A stretch of DNA of 56,864 nucleotides from a virus (lineage: Duplodnaviria > Caudoviricetes): IMG/VR virus record IMGVR_UViG_3300028392_000077, positions 1 to 56,864 of that record. One strand, 5' to 3'. The position numbers and the translations under genes are program-made. How positions within the stretch are numbered: the stretch's first letter is position 1; each line of letters starts with the position of its first letter. Below are positions 1-56,864 of the stretch, one piece after another. Below the pieces are notes generated by a model that searched no databases, was not told where the DNA came from, and saw nothing but the letters and a program-made list of their open reading frames with translations.

Positions 1-121
1 TACCAAAAGCATTAAATCCCCATGTCCATAATGTAGTACCAACAAAGTTTTCAAACAACTCAGTATTAGTAAAAAATACTCTATCAAAATCACCTTCTGA
101 TGCATCGTTAAATCCCGACAT
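1..121 (-). CDS. RCC1-repeat (beta-propeller) protein, 5' portion only; runs off the window
   Basis: Not in ORF track. ATG at 121-119 overlaps the TAA of the upstream fibre (TAATG). Translates MSGFNDASEGDFDRVFFTNTELFENFVGTTLWTWGFNAFG; LWTWGxNxxG is the typical RCC1 repeat start. Confidence 0.6.
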   Translation of the reverse strand, partial: MSGFNDASEGDFDRVFFTNTELFENFVGTTLWTWGFNAFG

Positions 122-3100
122 TACTTATTCTCCAACTTCTCTATTCTATCTGATAGTTCTTTATTAGATTGTATGAGGTATGCAATTAAACCAGAATAGT
201 TCACACTCTTAACACCATCATTCTCAGAAACCAACCAAGGTAATATCTTCTCTAATTGCTGAGCAATAACACCAGCAGATTTTAACCCATTATCTCTCCA
301 ATCAAATTCAAACCCATCAATTTGTTTGAGTGTGTCTGTTGCATTAACAATAGGAGTTAAATTGGTTTTCTGTGTTTCATCTGATAATGATTGGAACAAA
401 GTGGAATATGTTGTACCTGTACTTGGATTGAAATACAGTTTAGATGTTGATGTGTTGGCAACCAAATAAGAACCAGACGATGATTGTCCCAACATAATAT
501 ATCTGGTTGCATTGGTTGTGGTGTCATCAGTAATTGTTGCACCAGCACTGATACCAGTTAACCCTGCACCATTACCAACAAAGGCGGTTGCACTTAAAGT
601 TCCTGTACTTGGATTATATGTTAGTTTCGTACTGGAAGTATTTGCGACTGTATAAGAACCAGAGGTTGATTGACCCAACATAACATAACGAGATGCATTA
701 GTTGTAGTGTCATCAGTAATCGTTGCACCAGCAGTAATATTTGTATTTGATATACTAGATATTCTACCGTTTGCTGCAAGTTTAATTACAGGAACAATAG
801 TTGCACTACCATAATCGCCTGCTGTTACTGATATAGTCGTATAATCTGTATTGGCTAATGTTTGTAATGCAGAAATACTAGTATTCTGGGATGTATTTAC
901 ACCAGAACCATATGAAATCTGTCCATCAGTATAAGACTTTAACTGGGTATTAGCTGAATTAACATAGTTGATAACATCAACTCCACCAGCAATTATAGTA
1001 CTAGCAGTTATAGTATTTCCAGAATATATTGGACCTTGGAAGAATGTATTAGATGCAACATCAGCAGAATATATTGCATATTTGTTAGTAATGACACCAT
1101 TGGTACCGACGAGCGGAGTATCAAAATATGCTCCAAAATAATTCGTCAATGTACCTGTTGGTCCAACACCGGAACCAGCAGCGAATAGAGTATATGTACC
1201 GTAATAATTAGTAATAGTACTTAATGTGAGTGGTGAGTTATATCCAACATAACCACGATTATAAGTTCCATATGCATTCGTTACCGAACCTACGCTACAA
1301 TTTATATTATTATATGTTGCATATAAAGTCGAAGATGATATAGATGTGTTAGCATTTGCATGTGATAGATGTCTGATGTTGTTGTATGTACCCACCATAG
1401 TACCAGTGGTCGCAGTATCATATGGATTATTACCTCCACGGTCAATGAGTGTATAATTTCCATATACAACTACACTCGTATTTGAACTTACTATCGGAGT
1501 ATTATATGTTCCATACGCTGTCGCTGCACCAGATTGATTATTTGCCTTCGGTTGATTGAGTGTTCCAACTCTAATTGTGCTGGTGGCTGCATCATTTTCA
1601 TTTCTGACCAATGTACCAATATTGTAATTGCTGGTAGTACCTGCAACACTTTCAAACGCTTGACTTTCTAAGTTTGCAACTCTTACTGAACCACCAACTG
1701 TTAATGCTACTGTTGGTGAGGTATTGGATATACCCAATCTACCATTAGTTATATCAAATACAAATGCATTATTAGCATATGATTGATTGTTACCGGATAC
1801 ACCAGCAGTCAACTGAGGATAATAAGTTCCAGTAGTTGCTGTTGTTATTGAATCATATGTAGAAACATTAGCGGAACTAACAATACTGGTTACTGCTGTT
1901 CCTGGAATTGATATTGCTGTATTGGTTACTGAAAGTACACGTCCGTTTGCAGCAAGAGTGGTTACTGGAATATAAGATGAGTTACCATAAGTTGTTGCTG
2001 TTACCGATATGGTGGTATAATCTGTATTGGCTAATGTCTGTAATGCAGTGATACTGGTATTCTGAGATGTATCAACACCAGAAACATATGAGATTTGACC
2101 GTCAACATAAGACTTTAATTGAGTATTGGCTAAAGCAATAGCACCATCTGTGTATGCTTTTAACTGAGTATTAGCATTAGTGATACTGGTGTTGGTTGCA
2201 TTTAATGCACCAAATAAGTAAACGGTATTAGCTTCAACATTGGTTATTCTGGTGTTCTGGGAATTATCCACACCAGAAACATATGATAGCGTAGACGATA
2301 CTTGACCATCAACATATGATTTTAACTGAGTATTAGCTGAACTCACTGAAGAACTAATAGCATCATCTGTGTAAGACTTTAACTGAGTATTGGCTGATGT
2401 TACAATACCATCGGTATATGATTTTAACTGTGTATTAGCTAAAGCAATATTAGTATTAGTTTGATTTAATGCACCGAACAGATAAACCGTATTAGCTTCG
2501 ACAGTTGTTAATCTGGTATTCTGAGATGTATCAACACCAGAAACATAAGATAATGTACTTGATACTTGACCATCAACATATGCTTTTAACTGAGTATTAG
2601 ATGAATTGACATAATTGATAATATCAACTCCACCAGCAATTATAGTACTAGCAGTTATAGTATTTGCAGAATATATTGGACCTTGGAAGAATGTATTGGA
2701 TGCTGGATCAGAAGAATAAATTGCATATCTATTAGTAATTCTTCCTGATGATGCAACTTGTGGTGCACCATAATATGCACCATAATAATTCGTTATAGTG
2801 GAAGTATTTGCACCAGCTGCGGCACCAATGGATGCAGTCAAATAACTACCATAAAAATTTGTTATATTCGCTGATGCAGCTGCGTTTGTTCCTAGAGATA
2901 TTGCGTTATAAACTGAATATGAGTTATTTAAAGAACCAAGTGCAAAAGTTTGTGCGTTATATGTGGTGTATGCTGAACCTGTAACAATAGATGTATTTGC
3001 ATTTACATCATACAAATGTCTAATATTATTGAATGTTCCATATAAAAACCCTGCTGTACCAGTATCGTATGGATTATTACCGCCACGGATAATATTGTTG

Positions 3101-6100
3101 TATGTTCCATATGCATTTACACTTGTAGTTGAACTTACTATAGGACCATTATATGTTCCATATGATGTCGCCGCACCAGATTGATTATTTGCTTTTGGTT
3201 GATTGATTGTTCCGAATCTAGCTGTAGTGGTGGTTGTATCGTTTTCATTTCTAACAAATGTACCAATATTACCGACAACGAAAGCGCCCGGTGTGGATTC
3301 ATACGACTGACTTTCTAAGTTTGTAACTCTTATTGAACCACCAACTGTTAATGATACTGTTGGTGTGGTATTGGATATACCCATTCTACCATTAACAACA
3401 TCAAATACGTATGCAGAGTTGGAATATGCAATATTATTACCAGATGTTCCTAATGACAAATAAGGATAATAGGTTCCTGTAGTTGCAGTTGTTATTGTTT
3501 CATAAGTTGCAACATTAGCTGAATCAACAATACTGGTTACTGCTGTTCCTGGAATTGATATTGCAGTGTTGGTTACTGATAGTACACGTCCGTTTGCGGT
3601 GAGTGTAGTTACTGGAATATAAGATGAGTTACCATAAGTTGTTGCTGTTACTGATATTGAAGTAACATCTGTATTTGCTAATGATTGTAATGCAGAGATG
3701 CTAGTATTCTGTGTAGTATCAACACCAGAAACATATGAGATTTGACCATCCGTATATGCCTTTAATTGAGTATTGGCTGATGTTACGGATGAACTTATTG
3801 CACCATCGGTATATGCTTTTAGTTGTGTATTAGCTGAACTAATAGCACCATCAGTATAGGACTTTAGCTGAGTATTGGCTGATGTTACTATACCGTCCGT
3901 ATAGGACTTCAGTTGAGTGTTAGCACTAGAAACCAATCCATCTGTGTATGCTTTTAACTGTGTATTAGCTAAACCAATGTTAGTGTTTGTTTGATTTAAA
4001 GCACCAAATAGATATACAGTATTAGCTTCAACCGTACTGATTCTAGTGTTTTGTGCAATATCAACACCGGAAATATAAGAAATGAATCCATCTGTATACG
4101 ATTTTAACTGAGTATTAGCTGATGTTACAGAAGAACTGATTGCACCATCTGTATAAGACTTCAACTGAGTATTGGCTAATGTTACAATACCATCAGTATA
4201 AGATTTTAATTGTGTATTAGCTAATCCAATATTAGTATTGGTCGCATTTAATGCACCAAATAGATAAACTGTATTGGCTTCAACGGTGTTTAATCTGGTA
4301 TTCTGTGTAGTATCAACACTAGAAACATAAGAGATTTGACCGTCAGTGTATGACTTTAATTGAGTGTTGGCTGAAGATACTGAAGAACTAATAACACCAT
4401 CTGTATATGATTGTAATTGAGTATTTGCCGATGATACAGCAGAACTGATTGCGCCATCTGTATATGCTTTTAGTTGTGTATTGGCTGAAGATACGGATGA
4501 TGAAACTAAACCATCGGTATATGCCTTTAACTGGGTATTGGCATTTACAATACTTGAATTCTGTGCAGTATTCACACCAGAAATATATGCAATATTGGCA
4601 TCTAACCAAGTTTGTGTATTGGTTATATTTGTGTTCTGTGTTGCATTGATACCATTTTGTTCAGAATCAACTGCATAATAACTACCGTGTTGACCATTCA
4701 AATAGTCGGCGTTTAGATTTGTTACTAACTGTGTTGAAGATGTGGATATTTTACCAAATGTTACAGTATTGGCCTGGAAGTCCGCAATTCTAAAGGTTGC
4801 ATTACTTGTATCAATGTATGGTGATGCATCAGGTTCTGGTTTGTAATTATCAAAAACTTTCCAGATTCCATCGGAGTGGTCTCTAAAGAAACCGGCATGA
4901 TGATATGTACCATCATTATAATTACCAGCAAAACCTAAATCTGGATTAGCAACATTGTTATCATCATTCAGATAAATCATATTATCTTTCAGTATCAGAT
5001 TATTTGATGATACTGTAGTGACAATACCACTAACAGTTAAATTGCCAGTAATTGTAAGATTTGCCGAAATCGTGACATCTCCAGTGATATTTCCACCGGA
5101 AGTATTGAACTTTAAATTGGCAGTATTATACGCACCTTGTGCTAGATTTGTAGCTGTGGTGATATTCGTATTCTGCGTATTATTGATGTTGTTTACATAT
5201 GAGATTTGACCATCAACATATGATTGCAACTGAGTATTGGATGAACTAATAACACCATCAACATAAGACTTTAATTGAGTATTAGCTGAACTTACTGAGG
5301 AACTGATGGCGCCATCAGTATAAGACTTCAGTTGAGTATTTGCTGAAGTTACAGCAGAACTAATAGCACCGTCAGTATAAGATTGTAATTGCGTATTAGC
5401 ACTGATAATACTGTTATTAGTTGCATTCAATGCACCAAATAAGTAAACCGTATTAGCTTCAACTGTTAATAATCTGGTATTTTGAGTATTATCTATACCT
5501 TGATTATAACTTATTTGTCCGTCAACATAAGACTTTAATTGATTATTAGCAGAACTAATAGCACCATCAGTATAAGATTTCAGTTGAGTATTGGCTGAAG
5601 ATACGGATGTTGAAACCAATCCATCTGTATATGATTTTAACTGCGTATTAGCACTAATGATACTGTTATTAGTTGCATCTAATGCACCAAATAGATAGGT
5701 GGTATTAGATTCTACTGTCGATAATCTGGTATTCTGTGTTGTATTTACATTAGAAACATACGAGATTTGACCATCAATATGTGATTTTAACTGGGTATTT
5801 GCTGAAGCAATAGCACCATCAGTATAACTCTTTAATTGAGTATTAGCATTGGTTATATTAGTATTGGTTGCATTTAAAGCACCAAACAAGTAAATCGTAT
5901 TAGATTCAACAGTAGAAATTCTATTGTTTTGTTCAGTGTCAATACCAGAAACATAAGATAATGTTGTTGATACCTGACCATCAACATAAGATTTTAATTG
6001 TGTGTTGGCTAAACCAATAGCACCATCTGTATAAGATTTTAACTGGGTGTTAGCTAATACAATGTTGGTGTTGGTCTGATTTAAAGCACCAAACAAGTAA

Positions 6101-7956
6101 ACTGTATTTGCTTCTACTGTTGTTAATCTGGTATTCTGGGTAGCATCAACACCAGAAACATATGAGATTTGACCATCAACATATGATTTTAACTGAGTAT
6201 TAGCACTAGTGATAGCACCATCGGTATAAGATTTTAACTGTGTATTAGCTAATCCAATATTAGTATTGGTCTGATTTAAAGCACCAAATAAGTAAACTGT
6301 ATTGGCTTCAGTGGTGGTGATTCTGGTGTTCTGCGTTGTATCTACACCTTGGGTGTAGATTGTATTTGCTTTATTACTATTAATCTGTGTAACATAGGCA
6401 TCAGTGAACGCAGTATTCTGCCAAGTGTTATCTGGAAATATTAAATGTGAATTTGCAAAAGACCAAGTATTGTTTATTGTACCATCGGTTCCAGTTACGA
6501 TTTGAACTGTGTCGTATCTGTTGGAACCTAATTTAGTTTCGTTATTTAATGAGAGGAAATTTCCATCATAACTACCACCATAAATTGAATTCAATTGTAT
6601 GGATTTTCCGACAAATCTAGGCCCAGCACCAGAACCACCAGATGGATTGATTCCGATAATACCAATATCACTCATTTCAATACTGGATGTACCACCAGGT
6701 GAATATAATATTGGCGTGTATACTGCTAGATTTGCAGTTAAGTTGTTTGCAGTAATATCACCAGAAACTACACCACCAGTTAGTGGTAACGCATTGTTGG
6801 CTGTGTTCCATGCTGATTGTATGCTATTGTTTTGTGTTGCATTAATAACAGAAACATATGATATTTGGCCATCAACATAAGATTTCAACTGTGTATTTGC
6901 AGAAGATACTGATGATGAAATTAAACCATCAGTATATGATTTCAACTGTGTATTAGCAGAACTAATAGCACCATCCGTATATGCCTTTAATTGAGTATTG
7001 GCTGATGTTACTATACCGTCTGTATATGATTTCAGTTGGGTGTTAGCTGAAGATACAGCAGAACTAATAGCACCATCTGTGTATGATTTTAACTGTGTAT
7101 TAGCTAATCCAATATTAGTATTGGTCTGATTCAAAGCACCGAACAGATAAACTGTATTAGCTTCAACGGTACTAATTCTAGTGTTCTGAGTTGAATCCAC
7201 ACCTTGGATATAGATTGTATTTGCACTTGCGAAATTGGCAGTATTAGCTGTATCTCTGACAAATTGACTATCTGAAATGACCGCAGTGGTCATATAGGTG
7301 CCGTCAGCAAACTTCAGAACATTGGTATTCGCTTCAATAAACTTAGCATTGGCCGCAACAGTCAGGCCAATACTCATATTATCAATGGTACCTGTGTTGG
7401 CCGAATAGATAGTTACATGGTCACTACCTGTATTTGGACCGTACACATTAATACTGGAAGCGGAACCATAAACTTCAAGACTGGTCTGGTCAATACCACC
7501 ATAGATATTGGCGGAAATAATGTCAGCAACAACCCAGTTGTTTGCTAAATCATAATGGAATGATGGGTTTGAACTGAATGTGCCATGAAGACCTACGAAC
7601 TGTATATCGCCGATGTTGCCATTAGCTGATCCGCCTCCACCACCTCCACCCCCACCTTCACCAAATGCAGAGATTGTAATTGTTTTTGTTAGTGTGCAAG
7701 CAGTAAGTGCAACATTTGCACCAGAAACAAAATTAAGTGTATCTGAACCAGATGACGCTAATATCAGTGTCGTATCTACACAGATAGCATCAAAAGACTT
7801 CTGATTGGTTATATAAGATACTGTGCCGTCGGGTTTGGAATAGAATAACTTGGCGTCCGCAGCGTTTAGTGCAATTTCACCATTCGCTAATGAAGACGGA
7901 GTATTACCACTAATTAGTGATTTTTTTAATTTAATTGTGGTATTTGATGTCGTCAT
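121..7956 (-). CDS. Giant tail fibre protein (2611 aa) with Mtd-N-like N-terminus and C-terminal intramolecular chaperone (peptidase S74)
   Basis: N-terminal IKLKKS..P.SL..GEIALN.AD.KLFY; poly-Gly hinge; dozens of ANTQLKxYxDG repeats; C-terminal SDETQKTN...GVIAQQLEKILP...VNYSGLIAYLIQSNKEL chaperone signature. Confidence 0.88.
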   Translation of the reverse strand: MTTSNTTIKLKKSLISGNTPSSLANGEIALNAADAKLFYSKPDGTVSYITNQKSFDAICVDTTLILASSGSDTLNFVSGANVALTACTLTKTITISAFGEGGGGGGGGGSANGNIGDIQFVGLHGTFSSNPSFHYDLANNWVVADIISANIYGGIDQTSLEVYGSASSINVYGPNTGSDHVTIYSANTGTIDNMSIGLTVAANAKFIEANTNVLKFADGTYMTTAVISDSQFVRDTANTANFASANTIYIQGVDSTQNTRISTVEANTVYLFGALNQTNTNIGLANTQLKSYTDGAISSAVSSANTQLKSYTDGIVTSANTQLKAYTDGAISSANTQLKSYTDGLISSSVSSANTQLKSYVDGQISYVSVINATQNNSIQSAWNTANNALPLTGGVVSGDITANNLTANLAVYTPILYSPGGTSSIEMSDIGIIGINPSGGSGAGPRFVGKSIQLNSIYGGSYDGNFLSLNNETKLGSNRYDTVQIVTGTDGTINNTWSFANSHLIFPDNTWQNTAFTDAYVTQINSNKANTIYTQGVDTTQNTRITTTEANTVYLFGALNQTNTNIGLANTQLKSYTDGAITSANTQLKSYVDGQISYVSGVDATQNTRLTTVEANTVYLFGALNQTNTNIVLANTQLKSYTDGAIGLANTQLKSYVDGQVSTTLSYVSGIDTEQNNRISTVESNTIYLFGALNATNTNITNANTQLKSYTDGAIASANTQLKSHIDGQISYVSNVNTTQNTRLSTVESNTTYLFGALDATNNSIISANTQLKSYTDGLVSTSVSSANTQLKSYTDGAISSANNQLKSYVDGQISYNQGIDNTQNTRLLTVEANTVYLFGALNATNNSIISANTQLQSYTDGAISSAVTSANTQLKSYTDGAISSSVSSANTQLKSYVDGVISSSNTQLQSYVDGQISYVNNINNTQNTNITTATNLAQGAYNTANLKFNTSGGNITGDVTISANLTITGNLTVSGIVTTVSSNNLILKDNMIYLNDDNNVANPDLGFAGNYNDGTYHHAGFFRDHSDGIWKVFDNYKPEPDASPYIDTSNATFRIADFQANTVTFGKISTSSTQLVTNLNADYLNGQHGSYYAVDSEQNGINATQNTNITNTQTWLDANIAYISGVNTAQNSSIVNANTQLKAYTDGLVSSSVSSANTQLKAYTDGAISSAVSSANTQLQSYTDGVISSSVSSANTQLKSYTDGQISYVSSVDTTQNTRLNTVEANTVYLFGALNATNTNIGLANTQLKSYTDGIVTLANTQLKSYTDGAISSSVTSANTQLKSYTDGFISYISGVDIAQNTRISTVEANTVYLFGALNQTNTNIGLANTQLKAYTDGLVSSANTQLKSYTDGIVTSANTQLKSYTDGAISSANTQLKAYTDGAISSSVTSANTQLKAYTDGQISYVSGVDTTQNTSISALQSLANTDVTSISVTATTYGNSSYIPVTTLTANGRVLSVTNTAISIPGTAVTSIVDSANVATYETITTATTGTYYPYLSLGTSGNNIAYSNSAYVFDVVNGRMGISNTTPTVSLTVGGSIRVTNLESQSYESTPGAFVVGNIGTFVRNENDTTTTTARFGTINQPKANNQSGAATSYGTYNGPIVSSTTSVNAYGTYNNIIRGGNNPYDTGTAGFLYGTFNNIRHLYDVNANTSIVTGSAYTTYNAQTFALGSLNNSYSVYNAISLGTNAAASANITNFYGSYLTASIGAAAGANTSTITNYYGAYYGAPQVASSGRITNRYAIYSSDPASNTFFQGPIYSANTITASTIIAGGVDIINYVNSSNTQLKAYVDGQVSSTLSYVSGVDTSQNTRLTTVEANTVYLFGALNQTNTNIALANTQLKSYTDGIVTSANTQLKSYTDDAISSSVSSANTQLKSYVDGQVSSTLSYVSGVDNSQNTRITNVEANTVYLFGALNATNTSITNANTQLKAYTDGAIALANTQLKSYVDGQISYVSGVDTSQNTSITALQTLANTDYTTISVTATTYGNSSYIPVTTLAANGRVLSVTNTAISIPGTAVTSIVSSANVSTYDSITTATTGTYYPQLTAGVSGNNQSYANNAFVFDITNGRLGISNTSPTVALTVGGSVRVANLESQAFESVAGTTSNYNIGTLVRNENDAATSTIRVGTLNQPKANNQSGAATAYGTYNTPIVSSNTSVVVYGNYTLIDRGGNNPYDTATTGTMVGTYNNIRHLSHANANTSISSSTLYATYNNINCSVGSVTNAYGTYNRGYVGYNSPLTLSTITNYYGTYTLFAAGSGVGPTGTLTNYFGAYFDTPLVGTNGVITNKYAIYSADVASNTFFQGPIYSGNTITASTIIAGGVDVINYVNSANTQLKSYTDGQISYGSGVNTSQNTSISALQTLANTDYTTISVTAGDYGSATIVPVIKLAANGRISSISNTNITAGATITDDTTTNASRYVMLGQSTSGSYTVANTSSTKLTYNPSTGTLSATAFVGNGAGLTGISAGATITDDTTTNATRYIMLGQSSSGSYLVANTSTSKLYFNPSTGTTYSTLFQSLSDETQKTNLTPIVNATDTLKQIDGFEFDWRDNGLKSAGVIAQQLEKILPWLVSENDGVKSVNYSGLIAYLIQSNKELSDRIEKLENK
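950..3720 (-). repeat. Internal duplication of a ~370-aa module (copies at ~950-2075 and ~2600-3720, offset 1647 nt)
   Basis: Matching borders at a constant offset: tcaactccaccagc at 977 and 2624; ctgttcctggaattgatattgc at 1896 and 3543. Confidence 0.9.
2100..7110 (-). repeat. Clusters of coding repeats ANTQLK(S/A)Y(T/V)DG and TQNTRxxTVEANTVYLFGALN
   Basis: Directly visible in protein and DNA; degenerate units separated by variable-length Ser/Val/Ala linkers. Confidence 0.95.
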
Positions 7957-7959
7957 TTA

Positions 7960-8598
7960 TTAGAAGGTTCCACCATCTTTTGTTTGTTCTTTGTTATTTA
8001 TCTGCGACACCGGATCTTCTTCCTTTTGACCATTATCTTCAGCCAATTTCTTTCTTTTTGCTGGAGATAATTTCAAATATTCCACTTCACTTTTTAATCT
8101 TTCATTTTCCTCACGAAAAGAATCGAGAAGTTTGAGTTGTTGATTATTATTTTCCACTTCACTTCTTAGTTTTTCATTCTCTTCGCGACTTGATAATAGT
8201 TCTTTTTTGAAAGATTCGATGTGTTGGAGTTGATGTTTATTATTTTCAACTTCGTCTTTCGATCTTCTCAATATTGTTAATTCACTATTCAACTTTGAGA
8301 TTTCATTCTCAAGAGATGATAATCTTGAGTTCTCATTTTTCAATCTGTTAAATTCGGATTCGGACCTTTTATTTTGTGTTGATGATTCATTAATCGTATT
8401 ATTAAGTTCTGAAATAGTATTTTTCAGTTCTTCGATAGATAAATTCAAACCATTGATTGTTTCATCTTGTTCAGAAATAATTTCATTGGCCAACTTAATG
8501 TTGGCCTGAAAAGAAATATTTTTGATTAGTGTGTCATTTAAAGTACCAGTAAGTATCTGTGAATAATACTTCTGGTACTTTTCATTCATTTCATCCAT
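7960..8598 (-). CDS. Coiled-coil hypothetical protein ending in DGGTF
   Basis: 212-aa E/K/N/L-rich heptad ORF with AGGAG RBS just upstream. Confidence 0.75.
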   Translation of the reverse strand: MDEMNEKYQKYYSQILTGTLNDTLIKNISFQANIKLANEIISEQDETINGLNLSIEELKNTISELNNTINESSTQNKRSESEFNRLKNENSRLSSLENEISKLNSELTILRRSKDEVENNKHQLQHIESFKKELLSSREENEKLRSEVENNNQQLKLLDSFREENERLKSEVEYLKLSPAKRKKLAEDNGQKEEDPVSQINNKEQTKDGGTF

Positions 8599-8641
8599 AT
8601 CAACTCCTATTAATCATATAAAATAGTATATAGTAGTGACT

Positions 8642-11600
8642 TTAGAAGTCACCACCATCCAGTGCATAGGAGTATCTCATTTCCTTAGAAGAAGAGTTAT
8701 AGAATACCAATCCATCAAAGTCAGCATCTTGTGATTCAGTATAACGAACTGGATTGATAAACAGACCTGAAGTGGAAGAACCAAAATCATTACCGGTTGC
8801 ATTCAGTACGATAGACGAGTTTGCTATAGTACTATAACCAGCATTTGTACCTATCGCAATTGAGTATTGACCTTGTGGTGAACTATCACCGTGACCAGCT
8901 TGATAACCCAAAGCAACTGCATATTGTCCTTGTTGGTAATTACCTGCACTATAACCAATTGCAACTGCGCCATCAGCCTGTTCAGTTTGTGCCGCAGATC
9001 GGCCGAGAGCAATCGCATTATTTCCCTGTGCTGAATTACCTGCGATAGCACCAATTGCAATTGAACCTGCGTGTTGTGCATCGTTCCCTGCACCATAACC
9101 AATTGCAACTGCATATTGTTCTTGGTAGTAATGTCCTGATTCTCTACCAATTGCAACACCATCTTCGGCCTGTGATTCATTACCAGCGTTTAGGCCGATA
9201 GCAATTGCATATGCTTTCTGTTGATTGTAACCAGATTGTTCACCGATTGCAATTGCATTTTGATATTGTCCATAAACACCAGCATAAGCACCAAGAGCGA
9301 CCGCACGATAACCTTGTGTATCAGTACCAGCGTGGTCACCAATTGCAACTGCACCACTACCTTGATTGGATTGACCTGCACCGCCATTTCCACCAGAACC
9401 ACCACCAATTGCAACAGCAGATTCGCCTTGTCCTGTGTTACCTGCACGATTACCTATTGCAATCGCATTGTCATGTTGATTGGTTGTACCTGCTCTGGCA
9501 CCAATTGCAATGGCATCCCATTGTTGTCCTGTTTGGTGAGTTGGTTGGTAACCAATAGAGATTCTCTGTGAGTAAGTATCACCAGAATCAACTCCAAATC
9601 CTAAGAAAATGGATCTATTACTATTATCTTGTAATACAGCACCATTTTGTAATTCAACACCAGTACTGTGTTTGAATACCTGGTTGTTTGCATTGAATAT
9701 TAAGGTGGCATTTGAGAAGAAGTTCAATTCTCCATCGGCATGACTGAACATACCAGTGTCATAACCACCGTCATATGAGAAGGTATAACCACCACCGACA
9801 GTGCTTATTCCATCTGTCTCTGGTGTTAAGTACTTTCCTGTAGCAGTTACAGTACCATCTTCATCAGAAAGATATAGAGTGTATGAACCATTGGCTAAGT
9901 GAGTTGGATTCAATGCTTCCAATGCACCATATGTCAATTCTTTAGATGTTGGATTATAGAAAACAACATCACCAGGAGAAGCATCATTTCTGACACCAGT
10001 TGCAAATAAACTTCCATCTTCATTAATCGATAGGTGGTTGTCACCATGGGTCAATTGTTGAATGTAGTTGTTGTATAGTGCATATGGTTTGGTTCTGTCT
10101 GTACGATCATCCAGGAAGTAGGTACCGTTTGTCAGATACACATTATAAAGTCCATCTAGACCATCATTAGCTGAACCACTCACCTTAACATAACGAAGGT
10201 CAAACTGACCAGGAACAGAATTATAGAATACAACTTCCCAAATTATGTCTGAAGAACCATTAATTTTTTGTGAACTAAATGTGTGATTACCTTCGTAACG
10301 AATTCTGAACGTATCACCTTGATATAGTGTGTAAACTCTCTGGTATGAGATGTCGCCCATAGCCATAACAATGGCTGGACCACCAGGTAAAGAGGGGTCG
10401 GCTGGGAAACTATGTGAATTATTTGCTGATCCAGCTTCAAAAGTTATATAACCATTTGAACCAACATAAATTGTATCGTATGTTGTACCATTGAAATTGA
10501 TATTAAACGGCAATGATACTGTCGTAAATGCATCATCATAATCACTTCCCAAATCCTGCATAGACATATTTCTAACAGCAGGAGGTACATTAGGATCAGT
10601 AATCGTTTGTTGTGTGACCGCATTTGCACCATCTACATGGAATCTAGTTACGATACCATATTTCTGTTCACCTTTTGACAGCAACGATTCCTGAGAATAA
10701 CCGTCTCTGATATCTAAACCGTGATTGAATACTAATTGATTGGAATCACTGTTGGGATCACTCGTCAGATAGAATGCATCACCGGCGGTGTTGGTTCCAA
10801 ATGTTAAATAATCATAACCACTACTACCATCATTGTAAACATAACTGTATGTTGTGTTATTACCTGTGTGGAAGTTAATTGGTGCAGAAGGATATAAATC
10901 CAACGATGCATTTTCAGCAGAAAGTCCAGCTTCAAGATAGACTTTTCCATTAAAGTCTGCTCTTTGACTAAACGATGTGTTGGCAAACTGTGATAGTCCT
11001 GGTGATATAATATTGGTATGAGTATTACCAACCAAGAAACTTGCATCTGCGATATTGATTACATTTTCTGTAGGTTCTTTGTCATAGTTATAGAAGATGT
11101 AAAAATCTTTATCACCAGCGTGGCGCATAACACCTGCGTGTCTTTGTGTGTCTGTTCCTGCGTCATAATAATTACCAACAAAACCAATGTCAAGATCGTC
11201 AGAGACATAATTGTTTGCAGCAAGATAGATTAATGGATCTGCAACATTGAATGAGACAGTATTTTCAATATAATACGTTCCATGAACTGACAAGTTTCCA
11301 CTAATCTCTACATTACTATCAATGAATTGTGAGAATAGTGCAGTATTTGAACGGAATACAGTATCATCAACATCCAATGTTACTGTTTGTGTGTCTGTTG
11401 CAATTGACGATGTGATACCGTCTCCACCAGCAATAGTCAATGTATCTGTTATTAATGATAATGTATTTGAACCATCATCAGATGAAATATTTAATGAGGT
11501 TGAAATCTGTGATGTTGATACATTTGTGACAAGACCGTTTGCGGCAACAGTGACAACAGGAATGTGTGTTTGGTCACCATATGTTCCTGCATCAACACCA

Positions 11601-11875
11601 GAATTTGTACCTAAATTGCCATATATGGTAGTAAATGATGCTGAACCTGTTGCATCTCTTTGTACCAATGTATTGTTGGTTGCACTATCAGTAGCAGAAT
11701 CAAGTGTGGACGTATAATATTGACCACCAATATTAATGACGCCATCACTACCCGGAGTACCAAAGAATAATGTGTTCGATTTATATGAATATGCAAATTC
11801 GCCTTGTTTGAGTGAAGATGGTGCGGCTGTATTTGCCGAACGTCTAATTAAAATACTGGTATTACTGATTGCCAT
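8642..11875 (-). CDS. Tail fibre/adhesin: Mtd-N-like N-terminus, NIDO-like domain, YadA-head-like repeats
   Basis: ILIRRS...P.SL.QGEFAYS start; DDAFTTVSLPFNINFNGTTYDTIYVGSNGYITF resembles NIDO; many ~14-aa (A/S)(I/V)A(I/L)G..AG...Q repeats; ends DGGDF. Confidence 0.8.
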   Translation of the reverse strand: MAISNTSILIRRSANTAAPSSLKQGEFAYSYKSNTLFFGTPGSDGVINIGGQYYTSTLDSATDSATNNTLVQRDATGSASFTTIYGNLGTNSGVDAGTYGDQTHIPVVTVAANGLVTNVSTSQISTSLNISSDDGSNTLSLITDTLTIAGGDGITSSIATDTQTVTLDVDDTVFRSNTALFSQFIDSNVEISGNLSVHGTYYIENTVSFNVADPLIYLAANNYVSDDLDIGFVGNYYDAGTDTQRHAGVMRHAGDKDFYIFYNYDKEPTENVINIADASFLVGNTHTNIISPGLSQFANTSFSQRADFNGKVYLEAGLSAENASLDLYPSAPINFHTGNNTTYSYVYNDGSSGYDYLTFGTNTAGDAFYLTSDPNSDSNQLVFNHGLDIRDGYSQESLLSKGEQKYGIVTRFHVDGANAVTQQTITDPNVPPAVRNMSMQDLGSDYDDAFTTVSLPFNINFNGTTYDTIYVGSNGYITFEAGSANNSHSFPADPSLPGGPAIVMAMGDISYQRVYTLYQGDTFRIRYEGNHTFSSQKINGSSDIIWEVVFYNSVPGQFDLRYVKVSGSANDGLDGLYNVYLTNGTYFLDDRTDRTKPYALYNNYIQQLTHGDNHLSINEDGSLFATGVRNDASPGDVVFYNPTSKELTYGALEALNPTHLANGSYTLYLSDEDGTVTATGKYLTPETDGISTVGGGYTFSYDGGYDTGMFSHADGELNFFSNATLIFNANNQVFKHSTGVELQNGAVLQDNSNRSIFLGFGVDSGDTYSQRISIGYQPTHQTGQQWDAIAIGARAGTTNQHDNAIAIGNRAGNTGQGESAVAIGGGSGGNGGAGQSNQGSGAVAIGDHAGTDTQGYRAVALGAYAGVYGQYQNAIAIGEQSGYNQQKAYAIAIGLNAGNESQAEDGVAIGRESGHYYQEQYAVAIGYGAGNDAQHAGSIAIGAIAGNSAQGNNAIALGRSAAQTEQADGAVAIGYSAGNYQQGQYAVALGYQAGHGDSSPQGQYSIAIGTNAGYSTIANSSIVLNATGNDFGSSTSGLFINPVRYTESQDADFDGLVFYNSSSKEMRYSYALDGGDF
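8840..9570 (-). repeat. YadA-head-like 14-residue repeats
   Basis: Recurring AIAIG/AVAIG/AVALG motifs about every 42 nt (ccaattgcaa on the + strand). Confidence 0.85.
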
Positions 11876-11908
11876 TTTTAAGCCCTGTAAATGATTTTGT
11901 TGTTATTA

Positions 11909-11916
11909 TATTTATT
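11909..11916 (-). promoter_or_regulatory. T4-type late promoter (AATAAATA)
   Basis: NATAAATA in the intergenic gap ~35 nt upstream of the 11875 start; AT-rich context weakens specificity. Confidence 0.55.
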
Positions 11917-11928
11917 AAAAAATACCAT

Positions 11929-12204
11929 TTAAAATATTCCTGCATCTATCGTTTCTGTATCTGCAAAAATTGTATTCGAAACTGTTAGATTTTGATCGAT
12001 GATAACATTGCCGTAAACATGTCCGCCAGTCTTATCATATTTGGTGTTCGCAGTGTCAAAAGCACTTTGTGCTATTAACACTGCCGCATTAGCAGTTTTT
12101 TGGATTTCTTCTATTTGTGCTTGTACGGATGATGAACCTATGAAAGTGGTAGTACCACTAACTCTTACTTGCGGTGGTTGATTAATACGAACATTAATGG
12201 CCAT
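11929..12204 (-). CDS. Small fibre-associated hypothetical protein ending in DAGIF
   Basis: 91-aa ORF; AQSAFDTANTKYDKTGG resembles a segment of the giant fibre (AQGAYNTANLKFNTSGG). Confidence 0.7.
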   Translation of the reverse strand: MAINVRINQPPQVRVSGTTTFIGSSSVQAQIEEIQKTANAAVLIAQSAFDTANTKYDKTGGHVYGNVIIDQNLTVSNTIFADTETIDAGIF

Positions 12205-12208
12205 GTTT

Positions 12209-12547
12209 CTATCTCGTTACTGCTGGAGACATAAAGATTTGACCTTCCAGAACTCTGGTGACTGATCCTGTATCATTATCTGTTATGACAACATCATATA
12301 TGAGTTTATATGTGGAGACATTTGCTGTTTTTTGAGCGGTTGCTGATAATTGTATTAAACCGTCATGGGGACTAGATACTGATGCATCAAAATCTAATGC
12401 TATTGTATTTGTATAATAAGACTTTTTTGCTTGAGCTTTTACTGAAAAATTTGTGAGATCGTATGGCGTTCCATAGGAATCATCCAAAGTTATTTCTGTA
12501 CTATATGTCGTACCTTGCTCTATGAATAAATCCTGATAAGCAGCCAT
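12209..12547 (-). CDS. Conserved T4-like virion beta-sandwich protein (possible fibre adaptor)
   Basis: 112 aa; L.IEQG.T...I.L.D..G.P.DLT...AQ.KKSY ... YDV......G.VTRVLEGQI..SP.VTR pattern recalled from T4-like phages. Confidence 0.7.
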   Translation of the reverse strand: MAAYQDLFIEQGTTYSTEITLDDSYGTPYDLTNFSVKAQAKKSYYTNTIALDFDASVSSPHDGLIQLSATAQKTANVSTYKLIYDVVITDNDTGSVTRVLEGQIFMSPAVTR

Positions 12548-12561
12548 TATAGATCCTATAT

Positions 12562-12597
12562 AAAAAACCTTCTCTGTTATTTATACGAGAAGGTTTT
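12562..12597 (-). terminator. Intrinsic terminator hairpin with a late promoter in its loop
   Basis: Minus strand AAAACCTTCTC-GTATAAATAACA-GAGAAGGTTTTTT: 11-bp stem plus U-tract. Confidence 0.75.
12578..12585 (-). promoter_or_regulatory. T4 late promoter TATAAATA
   Basis: Exact T4 gp55 consensus, 30 nt upstream of the ATG at 12547. Confidence 0.75.
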
Positions 12598-12626
12598 AGA
12601 ATGTGACTCCGGAAAAAGAAATTGCC

Positions 12627-13223
12627 TTATTTCAGATATGTATATCCGGTGCTGTTGTAAGTCTGACTACCATTTTGGCCATATGGAAAACCGACCGTAA
12701 AATATGTTTGAGCGTAACCAGCTTGAAATCCGCCACCTCGCCAGTACGCACCAGACTGAGATCCATTTATGTCGTAGTAAGGTGTAAACCAACCATCACG
12801 CGCTCTGCCACTATAGTAGTAATTATTAGAATCTCGCCACCAATCAAACGTCCATGATGCATATGGTTGATATATAGCCGAATAAGTACCATTGCCACCA
12901 CCCTGACCCCAAGCCGATCCCACAGCGGCGTTATATACATCATTACCAACGCCATGGGTGATATATCCCCAAATGGTCGGCGGCCTATTACTCGCAAACG
13001 GATCGGCGCCGCCATCTGACGCAATCATAGCCTTTCCCTGAAGAGACGCCATGGTACAGATTGTCCCAGCGGATCTGTTGCCCCAGCCTGCCAGTTGTCT
13101 TACATAATTTTGACTTGAATTTCCATAATTAAATTCAAAATCAACATTTGAACCGCCCTGGGCATATCCACCATAATAATTGTATACATCTGAGTATGAT
13201 ATTGTTCCGGTGGGCAACGGCAT
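12627..13223 (-). CDS. Gly/Tyr/Trp-rich putative fibre-tip adhesin (receptor-binding protein)
   Basis: N-terminus MPLPTGTISYSDV...VRQLAG....G...MASLQGK resembles small proteins found after chaperone-bearing fibres; aromatic/Gly-rich body; elevated GC. Confidence 0.6.
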   Translation of the reverse strand: MPLPTGTISYSDVYNYYGGYAQGGSNVDFEFNYGNSSQNYVRQLAGWGNRSAGTICTMASLQGKAMIASDGGADPFASNRPPTIWGYITHGVGNDVYNAAVGSAWGQGGGNGTYSAIYQPYASWTFDWWRDSNNYYYSGRARDGWFTPYYDINGSQSGAYWRGGGFQAGYAQTYFTVGFPYGQNGSQTYNSTGYTYLK

Positions 13224-13236
13224 TATAATGTCCCTG

Positions 13237-13674
13237 TTATGTGTTTGCGGTTAAAATTACTTGTTGATTTTTTAACATTTCCCTTCTCATTGCGTCACTT
13301 TCCGATTTCATTCTATCGAACTCTTCTTGAACACCCGGAGCTCTAATATCTCTTCTGTTGGCAGAATATATGTAAAGTGAAGAAATTGTATCATATAATT
13401 CCTGAAAGGAACATGTTTTTCCTGTATCATTTCCGGAAGAATCTAAAATGGGAAATACTGTATTTGCAGTATCTGGAGTAAAATATTCTTGGCATTGCAA
13501 TCTGATATCCTGAGATGTAATTGGTGTGATCATGACATTTCCATTAGCACCATCAACGACGTTTTCCTCATGAAAATATATAGACTTTTGTCCTTTATAT
13601 ACATTAATAATGCTAATATGATTGGGACGAATCCAGGTTGATCCAACAATAGTTGATTCTTGATATTTTGCCAT
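13237..13674 (-). CDS. Hypothetical protein, fibre-cassette associated
   Basis: 145-aa ORF in operon spacing between oxygenase and adhesin; AATAAATA upstream at 13711-13718. Confidence 0.7.
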   Translation of the reverse strand: MAKYQESTIVGSTWIRPNHISIINVYKGQKSIYFHEENVVDGANGNVMITPITSQDIRLQCQEYFTPDTANTVFPILDSSGNDTGKTCSFQELYDTISSLYIYSANRRDIRAPGVQEEFDRMKSESDAMRREMLKNQQVILTANT

Positions 13675-13713
13675 AGTTATAATCTCTAAAATTATGTGTT
13701 TGTTAATTACTAT

Positions 13714-14286
13714 TTATTGCCATTTCGGACCATCGAACCAGCATGCTAAACTATATCGTGTTCCTTTAGTTACTGATGTTGCCTGATGTCTCAAAAAAGA
13801 AGGAAAAAATATAGTGGATCCTTGATTTCTAATGTCCGTTATATTTGGTTTTTCTGTTGCTTCAATTAATTCCAAATAACCACCCTCATATTTTTTTGGA
13901 TCTGTTAATTGGATGACTGCACTCAATTTTCTGTGGTATTTTGGATCATTGTTAATCCAAAATACATCATGATGTTCTTTATATTCTCCTTGATATGATT
14001 CATCATATTCAGCCAATTGAATATATGACATTTTGGTTATATTAAAACCAAACCATTCATCATTTGCTTGTATTGCCATTTTCCAAATTTCATCAAATAG
14101 AAATTTGAAATTTTTATCAGTATTCATAATAAATCTTACCTTACTTCTTCTATATTCATCATTAGAAAAATCATTACCCACTCCCATTTTTGCATCCTTG
14201 CTGGGCAATTTTAATCCTTCAGTCAAAATATAGTCACATACTTCAGCATCAAAGTATGAATTATAATAACACCACTCACCTTTCAT
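13714..14286 (-). CDS. 2OG-Fe(II) oxygenase (PKHD/prolyl-hydroxylase-like)
   Basis: HxD (EHHD), RKLSAVIQL, YEGGYL, FFPSFLRH and GTRYSLACW motifs. Confidence 0.9.
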   Translation of the reverse strand: MKGEWCYYNSYFDAEVCDYILTEGLKLPSKDAKMGVGNDFSNDEYRRSKVRFIMNTDKNFKFLFDEIWKMAIQANDEWFGFNITKMSYIQLAEYDESYQGEYKEHHDVFWINNDPKYHRKLSAVIQLTDPKKYEGGYLELIEATEKPNITDIRNQGSTIFFPSFLRHQATSVTKGTRYSLACWFDGPKWQ

Positions 14287-14296
14287 AATTCACCAA

Positions 14297-17200
14297 TTAA
14301 TTTAATTTGGATTTCAGTTCATCTATCTGTATTTGTTGTTCTTTGATTGCTTCAATCAATAATGGAACAATCTTTTCATACTGTACAGTTATATAGTTTT
14401 CTCCAGACTTGCTATTTCCATTCTCGTCCGTATCAAAAGGAGCTGGTCTAATGATTTCCGGTAAAACGGATTGAACTTCTTGAGCAATTACACCAACTTG
14501 TTGTTCATCATTATTGAAACCAAATTCTTTTGCTTTTTCGTTTTGTGTAAAATAAACACCATTCAAAGCTTTTATTTTAGAAATGGCATTTGGTATAGGT
14601 CCAATAATATTTTTCAATCTCTTATCAGACCAAAAAGCTGTAATGTCGCCATACGAATATATTGAGCCAGCAACTACGCTATACGTTACATTTATGCTGG
14701 AACAACTAATAGAACTACCAGGAGAGAACGATCCTGTAGGTCCTGTAGGTCCGTATGGTCCTGTTGGTCCTATTGGTCCTGTTAGTCCTGTTGGTCCCGG
14801 TGGTCCGTAAACAGTAGCGCCTTGATCACCTTTCAGCCCTTGTAACCCTTGTAACCCTTGTATCCCTTGTATCCCTTGATTACCTTGATTACCTTGTGCT
14901 CCTGGTGGTCCATTGGTGCCATTGGTTCCTGGTGGTCCATTGGTGCCATTGGTTCCTGTAGCACCGGGTGGACCAGCAACAGTTGAACCGGGTCCTGTTG
15001 GTCCTGTAGGACCTGTTGGTCCTGTTGGTCCTGTAGGACCTGTTGGTCCAGATACGCCTGATGCCCATGCACCATCACCTCTAAGAAAAGTAGAACTGCT
15101 AGCGGTTCCTGTTGCCGTAATTTGACTTATGGGTAGAGCTATTGCGGATACTGTATAATCACTTATTCCACCATACGAATTGATTCCCAACGTAGTGATT
15201 GTCTTACCTGCTCCTAATGTTCCAGTTATTGTTGTGGATACATTTCCCGTTGTTACAAATTTGGAACCATCATAAATTACTCTTTGACCATATGTGAACG
15301 ATGTGTTATTAGTACCACCTGATGCAATAGGAAGAGTTCCTGTTGCAAGTGCAGAAGTACTAGTTGCATATACAGCACCACCAGAAGTGAGTGTTGATAA
15401 ACCTGTGCCGCCTCCAGAAACAGGAAGAGTACCAGTGGATAAAGTGGACGTACTGGTTGCATATACAGCACCACCGGAAGTAAATGCCGTTAATCCAGTA
15501 CCACCATAACCTGTTCCTATTGTATTTCCATTCCAAGAACCACTAAATCCTACTGCTGATAGAATTCCTGTACTCGGATTATATTGTAATTTTGTACTAG
15601 ATGTATTTGCAACCGTATATGCACCAGTATTCGAAGGTCCCAACATAACATATCGAACTGCATTCGTTGACGTATCATCAGTAATTGTGGCACCAGCAGT
15701 AATAGAACCAGAATTGCCTAATGCAATTGCAGTACCATTAATAGTAATGGAAGTATTAACTAATGCAGAGTTTGGTATTGATGTTAATCCTGCGCCAGAA
15801 CCTGTGTGTGAACCGGATATTGTGGTTGCACTTAATGTTCCTGTGCTTGGATTGAATGTCAATTTGGAACTAGATGTATTTGCAGCTGTATAAAAACCCG
15901 ATGAAGTCTGACCGAGCATGACGTATCTGGTTGTATTGGTTGTGGTGTCATCGGTAATGGGTGCATACGCAGCGGGATAACTAATAGCAACATTTGATAC
16001 TGATGTTACTCTTCCATAACTATCGACTGTGATTTGCGTTGTATTTCCTGAACTACCATATGTACCACTCGATCCCGGATTGGCAAGAGAAGATATTCTA
16101 GTGCCATCATAGTATGTTAGTGTGCCACTGGTAAAGTTACTGGTAGTCGATCCGGTACCGCCATAATTGACTCCGACAGCATTACCGTTCCATGTTACGC
16201 CGGTAGGAATAGTTCCCGTTGTAATATTGGTTCCACTAATACCCGTAATTAATGAACCATCAGCAACGAGAGATGCTTTGGTTAATGAAGCGTAGTTAAC
16301 TACATTCGTTAAGGGTTCAGTTACAAGATCCTTGAACAAATAGAATGTGCCTGCGTTTGTACCGCCAGTGCCCTCTCTGATTAAACCAGAATACTTTGTT
16401 CCTGCACTAGTATACTGTCCATAGAATCCAATGTCCACAATATCACTGGAGTTATTGTTTGCCAGTTTGATGAGTGAATCTGTTGTTGTGATCGAAGATA
16501 CGTTTAGTGATGTAGTCGTACCCGAGATAATCAGATTACCCGTGACACTGAAGTCGCCTGTTATTGCACCAGAACCTGTGAAAGAAGGATTAACAAATCT
16601 ACCATCAGTATATGCTTTTAACTGATTATTAGCTGATGTTACAGCAGAACTAATAGCACCATCAGTATATGCTTTTAACTGATTATTAGCTGATGTTACA
16701 GAAGAACTAATAGCACCATCTGTATACGATTTTAACTGGTTATTAGCAGAAGCAATAGCACCATCAGTATATGCTTTTAACTGATTATTAGCTGATGTTA
16801 CAGAAGAACTAATAGCACCATCTGTATATGCTTTTAGTTGTGTATTGGCTGAAGTAATAGTATTCTGCAAGAATGTATTTGCGACAGATAATGCCTGTGA
16901 AGATGCAACATTAGCATTACTGTTTAATGTACCACTGTTACTGATATACTGATCTGTTAAAATTCTGTAATATGATTCTGTAACAGTATTAGCAGTAAGA
17001 TCCCAATACTTTTGTGCCTCATTCCAACGAATGTAAGAGTTGCTTGAACCGTTAAGACTTCTGTATACTCCAAAATAACCAAACGTTGGATTTGGTGTGG
17101 AAGAACTCAATATGAATTGATTCGTGTTATATACAGTAGATCCACTAATTGTGAAGTTGCCCGTTACAGTAAGACCACCACCACCAACAGAGAGATTGTA

Positions 17201-18712
17201 TGCTGTTATTGATGCACCATTGGTACCATAATCACCAATAATATTACCACCAACGGGTAGTATTACTCGCGGAGTATATAAGTATCCACCTACACCAAAA
17301 TCATTAACTGCGTTGGAACTTGCTGTTAGTGTAGTTGATCCAGTTATTAACTGATTTCCTGTAATTGCAGTATTACCAGTAACATATAAATTCTTACCTA
17401 CACCCAAATCATTTGTTGTGTTCGCTTTAGATGTTAGAGTAGTATTACCATTCACGGACAATGAACCATTAACAGTTTTATTTCCTGTGGTTGTAGTATT
17501 ACCGGTAATGTATAAATTCTTACCTACACCCAAATCATTAGCAGTGTTGGAACTTGCTGTTAATGTAGTTGATCCAGTTATTAACTGATTTCCTGTAACT
17601 GTTTGGTTTCCTGTAATCGTTTGATTGCCAGACACATATTGATTGCCAGAAATACCCAAATCATTAACTGCGTTGGAACTTGCTGTTAATGTAGTTGAAC
17701 CGGTTACTACTTGATTTCCTGACACATATAGATTGCGACTTACACCGAAATCATTAACTGCGTTGGAACTTGATGTTAATGTAGTTGATCCAGTTATTAA
17801 CTGATTTCCTGTAACTGTTTGGTTTCCTGACACATACTGATTGCCTGCAACACCCAAATCTGCACCGGTGTTTGCCTTACCCATCAGGGTTGATGTTCCA
17901 GTCACAATCAGACTTGCAACATTGGCAACTGATGTTACGGAAAGATTGGCGGTATTGATAGATACATTTGCTTGAAGATTCTTCACATATGCGTTATTCA
18001 AACAGTTTATTGTATTAGTGGACAATATTTCAGTATTGACAGTTACATTTGCTTGTAACGATCCTGTTATAATGTCAATAATGGATAAAATACTTCTTGT
18101 GGTAACTTTATTGTTCGCAATCAAATAATTTGTATTTGTATTGTTGACAATCGTTAAAGTATCACCGACTTGTCCATTATTATTAACTGTTAAAGAATTT
18201 GTCGTCGTATTGTAATATACAAGAGCGTTTAATGTGGAGGTATTTGCGCCGACAGATAAATCACTTGTAACATTTGCATAACTACCAACATTTAATGAAC
18301 TACCTATTGTTGTTGCTTTTCCGACTGTGAGATTACCGGAAATAATAGTATTATTTGATACAACAAGACCATTTCCTGAACCCATTGCGAGTATTGGTCC
18401 ACCCACATTTGCTTGTCCCGCAGTTGTTATACTTAATGTTGGATTTGTGAAATATGCCTGACCATCAACTTGTAGATTTCTTTGAATATATGCAGAAGAT
18501 CCTACTCCTTGTACCTGTAATTGTCCTTGAACAACCGCGTTGTTTGCGACTATCAGACCTGTTTTTGAGGTATCATTTAGGAAAAGTGTACCTGATGATT
18601 TTATGTAATTATTCGCGGCGAGATCATTGTTTTCACCTATGAGATGATTTGTTGCGATTAACCAATCTACGAAGGTATTATCATAAGTTAGTTCTGAAAC
18701 TGTATTTGCCAT
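14297..18712 (-). CDS. Tail fibre (1471 aa) with beta-helix repeats, collagen-like segment and C-terminal S74 chaperone
   Basis: N-terminal NTFVDW...TN; NDLGV..N.Y..GN repeats; (GPT)n Gly-X-Y run; WSDKRLKN...[14 protein letters not shown]...[15 protein letters not shown]. Confidence 0.9.
14730..15050 (-). repeat. Collagen-like Gly-X-Y repeats
   Basis: [18 protein letters not shown] and GLQGLQG triplets with short interruptions. Confidence 0.92.
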
Positions 18713-18744
18713 TTTTATCTTTTCCTAAAGACTTGATATTATCT

Positions 18745-18942
18745 CTATTTATTCAACATGGAGACAATGGAACTTAACAAAATTTTTATTTCACTGACAT
18801 CGGACTTTAATTCGACCAATTCGTCTTCTATTTGTTTTTTTCTTCGATAATCCAGTAAGGCGGCATAATTTGTATTTAATATCGCCTTACTGTCCATATC
18901 TTTCACTAAATCAGGATGTTCTTCGACTTTATATAATTTCAT
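18745..18942 (-). CDS. Small conserved T4-like hypothetical protein (65 aa)
   Basis: Start moved to the ATG at 18942 (MKLYKVEEHPDLVKDMDSKAILNTN), 2 nt after the upstream stop; C-terminal coiled coil. Confidence 0.75.
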   Translation of the reverse strand: MKLYKVEEHPDLVKDMDSKAILNTNYAALLDYRRKKQIEDELVELKSDVSEIKILLSSIVSMLNK

Positions 18943-18944
18943 AA

Positions 18945-21900
18945 TTAGGCTGTTGCAATTGCTCTTAGATTTTTGACTTGTGGAACAACAGTTGAATTGT
19001 CCGAGTAGAAACATATTTTAATCGAGAACACTTTGAAATTATTGTATGACACAGTTGATGTTTTAATATCATTGTAAACAATATTCAATGCTTGATATGT
19101 ATCTGTTATCCAATCATTCGGACCAGTACTTGGTAAACCACCACCTGGAGTAAATATTGGATTCATCAGATGATATGGTTGATCATCAAAATTATTTCCA
19201 TCATTGGCATTCAACACTTTGCAATATACTTCTATACTTGTTCCTGGTTGACGATTTACATCCAAATAAACTGTCAATCCTGTCGAATCAAAGTTATTTG
19301 CTAATGTTACTCTCTTTGTAATATACTTCGACAATGCTCCACCATTTCTAAAACCTGATTGCGATTCACTATAGATTTTATCTGCGGTATGTGCATTTAC
19401 TACGTTATTAACAAGAACTGGATACAATCTTTCCAAGTCAATGACGGGAGATGTCCATCTGTCTGTGTTAGTCAATGTTGTACGAACAACAATGTCACCA
19501 CTATCTAATTGTTTCTGTCTAGACGGCAATATGTGATTCTGTTTGGTAGTTATAGGAATAAAGTCGGACATCAAAGTGGTTGCATAATCCTTAGTCTGAA
19601 TAGAATACTCAATAGAATCCAATGCATTAAATGTCAGATCGCTGTTATTAAGATTAATCAAATCGTATGTCTTTAATATATTTGAGGTATTTGATGTGAA
19701 CTGTACTGACGCATAACCACCCGCAAAGTCACAAACATATGCACGGAAACATAACGTTTCTCCTCCAGCAGGAATCCAAGTCTGGGAATTCTGGGACTTG
19801 AATAATGCGCCAGCATAAGATACTGAAGTTATCGTCTTCCGTGTTCCATATTGGACTTCACCCATTTTGGATGCATAAACTGCATATTGATCCGAATTGG
19901 TTGATATCATAATGCTGTATTGACCTGCAGGCAAATAAATTGGATGATCAAATTGGAAGTTAGTTGGTAAATAAATCGAATCGTAAACGTTATTTGGATT
20001 AGGTGTATTGATACTATCCGGATTCTTGGTCACAATAGAACCAGGAATATCGTTTACTGCATCAGGATAACCATTAACAACTGGACGTATACGAACTGTG
20101 ACTGGTACCAAAGGATCTTTCTTTGCAAAGAATATATCAACAGAAGATATAAATGCACCATTCGGGAATTGACCTTCTGTGATGAAGAAATTCTGTGATA
20201 GAGGATCTTGTAATGCACCAAGATATGCAGCTTGACCAACTTTACCCTCAACATATGCTTGATTTGCAGCAGATCTATAATAAGTTTCAACTGTGTTTAT
20301 CGCAGCAGATTCACTGAGTTTGCCCAACAAATATTGACCATACACAGTCTCCATTCCTACCATTATTCCGGCAAATTGAGTTAGTGTTGGTGGATTTTGA
20401 ATACTCTTTGCGAGATTATATGCAGTACCCGTGAATACGCTGTTTCCACATATACTGGATAACGCTTGATATGCTCCGCCTGCAGCATTCATCATCTTTC
20501 TAACCATAGCAATACCATCGGATTTTGATAGTGTTTGTGCTCTAGTTGTTACTGCATCATTCGACCATATTCCTAGATTTTGCATGGGTTCTGCCATAGA
20601 AGACACTACCCAGTTTCGACTTACACCACCAATTGTTACTGTAGTTGTAAAAGTTTGACTGTATGATCCAATCTGTGCAGATTTCACTTGGAAGAACAAT
20701 CGACCCGAAGAGTCTGCCGTAACAGTTTGTGAAGTAGAGAATACTCCAGGCGAAGCTCCACCACCACCTGGTGGCCAGAAGTTAAAATCACTATTCGCTA
20801 ATATTGTACCACCACCAGAAGCGGTAACACTTATTGGTTGATTTGGTATAGCTCCAGTTACAGTAATTACACCACTTGTGACTCCATTGAGTATCAGGCC
20901 CACATTGTCGGGTCCTTGAGGTATATCAAATTGAATATTTTGTGGTGCTTGAGTCTTAGTCAATACTGTAAAGGTTCCTGAAGCAGATCCAGCTGATGAA
21001 TAACCTGTAACAGTAGTATCTGTGGATTGTCCGCTAGAGGGACTTGAATGATTTCTTAATTGTATCAAGAAAGAACCACCACCATCTGCTGTTACGGATC
21101 CATTTGTCATCCAAGGAGCACTATCCGATATGGATGATGTTGCTGCTCTGAATGAACCACCGGAGACTGATAATGTAACCGTTGCGCCGCTACCCCAATT
21201 CGAACCTGTTGCCTGGTTTGACGAATAATCCGTATTAAATTCCACACTCGACTGCGATATGAACGAGGAAAAAGAAGGTGGCGAAGGTGTAGGTACTGGT
21301 GTAGGTACTGGTGTAGGTACTGGTGTAGGTACTGGTGTAGGTACTGGTGTAGGTACTGGACTCGGCGTTGGCGTCGGAGTTGGTACTGGTGTAGGTACTG
21401 GTGTAGGTACTGGTGTAGGTACTGGACTCGGCGGTGCAACATATGCCAGAGTTGTAATTACATATGTTCCCGTAACCGAACCCACTGATACCTGCACACT
21501 GACCGGAGTTGAATAACTTGTACTTGCAGTTCCCCTCGCAGCAACAATCAATGTTCCTGTACCACTTGTTGTAACAGACACAGCTCCACCCGTTACCCAA
21601 GGATCACTATCCGATATAGATGATGTTCCTGCTTTAAATGCACCACCAGAAACAGATACAAGAACTGGAGCATTTGGTGATAAACCCGTTACTGTAACTG
21701 AACTTGATGTTTGGGTTGAACCCAGTGCAACACCATTCACAGGAGTAAATGAGAATTGATCAGGAGTAGTATCTGCTATCTTAGTGGTGATTACATAATG
21801 TACAGGAATGTTTCCAAGTGAGATGATGACATCTGTTGGAGTATCATATCTAGTACTTGAGAAACCTTTAGCTGCAAGAACTATGCTACCAGTATTACTT

Positions 21901-24900
21901 GTAGTTACAGTTTTTGATGATGCAAATATAGTACTTAATTGTGTGGTTCCTGCGTCCACTAAACCGTTTGATGCGGTTAGAGTTATACTTGTATTCGAAG
22001 GTAAACCGTATACAGGAGTTGTTGCAGAGGTGTGTGATGTGTTGACATCCACTCTATCCGCAGAAGTAATAATAAAAGGTATAGGATTAACTGCTAATTG
22101 TACTCCAGCTGTGTTTGCACCCGCCTCTGTGTTTATAGATACTTGTGAAGCTGGTTTTGGTGTAGATATCGGCGGCCGAGTTGAAACCACAGTTGATTGT
22201 AGTGATTCCAGTGTTCCTTGGGCGTAGAATACTGCTTTGGCATATGAATTTCCGTAAATCGGACTGAGTATGCTATCTGAGAATTCTATGATAATTTGTC
22301 CTGTTGGAAACTTGGCAAGATCACTGGAAGGTAGAGTGATCGTGCCTGATGCATGACCATTTCTATCAGTTCTCAACATACCACCACTAACTCCATTTGC
22401 TTGTGTGTTTGCACGAAGTACTGCTGGAGTTGTATTACTGGATGCAATATAAATTGAAGGTGTCGCAATATAATTGTACCCCGGATTGGTTACATTGACT
22501 GCTGTAACCACACCATTAACAACGTCTGCGGTTGCAATTGCTGATGCTGAACTTGTTCCTGCAATCTGAACAATGGATTGACCAATACCGTTCGGATATC
22601 CAGAACCACCATTAATAACATCAATCGCATACAATCCATCAACAGAACTGGAGTCTGCACTAACAGTGAAGTCCATTGTGGTTCTATTGATGTATGTGTG
22701 CAAGACAGTGTATGGAGGCATGCCATATACATCAAACTTAATGGGAATTGATCTTGCGTAAGGAATAATGGCAGTGTTGAGTATCTGCGTTGAAGAAGAT
22801 ACTGTGATATTTCCACTAGTTAATGCGCCAGTTAATCCTTTTGATGTTAATGCGTCCTTAATTGCAACCGTGTCTCTTGTAATTTGTGTCAACTGACTTG
22901 ATGTTACAACATTTTGTCCGGACCAGTTAAACTGCCAATCATTCCATTGTGTGCCGAAACCGTTTCCACTTGTTGCTGAAATCCATGCGGCTTGATCTTC
23001 GTTGACAACATTAATTATTGGTTGATTATCTACATCGTACCAGGTATCACTAGAAGGAGATAATGTTACTGTTCCACTCCAATAACTGACGTTGAATGGA
23101 TTTACGTTGACAATTTCTGTCGCAACATTCTGATTAACAATTATATGTTCGTCGTATGAGAATGTAATTATATTATTCTTCACGGACAAATAATTATTTG
23201 TCTTACCAGTAGCCGCTCCCGTGTTTGGAGAAGTAACATAAGTTCCTTGTGTTAAACTATTGTTCAACTTTTCGGTAACAGAAGTAAATGCCGGTCTGGC
23301 TAATTGTGCAGTGGAATCTATTGATACTGCATAATCAGGATTACCAACATCACCCACACTATGACCTTTGAAACTATCAACCAAGAAACCATTCTTAAAT
23401 AATAATTGTGTTCCCGTAGAATCTGTAACGTCACTACCCCTTACTTCTTTTTCTAAAAGAGATAATGCAGTATAATATTCAATGTTTGTGATTCTCTTAT
23501 CCAATACTCCAATATCTCTCATGGTATATCTTCTGAGATTGGTTGGAGTTATTGTTATGTCATTCTTTGAATATGTGTATGCAGGAAGATTCAACGTGAA
23601 TAATGTTAGAGCGTCTGCATCATCAACAGGCTCTATTGGATTGGAATATGAAGGTTTACCCATTTTGGTTTTAAATTGACCATTAGCCTTCAAAACAATC
23701 TTGTCAATTCTACTCAAATAATATGAGTAGTTGGCGAAAGGGGTATCTAAAGGAGCGGGTAACTGGAATGAATCAAAAGTAGTTACATTAAGTCCATCAG
23801 ATCTTCTTGGTCTAAAATCCAAAACATCTCTGAGACTATATGTTACACCTGTTGACTTGGATGTAAACGATGGAATGTTTGCATAACTAATTCCAGCATA
23901 TGAGTTTACTGTTATTGGTCCTTTACCACCAGAATGTGTAAAGTAATCAACAATGACTACCACTTGACCTTTTGGACTACCCGATATATTTGTTACTGTT
24001 GCATGATCATAATAAGCATCTTTTTGTCCGTTATCGACAACATAGTTCGACAACATATTCGGAAGTTTTTTCCAGTATGCAGGAGATATATCCGGTTGTA
24101 AATTTTGATTTGAGAATGATAATGAAGTATATACGGAATCACCATATGCAATTCTTTCATCATAATTATAACTTGTCGCTGAATTCCATGTACCAGAGTA
24201 TGTGAAAGTTCCTATTTCAAACACGCCTTTAAACTTGTATACGTCTGATACGCCAATGTCGATAGCGGTTGCCATCGGATTTGCAGAAATTGATTGTGCA
24301 TGATTCGACACAAGAGTTTTATTCTTGATGGAGTCTCCAGTAATACTAATGGTAGCAAAAATGTCAGCAGTACCATTGTAACTTCCGCCCACATTAAATT
24401 GTGCTTGACCTGTTGTAATATTTGAATTTGTAACGGTTACAGCCACATTTGCAGTATCATCTAATGGAATAAGTTGACCCGCAGTGTAATTTCCATCGGT
24501 TGATTTTGCAACTAAAATATAGTATTGTCTGGCATTTGCACCAGAAATAACACCAGAACCACCCATGAAATCTTCATTCGCAGTGGTTGTATTGATTGTT
24601 GTGATACCATTATTGAATGTGACACTACCAAATCTTCTGGTTGTTATATAATTAATGTTTGATACTGAACTGATATTCTTCTGTGGAAATGGGAATATCA
24701 AAGAACTGTAATTGTTATCAACAATACCAGGTTCATCAACTTGTGCTGAAAATCCTGATGATGTAATTAAAGAAACATCAGAAAAGGTGTTGCTTCTGGA
24801 TGGAATATTAACATCAAACAGATATGCATTATACTTTGCAGATTTCAGCGATCCCGAATTGTATGAGAAATTTCTTACCTTTGCTGTACCAATTACACTC

Positions 24901-26279
24901 GATGATGCATCATACAGACTTACTGTAGTTCCAGATTGAAAATTAACAATTCCTGAAGATACGTTAGCAAGTTTGACATAATTACCATAATAGGATTCGA
25001 TGCTGATATTGGTTTGAGATTCAGTATCTCTCGCCTTTGCAATATAGTATTTTGTGGGTGCAATATGTTCTACTGCTGAACCATTCAAATAAACTTTGCC
25101 CGCACTGATCGAGGAAGTTGCATTCGCTGCAGCAGGATCACCTTCAGTGATAACCAAAGAGAATGGATTAACAACGAAGTTGCCTGCTTGATCGAATACA
25201 GATCTAGCGATAGATTTGGATATTTCAGTGAATAATGGTTTATTATTGATATCTTCCGTGACACCTTTATTAATGCGTATCAGTTCAATAAACTTAACTG
25301 TTGTCAGATTGGCAACGACCTGATCACTCAAGTAGGGTTTTGAAGTTAATGTCAATGAAACTTTATATCTATCAGCACCTGGTGCCTGATAGTTTGATGC
25401 TCCGATTGCAGGATCAAGTAGTGACGAATCTGCAAAAGAATCGACGTAAGTTTCATCCACTTCAAAACCAACAACTACTGATGGGGATGCGTTAAGTGGA
25501 TTGGGAACAATAAAAGATGATGCATTATATACGAAAAGACCATTTGTGAACCAAACACCCTCATCGATACCAACCTCTAACGCTTTAACCGAGCATTTGT
25601 TGGTTATAACAGCGGATATACTGGACAAATCACTTGTTAATGCTGTATCGAGAGTAACTTGATTGATGCCGTCAATAGAGGTTACAGTTGCATACAGATT
25701 AATTGATGCAATTGCAATAGTATCACCCACAGAAATATTTGCTGTATTAATATACAGAATATTACTCAGATACGTACCGGATGACGTTCTAGTTATTTGT
25801 TGTTCTGTTACAACAGTCGCACTATAAGAATATGAAACTGAACCATTTAGTGATGCAATTGCCTGATTCTTGGAGTTATAGAAATAAATTGTTTCTCCTG
25901 TCGAAAACAGAGTATTATTTTGTACGTTTACAGCTTTCGTTATGATGTAGAAATTTGTTATATCAACATCCACAACTTGAGCAATAAGTTTGGAATTTTG
26001 TCCTACGGCAAACAGACCGGTGAATGACTGAATATTTTCATTACTGAGTAACTTACAAGTTGTAATATTTGAATCTACAAATATATTACCGCCAGACACT
26101 TTAGAACCATCAGCATAAATGCCTGCACCAAATTTTGAAATTTGATCCTGTAGGATTGTTTGTGCTTGAGTTAGTTCTCTAGCCTGAACCGCATATCCAG
26201 GTTTAAATAGAATTCTGTGATAGTTTTTGGTGGGATCGAAATCATCATACCACGGTTCTTTATTAAACTTAATCGTCAT
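18945..26279 (-). CDS. Large virion structural protein, DUF4815 family
   Basis: PWYDDFD..KNYHRILFKPGYAVQARELTQ.QTILQ.QI, APGADRYK, RRYTMRDIG.L..RI..IEYYT.LSLLE and DPLSQNF motifs. Confidence 0.88.
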   Translation of the reverse strand: MTIKFNKEPWYDDFDPTKNYHRILFKPGYAVQARELTQAQTILQDQISKFGAGIYADGSKVSGGNIFVDSNITTCKLLSNENIQSFTGLFAVGQNSKLIAQVVDVDITNFYIITKAVNVQNNTLFSTGETIYFYNSKNQAIASLNGSVSYSYSATVVTEQQITRTSSGTYLSNILYINTANISVGDTIAIASINLYATVTSIDGINQVTLDTALTSDLSSISAVITNKCSVKALEVGIDEGVWFTNGLFVYNASSFIVPNPLNASPSVVVGFEVDETYVDSFADSSLLDPAIGASNYQAPGADRYKVSLTLTSKPYLSDQVVANLTTVKFIELIRINKGVTEDINNKPLFTEISKSIARSVFDQAGNFVVNPFSLVITEGDPAAANATSSISAGKVYLNGSAVEHIAPTKYYIAKARDTESQTNISIESYYGNYVKLANVSSGIVNFQSGTTVSLYDASSSVIGTAKVRNFSYNSGSLKSAKYNAYLFDVNIPSRSNTFSDVSLITSSGFSAQVDEPGIVDNNYSSLIFPFPQKNISSVSNINYITTRRFGSVTFNNGITTINTTTANEDFMGGSGVISGANARQYYILVAKSTDGNYTAGQLIPLDDTANVAVTVTNSNITTGQAQFNVGGSYNGTADIFATISITGDSIKNKTLVSNHAQSISANPMATAIDIGVSDVYKFKGVFEIGTFTYSGTWNSATSYNYDERIAYGDSVYTSLSFSNQNLQPDISPAYWKKLPNMLSNYVVDNGQKDAYYDHATVTNISGSPKGQVVVIVDYFTHSGGKGPITVNSYAGISYANIPSFTSKSTGVTYSLRDVLDFRPRRSDGLNVTTFDSFQLPAPLDTPFANYSYYLSRIDKIVLKANGQFKTKMGKPSYSNPIEPVDDADALTLFTLNLPAYTYSKNDITITPTNLRRYTMRDIGVLDKRITNIEYYTALSLLEKEVRGSDVTDSTGTQLLFKNGFLVDSFKGHSVGDVGNPDYAVSIDSTAQLARPAFTSVTEKLNNSLTQGTYVTSPNTGAATGKTNNYLSVKNNIITFSYDEHIIVNQNVATEIVNVNPFNVSYWSGTVTLSPSSDTWYDVDNQPIINVVNEDQAAWISATSGNGFGTQWNDWQFNWSGQNVVTSSQLTQITRDTVAIKDALTSKGLTGALTSGNITVSSSTQILNTAIIPYARSIPIKFDVYGMPPYTVLHTYINRTTMDFTVSADSSSVDGLYAIDVINGGSGYPNGIGQSIVQIAGTSSASAIATADVVNGVVTAVNVTNPGYNYIATPSIYIASSNTTPAVLRANTQANGVSGGMLRTDRNGHASGTITLPSSDLAKFPTGQIIIEFSDSILSPIYGNSYAKAVFYAQGTLESLQSTVVSTRPPISTPKPASQVSINTEAGANTAGVQLAVNPIPFIITSADRVDVNTSHTSATTPVYGLPSNTSITLTASNGLVDAGTTQLSTIFASSKTVTTSNTGSIVLAAKGFSSTRYDTPTDVIISLGNIPVHYVITTKIADTTPDQFSFTPVNGVALGSTQTSSSVTVTGLSPNAPVLVSVSGGAFKAGTSSISDSDPWVTGGAVSVTTSGTGTLIVAARGTASTSYSTPVSVQVSVGSVTGTYVITTLAYVAPPSPVPTPVPTPVPTPVPTPTPTPSPVPTPVPTPVPTPVPTPVPTPVPTPSPPSFSSFISQSSVEFNTDYSSNQATGSNWGSGATVTLSVSGGSFRAATSSISDSAPWMTNGSVTADGGGSFLIQLRNHSSPSSGQSTDTTVTGYSSAGSASGTFTVLTKTQAPQNIQFDIPQGPDNVGLILNGVTSGVITVTGAIPNQPISVTASGGGTILANSDFNFWPPGGGGASPGVFSTSQTVTADSSGRLFFQVKSAQIGSYSQTFTTTVTIGGVSRNWVVSSMAEPMQNLGIWSNDAVTTRAQTLSKSDGIAMVRKMMNAAGGAYQALSSICGNSVFTGTAYNLAKSIQNPPTLTQFAGIMVGMETVYGQYLLGKLSESAAINTVETYYRSAANQAYVEGKVGQAAYLGALQDPLSQNFFITEGQFPNGAFISSVDIFFAKKDPLVPVTVRIRPVVNGYPDAVNDIPGSIVTKNPDSINTPNPNNVYDSIYLPTNFQFDHPIYLPAGQYSIMISTNSDQYAVYASKMGEVQYGTRKTITSVSYAGALFKSQNSQTWIPAGGETLCFRAYVCDFAGGYASVQFTSNTSNILKTYDLINLNNSDLTFNALDSIEYSIQTKDYATTLMSDFIPITTKQNHILPSRQKQLDSGDIVVRTTLTNTDRWTSPVIDLERLYPVLVNNVVNAHTADKIYSESQSGFRNGGALSKYITKRVTLANNFDSTGLTVYLDVNRQPGTSIEVYCKVLNANDGNNFDDQPYHLMNPIFTPGGGLPSTGPNDWITDTYQALNIVYNDIKTSTVSYNNFKVFSIKICFYSDNSTVVPQVKNLRAIATA
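21286..21423. repeat. Perfect 12-bp tandem repeat GGTGTAGGTACT (6 + 3 copies) encoding a (PTPV)n linker
   Basis: Six exact copies at 21286-21357 and three at 21388-21423. Confidence 0.95.
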
Positions 26280-26292
26280 TTTTTTACCTTAA

Positions 26293-27690
26293 TTAGTATC
26301 CTAGTACAAATTTAAACTGTTCCACCCCATCCACACTCCTATCGATACCACTCATATTCTGAACATATGTCACATAACCTGTATATGGAACAATATTCGG
26401 TTTTGATTGTGATAGTAGTGTTCTCGTAGTTCCTGATCTATTACTGTAAAGAGAGGCACTCGTTAATGGATTTCCGTAAGTATTTATGACGTATACCACG
26501 TTGGTATCCGGATGAAAATGTACCACTGTTCCAACAAATGTGGGAGCGGTAATATCGCCCTGATAAACAAGTTCATTTGCCTCATATTCTCCATATCCAG
26601 GAGAAACTTGTAAATCGGTAGTTAATTGATATATTTGTCCATTAGCAGGATTTGGTGCGGATGAATACTCGCTGGGATTCACTAACAAACCAACCTGATA
26701 ATATGTGATATTACTATTCATCATTCCAGGAATAACACCGTTTTCAGTACCATCAAAACTACATACGAGCATATCATGTATAGCGCCCAATTCTGAAGTT
26801 GGATCTGATCCATGGCCACCAATCGGAGATACTGGTGCAATGACTGTTGCACCCGATCCTATCATTGAATTTGCTGTAGTGATAGTTACATTCGCATATG
26901 TATAATTCTTTCCTGGATTTGTCACAACAATATCTTTGATAACACCATTTGCAGTATCAAACACAGCTGTTCCTGTCGCACCGGTACCGTCACCCGTGAT
27001 CGTAACAAATACCTGTGAGTTTGCAGGTTTATAACCAGATCCACCATTCGTTACATTAATAACATCAATATTACCAGAACCAACAATTTGTTCTGGTAAT
27101 TCTGCACCAATCGCAAAAACGCCAGATGGTAAAGGTATCCATGTACTGTCCATAAACTTGTTTTTTAAACCAAGATCGACAGTATACATATATTTCCATT
27201 TATAACCATCTGTACTCTGATAAACATTATTTGTTCCATAAGTACCTGGTTGAAAAATGGGTTCATTTAGTGATGGTGCACCATTATTATTCCATAGACA
27301 CTTAAAAACTTGATCATAACTGTTCTTAACATAAAACTTATACAGGGGATTATCGTTTGCATCAATATCCAACATGTTGACATCATCTCTATAATAATCA
27401 TAGACAGTGTTGGATATCCAATCAAATCTTTTAATTACTGGAGTAACACTATCGGCACCCATTTTTTTTATCACAAACATATTTTTAAATGTGTTCTTGA
27501 TTGATTGTTGATCCTGTAACGGAACTGGAGGATTGGCATCATCTTCCCACGGATCAACTCTACTCAAGAAACAATATGTCGAAGATAAATTTATGTTGGG
27601 ATTTAAAGGATAGGTTAACACCGGATAATAATACATTAATTCCGATTGAATAACCTTAAAATATTCCGTTAATAGATTCTTTTTTGCCAT
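26293..27690 (-). CDS. gp8: Baseplate wedge subunit gp8
   Basis: W.DD.NPP.P, FYVKNSYDQVFKCLWN, DGYKWKYMYT and GGHGSDP..ELG motifs; synteny. Confidence 0.88.
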   Translation of the reverse strand: MAKKNLLTEYFKVIQSELMYYYPVLTYPLNPNINLSSTYCFLSRVDPWEDDANPPVPLQDQQSIKNTFKNMFVIKKMGADSVTPVIKRFDWISNTVYDYYRDDVNMLDIDANDNPLYKFYVKNSYDQVFKCLWNNNGAPSLNEPIFQPGTYGTNNVYQSTDGYKWKYMYTVDLGLKNKFMDSTWIPLPSGVFAIGAELPEQIVGSGNIDVINVTNGGSGYKPANSQVFVTITGDGTGATGTAVFDTANGVIKDIVVTNPGKNYTYANVTITTANSMIGSGATVIAPVSPIGGHGSDPTSELGAIHDMLVCSFDGTENGVIPGMMNSNITYYQVGLLVNPSEYSSAPNPANGQIYQLTTDLQVSPGYGEYEANELVYQGDITAPTFVGTVVHFHPDTNVVYVINTYGNPLTSASLYSNRSGTTRTLLSQSKPNIVPYTGYVTYVQNMSGIDRSVDGVEQFKFVLGY

Positions 27691-27701
27691 AGTTTTATTT
27701 A

Positions 27702-29540
27702 TTATGAATAATTGACAGATACAAAGGTATTTGCTAAATCACCATCGATACTGAAATATCTTAGGTATGCGGAATGTAATGATGTCAAAGTGAAAGATGC
27801 CGCACCAATAGTTGAATTGTTTGCATAACAACCGTGAGTGATTGTGTGATTTGACCCGCCGCCAGTATCAACATTTGTTAACCAAACTTCAACAACTTTA
27901 CCCACAGTATACCCATTTAAATTTATTGTCGTGGTTCCATTACAATTAAATTTGTATAATGAATTATTTGCAATATCAATATTTAATGTGTTAATTATAC
28001 CAGAAATAACATTTGGGTTATAGATGAATCCCTTTTGTGGATTAACAACACCATTAAATATTGCTGATGTTCCATTGAAGGATGCAATCTGTGTCTGAGT
28101 ATTAGTTCCTGCGGATGTGGTAAAGAATTGTATCTGTGTTGATCTTGCGGCATCAGTAAAGTTTTCTGTTGCAACAATATCAATTCTACCACTACCCAAT
28201 GTTGAGAATTTGGTAGAACCATACCCATTACCTGACATTCTCATCAGGATATCACCATTTAAGACTGCTTGTGGTGCAGTAGGAGTTCCTCTTGCAGTTC
28301 TACCTGCAACAACAGCATAGGTATTTGCACCATACGAGTCAAATACGATTCTGGATGATACGTTCTGTTTACCGGAAATGTGTAACATATAACCATCATT
28401 TGATGGTAATTGGACATCACCTATAGGACATGCTGCAATAGTTAGTGCTGCTTCTGTTGGAGAAAATACTGTATTTGCAAATATTACTAAACCATTAACA
28501 TTTAGTTTGTCATCAATATTCAATGTACCTGCAAAAGTATTGCCATTCGTATTTGCAAAGAACTTTCCATCAGCATATGCTTTTAATTGAGTATTGGCTG
28601 ATGTTACAATACCATCTGTATAAGATTTCAGTTGGGTATTGGCTGAACTTACTGATGAAGAAACTAATCCATCGGTATAAGATTTCAACTGATTATTAGC
28701 TGATGTTACAGAAGAACTAATAGCACCATCTGTATACGTTTTTAACTGGTTATTAGCAGAAGCAATTGATCCATCAGTATATGCCTTTAACTGAGTATTG
28801 GCTGATGTTACTATACCATCAGTATATGCTTTCAACTGAGTATTAGCTAATCCAATATTGGTATTGGTTTGGTTTAATGCACCAAACAAATAGATGGTAT
28901 TGGCGCTTGATGAATTTGCAATATTTCTGGTTGCAATGGAGTAATTATTTGATGCTGCTGCCGTACTTTGTGTTGTTCCATCATCAAATGTGAAATATCT
29001 ACCAGTATTTAATGTCAATCCAGTTTTTGTCACATAACCAACTATATTAGCACTGGTTGCACCTCCAGAAATCAGAACAGTTTTAGTATCGGAAGATGTT
29101 GTTCCTATTACCAAATTTCCATGACTTGTACTTGAAGAATCTCCACTAACATATAAGTATCCGTCGTTTGGATACATTGATGAATAGTTTGGATCTGAGA
29201 ATGTTGAACCATTAATTCCCAAATCAATATAGTTTGTTGTATCTGTACCATCATCAGATGTTACAATGTAATCACCAGAACCACTTGATGTGAAATTCTG
29301 TAGATTGACTTGCAAATATGATACATTATTACCACTAAACTGTCCTATTGCAGATGCAGCAATAACATGATTATTGCCAACATTTAGTGGATTATGGGAA
29401 TACAAACCTTGTGCTAAAGTTGTACCCGTAAACTTTCCAGTAGTACCAGAAGGAATATCAACAGCAACAAATAGTGTGTTGGCTGTGTTGGCATTTAACT
29501 GACGAATTTCCGATAGTTCTGATATTTTGATTGTACTCAT
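27702..29540 (-). CDS. Short fibre-like virion protein with ANTQLK repeats
   Basis: N-terminal KISEL motif, F.DGTTQSTAA motif, seven AN(T/N)QLKxYxDG repeats. Confidence 0.75.
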   Translation of the reverse strand: MSTIKISELSEIRQLNANTANTLFVAVDIPSGTTGKFTGTTLAQGLYSHNPLNVGNNHVIAASAIGQFSGNNVSYLQVNLQNFTSSGSGDYIVTSDDGTDTTNYIDLGINGSTFSDPNYSSMYPNDGYLYVSGDSSSTSHGNLVIGTTSSDTKTVLISGGATSANIVGYVTKTGLTLNTGRYFTFDDGTTQSTAAASNNYSIATRNIANSSSANTIYLFGALNQTNTNIGLANTQLKAYTDGIVTSANTQLKAYTDGSIASANNQLKTYTDGAISSSVTSANNQLKSYTDGLVSSSVSSANTQLKSYTDGIVTSANTQLKAYADGKFFANTNGNTFAGTLNIDDKLNVNGLVIFANTVFSPTEAALTIAACPIGDVQLPSNDGYMLHISGKQNVSSRIVFDSYGANTYAVVAGRTARGTPTAPQAVLNGDILMRMSGNGYGSTKFSTLGSGRIDIVATENFTDAARSTQIQFFTTSAGTNTQTQIASFNGTSAIFNGVVNPQKGFIYNPNVISGIINTLNIDIANNSLYKFNCNGTTTINLNGYTVGKVVEVWLTNVDTGGGSNHTITHGCYANNSTIGAASFTLTSLHSAYLRYFSIDGDLANTFVSVNYS

Positions 29541-29543
29541 TTT

Positions 29544-32513
29544 TTAATCTACTATTATTATTTTGCCATCTTCGGTTGAAATACTTAATTTGTTTTCTGT
29601 TGTTAATTCAGGAATATAATCTATACCTATTTTGCCATATAACATCACTTGTGTTTGGGCAATCATCTTTCTATTGACAGACATTTTTGTGTTTGCCGAG
29701 GTCTTTGGCAAATTCACGTTCAGATATATTTTGCCGTTTTCATAATCAACTGTTGTGACAGTATATATTGGCGTTTCTGTTTTGAATAATATACCATCTT
29801 CAGTTAATAATTGAAATGATCCATTTTCAATCCATAAATTACCACTAGGATATGGATATGATTCCATTTTTATAAAATCACCAGCATAAACAATATCTTT
29901 CAATGGATATTGAGTATTACTATATTCACCATTATTAATTATGTCATACGAATTCGTGATCTTATTAATATTTATTACGTTCGAACCAGCTGTAGTTGCA
30001 ACATATGCTACATTTGGATATGTTAACCATGTATTTGTCGCTAACGTTATTTGATTATTGACTGTATCTAAACCAATAATTTCAGATATAACATTAGGTC
30101 CGTTCGTTGGTGTTATTTCAATAATCGTATTCTGAATATTGGGTTGATCGACAAAAATAAATTGTGATAAGTCCGTACCCTCAGGTAAATTATTGAAACT
30201 GACAATGTTGTTTGATATATTGTCAAAATCCGTCACCATAGATATTGATGACTGATTATATCCAGTATAATTATGGAGTGACTTTCCTTGTAATGTGGAT
30301 TGAGTCATGTCCATTTTAAAATGATCATTACTCTTCATCACATACTCACCGATAACTTTCATACCGGAAGGATGTAATAAATTCATCAGTACAGATCTAT
30401 ATTTTGCAATTTCTTTTTCTACTTTCAGTCTGTATGTGAAATTGTTGTATATGTCACTTTGAAGTACACTATAAGAACTTGGTTGACCTGAACTATTTAA
30501 ATATTCCTGTCTAGATATAGTAAGTCCATTTAGGAACTTTGCTTTTGCCTTTGCTTTACCATTACCATATGTCTTTACTCCGGTTGAATCGTATTCTGGA
30601 CTTCCTGGATATAAGTTATTTTCGGCATATCCAGTGTTTGCCATACGCAACACAATATTTTTATTACTGATGCATAATGGTAAATTTGGATCTGGTTTAG
30701 TGTTATAATCAAAAACCCGTAGATAATAAACCGATTTTGACTGATCGAAATCAGGAATAGCTAAAGTTATAGAACTGACGTTTGCTTTATAAGATGAAGA
30801 TTCTAAACTATTACCTTGAAATACAATGTCACCTTCAATAGGTAAAGTGCCGGTGGATGTGTCTGAACCGCCATGAAATATTCCGCTTCCCACACTGGGA
30901 GGAAGATCGTATCCTGTGTTTGATACTAATATATCTTGAACTTTGAGTGAAATCCATGGTTCAGAGATGTAGTCCTGTCCGGGATCAGTTATCGTTATTG
31001 CTCCGATTGATCCTACTAAGTTTACAGTCGCAGATAATTGTGCGCCATCTCCTAGAATGCCAGAAATCTGAAGTGAAGCATTAGATGCTTGATTATTGGC
31101 CGAATTTACAATTAAAGATGGTACACTTTCCCTGGTGTAACCCATCCCGCCCAATTTATAACCCTCGGATGGAATATAAGATGCTGAAGTTATTGCACCA
31201 TTGGTGGCCACATTTGTGACTTTTGCATTTGCGCCGGCACCTCTACCACCAACAAATTGAATAATATCATTTATTTGATATCCTGTTCCACCATTTAATA
31301 CTTTAATCGGTCCAAGAATTCCTATATTATATAAGTTTTCCTGGACATCATTATCTCCAAGATAACATGCTGTCGCTGTAATTGGTGGAACAACATATAA
31401 ACTTGATCCTCCATCTAAAAGAAGAATTGATGATATTGGATGAGTTTCTATTTGTGTGAATGTTAATGCATCAATTAACTTTGTAGATGCATTTGCATTT
31501 GCGATATTTGCAAAATGAAAGTTACTCGCTCCTAATTTAATTCCTTGTTTGAATACAATAGTATCCGTAGCAACATCTATAATTGAAGTATTCGTCGGAT
31601 CAGGATCAATGGAAGCAAGTACTGCTTGAGCTCCGTTTCCATTAATAATATTAATTTTTGTGTTGGGATATGTATAACCTGCGCCACCATTATCAACATT
31701 AATATTTTGGATCGATCCTGTTGTTGTTGATCCAATTACAGCTGAAGCACCTTGAGCATTTTTAATGTTGGTATTCAAACCACCATAAATGACAACAGGA
31801 TCACCTACACGATACAATAAACCTCTGTTGTTGGGATCTATTGTTATTTCACTAATCTGGCCAACAAGAACAGCTGAGAGTATTTTTCCATCAACTTCGA
31901 CAGGATTATTATTAATATCAACAACAGTAACTGTTTCTCCGGACTGAAATAGTCTCTCGATGTCAGATATAAAAGCTTCAGTTTTATCTCCCGATCTGAC
32001 AGAGTTTTCAACAACAGCAAAAGATTTCGATATCTCGCCAAATAACTTATAATTATTGATATTTAAAAAATTAGGATCAGTCGTTTGTAAACGAACACTC
32101 TTTACAGAAAACCATGTTCCTGCTGAGGCACGAAAAACAAAATCTTTATTATACTCAACGTCAAAATCAGAATCGTAAAGTATCTTGAATAGAAATTTAA
32201 AGGCAGAAGGAACCCCTTTAGATTGATATAATTCTTTAGCAAGTTTTAGTGTCTTGCTTTTATTTATCAATGTATCTTGAGGAAAATATTGCAAGAAATC
32301 ATTCGAGAAATATTCCATGAACTGACTTGTTGTTGAGTCAATATCCATATAAGATGGAATATTTTTAGAAAAATCAAGAACATTTCCTGATTTTTCCATC
32401 CATTGATAATATGCCTGCAAGAATTCGACAAAGGCATCGTAATTGGGATCATCCCTAATCCATTCGGGTATCTGAGATCGAACTAGGGTGGAAGTTTTTA
32501 CTATATTACTCAT
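29544..32513 (-). CDS. gp7: Baseplate wedge initiator, gp7-like
   Basis: SQIPEWIR...FVEFLQAYYQWME, ELYQSKG...FKFLFKILY and LLHPSGMK motifs; directly downstream of gp6. Confidence 0.75.
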   Translation of the reverse strand: MSNIVKTSTLVRSQIPEWIRDDPNYDAFVEFLQAYYQWMEKSGNVLDFSKNIPSYMDIDSTTSQFMEYFSNDFLQYFPQDTLINKSKTLKLAKELYQSKGVPSAFKFLFKILYDSDFDVEYNKDFVFRASAGTWFSVKSVRLQTTDPNFLNINNYKLFGEISKSFAVVENSVRSGDKTEAFISDIERLFQSGETVTVVDINNNPVEVDGKILSAVLVGQISEITIDPNNRGLLYRVGDPVVIYGGLNTNIKNAQGASAVIGSTTTGSIQNINVDNGGAGYTYPNTKINIINGNGAQAVLASIDPDPTNTSIIDVATDTIVFKQGIKLGASNFHFANIANANASTKLIDALTFTQIETHPISSILLLDGGSSLYVVPPITATACYLGDNDVQENLYNIGILGPIKVLNGGTGYQINDIIQFVGGRGAGANAKVTNVATNGAITSASYIPSEGYKLGGMGYTRESVPSLIVNSANNQASNASLQISGILGDGAQLSATVNLVGSIGAITITDPGQDYISEPWISLKVQDILVSNTGYDLPPSVGSGIFHGGSDTSTGTLPIEGDIVFQGNSLESSSYKANVSSITLAIPDFDQSKSVYYLRVFDYNTKPDPNLPLCISNKNIVLRMANTGYAENNLYPGSPEYDSTGVKTYGNGKAKAKAKFLNGLTISRQEYLNSSGQPSSYSVLQSDIYNNFTYRLKVEKEIAKYRSVLMNLLHPSGMKVIGEYVMKSNDHFKMDMTQSTLQGKSLHNYTGYNQSSISMVTDFDNISNNIVSFNNLPEGTDLSQFIFVDQPNIQNTIIEITPTNGPNVISEIIGLDTVNNQITLATNTWLTYPNVAYVATTAGSNVININKITNSYDIINNGEYSNTQYPLKDIVYAGDFIKMESYPYPSGNLWIENGSFQLLTEDGILFKTETPIYTVTTVDYENGKIYLNVNLPKTSANTKMSVNRKMIAQTQVMLYGKIGIDYIPELTTENKLSISTEDGKIIIVD

Positions 32514-34597
32514 TATTGAGCCGTTACATTAACGATTATTGCGTTTGGATCTAATGTATCTAGTGTTATTATAGTATTATACGTTGATGTTATTATTTGT
32601 GACTTTGGTGTTGCAGTAATAGATAATTGTCCCAACGGATTATTAATATCAACAGGATTAAAATTGATTAATGATACAATGCCTTTTTCGTAATCAATCG
32701 TGCCCGCTGAATTATTTAATATAGTTTTTATGTTGTTATAATTATAATAGTATGTGCGAAGTAAACCATTACTTCCTATCAATACAGGTATGGCTGCAGC
32801 ACCAGTTCCTGTTGTATCATTGGACGCGGGTGTTATTGTAACAACTGCGTATGTATAATTATTACCAGATGATGTCAACTGAATGGAGTTTATTGTTCCA
32901 TTATTGGTATTAATTATGGCTGTAGCTGCAGCTCCAGCTCCATCACCGGAAATTGTAACAGTTGGTTGAAATTGATAACTATAACCAGGATTAATCAATG
33001 AGATGTTTTGAATTCCACTAGTGGAAGAAGGAATTTCTTCGATATAAACACCACTGATATTTTTTACTGTTATGGGATCGTAGAATGTCAGAGTTGGTGA
33101 ATTTTCAATTCCACTGGTGTATATCCCTCTTTCTAATACTGAATTATAGTGCAAATTGTAGGTCGTTGCGTCCGTTAGATTAGGATATATTTTCTTTTGT
33201 AATTTGAGATTTATGTCACTCGTAATAATTGATGGATCAGCTGTTTTAATTGCTATAGAAACATCCGTAGATGAGAGTGTGGAATTAAAGGTATTTAAAT
33301 TATTTGCAGCATATCTATTGATAGCTGTTTTAACAATTTGTGAAATCTCTGATGATGTATAATTTGTAAGTTTTGGATTATACCGAACATCAACAGACAT
33401 GGTTATAAATGTATAATCCGGATCCACTATTGTTGGTTCTACAGTAACAACAGATATTGGTTTTAAGACTTTTGTGATAAGTTCCTTTTTTTGTGTTTGA
33501 GTTATACTTAAAGCTCCCTTTGGTTTAAGACACACAAACACTTGTCCATAGATTGGAGGATCATTCTCCTCACCACCCCAAACATTAACCGCATCAAAAG
33601 AAACTCCTAGTGTGTTTTGATTGATCAATGTGATATAGTCGTCTTTTGTTACTGCTCTGTTCTGTGCTGAGAATGATTTTGGTGCTTGATATTTTATAGA
33701 GTCGATGCTTTCCTTTTCTTTTCCTCTTGAAGCTGCTGCATAAGGATATATGGAAACACCCGAATAGTTGTTATTGATGGAGTCTAGTAATACGAAATTA
33801 TTTGCACCAGCAGATGAAGTTCCTTGTGTTACAATATAGGTTACTGTAATAATATTGCCGTCAGTTAATTGTTTACCTAAAATTCCATCACCAAATTTTA
33901 ATTCATAATTCCCGGTCAGAGATTCTTCAATAAAATATACTTTACTTGTACCATCAAGAGTAATATATGATTCTGCTTTATTGTAAATATCATAACTTGA
34001 ATTTGTTTGGGAAACTTGAACTGATAATCTTATTGTAGAAATATCAATATCGGAGTCAGGTAATTCGAATACATAATTAGGATTTGATGTACTATCGACA
34101 GTAAATCTGTATTCCACAGGAATACCTTGTTTGAGTTCTAAGTTCGAAAAAGTTGCAGTACCACTAACCATATCTGTATTTACTGTTACCGAATCAACAG
34201 TAACAAAGTAATAGTTTGCACCATCAACCGATTCGGACAAAAAATTTGTATATGCAGGAAGAGTGAAACTTGTTGTATTTACTCCATTAAATACAACATT
34301 AGCAAAAGCAGTCGATGCAACAGATGACTGTGGAACATAATTCATCAATTTGGCATGTGAAACAACCGATGATCTTTGGAGTGCTGTATCCAAGAACATT
34401 TCATTTGATATCATGTTCAGATAGAACGCATTATATTGCGTGTTATATGAGAGTACATCGAGAAGAACTGATAGACCAGAACCTTCAAAGTTGTAATCCT
34501 TGAATGTGTCTTGACTTCTCAAATAAGTTTTGAGATTGTTTTTGATCGTATCGAAGTCGAGACCAACAAAATTAATTTGAGAATTAGCTCCGGCCAT
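32513..34597 (-). CDS. gp6: Baseplate wedge subunit gp6
   Basis: LDFDTIKNNLK.YL..Q..FKDYNFEGSGLSVLLDVLSYNT, QNRAVT..DY and WGGEEN.PP.YG.V motifs. Confidence 0.93.
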   Translation of the reverse strand: MAGANSQINFVGLDFDTIKNNLKTYLRSQDTFKDYNFEGSGLSVLLDVLSYNTQYNAFYLNMISNEMFLDTALQRSSVVSHAKLMNYVPQSSVASTAFANVVFNGVNTTSFTLPAYTNFLSESVDGANYYFVTVDSVTVNTDMVSGTATFSNLELKQGIPVEYRFTVDSTSNPNYVFELPDSDIDISTIRLSVQVSQTNSSYDIYNKAESYITLDGTSKVYFIEESLTGNYELKFGDGILGKQLTDGNIITVTYIVTQGTSSAGANNFVLLDSINNNYSGVSIYPYAAASRGKEKESIDSIKYQAPKSFSAQNRAVTKDDYITLINQNTLGVSFDAVNVWGGEENDPPIYGQVFVCLKPKGALSITQTQKKELITKVLKPISVVTVEPTIVDPDYTFITMSVDVRYNPKLTNYTSSEISQIVKTAINRYAANNLNTFNSTLSSTDVSIAIKTADPSIITSDINLKLQKKIYPNLTDATTYNLHYNSVLERGIYTSGIENSPTLTFYDPITVKNISGVYIEEIPSSTSGIQNISLINPGYSYQFQPTVTISGDGAGAAATAIINTNNGTINSIQLTSSGNNYTYAVVTITPASNDTTGTGAAAIPVLIGSNGLLRTYYYNYNNIKTILNNSAGTIDYEKGIVSLINFNPVDINNPLGQLSITATPKSQIITSTYNTIITLDTLDPNAIIVNVTAQ

Positions 34598-34624
34598 TTA
34601 TTTAACCTTTTGTTATTTTTCTTT

Positions 34625-34631
34625 TATTTAG
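34625..34631 (-). promoter_or_regulatory. Probable late promoter variant CTAAATA for gp6
   Basis: TAAATA core ~28 nt upstream of the gp6 ATG. Confidence 0.5.
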
Positions 34632-34645
34632 TTTCGAAAAAAAGC

Positions 34646-34674
34646 TTGACAAAAATATTAACACAGTATATAAT
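34646..34674 (+). promoter_or_regulatory. Perfect sigma70 promoter, antisense to the baseplate operon
   Basis: TTGACA (34646-51), 17-nt spacer, TATAAT (34669-74), with an upstream A-tract. Confidence 0.75.
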
Positions 34675-34697
34675 TACTATGTCTTACCAAAAGAACA

Positions 34698-35093
34698 TTA
34701 TCTTGATCTTTTTAATATTAAATTGACAGCTGTCGGTTCTGTTTTGTTTCCAATATATACAAATAGAGATACTTGATATCCGTTTTGGTCCGGATATGCA
34801 GTAACATCCAGACTAGCTATTGTTGCCCTTGGTTCCCAGTTGGTAATTACTCTGGTAATTTCATCTTTAAGTAAATTTCCAGTTAATCCGGTAATAGGTT
34901 CAAATAAAAGATTATCCACTCTTGAAGATAATGTAGGATTAAATAATCTTTCATATGGTTTTGTTAACAATAAATTTCGTATTGATCGAATTACTGCCTG
35001 TTCGTCATAACTGATAGATACGTCCTTTGTTGCTGGTTGAGGAGTAAATCTCAAGTCTATGTCTGAATAAAATCTTTGTCTTTTTGGTAACAT
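34698..35093 (-). CDS. gp25: Baseplate wedge subunit gp25
   Basis: Start moved to the ATG at 35093; YSDIDL.F...P...DV...DEQAV.RSIRNLLLT..YERLFNP and WEPR motifs. Confidence 0.92.
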   Translation of the reverse strand: MLPKRQRFYSDIDLRFTPQPATKDVSISYDEQAVIRSIRNLLLTKPYERLFNPTLSSRVDNLLFEPITGLTGNLLKDEITRVITNWEPRATIASLDVTAYPDQNGYQVSLFVYIGNKTEPTAVNLILKRSR

Positions 35094-35095
35094 TT

Positions 35096-35398
35096 TTAAC
35101 CTGCCAAAACGTTTGGTGATCCTTGACCCACAGCGGTACACACAGGTCCCACTATATCTCCCACTCTCCCCACTCCTAATCCCGAAGCTCTGACCATTAA
35201 TGATCCCACCAATATTGCTGCAATGTGAGTCACACACGGTGGTGTTCCGCCAGTGGGTATTAGATGAGGACTATTTGTGTGTCCTTGGCAACTTACAGGA
35301 ATTCCACTAATTCTCACCAAAGGATTTCCTTGCGATCTTACCATTGGTGAACAGTGAGGAATATCCGATGCACCAACAAATGTAACTGGACTACCCAT
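35096..35398 (-). CDS. gp5.4: PAAR-repeat spike tip protein (gp5.4-like)
   Basis: Cys/His ligands (PHC, PH...C.TH), GVGRVGD and GSPNVLAG. Confidence 0.88.
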   Translation of the reverse strand: MGSPVTFVGASDIPHCSPMVRSQGNPLVRISGIPVSCQGHTNSPHLIPTGGTPPCVTHIAAILVGSLMVRASGLGVGRVGDIVGPVCTAVGQGSPNVLAG

Positions 35399-35660
35399 TA
35401 TCATTCCTTTGTTGCGAAACTTTTGGTTTTCGTATTTCTATCGTTCTATTTGCTTTAGAATATGGTCTGGTTTCCCTACTCGTTAATTCCTGCATCATCA
35501 TAGGAAAAGAAGAAATATATGCGTGTTGTTCTTCTGTGTGTGGTGGTTCAGGATATTCCGGATCAAATTTAACCAGATAATCAAAAGATTCCGGAACATC
35601 TTCCATTCTTTCGTATGTAAATTGTTCTGAATCTATTAGTATTGTGAATGTATTTGCCAT
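35391..35660 (-). CDS. Conserved T4-like hypothetical protein
   Basis: Y....D.P..FD..VKF.P..P.PPHTEEQH motif recalled next to PAAR genes in T4-like phages. Confidence 0.7.
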   Translation of the reverse strand: MANTFTILIDSEQFTYERMEDVPESFDYLVKFDPEYPEPPHTEEQHAYISSFPMMMQELTSRETRPYSKANRTIEIRKPKVSQQRNDNG

Positions 35661-35669
35661 TTTATTACC

Positions 35670-36806
35670 TTAGTTCAATTCTATGATTGTACCCTGAATT
35701 GCAACTGCTGCTGCGGCCGCAATATCTACACCAATACCCGAATGAATCGTTGTCGCAGCGCCAGATGTAACATCAATAACTCCACCTGCACTAATCTCTG
35801 TGCCACCAGTTGATGTAATATTAATATTAGCTAGAGAATCAACCGTTGTTATACCTGTAGAATAAATACCGACGGTGGTTAGAGCAGTAATTGATGTTGC
35901 CAAAGTGGATACAAGAGTAATCGTCGTTGCTGATGTGACTGTTGTTGCTAAAACGGAACCAAGAGTGAGGAATGCTCCTGCTGTGATCGTTGTTGTAAGA
36001 CCAGAAACAATTGTTGTCGCAAGACCAGAAGTCAGACTGACATTCACCCCGGCCGTGCCAATTATTGATCCACCCGCTACACCAATAATTGATGTTCCTG
36101 CTTCCATAAGAATCGCAGATGGTGTTCCCATCTCAATAGCACCAACAGTGTCTACTAACATTCCTAATCCGGGAACTATTCCACTAATTACATGAGGCAA
36201 AGGTTCACCTCCAGTCGCAGGAATTATCCCTTCCGCCATTATAGAACCTTGAATGCTCAAGTGACCACCTGCCGTTAGATTTCCCAGAGCACCAACAGTC
36301 CGTTGGCAAATAACGTCTCCACGAATGTTAACGTTGCCACTTTGTGTTATCTCATTGACAGATTCTTGTTCAATTTCATCGGCAGTGACATTGTGTGTCC
36401 CCTCACAGTTTGTTTTAAAGTCACCCTGTACAGTTAAATTGTAATTGCCTTTAACGGTGTGGTCCATGTCACCATCAACAAGGAGATGCATATTTCCCAA
36501 CACATGTAGTTCTGCATCTTTGTGTATGTTGACTGTACAACCGCCTTGAATGTCGACCACTTGATCTTTGATGACCAGATGAAAACCGTTACCTACAATT
36601 TTGTGTACTACATTACCCGTCGCTTGATATTCTTGAAATGAACCCTCACGGTGTTGTACTCTAATTCTTTCATTTCCTGGAGTAGAATCATACTCTTGAT
36701 AATGACCACATTCAGTCCCCTTTACTGAATTATAAGGAGATTTTGGTTTGCCTCTACCATATTTGGCATCACTGTCTGTGGGTTCGAATGTTGCGTCAGT
36801 TGTCAT
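35670..36806 (-). CDS. gp5: gp5 C-terminal part (beta-helical cell-puncturing needle), no lysozyme domain
   Basis: PYN.V..TE.GH..EYD.TPG.ERI...HR.G motif followed by 8-residue V.G repeats ending IELN. Confidence 0.85.
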   Translation of the reverse strand: MTTDATFEPTDSDAKYGRGKPKSPYNSVKGTECGHYQEYDSTPGNERIRVQHREGSFQEYQATGNVVHKIVGNGFHLVIKDQVVDIQGGCTVNIHKDAELHVLGNMHLLVDGDMDHTVKGNYNLTVQGDFKTNCEGTHNVTADEIEQESVNEITQSGNVNIRGDVICQRTVGALGNLTAGGHLSIQGSIMAEGIIPATGGEPLPHVISGIVPGLGMLVDTVGAIEMGTPSAILMEAGTSIIGVAGGSIIGTAGVNVSLTSGLATTIVSGLTTTITAGAFLTLGSVLATTVTSATTITLVSTLATSITALTTVGIYSTGITTVDSLANINITSTGGTEISAGGVIDVTSGAATTIHSGIGVDIAAAAAVAIQGTIIELN

Positions 36807-37126
36807 TATCTTCCGCCTCTGTTATGATAATTCATTCTATTTTGAACTTTCATCATAAGATCCACTTTTCGTTGAATTTGTTCTGGATTTAACGCAGTCG
36901 AAATGACGTTTTCCAGATGTTCAGATTTGTCCATAATATGCGATTTTATACCTTCCAATTGACTTAAAAAGTCAGGATGAGGTTCTGCATTGGGATTTAA
37001 TTCAGACGCAACATTTATCTTTGATGCATCATACAGATTGTTTGTATGATTTTGAAGTTCGTTTAGAGAATCCTCCAAAGAACTTATATTACTCATTAAT
37101 AATTGAACTTGTTTTTCTGCACTCAT
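36806..37126 (-). CDS. Hypothetical helical protein within the split gp5 locus
   Basis: 106-aa ORF with TAATG overlaps on both sides. Confidence 0.7.
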   Translation of the reverse strand: MSAEKQVQLLMSNISSLEDSLNELQNHTNNLYDASKINVASELNPNAEPHPDFLSQLEGIKSHIMDKSEHLENVISTALNPEQIQRKVDLMMKVQNRMNYHNRGGR

Positions 37127-37815
37127 TATACTTTAGCCTTTATTGCTGGTGGTTTCACGTTATAGTTCCCTGATGTTGATACCATTGGTATGCCTGTTCC
37201 TGATAATCCTTTTGTTGCGTTTATATCTGATAAACCTTGAGATAAACCAGAACTGAAACTACTACCAATACCGGAGGCATACTTGGTGACTCCAGCAGTT
37301 AACTCTTTCAAACAATTTGCAACAAGTTGTGCCAATCTGGCAGGTATACTTGCAATGAAAGCAACAAATTCTGCTATGGCTTTTATCCATGTTTGAATTT
37401 CTTTGATCAAATCAGTCATTTTTTTAACATAACCTTGTAATTCTTTGATCATCATCTTGATCGATGCGATCCAGTTATTGACTTGATCCACGATCGGAGC
37501 AAAGAACTCTTTTGCTATTTTGTATGCCCATTCTTTGAGTCTGATTGCCTCAGCTTCTGGCCACAACTTCAATCTAGAATTCAATTTATTCATCAAATTT
37601 GGCAATTTGATAGGACAACCGGCAACAGGAATCAAGTTATTCAATTCTGTCATGCTGTTTTTGAGTACACCTTGTGAATTTTTGGGAAGAGATGCACCAT
37701 CATCCTGTGCAGTAACCGAACTATTAGTTCCTTTCGGTACTTTTGGAGGATTTGTTTCTGTGGTTTTACCACCAGATGAACTTGTTTCCGCTAAGTTTGG
37801 ATTATCTGCAGCCAT
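37126..37815 (-). CDS. Hypothetical amphipathic-helix protein within the split gp5 locus
   Basis: 229-aa ORF with long amphipathic helices (IKAIAEFVAFIASIPARLAQLVANCL). Confidence 0.7.
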   Translation of the reverse strand: MAADNPNLAETSSSGGKTTETNPPKVPKGTNSSVTAQDDGASLPKNSQGVLKNSMTELNNLIPVAGCPIKLPNLMNKLNSRLKLWPEAEAIRLKEWAYKIAKEFFAPIVDQVNNWIASIKMMIKELQGYVKKMTDLIKEIQTWIKAIAEFVAFIASIPARLAQLVANCLKELTAGVTKYASGIGSSFSSGLSQGLSDINATKGLSGTGIPMVSTSGNYNVKPPAIKAKV

Positions 37816-37823
37816 TTTTTATC

Positions 37824-38150
37824 CTATGTATTTTTACCATTTATGGTCTTATCTTTTATATATGGAAGTACTCCCATCATCACCGGAAACTGTGCATTTT
37901 CGCCGTCCATAAAGAAACCTACAACCCAATCTCCAATTAACGGTGCTGTCCATTCAAGTGAATTATTTACTGGAAACAGTGCCATAGACCAAGGCAAATC
38001 ATCCGATGGTAGTAAAGATGTATTTTCTGTATGCCAACCAAAAATACGAACCTTACATCTTCCCATGGCCAATGGATCAACTCTCTGTTCGATCACACCG
38101 ACCCACCAAATAAAACCACTCATACCAATAAAATTATCCTTGTCTATCAT
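37824..38150 (-). CDS. gp5: gp5 N-terminal OB-fold domain encoded as a separate gene
   Basis: Start moved to 38150; FIWWVGVIE.R.DPL.MGRCKVRIFGWH...LPW and GDWVVGFFMDG..AQ.P..MG. Confidence 0.88.
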   Translation of the reverse strand: MIDKDNFIGMSGFIWWVGVIEQRVDPLAMGRCKVRIFGWHTENTSLLPSDDLPWSMALFPVNNSLEWTAPLIGDWVVGFFMDGENAQFPVMMGVLPYIKDKTINGKNT

Positions 38151-39567
38151 TTGATATACTCTCTTTTGCAACTTCAATAACAGTGGTATAACGAGTAACG
38201 TTTACTATATGTCTGATTGCTGTAATTAAATATTTACCATTCAGATATATATCCTCTTGTTTCGTTTTCGTATCATTTATTAATGGTACAGTTTCATAAA
38301 TTTTTATTGTTATAACATCACCAATTTTGATACTAGAATTACCAGGAACCAAAATTTTAAGACGATTATATTGTGATAAAAATAATTGAGCAATTCTGTT
38401 TGGTATTGTTTTCTCAATAAGATAATCGTTTTGCACAGAATTTGGAGTACCATTTATCTGTGATGACTTTTTCAAATTCGAATTGGACATCATTAATCTT
38501 AATGCACTCGATTGCAATTCATTAGGTGGGGGTTCATATATTTTCTTGCCCACTAAATCGGTGTACTCATTACTTTTATTGGAATTGATATCGGTTACAT
38601 CTAATTCGTTTAATTTCTGTGCTTGTTTATAATAATCATTATAATTGAAATCTTTAATGTATCTTTGTCTTAACATAGGATCAAGAGATATTAGACGATT
38701 CGATAAAGTTCCCTTCGATGTTGCTCCTAATGTGTCAAAGTTATTCATAATTTCTAAACGGTAAATGTTTTCCGACTCACTGTTGAGATCGTTGTTAACA
38801 TTTTTAGGATTATAATAATACGTATAAATCGAATTTTGTTTGTATAGTGTTTGTAGAGACTTAAAATGCAATCCTGCATAATTCTCATACAATAACATAT
38901 CAGCGCCAATTTTTCCCTGAGATGGTTGGGCATATAATGCCAACCAGTTTATGGTCTCATATATTTTTTTATTGGGTAAAACGAAGTCATATGATCCTAG
39001 TGTTTGTTCAATGGATACACTTTTTTTCGTTTTCAGAAAATTTCTAAGAACATTTTGCACTATGGAACTTATTTGTTCTTGTTTATATGATTTACTGACC
39101 CTATATTTTTCAGCAGTCATCAATTCTTTAGAACATAAATTCAAAGTGTAGTTTTCAAAATTCATACTATTGTCTTGATGTCGATCGGACACAGAAAAAA
39201 CATGAAGTTGATGTTCGATTACATTTCCGCCAACACCCGCATGGAATTTCATATTGATCTTTTCTGTACCATTCAATCCACCCATTTTGAATACACCGAC
39301 TGCATCAGATATCACTAATTTTGCAGATACAGAATTATCAAAAATGTCCTCATAATAGTTCAATTCGATCAAGTATGGTATTAAATCTAATTTTTCGCCA
39401 ATATTACTTGTCAAAGTTGAACCTTCGAGGGACAATTCGTCAAGATTGAAATCTGTAGGATATGTTAAATCTAAATTGGGATTCGCACTCTGTACTGAAC
39501 TGCCATCCAACACAGATGATAATGTGGAATTTCCAATAGGAGCAATAATATCCGAAAGAATACTCAT
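38134..39567 (-). CDS. Baseplate hub protein (gp27/VgrG-N-like)
   Basis: Located between gp53 and gp5; ELNYYEDIF, VPGNS.I.IGDVI and GKYLITAIRH motifs typical of hub proteins. Confidence 0.65.
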   Translation of the reverse strand: MSILSDIIAPIGNSTLSSVLDGSSVQSANPNLDLTYPTDFNLDELSLEGSTLTSNIGEKLDLIPYLIELNYYEDIFDNSVSAKLVISDAVGVFKMGGLNGTEKINMKFHAGVGGNVIEHQLHVFSVSDRHQDNSMNFENYTLNLCSKELMTAEKYRVSKSYKQEQISSIVQNVLRNFLKTKKSVSIEQTLGSYDFVLPNKKIYETINWLALYAQPSQGKIGADMLLYENYAGLHFKSLQTLYKQNSIYTYYYNPKNVNNDLNSESENIYRLEIMNNFDTLGATSKGTLSNRLISLDPMLRQRYIKDFNYNDYYKQAQKLNELDVTDINSNKSNEYTDLVGKKIYEPPPNELQSSALRLMMSNSNLKKSSQINGTPNSVQNDYLIEKTIPNRIAQLFLSQYNRLKILVPGNSSIKIGDVITIKIYETVPLINDTKTKQEDIYLNGKYLITAIRHIVNVTRYTTVIEVAKESISNDRQG

Positions 39568-40238
39568 GTTATATAAACGCCTTTTATCAATTTCACAAAT
39601 TGTCTTTCCATATCAACTGCATAATCTGAATTTAAAATCTGAATCTTTCTTTTATTTTCGTTTATTCTTTCTTCATACTCGTAAATACTCACAGCTTTTT
39701 TCGTGATATTCACCGTTGCAACAACCCCATTATCAAATGTTCTGGTTATTGTTTCTTCATCCATCATTGAGTTATAAGTATCAATATCAATATGTATTGT
39801 TATCACTTGATTCTGATAATTCAGTGTGTCTGTTGTGTTTATTATTTTTTCGAAATGATGAGGAGAAGAAGTAATATAACTCATAGTTTGACTTGATGTC
39901 ACTGCATTTGCAGAAATAAATAAAACGTTTGCCGTATCATTTCTATATTTGTCAACCACATAACTTTGAAAGTCATTATAATTTAATGGCCATTCGGATT
40001 GTGGATCGATAATATTATTCGAATACAGAATTAACCAATATCGATACACATCATTGTAATATCGATACGCAATATTTTCTGGAGTATCTCCTTCCCGCAC
40101 ATCATATTCATAAAACAGAACTATGTTCTTTAGTAATGAAGATAAGATATATGTTCGAGTCAATATATTACTGACAACAATTGAATTATTGTTGTTGTCT
40201 GTTCGGACTATCAGTGGAAGATTATTGAAATATTTCAT
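39564..40238 (-). CDS. gp53: Baseplate wedge subunit gp53
   Basis: MKYF..LP, Y.V.EGDTPE.IA..YY....YWLIL..N.I.DP..EWPL and YEYE..INE.KR.I motifs. Confidence 0.9.
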   Translation of the reverse strand: MKYFNNLPLIVRTDNNNNSIVVSNILTRTYILSSLLKNIVLFYEYDVREGDTPENIAYRYYNDVYRYWLILYSNNIIDPQSEWPLNYNDFQSYVVDKYRNDTANVLFISANAVTSSQTMSYITSSPHHFEKIINTTDTLNYQNQVITIHIDIDTYNSMMDEETITRTFDNGVVATVNITKKAVSIYEYEERINENKRKIQILNSDYAVDMERQFVKLIKGVYIT

Positions 40239-40240
40239 TA

Positions 40241-41455
40241 TTAACCACCCAATGGAGGAACGTTACCTAAACCTGCGGCTATACTACCAAGGGTGGGAGA
40301 TGATACGCTTCCGGGAGCAAGAGGCCCAGGTTGCAACATACTCACTGCAGCCAATGTGTCTGGATTTTGATTAGCTGTGTCACCAATACTTGATGCTGTG
40401 GATCCCTGTTTTGATGATAATGGTCTAATATTTTCCTTTGTCACAATGTCAGTTTCTTGGAAAGTCAGAGTCATCGTTGTTTGAACGGGATGACCATCTG
40501 CATATGCTGCCCATCCATTTGGTGCATAATCTAGATTGATATCCTTTAACACACACGGATGATATATTTCAAATATTTTTGCTGGATTTGCGGAAGGATC
40601 AATTTGATTTGATCCAAATATCGCGCCGCTGACTTGCGAAGTTAAAATATTTGTACCTATATTTTTGAAGAAATCTGTAAATGCACCAGTTAAACCCGAT
40701 CCACCTAGAAAAGAAAATTTGATGTCAAATACTTGTGGTGGTTCCAAGAATTGCTGACTTTTTCCTAATAATGCCGGGGCTGAATAGTATTGGAACGCAT
40801 TGATGATACTTTCGACCATTATAGCTTCTTTACTTGATGTCGGTGTAAAGATAAATGAGAATTGAAAAGTTCTGAGTCCAACACCCTTGAATAATAATTG
40901 TAATTGTGGATTAGGAACTGTCTTTAATGCCATTCCAATTGTTCCACCCAAATCCTTATTAGCTACACTACCTAATGCCCCGGCCAGACCTCTAGCATAT
41001 AGATTGAGATAATTGGATCTATCTTGACTTGAACCTCGATATGCTGATGCCCAATCCGCAATTGCACCCGCAATATATTTACCTGTACCTAGAGCTTCTT
41101 CCAAACTGCTGTCCGCATAGATATTATTGAACTCCACGTTTAAAGTATCTGGCATATAAAGAGATATTGTAGATAGAATATCTTTTTGTGCTGTTAATTT
41201 AAACAAAGATGTAGGATTTACTGACTGAGCCAATGTACTCGCACCACCGGTCAAATTGCCGATTGCGGAAGTTAAACCATATGTGTAATTGTGTACAGTG
41301 AACTGTATGGCATGACCATAATTAGGATTTGATGCCAAATCGATAGGATACATCAAATTTTGATCTGTTATACCTCCAGGAAATAAATCAAATAACAGAT
41401 TTAGTGGAGGTTTTACACCATTAATGTTTAATGGTAGTATATCTATCGTTGCCAT
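40241..41455 (-). CDS. gp48: Baseplate tail-tube cap gp48
   Basis: ISLYMPD, NPQLQLLF.G..LRTFQF.F.F.P and CVL..I..DYAPNG...P....MTL.F.E motifs. Confidence 0.8.
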   Translation of the reverse strand: MATIDILPLNINGVKPPLNLLFDLFPGGITDQNLMYPIDLASNPNYGHAIQFTVHNYTYGLTSAIGNLTGGASTLAQSVNPTSLFKLTAQKDILSTISLYMPDTLNVEFNNIYADSSLEEALGTGKYIAGAIADWASAYRGSSQDRSNYLNLYARGLAGALGSVANKDLGGTIGMALKTVPNPQLQLLFKGVGLRTFQFSFIFTPTSSKEAIMVESIINAFQYYSAPALLGKSQQFLEPPQVFDIKFSFLGGSGLTGAFTDFFKNIGTNILTSQVSGAIFGSNQIDPSANPAKIFEIYHPCVLKDINLDYAPNGWAAYADGHPVQTTMTLTFQETDIVTKENIRPLSSKQGSTASSIGDTANQNPDTLAAVSMLQPGPLAPGSVSSPTLGSIAAGLGNVPPLGG

Positions 41456-41483
41456 TTAATTATCCGAAAAGAAATATATATTG

Positions 41484-41491
41484 TATTTATG
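41484..41491 (-). promoter_or_regulatory. Late promoter CATAAATA driving the leftward baseplate operon
   Basis: NATAAATA 29 nt upstream of the gp48 ATG; overlaps the divergent gp4 start codon. Confidence 0.6.
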
Positions 41492-41959
41492 ACATATAAA
41501 GGAAGATTTTATCCTAGAAATCCACAAAAGTACCTAGGTGATCCAAAGAATATTATTTATAGATCATCTTGGGAACATAGGATCATGGATTCATTCGACA
41601 AAAGATCGGATGTATTGTCATGGTCTTCGGAGGAGATGTGCGTTCCATATGTGTCTCCTGTTGATAGTAAACGCCATAGATATTTTCCAGACTTCATTGT
41701 GAAAATTAAATCAAAAGACGGATCAATAAAGACATTTATGGTCGAAGTCAAACCAGAAAAACAATCACGACCACCAGAAAAGAAATCTAGAGTTACCAAA
41801 CAGTATATTCACGAGGTAGTTACTTGGGGTATCAATCAAGCAAAATGGAAGGCAGCTATTGAATACTGTAAAGATAGAAATTGGCATTTCATTGTTATGA
41901 CCTCCAGAGATGGTCTGGAATTTAAACACTTGACTGAAAAGGAATTATTACTCAACTAA
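41489..41959 (+). CDS. gp4: Head completion nuclease gp4
   Basis: YKG.F.P.NP.KY.GD..NI.YRSSWE, HRYFPDF, EVKP..Q and NQAKW.AA motifs. Confidence 0.93.
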   Translation: MTYKGRFYPRNPQKYLGDPKNIIYRSSWEHRIMDSFDKRSDVLSWSSEEMCVPYVSPVDSKRHRYFPDFIVKIKSKDGSIKTFMVEVKPEKQSRPPEKKSRVTKQYIHEVVTWGINQAKWKAAIEYCKDRNWHFIVMTSRDGLEFKHLTEKELLLN

Positions 41960-41962
41960 ATA
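41956..41962 (+). promoter_or_regulatory. Probable late promoter CTAAATA immediately before gp2 (near-leaderless transcript)
   Basis: TAAATA core ends 5 nt before the ATG at 41968; no obvious SD. Confidence 0.5.
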
Positions 41963-41967
41963 CTGGT

Positions 41968-42588
41968 ATGACATCTAAACTCACACAAATTACAGAACAA
42001 AAATCGTCAGCCCAACTCGAAACAATGAGTAGGGAGTCCATTACTTGGCTCAATAGAAAGATGAGTCAATTAAAAAATCCAGGAAATATTCGTCGCGATA
42101 TTTCTAGAGAAAAGGACAGATATGTTCGTGCAACATCGTTAGGATACTCCGGTAAATTTCTATTGGGTGGATTATATTTTTTTTATTATAATCCAAAAAC
42201 GAAAGATAGTTTACCATATTATGATACTTTTCCATTGGTAATGCCATTAGAGAAGTATGGAGATGGATTTTTGGGTTTGAATTTTCATTATCTGCCAGTA
42301 AGATATAGAATGGTGTTTATGAAAAAACTTGTGGGCAGAGCGATATATGATGAGAATGATGAAATAAAAAGAGTTAAAATAACATATGACATTCTTTCTG
42401 CCTCCAGAAGATATAAAGAATTCAGACCTTGTTTGAAGAGATATTTGGTCTCACATATAAAGTCTAAAATTATGGCAGTACAACCTGAAGAATGGGATGT
42501 TGCATCAATGTTACCCGTACAAGCATTCAGGAAAGCACCAGTATCAGAAGTATGGTCGGATTCACTAGAAGAGATTAAGAATCAGTAA
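41968..42588 (+). CDS. gp2: DNA end protector gp2
   Basis: Y.PK.K..LPYYD.FPLV, GFLGLNFHYLP and PCLKRYL..H motifs. Confidence 0.92.
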   Translation: MTSKLTQITEQKSSAQLETMSRESITWLNRKMSQLKNPGNIRRDISREKDRYVRATSLGYSGKFLLGGLYFFYYNPKTKDSLPYYDTFPLVMPLEKYGDGFLGLNFHYLPVRYRMVFMKKLVGRAIYDENDEIKRVKITYDILSASRRYKEFRPCLKRYLVSHIKSKIMAVQPEEWDVASMLPVQAFRKAPVSEVWSDSLEEIKNQ

Positions 42589-42589
42589 A

Positions 42590-43174
42590 ATGGCAAAAGA
42601 TATAAGACAATTTGCTTCAAGTTTCAAACAAGATCCTGCAAGAGCAGCCAGATTTGATGCTTATATTATTATACCACCCATTCTTGCAATCATGTATGGT
42701 ACTGTCACCAAACAACTTTCACTTAGATGTGAGATGACGGAATTACCTGGAAGAACATTTAATGTAACCGAAAGGAAATTTGGTTCGGCACCAGTGCAGA
42801 AAGTACCATATCAATCTTTATATTCAGATGTTAATATGACATTCATTGTATCTGGAGATATGACTGAACGTCTGGTATTTGATCAGTGGATGGAACTAAT
42901 TAATCCATCGTCAACATACAACTTTAAATATAAATCGGATTATGTTACCGATATTGTAATTCGACAATATGACTTACAAAATAATCTGACATATGCTTCG
43001 GTATTAATTGATGCTTTTCCCCTTGCAGTTAATCAATTGGATTTAGATTGGACATCTGACAACTATCATAGACTGTCAGTGACATTTGCATACACCAACT
43101 GGCAAGAAGGAACAGTTATTGCTAATTTGAAGAATCTTGGATCTCAGGTCCTTGGTGGTCTTCTGGGTATTTAA
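42590..43174 (+). CDS. gp54: Tail tube initiator / tube-like protein (gp54/gp19 family)
   Basis: LRCE..ELPGR, F..WM..I and DAFP..V..L.L.W....RLSVTFAY motifs. Confidence 0.72.
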   Translation: MAKDIRQFASSFKQDPARAARFDAYIIIPPILAIMYGTVTKQLSLRCEMTELPGRTFNVTERKFGSAPVQKVPYQSLYSDVNMTFIVSGDMTERLVFDQWMELINPSSTYNFKYKSDYVTDIVIRQYDLQNNLTYASVLIDAFPLAVNQLDLDWTSDNYHRLSVTFAYTNWQEGTVIANLKNLGSQVLGGLLGI

Positions 43175-43195
43175 TTAAAATGAAATGAGGTTGAA

Positions 43196-43921
43196 ATGGC
43201 TTTACCACGAATTGATTGTCCTGTATTTGAAATAAAATTACCACTTTCAAATAAAAATATTAAGTTTCGTCCATTCCTTGTCAAAGAGCAAAAGAATCTT
43301 CTTATGGCTCTAGAGGCAGATGACAAACAAACGATAGAAAGAAATATTAAACAGATTCTACATAACTGTACAATATCGGAAGATGTTAATATTGAGTCAT
43401 TGCCCGTTGTAGATGTGGAATACTATTTCATTAATCTTCGTGCAAAATCAGTGGGTGAAATTGTAGAAAACAATTATATTTGCAACAATGAAGTTGACGA
43501 TAATAAATGTGGAAATAAAATGAAAGTATTCATTGACTTGAATACTATTCAAGTTGATGATGTTAAACCTGAAGATTCTCTCATTAAATTGACTGATACA
43601 ATCTCTATCAAATTGAAGTATCCTGAATTTTCTATTGTTGAAAGATTATCTGAAACGGACAACACAGTCGAAGCTGCATTTAAAGTAATTGTTGATTCAA
43701 TTGAATATATTTTCGATGGAGATCAATACTATTATGCCAATGAGACTGATCCTAAAGAACTCATGGAGTTCATTGAATCATTAAATCAGGATCAATTTGG
43801 AAGATTGGAGAAGTTCTTTGAAAGTCTTCCAAAAATAAAGAAAGATATAGAGATTAAGTGCAGTAAGTGTGGTTTTGATCACTCTATTACTGTGGAGGGT
43901 CTCGAAAATTTTTTCGGATAA
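43196..43921 (+). CDS. gp26: Baseplate hub assembly protein gp26
   Basis: MALP.I..P.FE..LP....IKFRPFLVKE.K.LLMA, LRAKSVGE, C..CG and EGL.NFF motifs. Confidence 0.9.
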   Translation: MALPRIDCPVFEIKLPLSNKNIKFRPFLVKEQKNLLMALEADDKQTIERNIKQILHNCTISEDVNIESLPVVDVEYYFINLRAKSVGEIVENNYICNNEVDDNKCGNKMKVFIDLNTIQVDDVKPEDSLIKLTDTISIKLKYPEFSIVERLSETDNTVEAAFKVIVDSIEYIFDGDQYYYANETDPKELMEFIESLNQDQFGRLEKFFESLPKIKKDIEIKCSKCGFDHSITVEGLENFFG

Positions 43922-44109
43922 CTTTTCGTCATGATAACTTAGAGAATTATTACAGGACCAATTTTTCGTTGATGCAACATCACAAGTACAGTTTAACTGA
44001 ACTTGAAAATATGTTGGTGTGGGAACGAGATATCTATGTTACTTTGTTGATTCAGTATATTGCAGAAGAAAACGAAAAGATAAAACAGAAACAACAAACA
44101 AGACGATAA
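43909..44109 (+). CDS. gp51: gp51 hub assembly protein in the -1 frame relative to gp26 (own ATG at 43972, or reached by frameshift)
   Basis: Not in ORF track. Frame reads FFRITFRHDNLENYYRTNFSLMQHHKYSLTELENMLVWERDIYVTLLIQYIAEENEKIKQKQQTRR*; LMQHHKYSL.E.ENM..WER.IY is the gp51 signature. Confidence 0.85.
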   Translation, partial: FFRITFRHDNLENYYRTNFSLMQHHKYSLTELENMLVWERDIYVTLLIQYIAEENEKIKQKQQTRR

Positions 44110-46211
44110 TGGCATACTTACCAACAGTTAACGATTTATCTACGGACCGTAGTAAAAGTGCGGAAAGTACATCCAATATAGTTAATTCTCTATCTGGAAG
44201 AATGAAACTGACCTCTTCCAATAAAAGTGTTATTGCTCCATCTGAGAAAAATACTGTCGTTGAATCTACCGTTGGTTCGAGTGATAAAACATCAGATGTT
44301 CTGACCAAACTATATGATTTCGTTGTGAAAGATTATAGTGAAAAAGACATACTAACTGATGTTGATACCGCCGAACGTGAAATTTATGAGAATAATGCTC
44401 GTGACAGAATTTTATCCTTAATACGTGCGATTCCCAATTTTATACAAAAAGAAAAAGAAGATAAAGAAGGTATACTGAGTAAACTTTGGAGATACTTCAA
44501 ATACTTCACTTTTGGTAAAATGGTTTACAATAATTGGGATAAAATTTCAAAATTGTTAGGTCTCGAAAAACTGACAGAATCCGTTAGAAGTATATCGGAA
44601 GAGTTGGGCATTACAAAAATCATCGATAATATAAAATCCACTATCGATGATATAATGCAGAATTTTTCTTTAGGTACATCAAACATGTCAATAACTGGTG
44701 GTGGTCCAATTGATCCATCAAAATATGATGTTATGATTAAAAAAATAGGTTCTGAAGAAGGAGTTGATCCTGCTCTGATAAAATCTATTATGAAGGCTGA
44801 GAGTGGTTTCAATCCAATGGCAAAATCACCTAAGGGTGCTATGGGTTTGATGCAGCTGATGCCTGCTACCGCCGGTAGATTTGGAGTAAAGGATGCTTCT
44901 GATCCGGAACAGAATATTAGAGGTGGAACAAAATACCTTAAATTTTTATCGAAAAAATATCAAGGAGATTTGACAAGAATTATATCTGCATACAATGCTG
45001 GTGAAGGTAATGTTGACAAGTATGGAGGTATACCACCATTTAAAGAAACTAAGGAATATGTGAAAAAAGTTTCTGGATATATGAAAGAAACTCCAATTAA
45101 TTCTCAGGCCGGAACCAACACTGTACCCGAGTCTCCTGCTGTACCAAAGAAAGAAGATAAATCAGTATTTTCTGTCGCACCAAAAAAAGATGTATTTGAA
45201 ACAAAATCTGCTGTAGAAAATGTTTTTGAAACAACTACGCCCAAATCAAAAAAAACAGAACCAAAAAAAGAAATTACTGCAACAAGAGTTTCAAAGAAAG
45301 AAGATGAACCAGGTGAAGTGGGATCTAATGCTAGTGGTAAAACACAACAAAAAGAAGTGCCGCAAGGTATAGCAACTGAAAATGATATTAAAGGTTTACA
45401 ATTTCACGGTCATATGAGAAAAGGTGTGTCGAATCCAGAATCATATGAAAAACAAATAACAAAATTTCAAGCAGATAAATTGCAAAAATTGAAGAGTAAA
45501 TTGGGTCTCAGCTCACTGAATATCAATTCAGGAAGAAGATCAAAACAATATAACTCCCTTCTTGAAGGTTCGGCAGAGAATTCGGAACACATCAATGGTC
45601 GAGCTACTGATATCGATACGAGTGGTATGACAGACGACCAACGAGTCGCTTTTGTTCGTGCAGCATCCGAAGTTGGATTTGGTGGAATTGGGATTTATAG
45701 AACCTTTATACATCTAGATACAGGTAAAGTGAGAACATGGCCGGGTGCTGGAGTAAAATTATCTTCGGATATGCAAGGTGTATTATTTAATCATCAATCG
45801 GGTCGTCGTGGTAAAGATACTGATACCAGCAAAATGTCACCAGGAATTAATGAACCTGGAGAATTGTCATCAGCTCAACAAAGTAAACAACAAAGTCAAC
45901 AACAAAGTCAAGCCCCATCAAAACCTAAAAGTTTAATGGAGATGGCAATCGAGTCTTATAAGAATAATGTTCAGGTGATGAACAATTTATTATCTCCTGA
46001 AGGTATAAAAAAATTAGAAGAAGGACTTATAAATTTTGTGGAAAATATACCCAAAAAAGAAAAATTTGTTCCTGATTTGGGTGCAATGATGCAACAGAAT
46101 AATTATGTTCTGAATAATGTTCAAGAACAGAAAATGATATTACAGAATTCTTCGCCATTACAAAATGATTTGCCTCAATTATTACAACAATTTCTTAACG
46201 AACATCAATAA
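44109..46211 (+). CDS. Tape-measure/hub-like protein with soluble lytic transglycosylase and peptidase M15 domains
   Basis: Start moved to 44109 (TAATG). SLT: IMKAESGFNP.A.SPKGAMGLMQLMP, AYNAGEG, ETKEYV. M15: INSGRR...S.H..GRA.DI...GIGIY..FIHLD. Confidence 0.85.
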   Translation: MAYLPTVNDLSTDRSKSAESTSNIVNSLSGRMKLTSSNKSVIAPSEKNTVVESTVGSSDKTSDVLTKLYDFVVKDYSEKDILTDVDTAEREIYENNARDRILSLIRAIPNFIQKEKEDKEGILSKLWRYFKYFTFGKMVYNNWDKISKLLGLEKLTESVRSISEELGITKIIDNIKSTIDDIMQNFSLGTSNMSITGGGPIDPSKYDVMIKKIGSEEGVDPALIKSIMKAESGFNPMAKSPKGAMGLMQLMPATAGRFGVKDASDPEQNIRGGTKYLKFLSKKYQGDLTRIISAYNAGEGNVDKYGGIPPFKETKEYVKKVSGYMKETPINSQAGTNTVPESPAVPKKEDKSVFSVAPKKDVFETKSAVENVFETTTPKSKKTEPKKEITATRVSKKEDEPGEVGSNASGKTQQKEVPQGIATENDIKGLQFHGHMRKGVSNPESYEKQITKFQADKLQKLKSKLGLSSLNINSGRRSKQYNSLLEGSAENSEHINGRATDIDTSGMTDDQRVAFVRAASEVGFGGIGIYRTFIHLDTGKVRTWPGAGVKLSSDMQGVLFNHQSGRRGKDTDTSKMSPGINEPGELSSAQQSKQQSQQQSQAPSKPKSLMEMAIESYKNNVQVMNNLLSPEGIKKLEEGLINFVENIPKKEKFVPDLGAMMQQNNYVLNNVQEQKMILQNSSPLQNDLPQLLQQFLNEHQ

Positions 46212-46213
46212 CA

Positions 46214-48502
46214 ATGGCTAAAGTAAAAAGTTCAAAATTCTCAAAGATTCTCAAAGATATTCGTTCGAGTAATGAACAAACAGATATTGGTATTTCCGAT
46301 CTGAGAAGAGATGTTAATGATTTAGAAAATACAGTTCTACTAATCATGGAAAAAATTAGAAGAATTGAGAAATATCCAGTTGTTCAGACCAAAAAAGGAA
46401 AATTGATACCCACAAAACTTGATGTGGATACTACTGCTATTCCCGCCAATGACCAAACTGTTGGTGGCGATATAAACAATGAAACATCGAAGAATATATT
46501 AATCAAGATGTATAATTTCATGGTTCGAAATTCTGAGAAGCAAAAAAATAAAGATGATAAAGAAAGAAAACAAAAAAGAACATTAGAGAAAAAGAAAGAT
46601 ATTGATTATCGAAAGGAAATGCTCAAGGCTGGATTAGATCCAAAATTCTTTAGGAAACGTGGATTACTGGAAAAGGTGGGTACTGGTCTTAAATGGACTA
46701 CATTTGCTGCGATTGGATTAGGAATATCTGGTCTGGTTTATTTGTTTATTGATGAGATTAAAGTGATGGGCAAAGGCCTTAAGGAATCACTGGGTTCTTT
46801 GGGTGAATTTTTGTCTCAAAAATTTGGAATATTTAAAACATTTTATGAAGATTTAAAAGCTTTCATTGGAAAATATGTGTTGGATAATCCTGTAGTTAAA
46901 TGGATGAAAGGACAGATTGATGCTGTTTTTGCTTCCGAAGGACCTCTAGGATTTATATCAACCAAATTAGACAATCTTATAACAGAGGTTGTAAAAGCAT
47001 TCAGTGAAATGAAAGATTGGGTATCTTCTTTAATTGAACCTATCATTAAAATTATGCAGAATCCTAAAGAATTTCTCAAAGACAGTTTCAAGGATATCAC
47101 CAAAGGATTGGTTATTGCACTAAAAGGTGGCATCAGTGGTACTATAGGAAGAATGTTTGGTGGTGCCAGTGCGATTTCTTCCAAAATAATAGAAGCTAGA
47201 TCAGAATCACAAAAGAATCTTTATGGTGAAGAATATTATAAAGAAACTGAAAAATTTCTCGATTCAATACCCGCGAAAGTTGCAAAAGATATCATAAAGA
47301 GATTTTTATTCAAAGGTGACTGGCAAGATAAAATCAATGCATCACATTTTATGGATTCATCAGATACACTTTCCGGTGAACAAAAAAGAATTGCTGTTGA
47401 TATGATGATTCAATATCCAGCATTGAAAGAAAATTTGTCTTCTGCTGGATTTATTGATAGTGGAAGAGATTTGTCCATGAAGGAAAAGTTTCTACCATTA
47501 GGTTTGCCTGGTCAGGAATCACCCACTGAAACATATGCTAAAGAATTCAAACAAAAGACAGGAATGGATGCATATGGATTCAGAGACGAACGTCAGAAAC
47601 AAGAAAAGACAATACAGGAATTAGGTAAAAAAAGAATTGAAAATTTCTTTGTTAAGAATCTTGAAGGATATTCTGTTGTTAATGCAGAAGAATCTTTACG
47701 TTCCAGTAGTGGAATATCGATTAAGAATCCCGAAGGAGATATAATTAATTCAGTTAATGATCCCGAAAAATTCTATGAACTGTTAATTAAAGCAAAAATA
47801 TTTGATTCTGCTAAAGATATCAAGAGTCGAGTGATGGATTCCGATGCAGTCAAGAAATTGGAGGAAATGCAGAAAGAGGTGGTCGATCTTAAAAAGAAAG
47901 CTGAAGAATGGTCAGAGAGTACTGCAATTCCATCAGTACAGTCTGCGGCACGTACTGTCGGTGATACTGCAACCGCAGTTGTTTCATCAGTAAGACAAGA
48001 ATTTGGTGAAGTATCTACGCCCGAAGAAGCAATGGTTGCCACCGGAAATCTGGCATCAAAAGCAACAAATGCAGTTACCGAAAGTGTTATTAAACCTCTT
48101 GCGGAAAAAACAAGTAAGTTTACTGCTGATGATTTGTTTAGTGTGGCTAATAAATCTTACGATGTGATGCAAAAAGGAATAGGTGAGGTTATTGGTGTTG
48201 CCAACAAATTCAGTAATTGGGACGAGGCCTCGAAATTTATTGGTGGTTTTACTGGACAACAAAAAGTAGAAGAGAATCTAACACCAGAACAAAGAAGAAC
48301 TGAGGTTAGTCAAGATCCCAACGAAGATCCATTTCATTTGCAGACCATGTTTGATCAATCCAAAGAAAGAATCGCGCCGGTTAATAAAATAGTTAACAAT
48401 AAAGGATCAACATCATCCACTGATAACTTTGCTTTTCCACCGGTTAGAAACTCTGATCCATCCAAGAAATGGTGTGTGATAGATTCACTTTGTAAACCAT
48501 AA
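46214..48502 (+). CDS. Tape-measure-like helical protein with a transmembrane segment
   Basis: 762 aa, largely helical; hydrophobic WTTFAAIGLGISGLVYLFI; position after gp26/gp51. Confidence 0.55.
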   Translation: MAKVKSSKFSKILKDIRSSNEQTDIGISDLRRDVNDLENTVLLIMEKIRRIEKYPVVQTKKGKLIPTKLDVDTTAIPANDQTVGGDINNETSKNILIKMYNFMVRNSEKQKNKDDKERKQKRTLEKKKDIDYRKEMLKAGLDPKFFRKRGLLEKVGTGLKWTTFAAIGLGISGLVYLFIDEIKVMGKGLKESLGSLGEFLSQKFGIFKTFYEDLKAFIGKYVLDNPVVKWMKGQIDAVFASEGPLGFISTKLDNLITEVVKAFSEMKDWVSSLIEPIIKIMQNPKEFLKDSFKDITKGLVIALKGGISGTIGRMFGGASAISSKIIEARSESQKNLYGEEYYKETEKFLDSIPAKVAKDIIKRFLFKGDWQDKINASHFMDSSDTLSGEQKRIAVDMMIQYPALKENLSSAGFIDSGRDLSMKEKFLPLGLPGQESPTETYAKEFKQKTGMDAYGFRDERQKQEKTIQELGKKRIENFFVKNLEGYSVVNAEESLRSSSGISIKNPEGDIINSVNDPEKFYELLIKAKIFDSAKDIKSRVMDSDAVKKLEEMQKEVVDLKKKAEEWSESTAIPSVQSAARTVGDTATAVVSSVRQEFGEVSTPEEAMVATGNLASKATNAVTESVIKPLAEKTSKFTADDLFSVANKSYDVMQKGIGEVIGVANKFSNWDEASKFIGGFTGQQKVEENLTPEQRRTEVSQDPNEDPFHLQTMFDQSKERIAPVNKIVNNKGSTSSTDNFAFPPVRNSDPSKKWCVIDSLCKP

Positions 48503-48529
48503 AAAGAACCCCGCCGAAGCGGGGTTTTT
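48501..48529. terminator. Bidirectional intrinsic terminator with a C(UUCG)G tetraloop on the minus strand
   Basis: AAAAAG-AACCCCGC-CGAA-GCGGGGTT-TTT between convergent genes. Confidence 0.92.
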
Positions 48530-48544
48530 AGATTTAACAGGAGA

Positions 48545-49444
48545 TTAATCTTCTTCTTCAGCCAACTTGGAGAAATATGCAAGATCATCGTCTTCCTCGA
48601 TGGTCGCAGTATCTTTCCATGGTGAATCATCAGCAACAGGTTTCGTCTTCACCTGTTCACGAATAGTTTCAACAGTTGTCTTAGGCTTCACATCACCAGA
48701 TAGACCCAATACACGGTCGAGACGAGTCTTCATTTCATCATATGACTTGAACTCCTTATCTGAAACAAATTCCAGAATAGAATGTTCAGACTTCCAAATC
48801 TTCTCCAATTGTTCATCGGAGAAGTTGCCTAGAGTTGATGCGGATTCAAACTCTGAAGAATCATAATTCTGATAACCAGCAATCTTACGAATCTTCATCT
48901 TGAAGTTGGCACCAGTCCACAGATCAAAAGGATTAATTGGAGATTCATCTTCAAATGCAGGATTCATTGCTTCGGTAATCTTATCAAAGATCTTCTTACC
49001 AAACTTGAACAAGAATACCTTGCCTTCATTCTCAGGATGCTTAGGATCTGAAACAACATAAACATTTGAGATATAAGTTAACTTACGCTTCTGCTTACGA
49101 ACAATGTCCTTGTTCGCTTCAATACCTGAATTCCAAAGTGCAGAATTGTGTTCACATACAGGACACGTCTGATTCTTAGTTGTCAGACAGTTATCAATCA
49201 ACCATCCACCCGGACCCTGAAACCCGTGAGTGAATACTTTCACCCATGGAAGTGCATCATCACCATCAACCTCAGGTGCAGGAAGGAATCGAATGGTAGC
49301 AATACCATTACCTGCCTTGTCTACCTCAGGCTTCCAGAATAAATGTGAATTGTCACCACCAGAATCGGAAGTGTTGAGTTGTTCGAGCGCCTTGGCGAGT
49401 TTGTCCAAATTACCAGATTGACGCTTTAGATTTGCAAATGACAT
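48545..49444 (-). CDS. gp32: Single-stranded DNA-binding protein gp32
   Basis: FWKPEVDKAGNG.A.IRFLPAP, HGFQGPGGW.I.NCLTT, CPVCE, FKFGKKIFDKI and an acidic tail. Confidence 0.96.
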   Translation of the reverse strand: MSFANLKRQSGNLDKLAKALEQLNTSDSGGDNSHLFWKPEVDKAGNGIATIRFLPAPEVDGDDALPWVKVFTHGFQGPGGWLIDNCLTTKNQTCPVCEHNSALWNSGIEANKDIVRKQKRKLTYISNVYVVSDPKHPENEGKVFLFKFGKKIFDKITEAMNPAFEDESPINPFDLWTGANFKMKIRKIAGYQNYDSSEFESASTLGNFSDEQLEKIWKSEHSILEFVSDKEFKSYDEMKTRLDRVLGLSGDVKPKTTVETIREQVKTKPVADDSPWKDTATIEEDDDLAYFSKLAEEED

Positions 49445-49505
49445 ATTTTACCTCTTGTATAACGGAGTATTAACGGATTGTCCACATGATTCATAATAAA
49501 AAAGT

Positions 49506-49534
49506 ATTGTATCATAATATATTACATTTGTCAA
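49506..49534 (-). promoter_or_regulatory. sigma70 promoter for gp32
   Basis: TTGACA-17-TACAAT with extended TG; a late GATAAATA also lies at 49540-49547. Confidence 0.8.
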
Positions 49535-49545
49535 CTTTATATTTA

Positions 49546-50154
49546 TCACATTTCCATTATCTTTTTCTTGAGAAAATTCTTAAATTTTACCTTGTCATAG
49601 GTAATAAATGGTGTATACTTCTCAATCTTCCTTTTCCATTCTGGCCATAAAATATCATCTGATACCTTCGTGGTCCACATAGGAGTAAAGTTCATTAGAT
49701 CATTGAGAATACATAAAGATTCTACCTCAATGCTACCTTGCATTGCTATCTCAAGCAGTTTGGGATAGTTACCTGAATTCACCACCAGAAGTTCATCTGG
49801 TTTGTTTACCTGATTGAGAATGTAATCCACATCTTGGTCAAAAATGTATGTAAGGCTTTGATTACGTTTCTTCCATTTAGTATAAGCTTCTTCACCGGAT
49901 TCACCTGTTATATCACCTACCCACTTGACTCCACGATCCACAAAATTGGAAACATAGAAATACACCAACTCTTCAAGTGAATATCTTCTTGAGAGTTTGT
50001 GGAAATAATATTTGTCCTTTCTTTTTAGAAAGGTATCTTTAGATACGTTAGTCTTGCCATTATATTTAAAGTAATCATATGATTTTGAACTGAAGTGTAG
50101 GTGAATGGCATTGTAAATTGCATATGCTGCAAAACCAGTTCCTTCTTCCATCAT
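49546..50154 (-). CDS. gp59: Helicase loader gp59
   Basis: Y.AI.LHF....YDYFKYNGK, F.KRKDKY.F.KL and KY.PF motifs; adjacent to gp32. Confidence 0.88.
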   Translation of the reverse strand: MMEEGTGFAAYAIYNAIHLHFSSKSYDYFKYNGKTNVSKDTFLKRKDKYYFHKLSRRYSLEELVYFYVSNFVDRGVKWVGDITGESGEEAYTKWKKRNQSLTYIFDQDVDYILNQVNKPDELLVVNSGNYPKLLEIAMQGSIEVESLCILNDLMNFTPMWTTKVSDDILWPEWKRKIEKYTPFITYDKVKFKNFLKKKIMEM

Positions 50155-50378
50155 ATGGGTAATCGGGAACTTCGCCTGACTAAATTATCTTTTTCAGATT
50201 CTTCACGAATCTTTGCCTTTAATACATTAGAAATGAGTGTACTAGCCACTTCCACTTCCAATCCCGTAGATTCACAATGATGAACAATGGCATCCAATCT
50301 ATTACACCTTAAATTGAATGCCAGATCCTCAATAGTTGCACTGAAGGTTTGTATTTCTTCTATGTTTGGTTTTGCCAT
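50151..50378 (-). CDS. gp33: Late transcription coactivator gp33
   Basis: F...IE......LDAIV..C....EVE.A..LIS..LK.KI..E and RLPI; gp33-59-32 synteny. Confidence 0.85.
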   Translation of the reverse strand: MAKPNIEEIQTFSATIEDLAFNLRCNRLDAIVHHCESTGLEVEVASTLISNVLKAKIREESEKDNLVRRSSRLPI

Positions 50379-50401
50379 GATTATACCGATTCAAAAATAA
50401 C

Positions 50402-50430
50402 ATTATAACATATAATAAATGACCAGTCAA
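50402..50430 (-). promoter_or_regulatory. sigma70 promoter for gp33-gp59-gp32
   Basis: TTGACT-17-TATAAT with extended TG. Confidence 0.8.
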
Positions 50431-50786
50431 TCTAAAATTTGCAGAGAGACATTTGCAACACCATCCATGCCAATAGCATTCTTGGCACCCAATGATAGAT
50501 CAATAATACGTCCTTTTATAAAAGGACCACGATCATTGATTTTGACTATGACAGATTTATTATTTTTTAGATTTGTTACTTTTACTTTAGTACCAAATTT
50601 AATAGATCGATGTGCCGCAGTTAAACCGTGCATATTATATCGTTCACCTGATGCTGTCTTTCTACCATGATGCGGATAACCGTACCATGATGCAATCCCA
50701 GTTTGGGCCATTAAGTTTGTTGATACTAAAGTCAAAAGAATTATTGACCAAAGTTTTGATTTTAGATGTTTTTTAAAATACATCAT
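50427..50786 (-). CDS. rlpA: RlpA-like lytic transglycosylase (double-psi beta-barrel) with signal peptide
   Basis: [26 protein letters not shown]...FGT.VKVTNL.N..SV.V.INDRGPF..GRIIDLS. Confidence 0.93.
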
Positions 50787-50963
50787 TTTCTCCTTTTTGA
50801 TTACGAGAACAAAGTTCTCTTGATCTCCAATTACGAATTTGACTTCTTATAACTTTTTATTTTTGGAGTGTTAAACGGGACGGGAGTTGTAAATTCCCTA
50901 TTGAGTCACAGAATCATTATGAAAAGATTTTACCTATGGTTGTTTTAACGAAGTTGTAATATT

Positions 50964-50971
50964 TATTTATA
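50964..50971 (-). promoter_or_regulatory. T4 late promoter TATAAATA heading a ~170-nt leader of the RlpA-like gene
   Basis: Exact consensus just after the upstream stop codon. Confidence 0.7.
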
Positions 50972-50982
50972 ATTATTGGAAT

Positions 50983-51525
50983 TTAATCTTCTAGACGCCA
51001 ATGATAGAATGTATAAATTGCAAATTCATCTGGTTGACAATCCAATCTATCTCTCCAATGAGGATATTTTCGACCTTCCATTAATAGACCAGTGCCTACT
51101 GGAATGACGAAATCTTCTTTATCGGACTTAAACAATTCGATGTGTTGAGTATTTTGATTCCACTCATTACCATCAACAAGACTCAGTTTCGAAACACTGA
51201 GAGGCCATTTTGTTTGAATATTGGAAAAAACACAGATACCCAGAGTTATATCCAATCCTCCTCTGTCTGTGTGAATATCCAATATAGATTCATTTCTATA
51301 AATCCTCGAATAAGAATTCTCAAATTCTATGTTGGGATATTCTTCTCTAACAATATTTTCGACTTGTAACAAATATTTCAAAGTTACTGGTAGATTATAT
51401 GATCCTAGGGAGTTTTTATAATAAGGAGGTTGTTCCTCATGTAATGATCCTTTCGACCACAGTGATTGCATTGCATCCGATACCTGATCGCATTGATCAA
51501 CAGATAATATATTTTCAAACATCAT
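50983..51525 (-). CDS. 2OG-Fe(II) oxygenase-like protein
   Basis: YSRIY....L..HTDR, G....G....HWR and FYHW motifs; start at 51525 or 51522. Confidence 0.75.
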   Translation of the reverse strand: MMFENILSVDQCDQVSDAMQSLWSKGSLHEEQPPYYKNSLGSYNLPVTLKYLLQVENIVREEYPNIEFENSYSRIYRNESILDIHTDRGGLDITLGICVFSNIQTKWPLSVSKLSLVDGNEWNQNTQHIELFKSDKEDFVIPVGTGLLMEGRKYPHWRDRLDCQPDEFAIYTFYHWRLED

Positions 51526-52123
51526 TAATAACAGTCTCCCCTGCACTATTAAACTTATTTTCTCTGATCCATGTTATCAGTACATACTTTATACCAGAAG
51601 TAACAGGTAACCCTGCGTGTTCTGAGTCACGATTTAGATTACCATCAACATCAATATTTCTCCAATAACATAATAACCCCTTTTGAGGTTTCACTTTTTT
51701 ATTTAGCTGATAAAATTTTGTTTCTCCACCAGTAAAATTGTCATTTAGATATAGAATACATGAGTATATTCTTTGTCCACCTTGACTCATGGTTCTGTCA
51801 TAATAATTAGTACCTGGATGAAAAAAATCATTATGTCTTTTATATTGACATCCTATTTTATATTCTACAATGTGTGGTGTTTCGAAATTATCTATGGACA
51901 TACCAGTTAAGTCTTTTAATTTTTCCTGGTATTTTTTAATTAAATCATCACAATTATTCGATATCCAATCAAACTTAGCACTTCTATAACCGGGAACATA
52001 TTCTCCCAAAGTACCACTTCCACCATTATCGGAGTATCGAAATTCTTTAGTGTAGTTTTCTAATATAGAATCACACTCTTCTTCGGTGAAGAAATTTTCT
52101 ATTGTATGAACTTCTGTTGTCAT
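51515..52123 (-). CDS. Prolyl 4-hydroxylase-like 2OG-Fe(II) oxygenase
   Basis: ENFFTEEEC, Y..G.QY..H.DFF, GGQR....LYLND...GGET.F and H.GLPV..G.KY....W.R motifs. Confidence 0.9.
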   Translation of the reverse strand: MTTEVHTIENFFTEEECDSILENYTKEFRYSDNGGSGTLGEYVPGYRSAKFDWISNNCDDLIKKYQEKLKDLTGMSIDNFETPHIVEYKIGCQYKRHNDFFHPGTNYYDRTMSQGGQRIYSCILYLNDNFTGGETKFYQLNKKVKPQKGLLCYWRNIDVDGNLNRDSEHAGLPVTSGIKYVLITWIRENKFNSAGETVINDV

Positions 52124-52141
52124 GATTAATATTGAATTAGT

Positions 52142-52460
52142 GGTGGGTATTGAGTACCAAGGAACCCACCGAACCCCGACTAAGCAGCTAGTGCGTAGTT
52201 GTAATCGCTATCATTTGCAATTATTTTATTTATCTTCTACGACCGGGTAACCCCAATCCTAACGGCTTCCGATACTTGCCGATTCTCCGATGTTCTTTCA
52301 ATGCGCTGTCGAATCTATGTCATCCCCATCAGAAGTATTCTATACTACGTTCCACTTTGTGAAGGAATCGAACCTTCATCGCTGTATAAAATACTTTTGG
52401 TGGAGATGGCCGGTACCGCCCCGGCGTCCAACGCACCTATTTCAACATCATCAACGAATT
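52142..52460 (-). ncRNA. ssrA: Circularly permuted (two-piece) tmRNA
   Basis: Acceptor piece first (...GGAC-GCCGG-GGCGGTA-CCGGC-CATCTCC-ACCA, CCA end at 52398), then a 70-nt intervening segment, then GGGGATG...GATTCGAC from 52327. Stem has G3.U70. Tag ANDSDYNYALAA* at 52218-52180. Outer ends approximate. Confidence 0.93.
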
Positions 52461-52463
52461 CTT

Positions 52464-52691
52464 TTACTTGGTATTCGCCTTAGTGAATACTCTATCAAAC
52501 TTAGCATTCAAATCTGAATGTTCACTCTTAATGGCTTCATGGTCAGAAACAATACTAGCATGCTGTGCTTCGTGAGTTTGATGTGCTGTTTCAAGAGCAG
52601 ACACCCTATCTCGCAAAGAATCCACATCCTTAGTGGATGCACAACCGACCATACTAAACATAACCATTGCCAATACAATAAACTTACTCAT
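52464..52691 (-). CDS. Lpp/OprI-like coiled-coil lipoprotein
   Basis: Signal peptide with lipobox MVG-C17, continuous heptads, C-terminal DRVFTKANTK ending in Lys; AGGAG RBS. Confidence 0.8.
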   Translation of the reverse strand: MSKFIVLAMVMFSMVGCASTKDVDSLRDRVSALETAHQTHEAQHASIVSDHEAIKSEHSDLNAKFDRVFTKANTK

Positions 52692-52701
52692 ATTATTTCT
52701 C

Positions 52702-52857
52702 CTAATTTATATTTTCAACATCATCATTGATAAATTCATCAACGAATTCTTCTAGGCATTTACCACAACAAAGGTCATCTTCCATAAGTCTGGTTATTAA
52801 TGTTTCTTTGTCTGTATATTCAGAATTCCGAATATCTCTACAAATACAAACAACCAT
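52702..52857 (-). CDS. Bfd-like [2Fe-2S] small protein (51 aa)
   Basis: Not in ORF track. MVVCICRDIRNSEYTDKETLITRLMEDDLCCGKCLEEFVDEFINDDVENIN; CxC...CGKC as in bacterioferritin-associated ferredoxin, with a shorter spacer. Confidence 0.65.
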   Translation of the reverse strand: MVVCICRDIRNSEYTDKETLITRLMEDDLCCGKCLEEFVDEFINDDVENIN

Positions 52858-52858
52858 C

Positions 52859-52990
52859 TTACTTAATTCTTTGTGTTTTCTTGCCTTTTAAACTTTTCTT
52901 GGTAATCTTCTTGTACAGTTTAGCCTCCTTTTCAGGATTCTGCTTGAAGATTGCTTCGAAGTATTTTTGAATGAGTTCTTTAACTTTCAT
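52859..52990 (-). CDS. Small basic hypothetical protein (43 aa)
   Basis: Not in ORF track. MKVKELIQKYFEAIFKQNPEKEAKLYKKITKKSLKGKKTQRIK; ATG 6 nt after a perfect -10 box (leaderless). Confidence 0.65.
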   Translation of the reverse strand: MKVKELIQKYFEAIFKQNPEKEAKLYKKITKKSLKGKKTQRIK

Positions 52991-52996
52991 TGGAAC

Positions 52997-53025
52997 ATTA
53001 TACCACAAAGTTAGATTCCTGTCAA
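52997..53025 (-). promoter_or_regulatory. Perfect sigma70 promoter for the basic peptide/Bfd/lipoprotein/tmRNA/oxygenase unit
   Basis: TTGACA-17-TATAAT with extended TG. Confidence 0.85.
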
Positions 53026-53691
53026 TCTTTTTGGATTATCCAAGTATCTATAATACTTGATATATTCTCCTAATTTATATATATGATCTGTTGTTTTCTC
53101 GACATAGATTAATGGTTGTTCATCTTCTACTGCCATAATAATAACAATTTGATCAATAGGAATTCCAATCATTTCCTCATACATTAGTGCATATGCTGTG
53201 CATTGTGCAAAATAATCAGGAATATCTTCCTTTGATTTTAGTCTTTTACTTGTTTTAAAATCAATAACAGAAAGAGTACCATCAAATTCACCGATACAAT
53301 CAACTCTACCTGCCATCATCAATTTTAAAGACCACAGAGCGCATTCCTGATAATGAATGTTGTTGATTCTATTGAGATGTGGTTTAATCGACTGGAACAT
53401 CTCCAGTGCGTCTGGCATGGGTGTTCCGAGTGATTGATTGTTGAGATAGTTCTCACACAATGTGTGTAAATTGGTGCCCCGTCTAGATGCTTTAGCGGAT
53501 ATCTTATTGGCAACTTCTTCACCAACTCTTTGTCTCCACTCCATGATAGACTTTTTCTTTTGGGCACCAATTACAGTGGTCACTGATGGTAATTTTTCTC
53601 CCGTTGGAGTGATATAATATCTTTTACCATCTTCAAATGTTTTAGCCTCGATATCGGGTAATACCTTTGGCGGACAAAAATTAAAAATCAC
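53011..53691 (-). CDS. PD-(D/E)XK exonuclease
   Basis: GKRYY.TP.G..LPSVTTV, RGT..H...E, AGRVDCI and IDFKTS...YFAQ..AYA motifs. Confidence 0.9.
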   Translation of the reverse strand: MIFNFCPPKVLPDIEAKTFEDGKRYYITPTGEKLPSVTTVIGAQKKKSIMEWRQRVGEEVANKISAKASRRGTNLHTLCENYLNNQSLGTPMPDALEMFQSIKPHLNRINNIHYQECALWSLKLMMAGRVDCIGEFDGTLSVIDFKTSKRLKSKEDIPDYFAQCTAYALMYEEMIGIPIDQIVIIMAVEDEQPLIYVEKTTDHIYKLGEYIKYYRYLDNPKRLTGI

Positions 53692-54389
53692 AGTCCCTGT
53701 TTCTCCTTCTCTCTCAGATAATCACGAACAAAACCTGAACGTACTACATCATCAATAGTAAATCTGATTTCAGCCACATCTTCCATATTTTCCAAAATTC
53801 TCATTGCATCTTGGAATCCAGATTTCTCTCTCTTAATACTTAGGTCATTCTGATTGAAGTCACCACACAAAATAAATCTGCAATTCTCACCAATACGAGT
53901 TAATACTGTATCAATTTCATGAAATGTTGCAGACTGAAATTCATCAAAAATAATTATACTATCAGTAAAAGTTAAACCACGAAGAAAACTTGTTGTTTGA
54001 AATTCAACAATTTCCTTATTCATCAAAAAGTGCCAGGCATCTCCACGACCAATCAATTCGTTTGCAATATTCTTATACGGATCTTGATATACTTTAGATT
54101 TTTCTTCTAGAGTACCAGGAACGAAACCTAAATCTCTCGATGGTACTGCTGAACGAATAATAATAAGTTTTTTGTATTGCGAATTGCTGTCCTTGATTAT
54201 ATCCCTTAAAGCCAAAAACATTGCAAGAAATGATTTACCTGATCCAGCTGAACCAGATAATACCAAATGTTTACCATCATCAAATGATTCAAAAACTCTT
54301 TCTTGAGTTTCTGTAATAGGAATTATTCTTTTAATGGAGAAATGTTGCTTCTGTGCTTCTTCGGCAGCTGTCCTTCTTTTTGTTGCCAT
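53688..54389 (-). CDS. phoH: PhoH-like ATPase
   Basis: Walker A GSAGSGKS, LGFVPG.LEEK, FLRGLTF, DEFQ, TRIG, GD..Q.DL and DVVRSG. Confidence 0.95.
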   Translation of the reverse strand: MATKRRTAAEEAQKQHFSIKRIIPITETQERVFESFDDGKHLVLSGSAGSGKSFLAMFLALRDIIKDSNSQYKKLIIIRSAVPSRDLGFVPGTLEEKSKVYQDPYKNIANELIGRGDAWHFLMNKEIVEFQTTSFLRGLTFTDSIIIFDEFQSATFHEIDTVLTRIGENCRFILCGDFNQNDLSIKREKSGFQDAMRILENMEDVAEIRFTIDDVVRSGFVRDYLREKEKQGL

Positions 54390-54410
54390 GGTGTCCTTTT
54401 AATGTTTGTA

Positions 54411-54692
54411 TTATTCCCACTTCCTGCCCTGCGTTTTGTGGGATTTATGTAAAGTATTTCCTGGAACTGAAGCTTTAATACGATCAATAACACCATGTTC
54501 AAAAGCAGGATCACATTTCATAGTTCCTGGTACATTCATTCTGATTGGGTCCGACATTACATGAAGATTTTCTGGTGTGTGATACCTCTTTAATTGTGGA
54601 TTGTCGATAAGGAATTGGTCATATTCCTTATATGAAAAGGAATGTTCTTCAATTTCATTTGTTTCTGTGTTAACGAAGTCATAGCGGGGCAT
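54411..54692 (-). CDS. Conserved T4-like hypothetical protein (FmdB-like N-terminus lacking the Cys residues)
   Basis: MP.YDF.NTET.EI.E.......D.FL..NP pattern recalled upstream of phoH in T4-like phages. Confidence 0.7.
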   Translation of the reverse strand: MPRYDFVNTETNEIEEHSFSYKEYDQFLIDNPQLKRYHTPENLHVMSDPIRMNVPGTMKCDPAFEHGVIDRIKASVPGNTLHKSHKTQGRKWE

Positions 54693-55260
54693 TATTCACC
54701 TCATACCATTCTGGGATTGGTCTACTATTTATTTTTCCTGACCATGACGCCAGTTTAGATTTATTCTTTATATAGTAGTTTCGGTACGATTCCAACGAAT
54801 TACCTAAAATTTTTACATCATCAGGCATTGCAGGAGTAGGTTCAGTAAACATATGAACTTTAAGGTTCTTAGGATATGTAGCAAGATCATTAACTAATCC
54901 ATCACGATCACACTTATGTACTTTACCATATCTAAAAGTATATTCTTTACAGAGTTCCACTAAAAGAGAATGTAGCCAAGAATAGTTTGCGATACTTTCT
55001 CTTACCCAAATAGCTGAAGGATGGTTTACATGGGTAGCCGAATAAAGACGAGATTCAAGAGTGGGATCACGACTATCGGTAAGTACATATACTTTCTTTT
55101 TACGACCAGAAGCACTGTAACCGTCAATAATAGTCCCATCAAGCACACGGTGAGCGGTTGAGAGTAGTTGGGAATATTCTAAAATCATCTTAATTAGATG
55201 TTTATCATTATGGAATCTTGCACATTCCGCCGGGTTCTTTGAAAGATAAAAAATATTCAT
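54679..55260 (-). CDS. Conserved phage protein, pyrimidine-dimer glycosylase (DenV)-related family
   Basis: MNIFYL...P..CA..H.DKH..KMILEY.QLLSTAHR, TH.NHPS.IW.R and EYT.RYGK.H motifs. Confidence 0.65.
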   Translation of the reverse strand: MNIFYLSKNPAECARFHNDKHLIKMILEYSQLLSTAHRVLDGTIIDGYSASGRKKKVYVLTDSRDPTLESRLYSATHVNHPSAIWVRESIANYSWLHSLLVELCKEYTFRYGKVHKCDRDGLVNDLATYPKNLKVHMFTEPTPAMPDDVKILGNSLESYRNYYIKNKSKLASWSGKINSRPIPEWYEVNNAPL

Positions 55261-55292
55261 AATGTGTAACGTAGAATAGTGAAATCAAGATC

Positions 55293-55321
55293 ATTGTATC
55301 ACATAAGATACACTTTGTCAA
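55293..55321 (-). promoter_or_regulatory. sigma70 promoter
   Basis: TTGACA-17-TACAAT with extended TG. Confidence 0.8.
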
Positions 55322-55327
55322 TGTGTA

Positions 55328-55591
55328 TTACTTCTCAGAAATACCGATTCTTGTTATACCTGGTTCATCTGGTGTGTTATACCATCCAACTTCATGTTCA
55401 GGAGTTTCTTTCGGATAGGAAGATTCCTTATCCACGATATCCAAATAACCATCAAAAGTATAACCAGAAGCCTTCAGGAATCTTTCGAAATTTTCGATAA
55501 GATCTGTTAGTGTAATAACACCCTCAACCTCATGTTTGATAGTGGTTTTTGGATGTTGTTCATCTTCATGAATAAACGTATATTTTGCCAT
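55328..55591 (-). CDS. Hypothetical protein
   Basis: 87-aa ORF with AAGGA RBS; F..FL.A.GY motif common in small phage proteins. Confidence 0.7.
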   Translation of the reverse strand: MAKYTFIHEDEQHPKTTIKHEVEGVITLTDLIENFERFLKASGYTFDGYLDIVDKESSYPKETPEHEVGWYNTPDEPGITRIGISEK

Positions 55592-55592
55592 G

Positions 55593-56009
55593 TTATCCTT
55601 TCAGTGACTTAATCTTATTCTGAATATCTTCTGATGATACCGTCTGCATTGCAAATTGCCTGAACAAGTCATAGGAGTCTGTTACCTTAATATCATACTT
55701 ACCTGTACCATCATTACAGAATAAGGCACATCCACCAGCAGAAAGTGGTGCAATTTCAACAACCTGATCCAGATTAATAATAACAGGACATCCCTTTTCA
55801 ACCGAATTCACTTCAACAAAAGTACTCATTTTATTTTCTCCTTTTTCAATAACTTTAAGTTTCTCTTCAACAGGTCCTTCAACAATACCAAATTTCACTT
55901 GGCATTTTTTAATGTGGGTTTTAAGGTTACCCTTACCTCCACCAATTTCTTTGCCGCAATGTGGACAACCACGTTTAGTTTCATTATCAAATGGCATCAG
56001 TTGCTCCAT
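55593..56009 (-). CDS. Hypothetical protein with N-terminal C2HC zinc finger; likely second start at 55829
   Basis: CPHCGK...H...C; internal AAGGAG RBS followed by ATG (MSTFVEV). Confidence 0.65.
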   Translation of the reverse strand: MEQLMPFDNETKRGCPHCGKEIGGGKGNLKTHIKKCQVKFGIVEGPVEEKLKVIEKGENKMSTFVEVNSVEKGCPVIINLDQVVEIAPLSAGGCALFCNDGTGKYDIKVTDSYDLFRQFAMQTVSSEDIQNKIKSLKG

Positions 56010-56211
56010 ATCCAGTAATCAAAATTAATAAGAATATGAGAGTATATATGACATCTGAAATGGACTTATAATAAAAATAAGTTACTTCATCTTCAGTCAT
56101 ATCTCGCTGTGCAAGAAGTATGGATGATGCATCATCACCACCCATGACTTCAATGGTTTTGTTAATTTCTTTGAGATGTTTTCTCGCGGAAAGATAATTA
56201 ATGAAGTTCAT
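55987..56211 (-). CDS. Small membrane protein
   Basis: C-terminal hydrophobic helix VIYTLIFLLILITG; TAATG coupling to the upstream gene. Confidence 0.65.
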   Translation of the reverse strand: MNFINYLSARKHLKEINKTIEVMGGDDASSILLAQRDMTEDEVTYFYYKSISDVIYTLIFLLILITGYGATDAI

Positions 56212-56633
56212 TACTTCCTCGTTACAGAATCATCGAATTTGGAATTGAAAGACCATTTATTATAATCAGCATCATATGGACTTCCGCCATTCATGCCTGT
56301 AACCACGCCACGAACACCATTCCAAACATCAGAACAACCAACGGGACCAATATCTCCAGTGGTCATCATAGGCTTTGGCTTTTGCATTACATCTAAACGA
56401 TGTTCCAATTCATAAAACTTCTTATCATATTCATCAAGAATACCAAGAAGTTTGCCAATAGTTACATATCCATTACTTCCTTCTTTAGATTCCATAATGG
56501 GTTCGATATTCTTAATATAGACATCAAACATCTTATTATAGATATATTCCTTTTCTTGTTCATGTAAATTGCAGAAACCAGGTAACCAGGTTTCACACAT
56601 AGAATATACAATTTGTACTTTAGTCATTTTCAT
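56211..56633 (-). CDS. Hypothetical protein
   Basis: Start moved to the ATG at 56633, 4 nt after the upstream stop. Confidence 0.65.
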   Translation of the reverse strand: MKMTKVQIVYSMCETWLPGFCNLHEQEKEYIYNKMFDVYIKNIEPIMESKEGSNGYVTIGKLLGILDEYDKKFYELEHRLDVMQKPKPMMTTGDIGPVGCSDVWNGVRGVVTGMNGGSPYDADYNKWSFNSKFDDSVTRK

Positions 56634-56637
56634 AGTT

Positions 56638-56864
56638 CTAATCCCAAAGCGCACGCCAGTGCTGGCCCAGCAGTCTCAACCCATTATCAATCTTTGCAGA
56701 GTGTGCTTTATAACCTTCTATATCAAAAGTGTGAGTGTGTTTCGGTCCATGTTTCATTTCTGAATATTTTGATCCTTCTTCCTTTTCGAATGTGATGTCC
56801 ATCTTTCCAGTGTGGAATTGGTCTTCCCAGTCACAATCAGGTTGCATCTGTTCTAGCGACCAGA
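56638..56864 (-). CDS. Conserved phage hypothetical protein, 3' portion only
   Basis: Frame open to the window edge (WSLEQMQPDCDW...); C-terminal I.NGLRL.G.....LWD motif. Confidence 0.7.
   Translation of the reverse strand, partial: WSLEQMQPDCDWEDQFHTGKMDITFEKEEGSKYSEMKHGPKHTHTFDIEGYKAHSAKIDNGLRLLGQHWRALWD

Follow-up and report, generated by a model that had tools for sequence, protein, structure and literature searches.

A circularly permuted two-piece tmRNA gene at a conserved locus of T4-like freshwater phages

Introduction

When a gene for a ribosome-rescue RNA lies in a viral genome, one can ask whether the virus keeps and uses it, or whether it is a piece of host DNA or an artefact of assembly. 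This question is raised by a linear IMG/VR virus record (IMGVR_UViG_3300028392_000077; 34% complete according to CheckV), all 56,864 nucleotides of which were analysed and are called the window below. A first-pass annotation, made from the letters alone, placed a phage-borne, circularly permuted two-piece tmRNA at 52142-52460 and suggested that it might represent a phage-specific permuted lineage.

Two-piece tmRNAs of phages are on record. Buchholz et al. 2022 describe a two-piece ssrA of alphaproteobacterial type in Melnitz, a phage of OM43. They report that 402 phage genomes out of 18,146 have a tmRNA, in 133 unique forms, that ARAGORN classes 53 of these forms as two-piece, 50 of the 53 coming from marine or aquatic samples, that 17 of 47 Melnitz-like contigs have a permuted tmRNA, and that the joint presence of ssrA and a glutamine riboswitch is rare (PMC9004378). 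A tmRNA database paper spans RefSeq viruses and is the source of the RF04321 model (PMC11915505). Because Melnitz and the 53 two-piece forms were published already (PMC9004378), and the same locus is found in Melnitz and HTVC008M, the novelty that the first-pass annotation had implied for phage two-piece tmRNA is not supported, and the freshwater window gene adds an example to a kind already published. Literature searches turned up nothing in print about permuted tmRNA in a freshwater T4-like clade, or about the exchange of acceptor stem together with spacer.

A complete permuted tmRNA gene

Over the whole window, ARAGORN called a single gene, a permuted tmRNA on the minus strand (52089-52490) with the tag ANDSDYNYALAA followed by a stop, and no tRNA genes. 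Only two Rfam models exceeded their gathering scores anywhere in the window, both on the minus strand and both agreeing with the span first noted: RF04321 tmRNA_permuted (52180-52460, 120.2 bits against a gathering score of 47, E 5.9e-23, model positions 1-213) and RF01849 alpha_tmRNA (52139-52502, 96.8 bits against 50, E 3.5e-25, the full model 1-355). Alpha_tmRNA is the top model of the tmRNA clan for this gene, overlapping clan matches having been dropped by Rfam as lower-scoring; syntenic sister genes score as beta, so descent from the alphaproteobacterial lineage is at most a possibility. The parts of the gene are as follows.

52139..52502, minus strand: whole permuted two-piece tmRNA gene (span of the RF01849 match, a predicted extent and not mature ends)
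52398..52460, minus strand: acceptor piece, with the helix 2 5' strands, the T arm, CATCTCC and the encoded ACCA (from the sequence, the Rfam structure line and pair counts)
Within the acceptor piece, minus strand: helix 2 5' strands ATTC, GATGTT and TGCGTTG, which pair in turn with the 3' strands GAAT, AACATC and CAGCGCA (sequence)
52308-52302 with 52435-52429, minus strand: helix 2 pairing CAGCGCA/TGCGTTG (sequence)
52294-52289 with 52449-52444, minus strand: helix 2 pairing AACATC/GATGTT (sequence)
52409..52425, minus strand: T arm GCCGG-GGCGGTA-CCGGC, with an alpha-consensus T loop (Rfam, sequence)
52408-52398, minus strand: acceptor 3' strand CATCTCC, then ACCA (sequence)
52328..52397, minus strand: spacer (intervening segment) of 70 nt, presumed excised, whose ends pair into a stem that extends the acceptor stem
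52361..52377, minus strand: canonical tRNA-like T-arm hairpin GAAGG-TTCGATT-CCTTC inside the spacer (sequence)
52139..52327, minus strand: coding piece, with GGGGATG, the helix 2 3' strands, a PK1-like region, the tag frame and the 3' hairpin (Rfam, sequence, pair counts)
52327-52321, minus strand: acceptor 5' strand GGGGATG (sequence)
52241-52258, minus strand: extra hairpin within the PK1-like region (sequence)
52180..52218, minus strand: tag frame GCA AAT GAT AGC GAT TAC AAC TAC GCA CTA GCT GCT TAG, encoding ANDSDYNYALAA and a stop (ARAGORN)
52142..52170, minus strand: 3' hairpin GGTGGGT/ACCCACC, downstream of the tag (pair counts)

The strands GGGGATG and CATCTCC form seven pairs that include G3.U70, and the 3' strand is encoded upstream of the 5' strand, so that the tRNA-like 3' half precedes the 5' half as the first-pass annotation had said; this order holds on the minus strand, which it had left unstated. 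Both helix 2 pairings that it had listed are present in the sequence, and its reading of the tag is the one given by ARAGORN. Its T loop, GGCGGUA, is also there, but the description of this loop as non-canonical does not hold: GGCGGUA is the consensus of the Rfam alpha_tmRNA model, so it characterises the model rather than setting the window gene apart. The tag frame opens with an alanine resume codon and specifies 12 residues that end in LAA. Within the PK1-like region, a candidate first stem (CGGC/GCCG) is paired in 58.4% of cells across an indel-rich part of the MAFFT alignment described below, and the second stem was placed by eye. The predicted precursor hairpin, made up of acceptor stem, spacer stem and terminal hairpin, has a folding energy of -34.2 kcal/mol (z -4.89).

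As a separate observation on the spacer, 2 of the 32 homologues have a T-arm look-alike hairpin there, perfect in the window, against a mean of 0.19 in shuffled spacers, and the 15-mer of the look-alike in the window was found at 1 of 220 loci, which is the window's own.

Phage setting and conservation of the locus

T4-like structural and replication genes flank the tmRNA on both sides according to PHROGs, which along the window also identifies baseplate wedge and hub, tail tube, tail fibre and head closure proteins. The neighbours of the tmRNA are listed here.

48545-49444: gp32 (PHROGs)
49546-50154: gp59 (PHROGs)
51515..52123, minus strand: 2OG-Fe(II) oxygenase, a downstream phage gene (phrog_61; PF13640, 56.9 bits)
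52464..52691, minus strand: lipoprotein-like protein of 75 aa with lipobox MVGC, upstream of the tmRNA (open reading frame)
53011-53691: PD-(D/E)XK-type exonuclease (PHROGs)
53688-54389: PhoH (PHROGs)

The fit is close on both sides: the stop codon of the lipoprotein-like gene lies 3 nt ahead of the first paired tmRNA base, and the oxygenase gene starts 16 nt past the end of the Rfam match. The 75-aa protein has an identical copy in L205, the closest relative of the window, and its sole Pfam match is a weak coiled-coil below the cut-off. With these neighbours, the ARAGORN call and the two Rfam models, the identification of the window gene as a phage-borne, circularly permuted tmRNA with an alanine-type acceptor stem and a tag ending in ALAA is supported, as first proposed.

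In the window, a search for SmpB (PF01668) was negative, in agreement with the first-pass annotation, and the same search found none in any of five records (the window plus four large contigs related to it, among which one has terminal repeats and is 100% complete); since no phage SmpB gene was found, the phage tmRNA must suit a host SmpB. The glutamine riboswitch model RF01739 matched nothing in 50000-54500 even with E values as high as 1 allowed. The only other Rfam family that came up near the tmRNA, a plant miRNA model, was rejected as sub-threshold (24.1 bits against a gathering score of 60).

Conservation of the locus was followed in 80 viral contigs that encode a gp32 with 67-81% identity to that of the window. 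ARAGORN found a permuted tmRNA in 27 of the 80, always on the gp32 strand and 1.4-4.3 kb upstream of gp32, and in 21 of the 29 contigs that extend over 5 kb beyond gp32 on its upstream side. Profiles built from our own alignment added genes with both pieces in two of these 29 (L129 and L199) and in two outside them (L173 and L197), and the coding piece only in L145 and L151, the acceptor piece of L145 then being spotted by hand. After these searches and the hand check, tmRNA homologues stand at 33 of the 80 contigs overall and 25 of the 29 well-covered ones. Neither ARAGORN nor the profiles detected a tmRNA in the remaining 4 of 29, and the gene is therefore dispensable for some members.

L205 carries the same tag and a core that is 98.7% identical, with 94% identity over 877 nt, and the window and L205 share the gene order PhoH, exonuclease, tmRNA, gp33-like, gp59, gp32. 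Among cultured phages, the closest to the window gp32 are cyanomyoviruses (55-57%), and the nearest to its gp6-like wedge protein, though distant, are those of HTVC008M, Melnitz and Mosig (37-38.5%) and of cyanophages (34.5-37.5%). Melnitz, Mosig and HTVC008M each carry a permuted tmRNA that exceeds the RF04321 cut-off. In Melnitz the order is PhoH, PDDEXK nuclease, small ORFs, the annotated SsrA, gp33 and gp59; in HTVC008M the tmRNA is unannotated, is overlapped by a hypothetical CDS and lies between the exonuclease and gp33. Because the window, L205, Melnitz and HTVC008M have the same neighbourhood, the tmRNA locus is, on synteny, an old feature common to this group of aquatic T4-like phages.

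With the 421-nt gene as query, blastn in 'distant' mode retrieved nothing from 50,697 phage records, and an exact 26-mer of the coding piece was found in no viral contig.

Likeness to known two-piece and one-piece tmRNAs

Melnitz, Mosig and HTVC008M (MZ577097, MT647606 and KC465899) resemble the window in permuted order, in being T4-like aquatic myophages and in a tag that ends in ALAA; alpha_tmRNA is the best clan model in all of them (Melnitz 106.7 bits, HTVC008M 83.8, Mosig 67.6, the window 96.8), and Melnitz and HTVC008M also share its PhoH-exonuclease-tmRNA-gp33-gp59 neighbourhood. They differ in being marine, whereas the window comes from freshwater samples, and the column identity between their tmRNAs and that of the window is 14-25% in the PK1 region. 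In addition, Melnitz has an RF01739 glutamine riboswitch (52.8 bits) at the 3' end of ssrA and the window locus has none, and the window tmRNA directly follows the lipoprotein-like ORF, whereas the Melnitz or pelagimyophage type follows a promoter.

The alphaproteobacterial two-piece tmRNA (Caulobacter type) is reportedly the subject of work by Keiler, Shapiro and Williams in 2000. The window gene shares with this type, as modelled by RF01849, an acceptor piece upstream of the coding piece, the loop GGCGGUA, an encoded CCA, G3.U70 and a 3' hairpin region that aligns to the 3' end of the model in a full-length match. It differs in being carried by a phage, in a 12-residue tag of ANDxxY-ALAA style and in that its closest bodies are phage contigs whose best model is beta_tmRNA or none. 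With the betaproteobacterial type (RF01850) the connection runs through the beta-scoring sisters, with which the window shares helix layout, spacer stem and 3' hairpin; unlike them, it scores as alpha and has an alpha T loop in place of UUCGAUU or UGCGAAU. The one-piece phage tmRNAs of mycobacteriophages and DS6A are likewise phage-encoded ribosome-rescue RNAs, but they are not permuted, and the DS6A form lacks a tag, in contrast to the intact, conserved tag of the window (PMC11915505, PMC9004378).

Covariation and conservation of the tag

Helices of the window were counted across a MAFFT alignment, not fitted to structure, of 32 homologues (the window, 28 uncultured and 3 cultured phages). 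Standard pairs fill 90.1% of 1,538 cells, against 42-49% after a shift of the partners by 1-3 columns; double-sided changes occur in 45 of 54 pairs, and 0 of 500 shuffles match any observed measure. The T arm, which adjoins the acceptor 3' strand, is paired in 100% of cells with double changes at 5 of 5 pairs, and the acceptor stem in 99.6% of cells; the alanine-type stem of 7 bp with G3.U70 noted at first pass is read in the sequence, and G3.U70 is invariant (32 of 32). The spacer-end stem (97.8% of cells, covariation at 7 of 7 pairs) and the 3' hairpin or helix 9 (95.8%, double changes at 7 of 7) are nearly as well kept, and the weakest helices are 2b (70%) and the putative first stem of PK1 (58%), where indels degrade the alignment.

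The tag is conserved at the level of the peptide, through synonymous codons. Across the 32 homologues the leucine at position -3 is present in all and written with five codons, the last two alanine positions use four codons each, residue -5 is aromatic in all 32, and all three kinds of stop codon occur.

A comparison within the alignment bears on use of the RNA. Between the window and L205, three pairs of the acceptor stem differ on both strands and G3.U70 is retained. Outside the acceptor stem and spacer these genes are near-identical, and within the stem the changes are compensated and G3.U70 is kept, which would be strong comparative evidence for charging and use of the RNA.

Expression signals and metagenome libraries

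A near-consensus sigma-70 site (at least 10 of 12 positions) stands directly upstream of the acceptor piece in 7 of the 32 homologues, three of the sites being perfect (shuffled control, mean 0.8 and maximum 5). In the window, no sigma-70-type site was found within 95 nt upstream of the tmRNA and no terminator-like site between it and the lipoprotein-like gene; about 540 nt upstream lies the following feature.

52997..53025, minus strand: perfect promoter-like site (TTGACA, 17 nt, TATAAT, with TG)

With a mere 3 nt between the stop codon of the lipoprotein-like gene and the base at which tmRNA pairing begins, co-transcription of the two genes is probable. Two RNA-library runs contained 0.11 and 0.09 of sampled words. 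One 155-nt contig from an RNA library (X23, 52433-52587) spans the junction of the two genes, and is only a hint of co-transcription, as such contigs show neither strand nor ends and may derive from DNA; the run X24 yielded three short pieces, two of them fitting just partly, and contigs of this kind do not reveal transcription; parts of the gene that they leave uncovered are likewise uninformative.

Among DNA runs labelled freshwater metagenome, X1 and X2 contained 0.89 and 0.77 of sampled words, and one of them is possibly the source sample; 14 further DNA runs contained 0.20-0.46, and the habitat is read from X1 and X2 alone. Pieces from X1 (records 1-5), which have no differing letters, and record 10 of X2 (51909-52455, a single gap) together tile the version of the gene found in the window. 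Other DNA-run contigs break at several points within the gene, and one joins 52288 to 52451 (with a 30-nt side), so mixed variants are present in the samples.

Proposed function and its alternatives

Gene identity, phage location, synteny, covariation and conservation of the tag peptide are established by the data. Together they make it probable that the window holds a genuine two-piece tmRNA gene that selection has preserved, at a fixed, inherited locus, in a lytic T4-like freshwater myophage, and that serves host-assisted trans-translation. That this RNA is transcribed, processed, charged, used for tagging and of benefit to the phage is what we infer from them.

The phage lineage would have inherited the tmRNA at a position that follows PhoH and the PD-(D/E)XK exonuclease and precedes gp59 and gp32. 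Host RNA polymerase would transcribe it, probably jointly with the upstream lipoprotein-like gene, and in the folding precursor the spacer hairpin would close the acceptor stem. Host enzymes would then excise the spacer, leaving a CCA-ended acceptor piece base-paired with the coding piece; host AlaRS would charge the tmRNA through G3.U70, and host SmpB and EF-Tu would bring it to ribosomes that have stalled at the end of broken messages. The ribosome would then continue on the tag frame and append ANDSDYNYALAA, so that the peptide is marked for host proteases. The likely benefit is that ribosomes would be freed and amino acids recycled while RNA synthesis of the infected cell shuts down. The functions proposed for the Melnitz tmRNA in section 8 of Buchholz et al. 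are the same (PMC9004378).

It is also conceivable, if rather unlikely, that the phage tmRNA, rather than chiefly adding to rescue capacity, competes with or replaces that of the host, either giving proteins a tag and fate chosen by the phage or damping host trans-translation. The T-arm type varies inside the clade, as might suit such a role, and the clade tags are short and E. coli-like (e.g. ANDESYALAA and ANDEKFALAA). Selective tagging of host proteins is among the options raised for Melnitz (PMC9004378). However, the intact tag frame, the usual ALAA end and conservation at the peptide level have the look of an ordinary proteolysis tag, and no sequence feature separates competition from supplementation.

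Service to the phage in host-assisted trans-translation has also to be weighed against the proposal that the tmRNA is a passenger, either a host piece from an integration site or a recent alphaproteobacterial capture without a role in the phage. This we regard as very improbable. Frequent integration at tmRNA genes and the presence of tmRNA fragments in prophages, both noted in the literature (PMC9004378, PMC11915505), would fit it, as would the fact that the best Rfam model of the window is the alphaproteobacterial one. In addition, 120 viral contigs with an alpha-type T loop were examined, and many of them have the match at the contig end; yet the best match to the window covers just 33-69 nt of the tRNA-like domain, and none of the 120 extends beyond it. 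The gene of the window is complete and lies inside a T4-like gene order of lytic type, a search of the window for a tyrosine integrase was negative, and the locus is conserved in the well-covered relatives (25 of 29) and in the three cultured phages.

The T arm of the window speaks against a cellular origin in the same way. Eleven viral contigs, that of L205 among them, contain the exact 22-mer formed by GGAC, the T arm and a single additional base. Among 185,579 species genomes it has five matches (Micromonospora, Elusimicrobia, two Actinomycetota and Acidobacteria), but ARAGORN finds no tmRNA in any of the five, so the 22-mer is in no ARAGORN-recognisable tmRNA of the set; as candidates for cellular tmRNA the matches were rejected, four of the five being plain chance matches in GC-rich DNA. 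On the phage-specific permuted lineage suggested at first pass, which may or may not exist, these data bear in part: the gene belongs to a clade of syntenic phage tmRNAs, and its exact T arm is found in the 11 viral contigs and in no tmRNA that ARAGORN recognises among the 185,579 species genomes.

An assembly chimera or a decaying pseudogene is hardly credible: the DNA-run contigs that break inside the gene, and the one that joins 52288 to 52451, could be read in that way, but the X1 and X2 pieces tile the window's version, the independent contig L205 has the same gene, and every helix is intact and covarying.

Module exchange among phage tmRNAs

Variation among the tmRNAs of this clade led to a second and more tentative proposal. 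When 18 contigs of the gp32 clade were searched at Rfam, 13 had beta_tmRNA as the best model (87.9-160.3 bits against a gathering score of 84), three were weak alpha_tmRNA matches (50.8-70.3 bits) and two reached RF04321 only; for the genes of the window and L205 the best model is alpha_tmRNA. The presence of alpha- and beta-scoring genes at the same locus in sister phages, as these scores would have it, may be new. T loops in the clade are similarly diverse (UUCGAUU, UGCGAAU, UGCAAAU, GGCAGUA and GGCGGUA).

The T arm also appears to move independently of the rest of the gene. In the contigs that share the 22-mer, the tmRNA bodies otherwise match that of the window over just 32-42 nt, with one case of 69% over 202 nt, and some of them have tags of 29-30 residues. 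L228 is 81% identical to L168 over 331 nt, but L228 has the same T arm as the window and that of L168 is GGGGG-TGCGAAT-CCCCC. An identical alpha-style T arm in very different phage tmRNA bodies, which is how these comparisons read, is possibly another new observation.

A further pattern concerns the acceptor stem and spacer. The acceptor stem of L205 is GGGCCAG/CTGGTCC, that of the window GGGGATG/CATCTCC, and their spacers are unrelated. The same pattern of swapping is seen between L181 and L186 (core 100% identical) and between L168 and L189 (core 99.1%). Among 139 parsed phage tmRNAs there are 28 pairs with coding bodies at least 95% identical, and in 25 of the 28 the spacers are at least 89% identical as well; the three exceptions are the window and L205, L181 and L186, and L168 and L189, all within the T4-like clade. 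It would seem, and this too is perhaps undescribed, that the acceptor stem and its spacer are exchanged together, in a single cassette, between otherwise near-identical genes. Because the permuted order places the two acceptor strands on either side of the spacer, one recombination tract can swap both, with their pairing kept. Mobile inserts in the spacer might drive such swaps.

The cassette, the T arm and the alpha and beta scores suggest, at the level of sequence comparison, a recombining pool of phage tmRNA modules. Whether the permuted tmRNA of T4-like freshwater phages evolves in general by module swapping, through an acceptor and spacer cassette and a circulating T arm, is a proposal that we hold as possible and, on balance, doubtful.

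Implications

The two-piece tmRNA family is extended by these data to an uncultured freshwater clade of T4-like phages, most members of which have kept the gene, and near-identical genes that differ only in acceptor stem and spacer provide a clean natural experiment. The type of a phage tmRNA is an unreliable mark of the host and should not be used to name it.

If module swapping is true, phage tmRNAs would form a recombining pool of their own, in which the type of the T loop says little about the host, and caution would be needed in inferring hosts or host transitions from phage tmRNA type, as was done for Melnitz. T4-like freshwater phages would then be plausible carriers of parts of two-piece tmRNAs between bacterial classes. 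In this way, module swapping would also bear on the relation among the separate two-piece tmRNA lineages of bacteria.

Gene neighborhood of the tmRNA

Two features that flank the tmRNA gene were compared between the window and L205, the contig of its closest relative:

52464-52691, minus strand: gene whose 75-aa product has a signal peptide and a lipobox (…MVGC)
50983-52123, minus strand: 2OG-Fe(II) oxygenase gene and the next, 187-aa gene

In the 75-aa protein, the lipobox is followed by a coiled-coil-like stretch that ends in K, and we take this protein to resemble Braun's lipoprotein; a comparison with Pfam returned a single weak match, below the cut-off. The L205 tmRNA is directly preceded by a gene for an identical protein. 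On the other side, the 187-aa gene that follows the window's oxygenase gene has a weak match to the PHROG 'ferrochelatase' family. Both of these downstream genes are absent from L205, in which a DPBB (RlpA-like) gene lies directly 3' of the tmRNA and a 187-aa ORF with the look of a 2OG oxygenase is found on the upstream side instead.

Farther from the tmRNA, the structural region of the window contains two giant ORFs:

121-7956, minus strand: ORF of 2,611 aa
18945-26279, minus strand: ORF of 2,444 aa

The 2,444-aa ORF has very strong matches to phrog_358 and phrog_877, both of unknown function, and family matches for the 2,611-aa ORF are almost nil.

T arms within and beyond the gene

The spacer of the window's tmRNA gene contains a further hairpin:

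52361-52377, minus strand: perfect, canonical tRNA-like T-arm hairpin, GAAGG-TTCGATT-CCTTC

A 15-mer of this hairpin was present in one of the 220 fetched loci, the window's own. The spacer of L168, another phage tmRNA relative, has a weaker T-arm look-alike.

The T arm of the window's tmRNA is matched exactly in the permuted tmRNAs of five viral contigs (L222, L225, L226, L229 and L230), which encode tags of 29-30 residues (AEKKGYRVSKAIFAPFFGAQTGFASTRLAA and a variant). A 22-mer containing this T arm also occurs in L207, an Elusimicrobia MAG contig (~601-622), where it is followed by an acceptor-like CACCTCC and then by AAAA in place of ACCA. ARAGORN made no call in L207, and the site could be either a fragment resembling a tmRNA or a gene that does not encode its CCA.

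Related tmRNAs in a cultured phage and in freshwater DNA

In GenBank, Pelagibacter phage HTVC008M (loci L216 and L220, the latter KC465899.1 144891-145181) is annotated with no tmRNA feature. Its match to RF04321 (tmRNA_permuted) lies at 145161-145370 and shares sequence with the end of CDS AGE60528, which is labelled 'hypothetical protein'.

Over window positions 52138-52480, contigs from two DNA runs labelled freshwater metagenome end at several points within the tmRNA gene, and the sequence at these loose ends resembles that of other tmRNA variants. In one contig from these runs, 52288 is joined to 52451, and short conserved blocks seem to be common to the co-occurring tmRNA variants.
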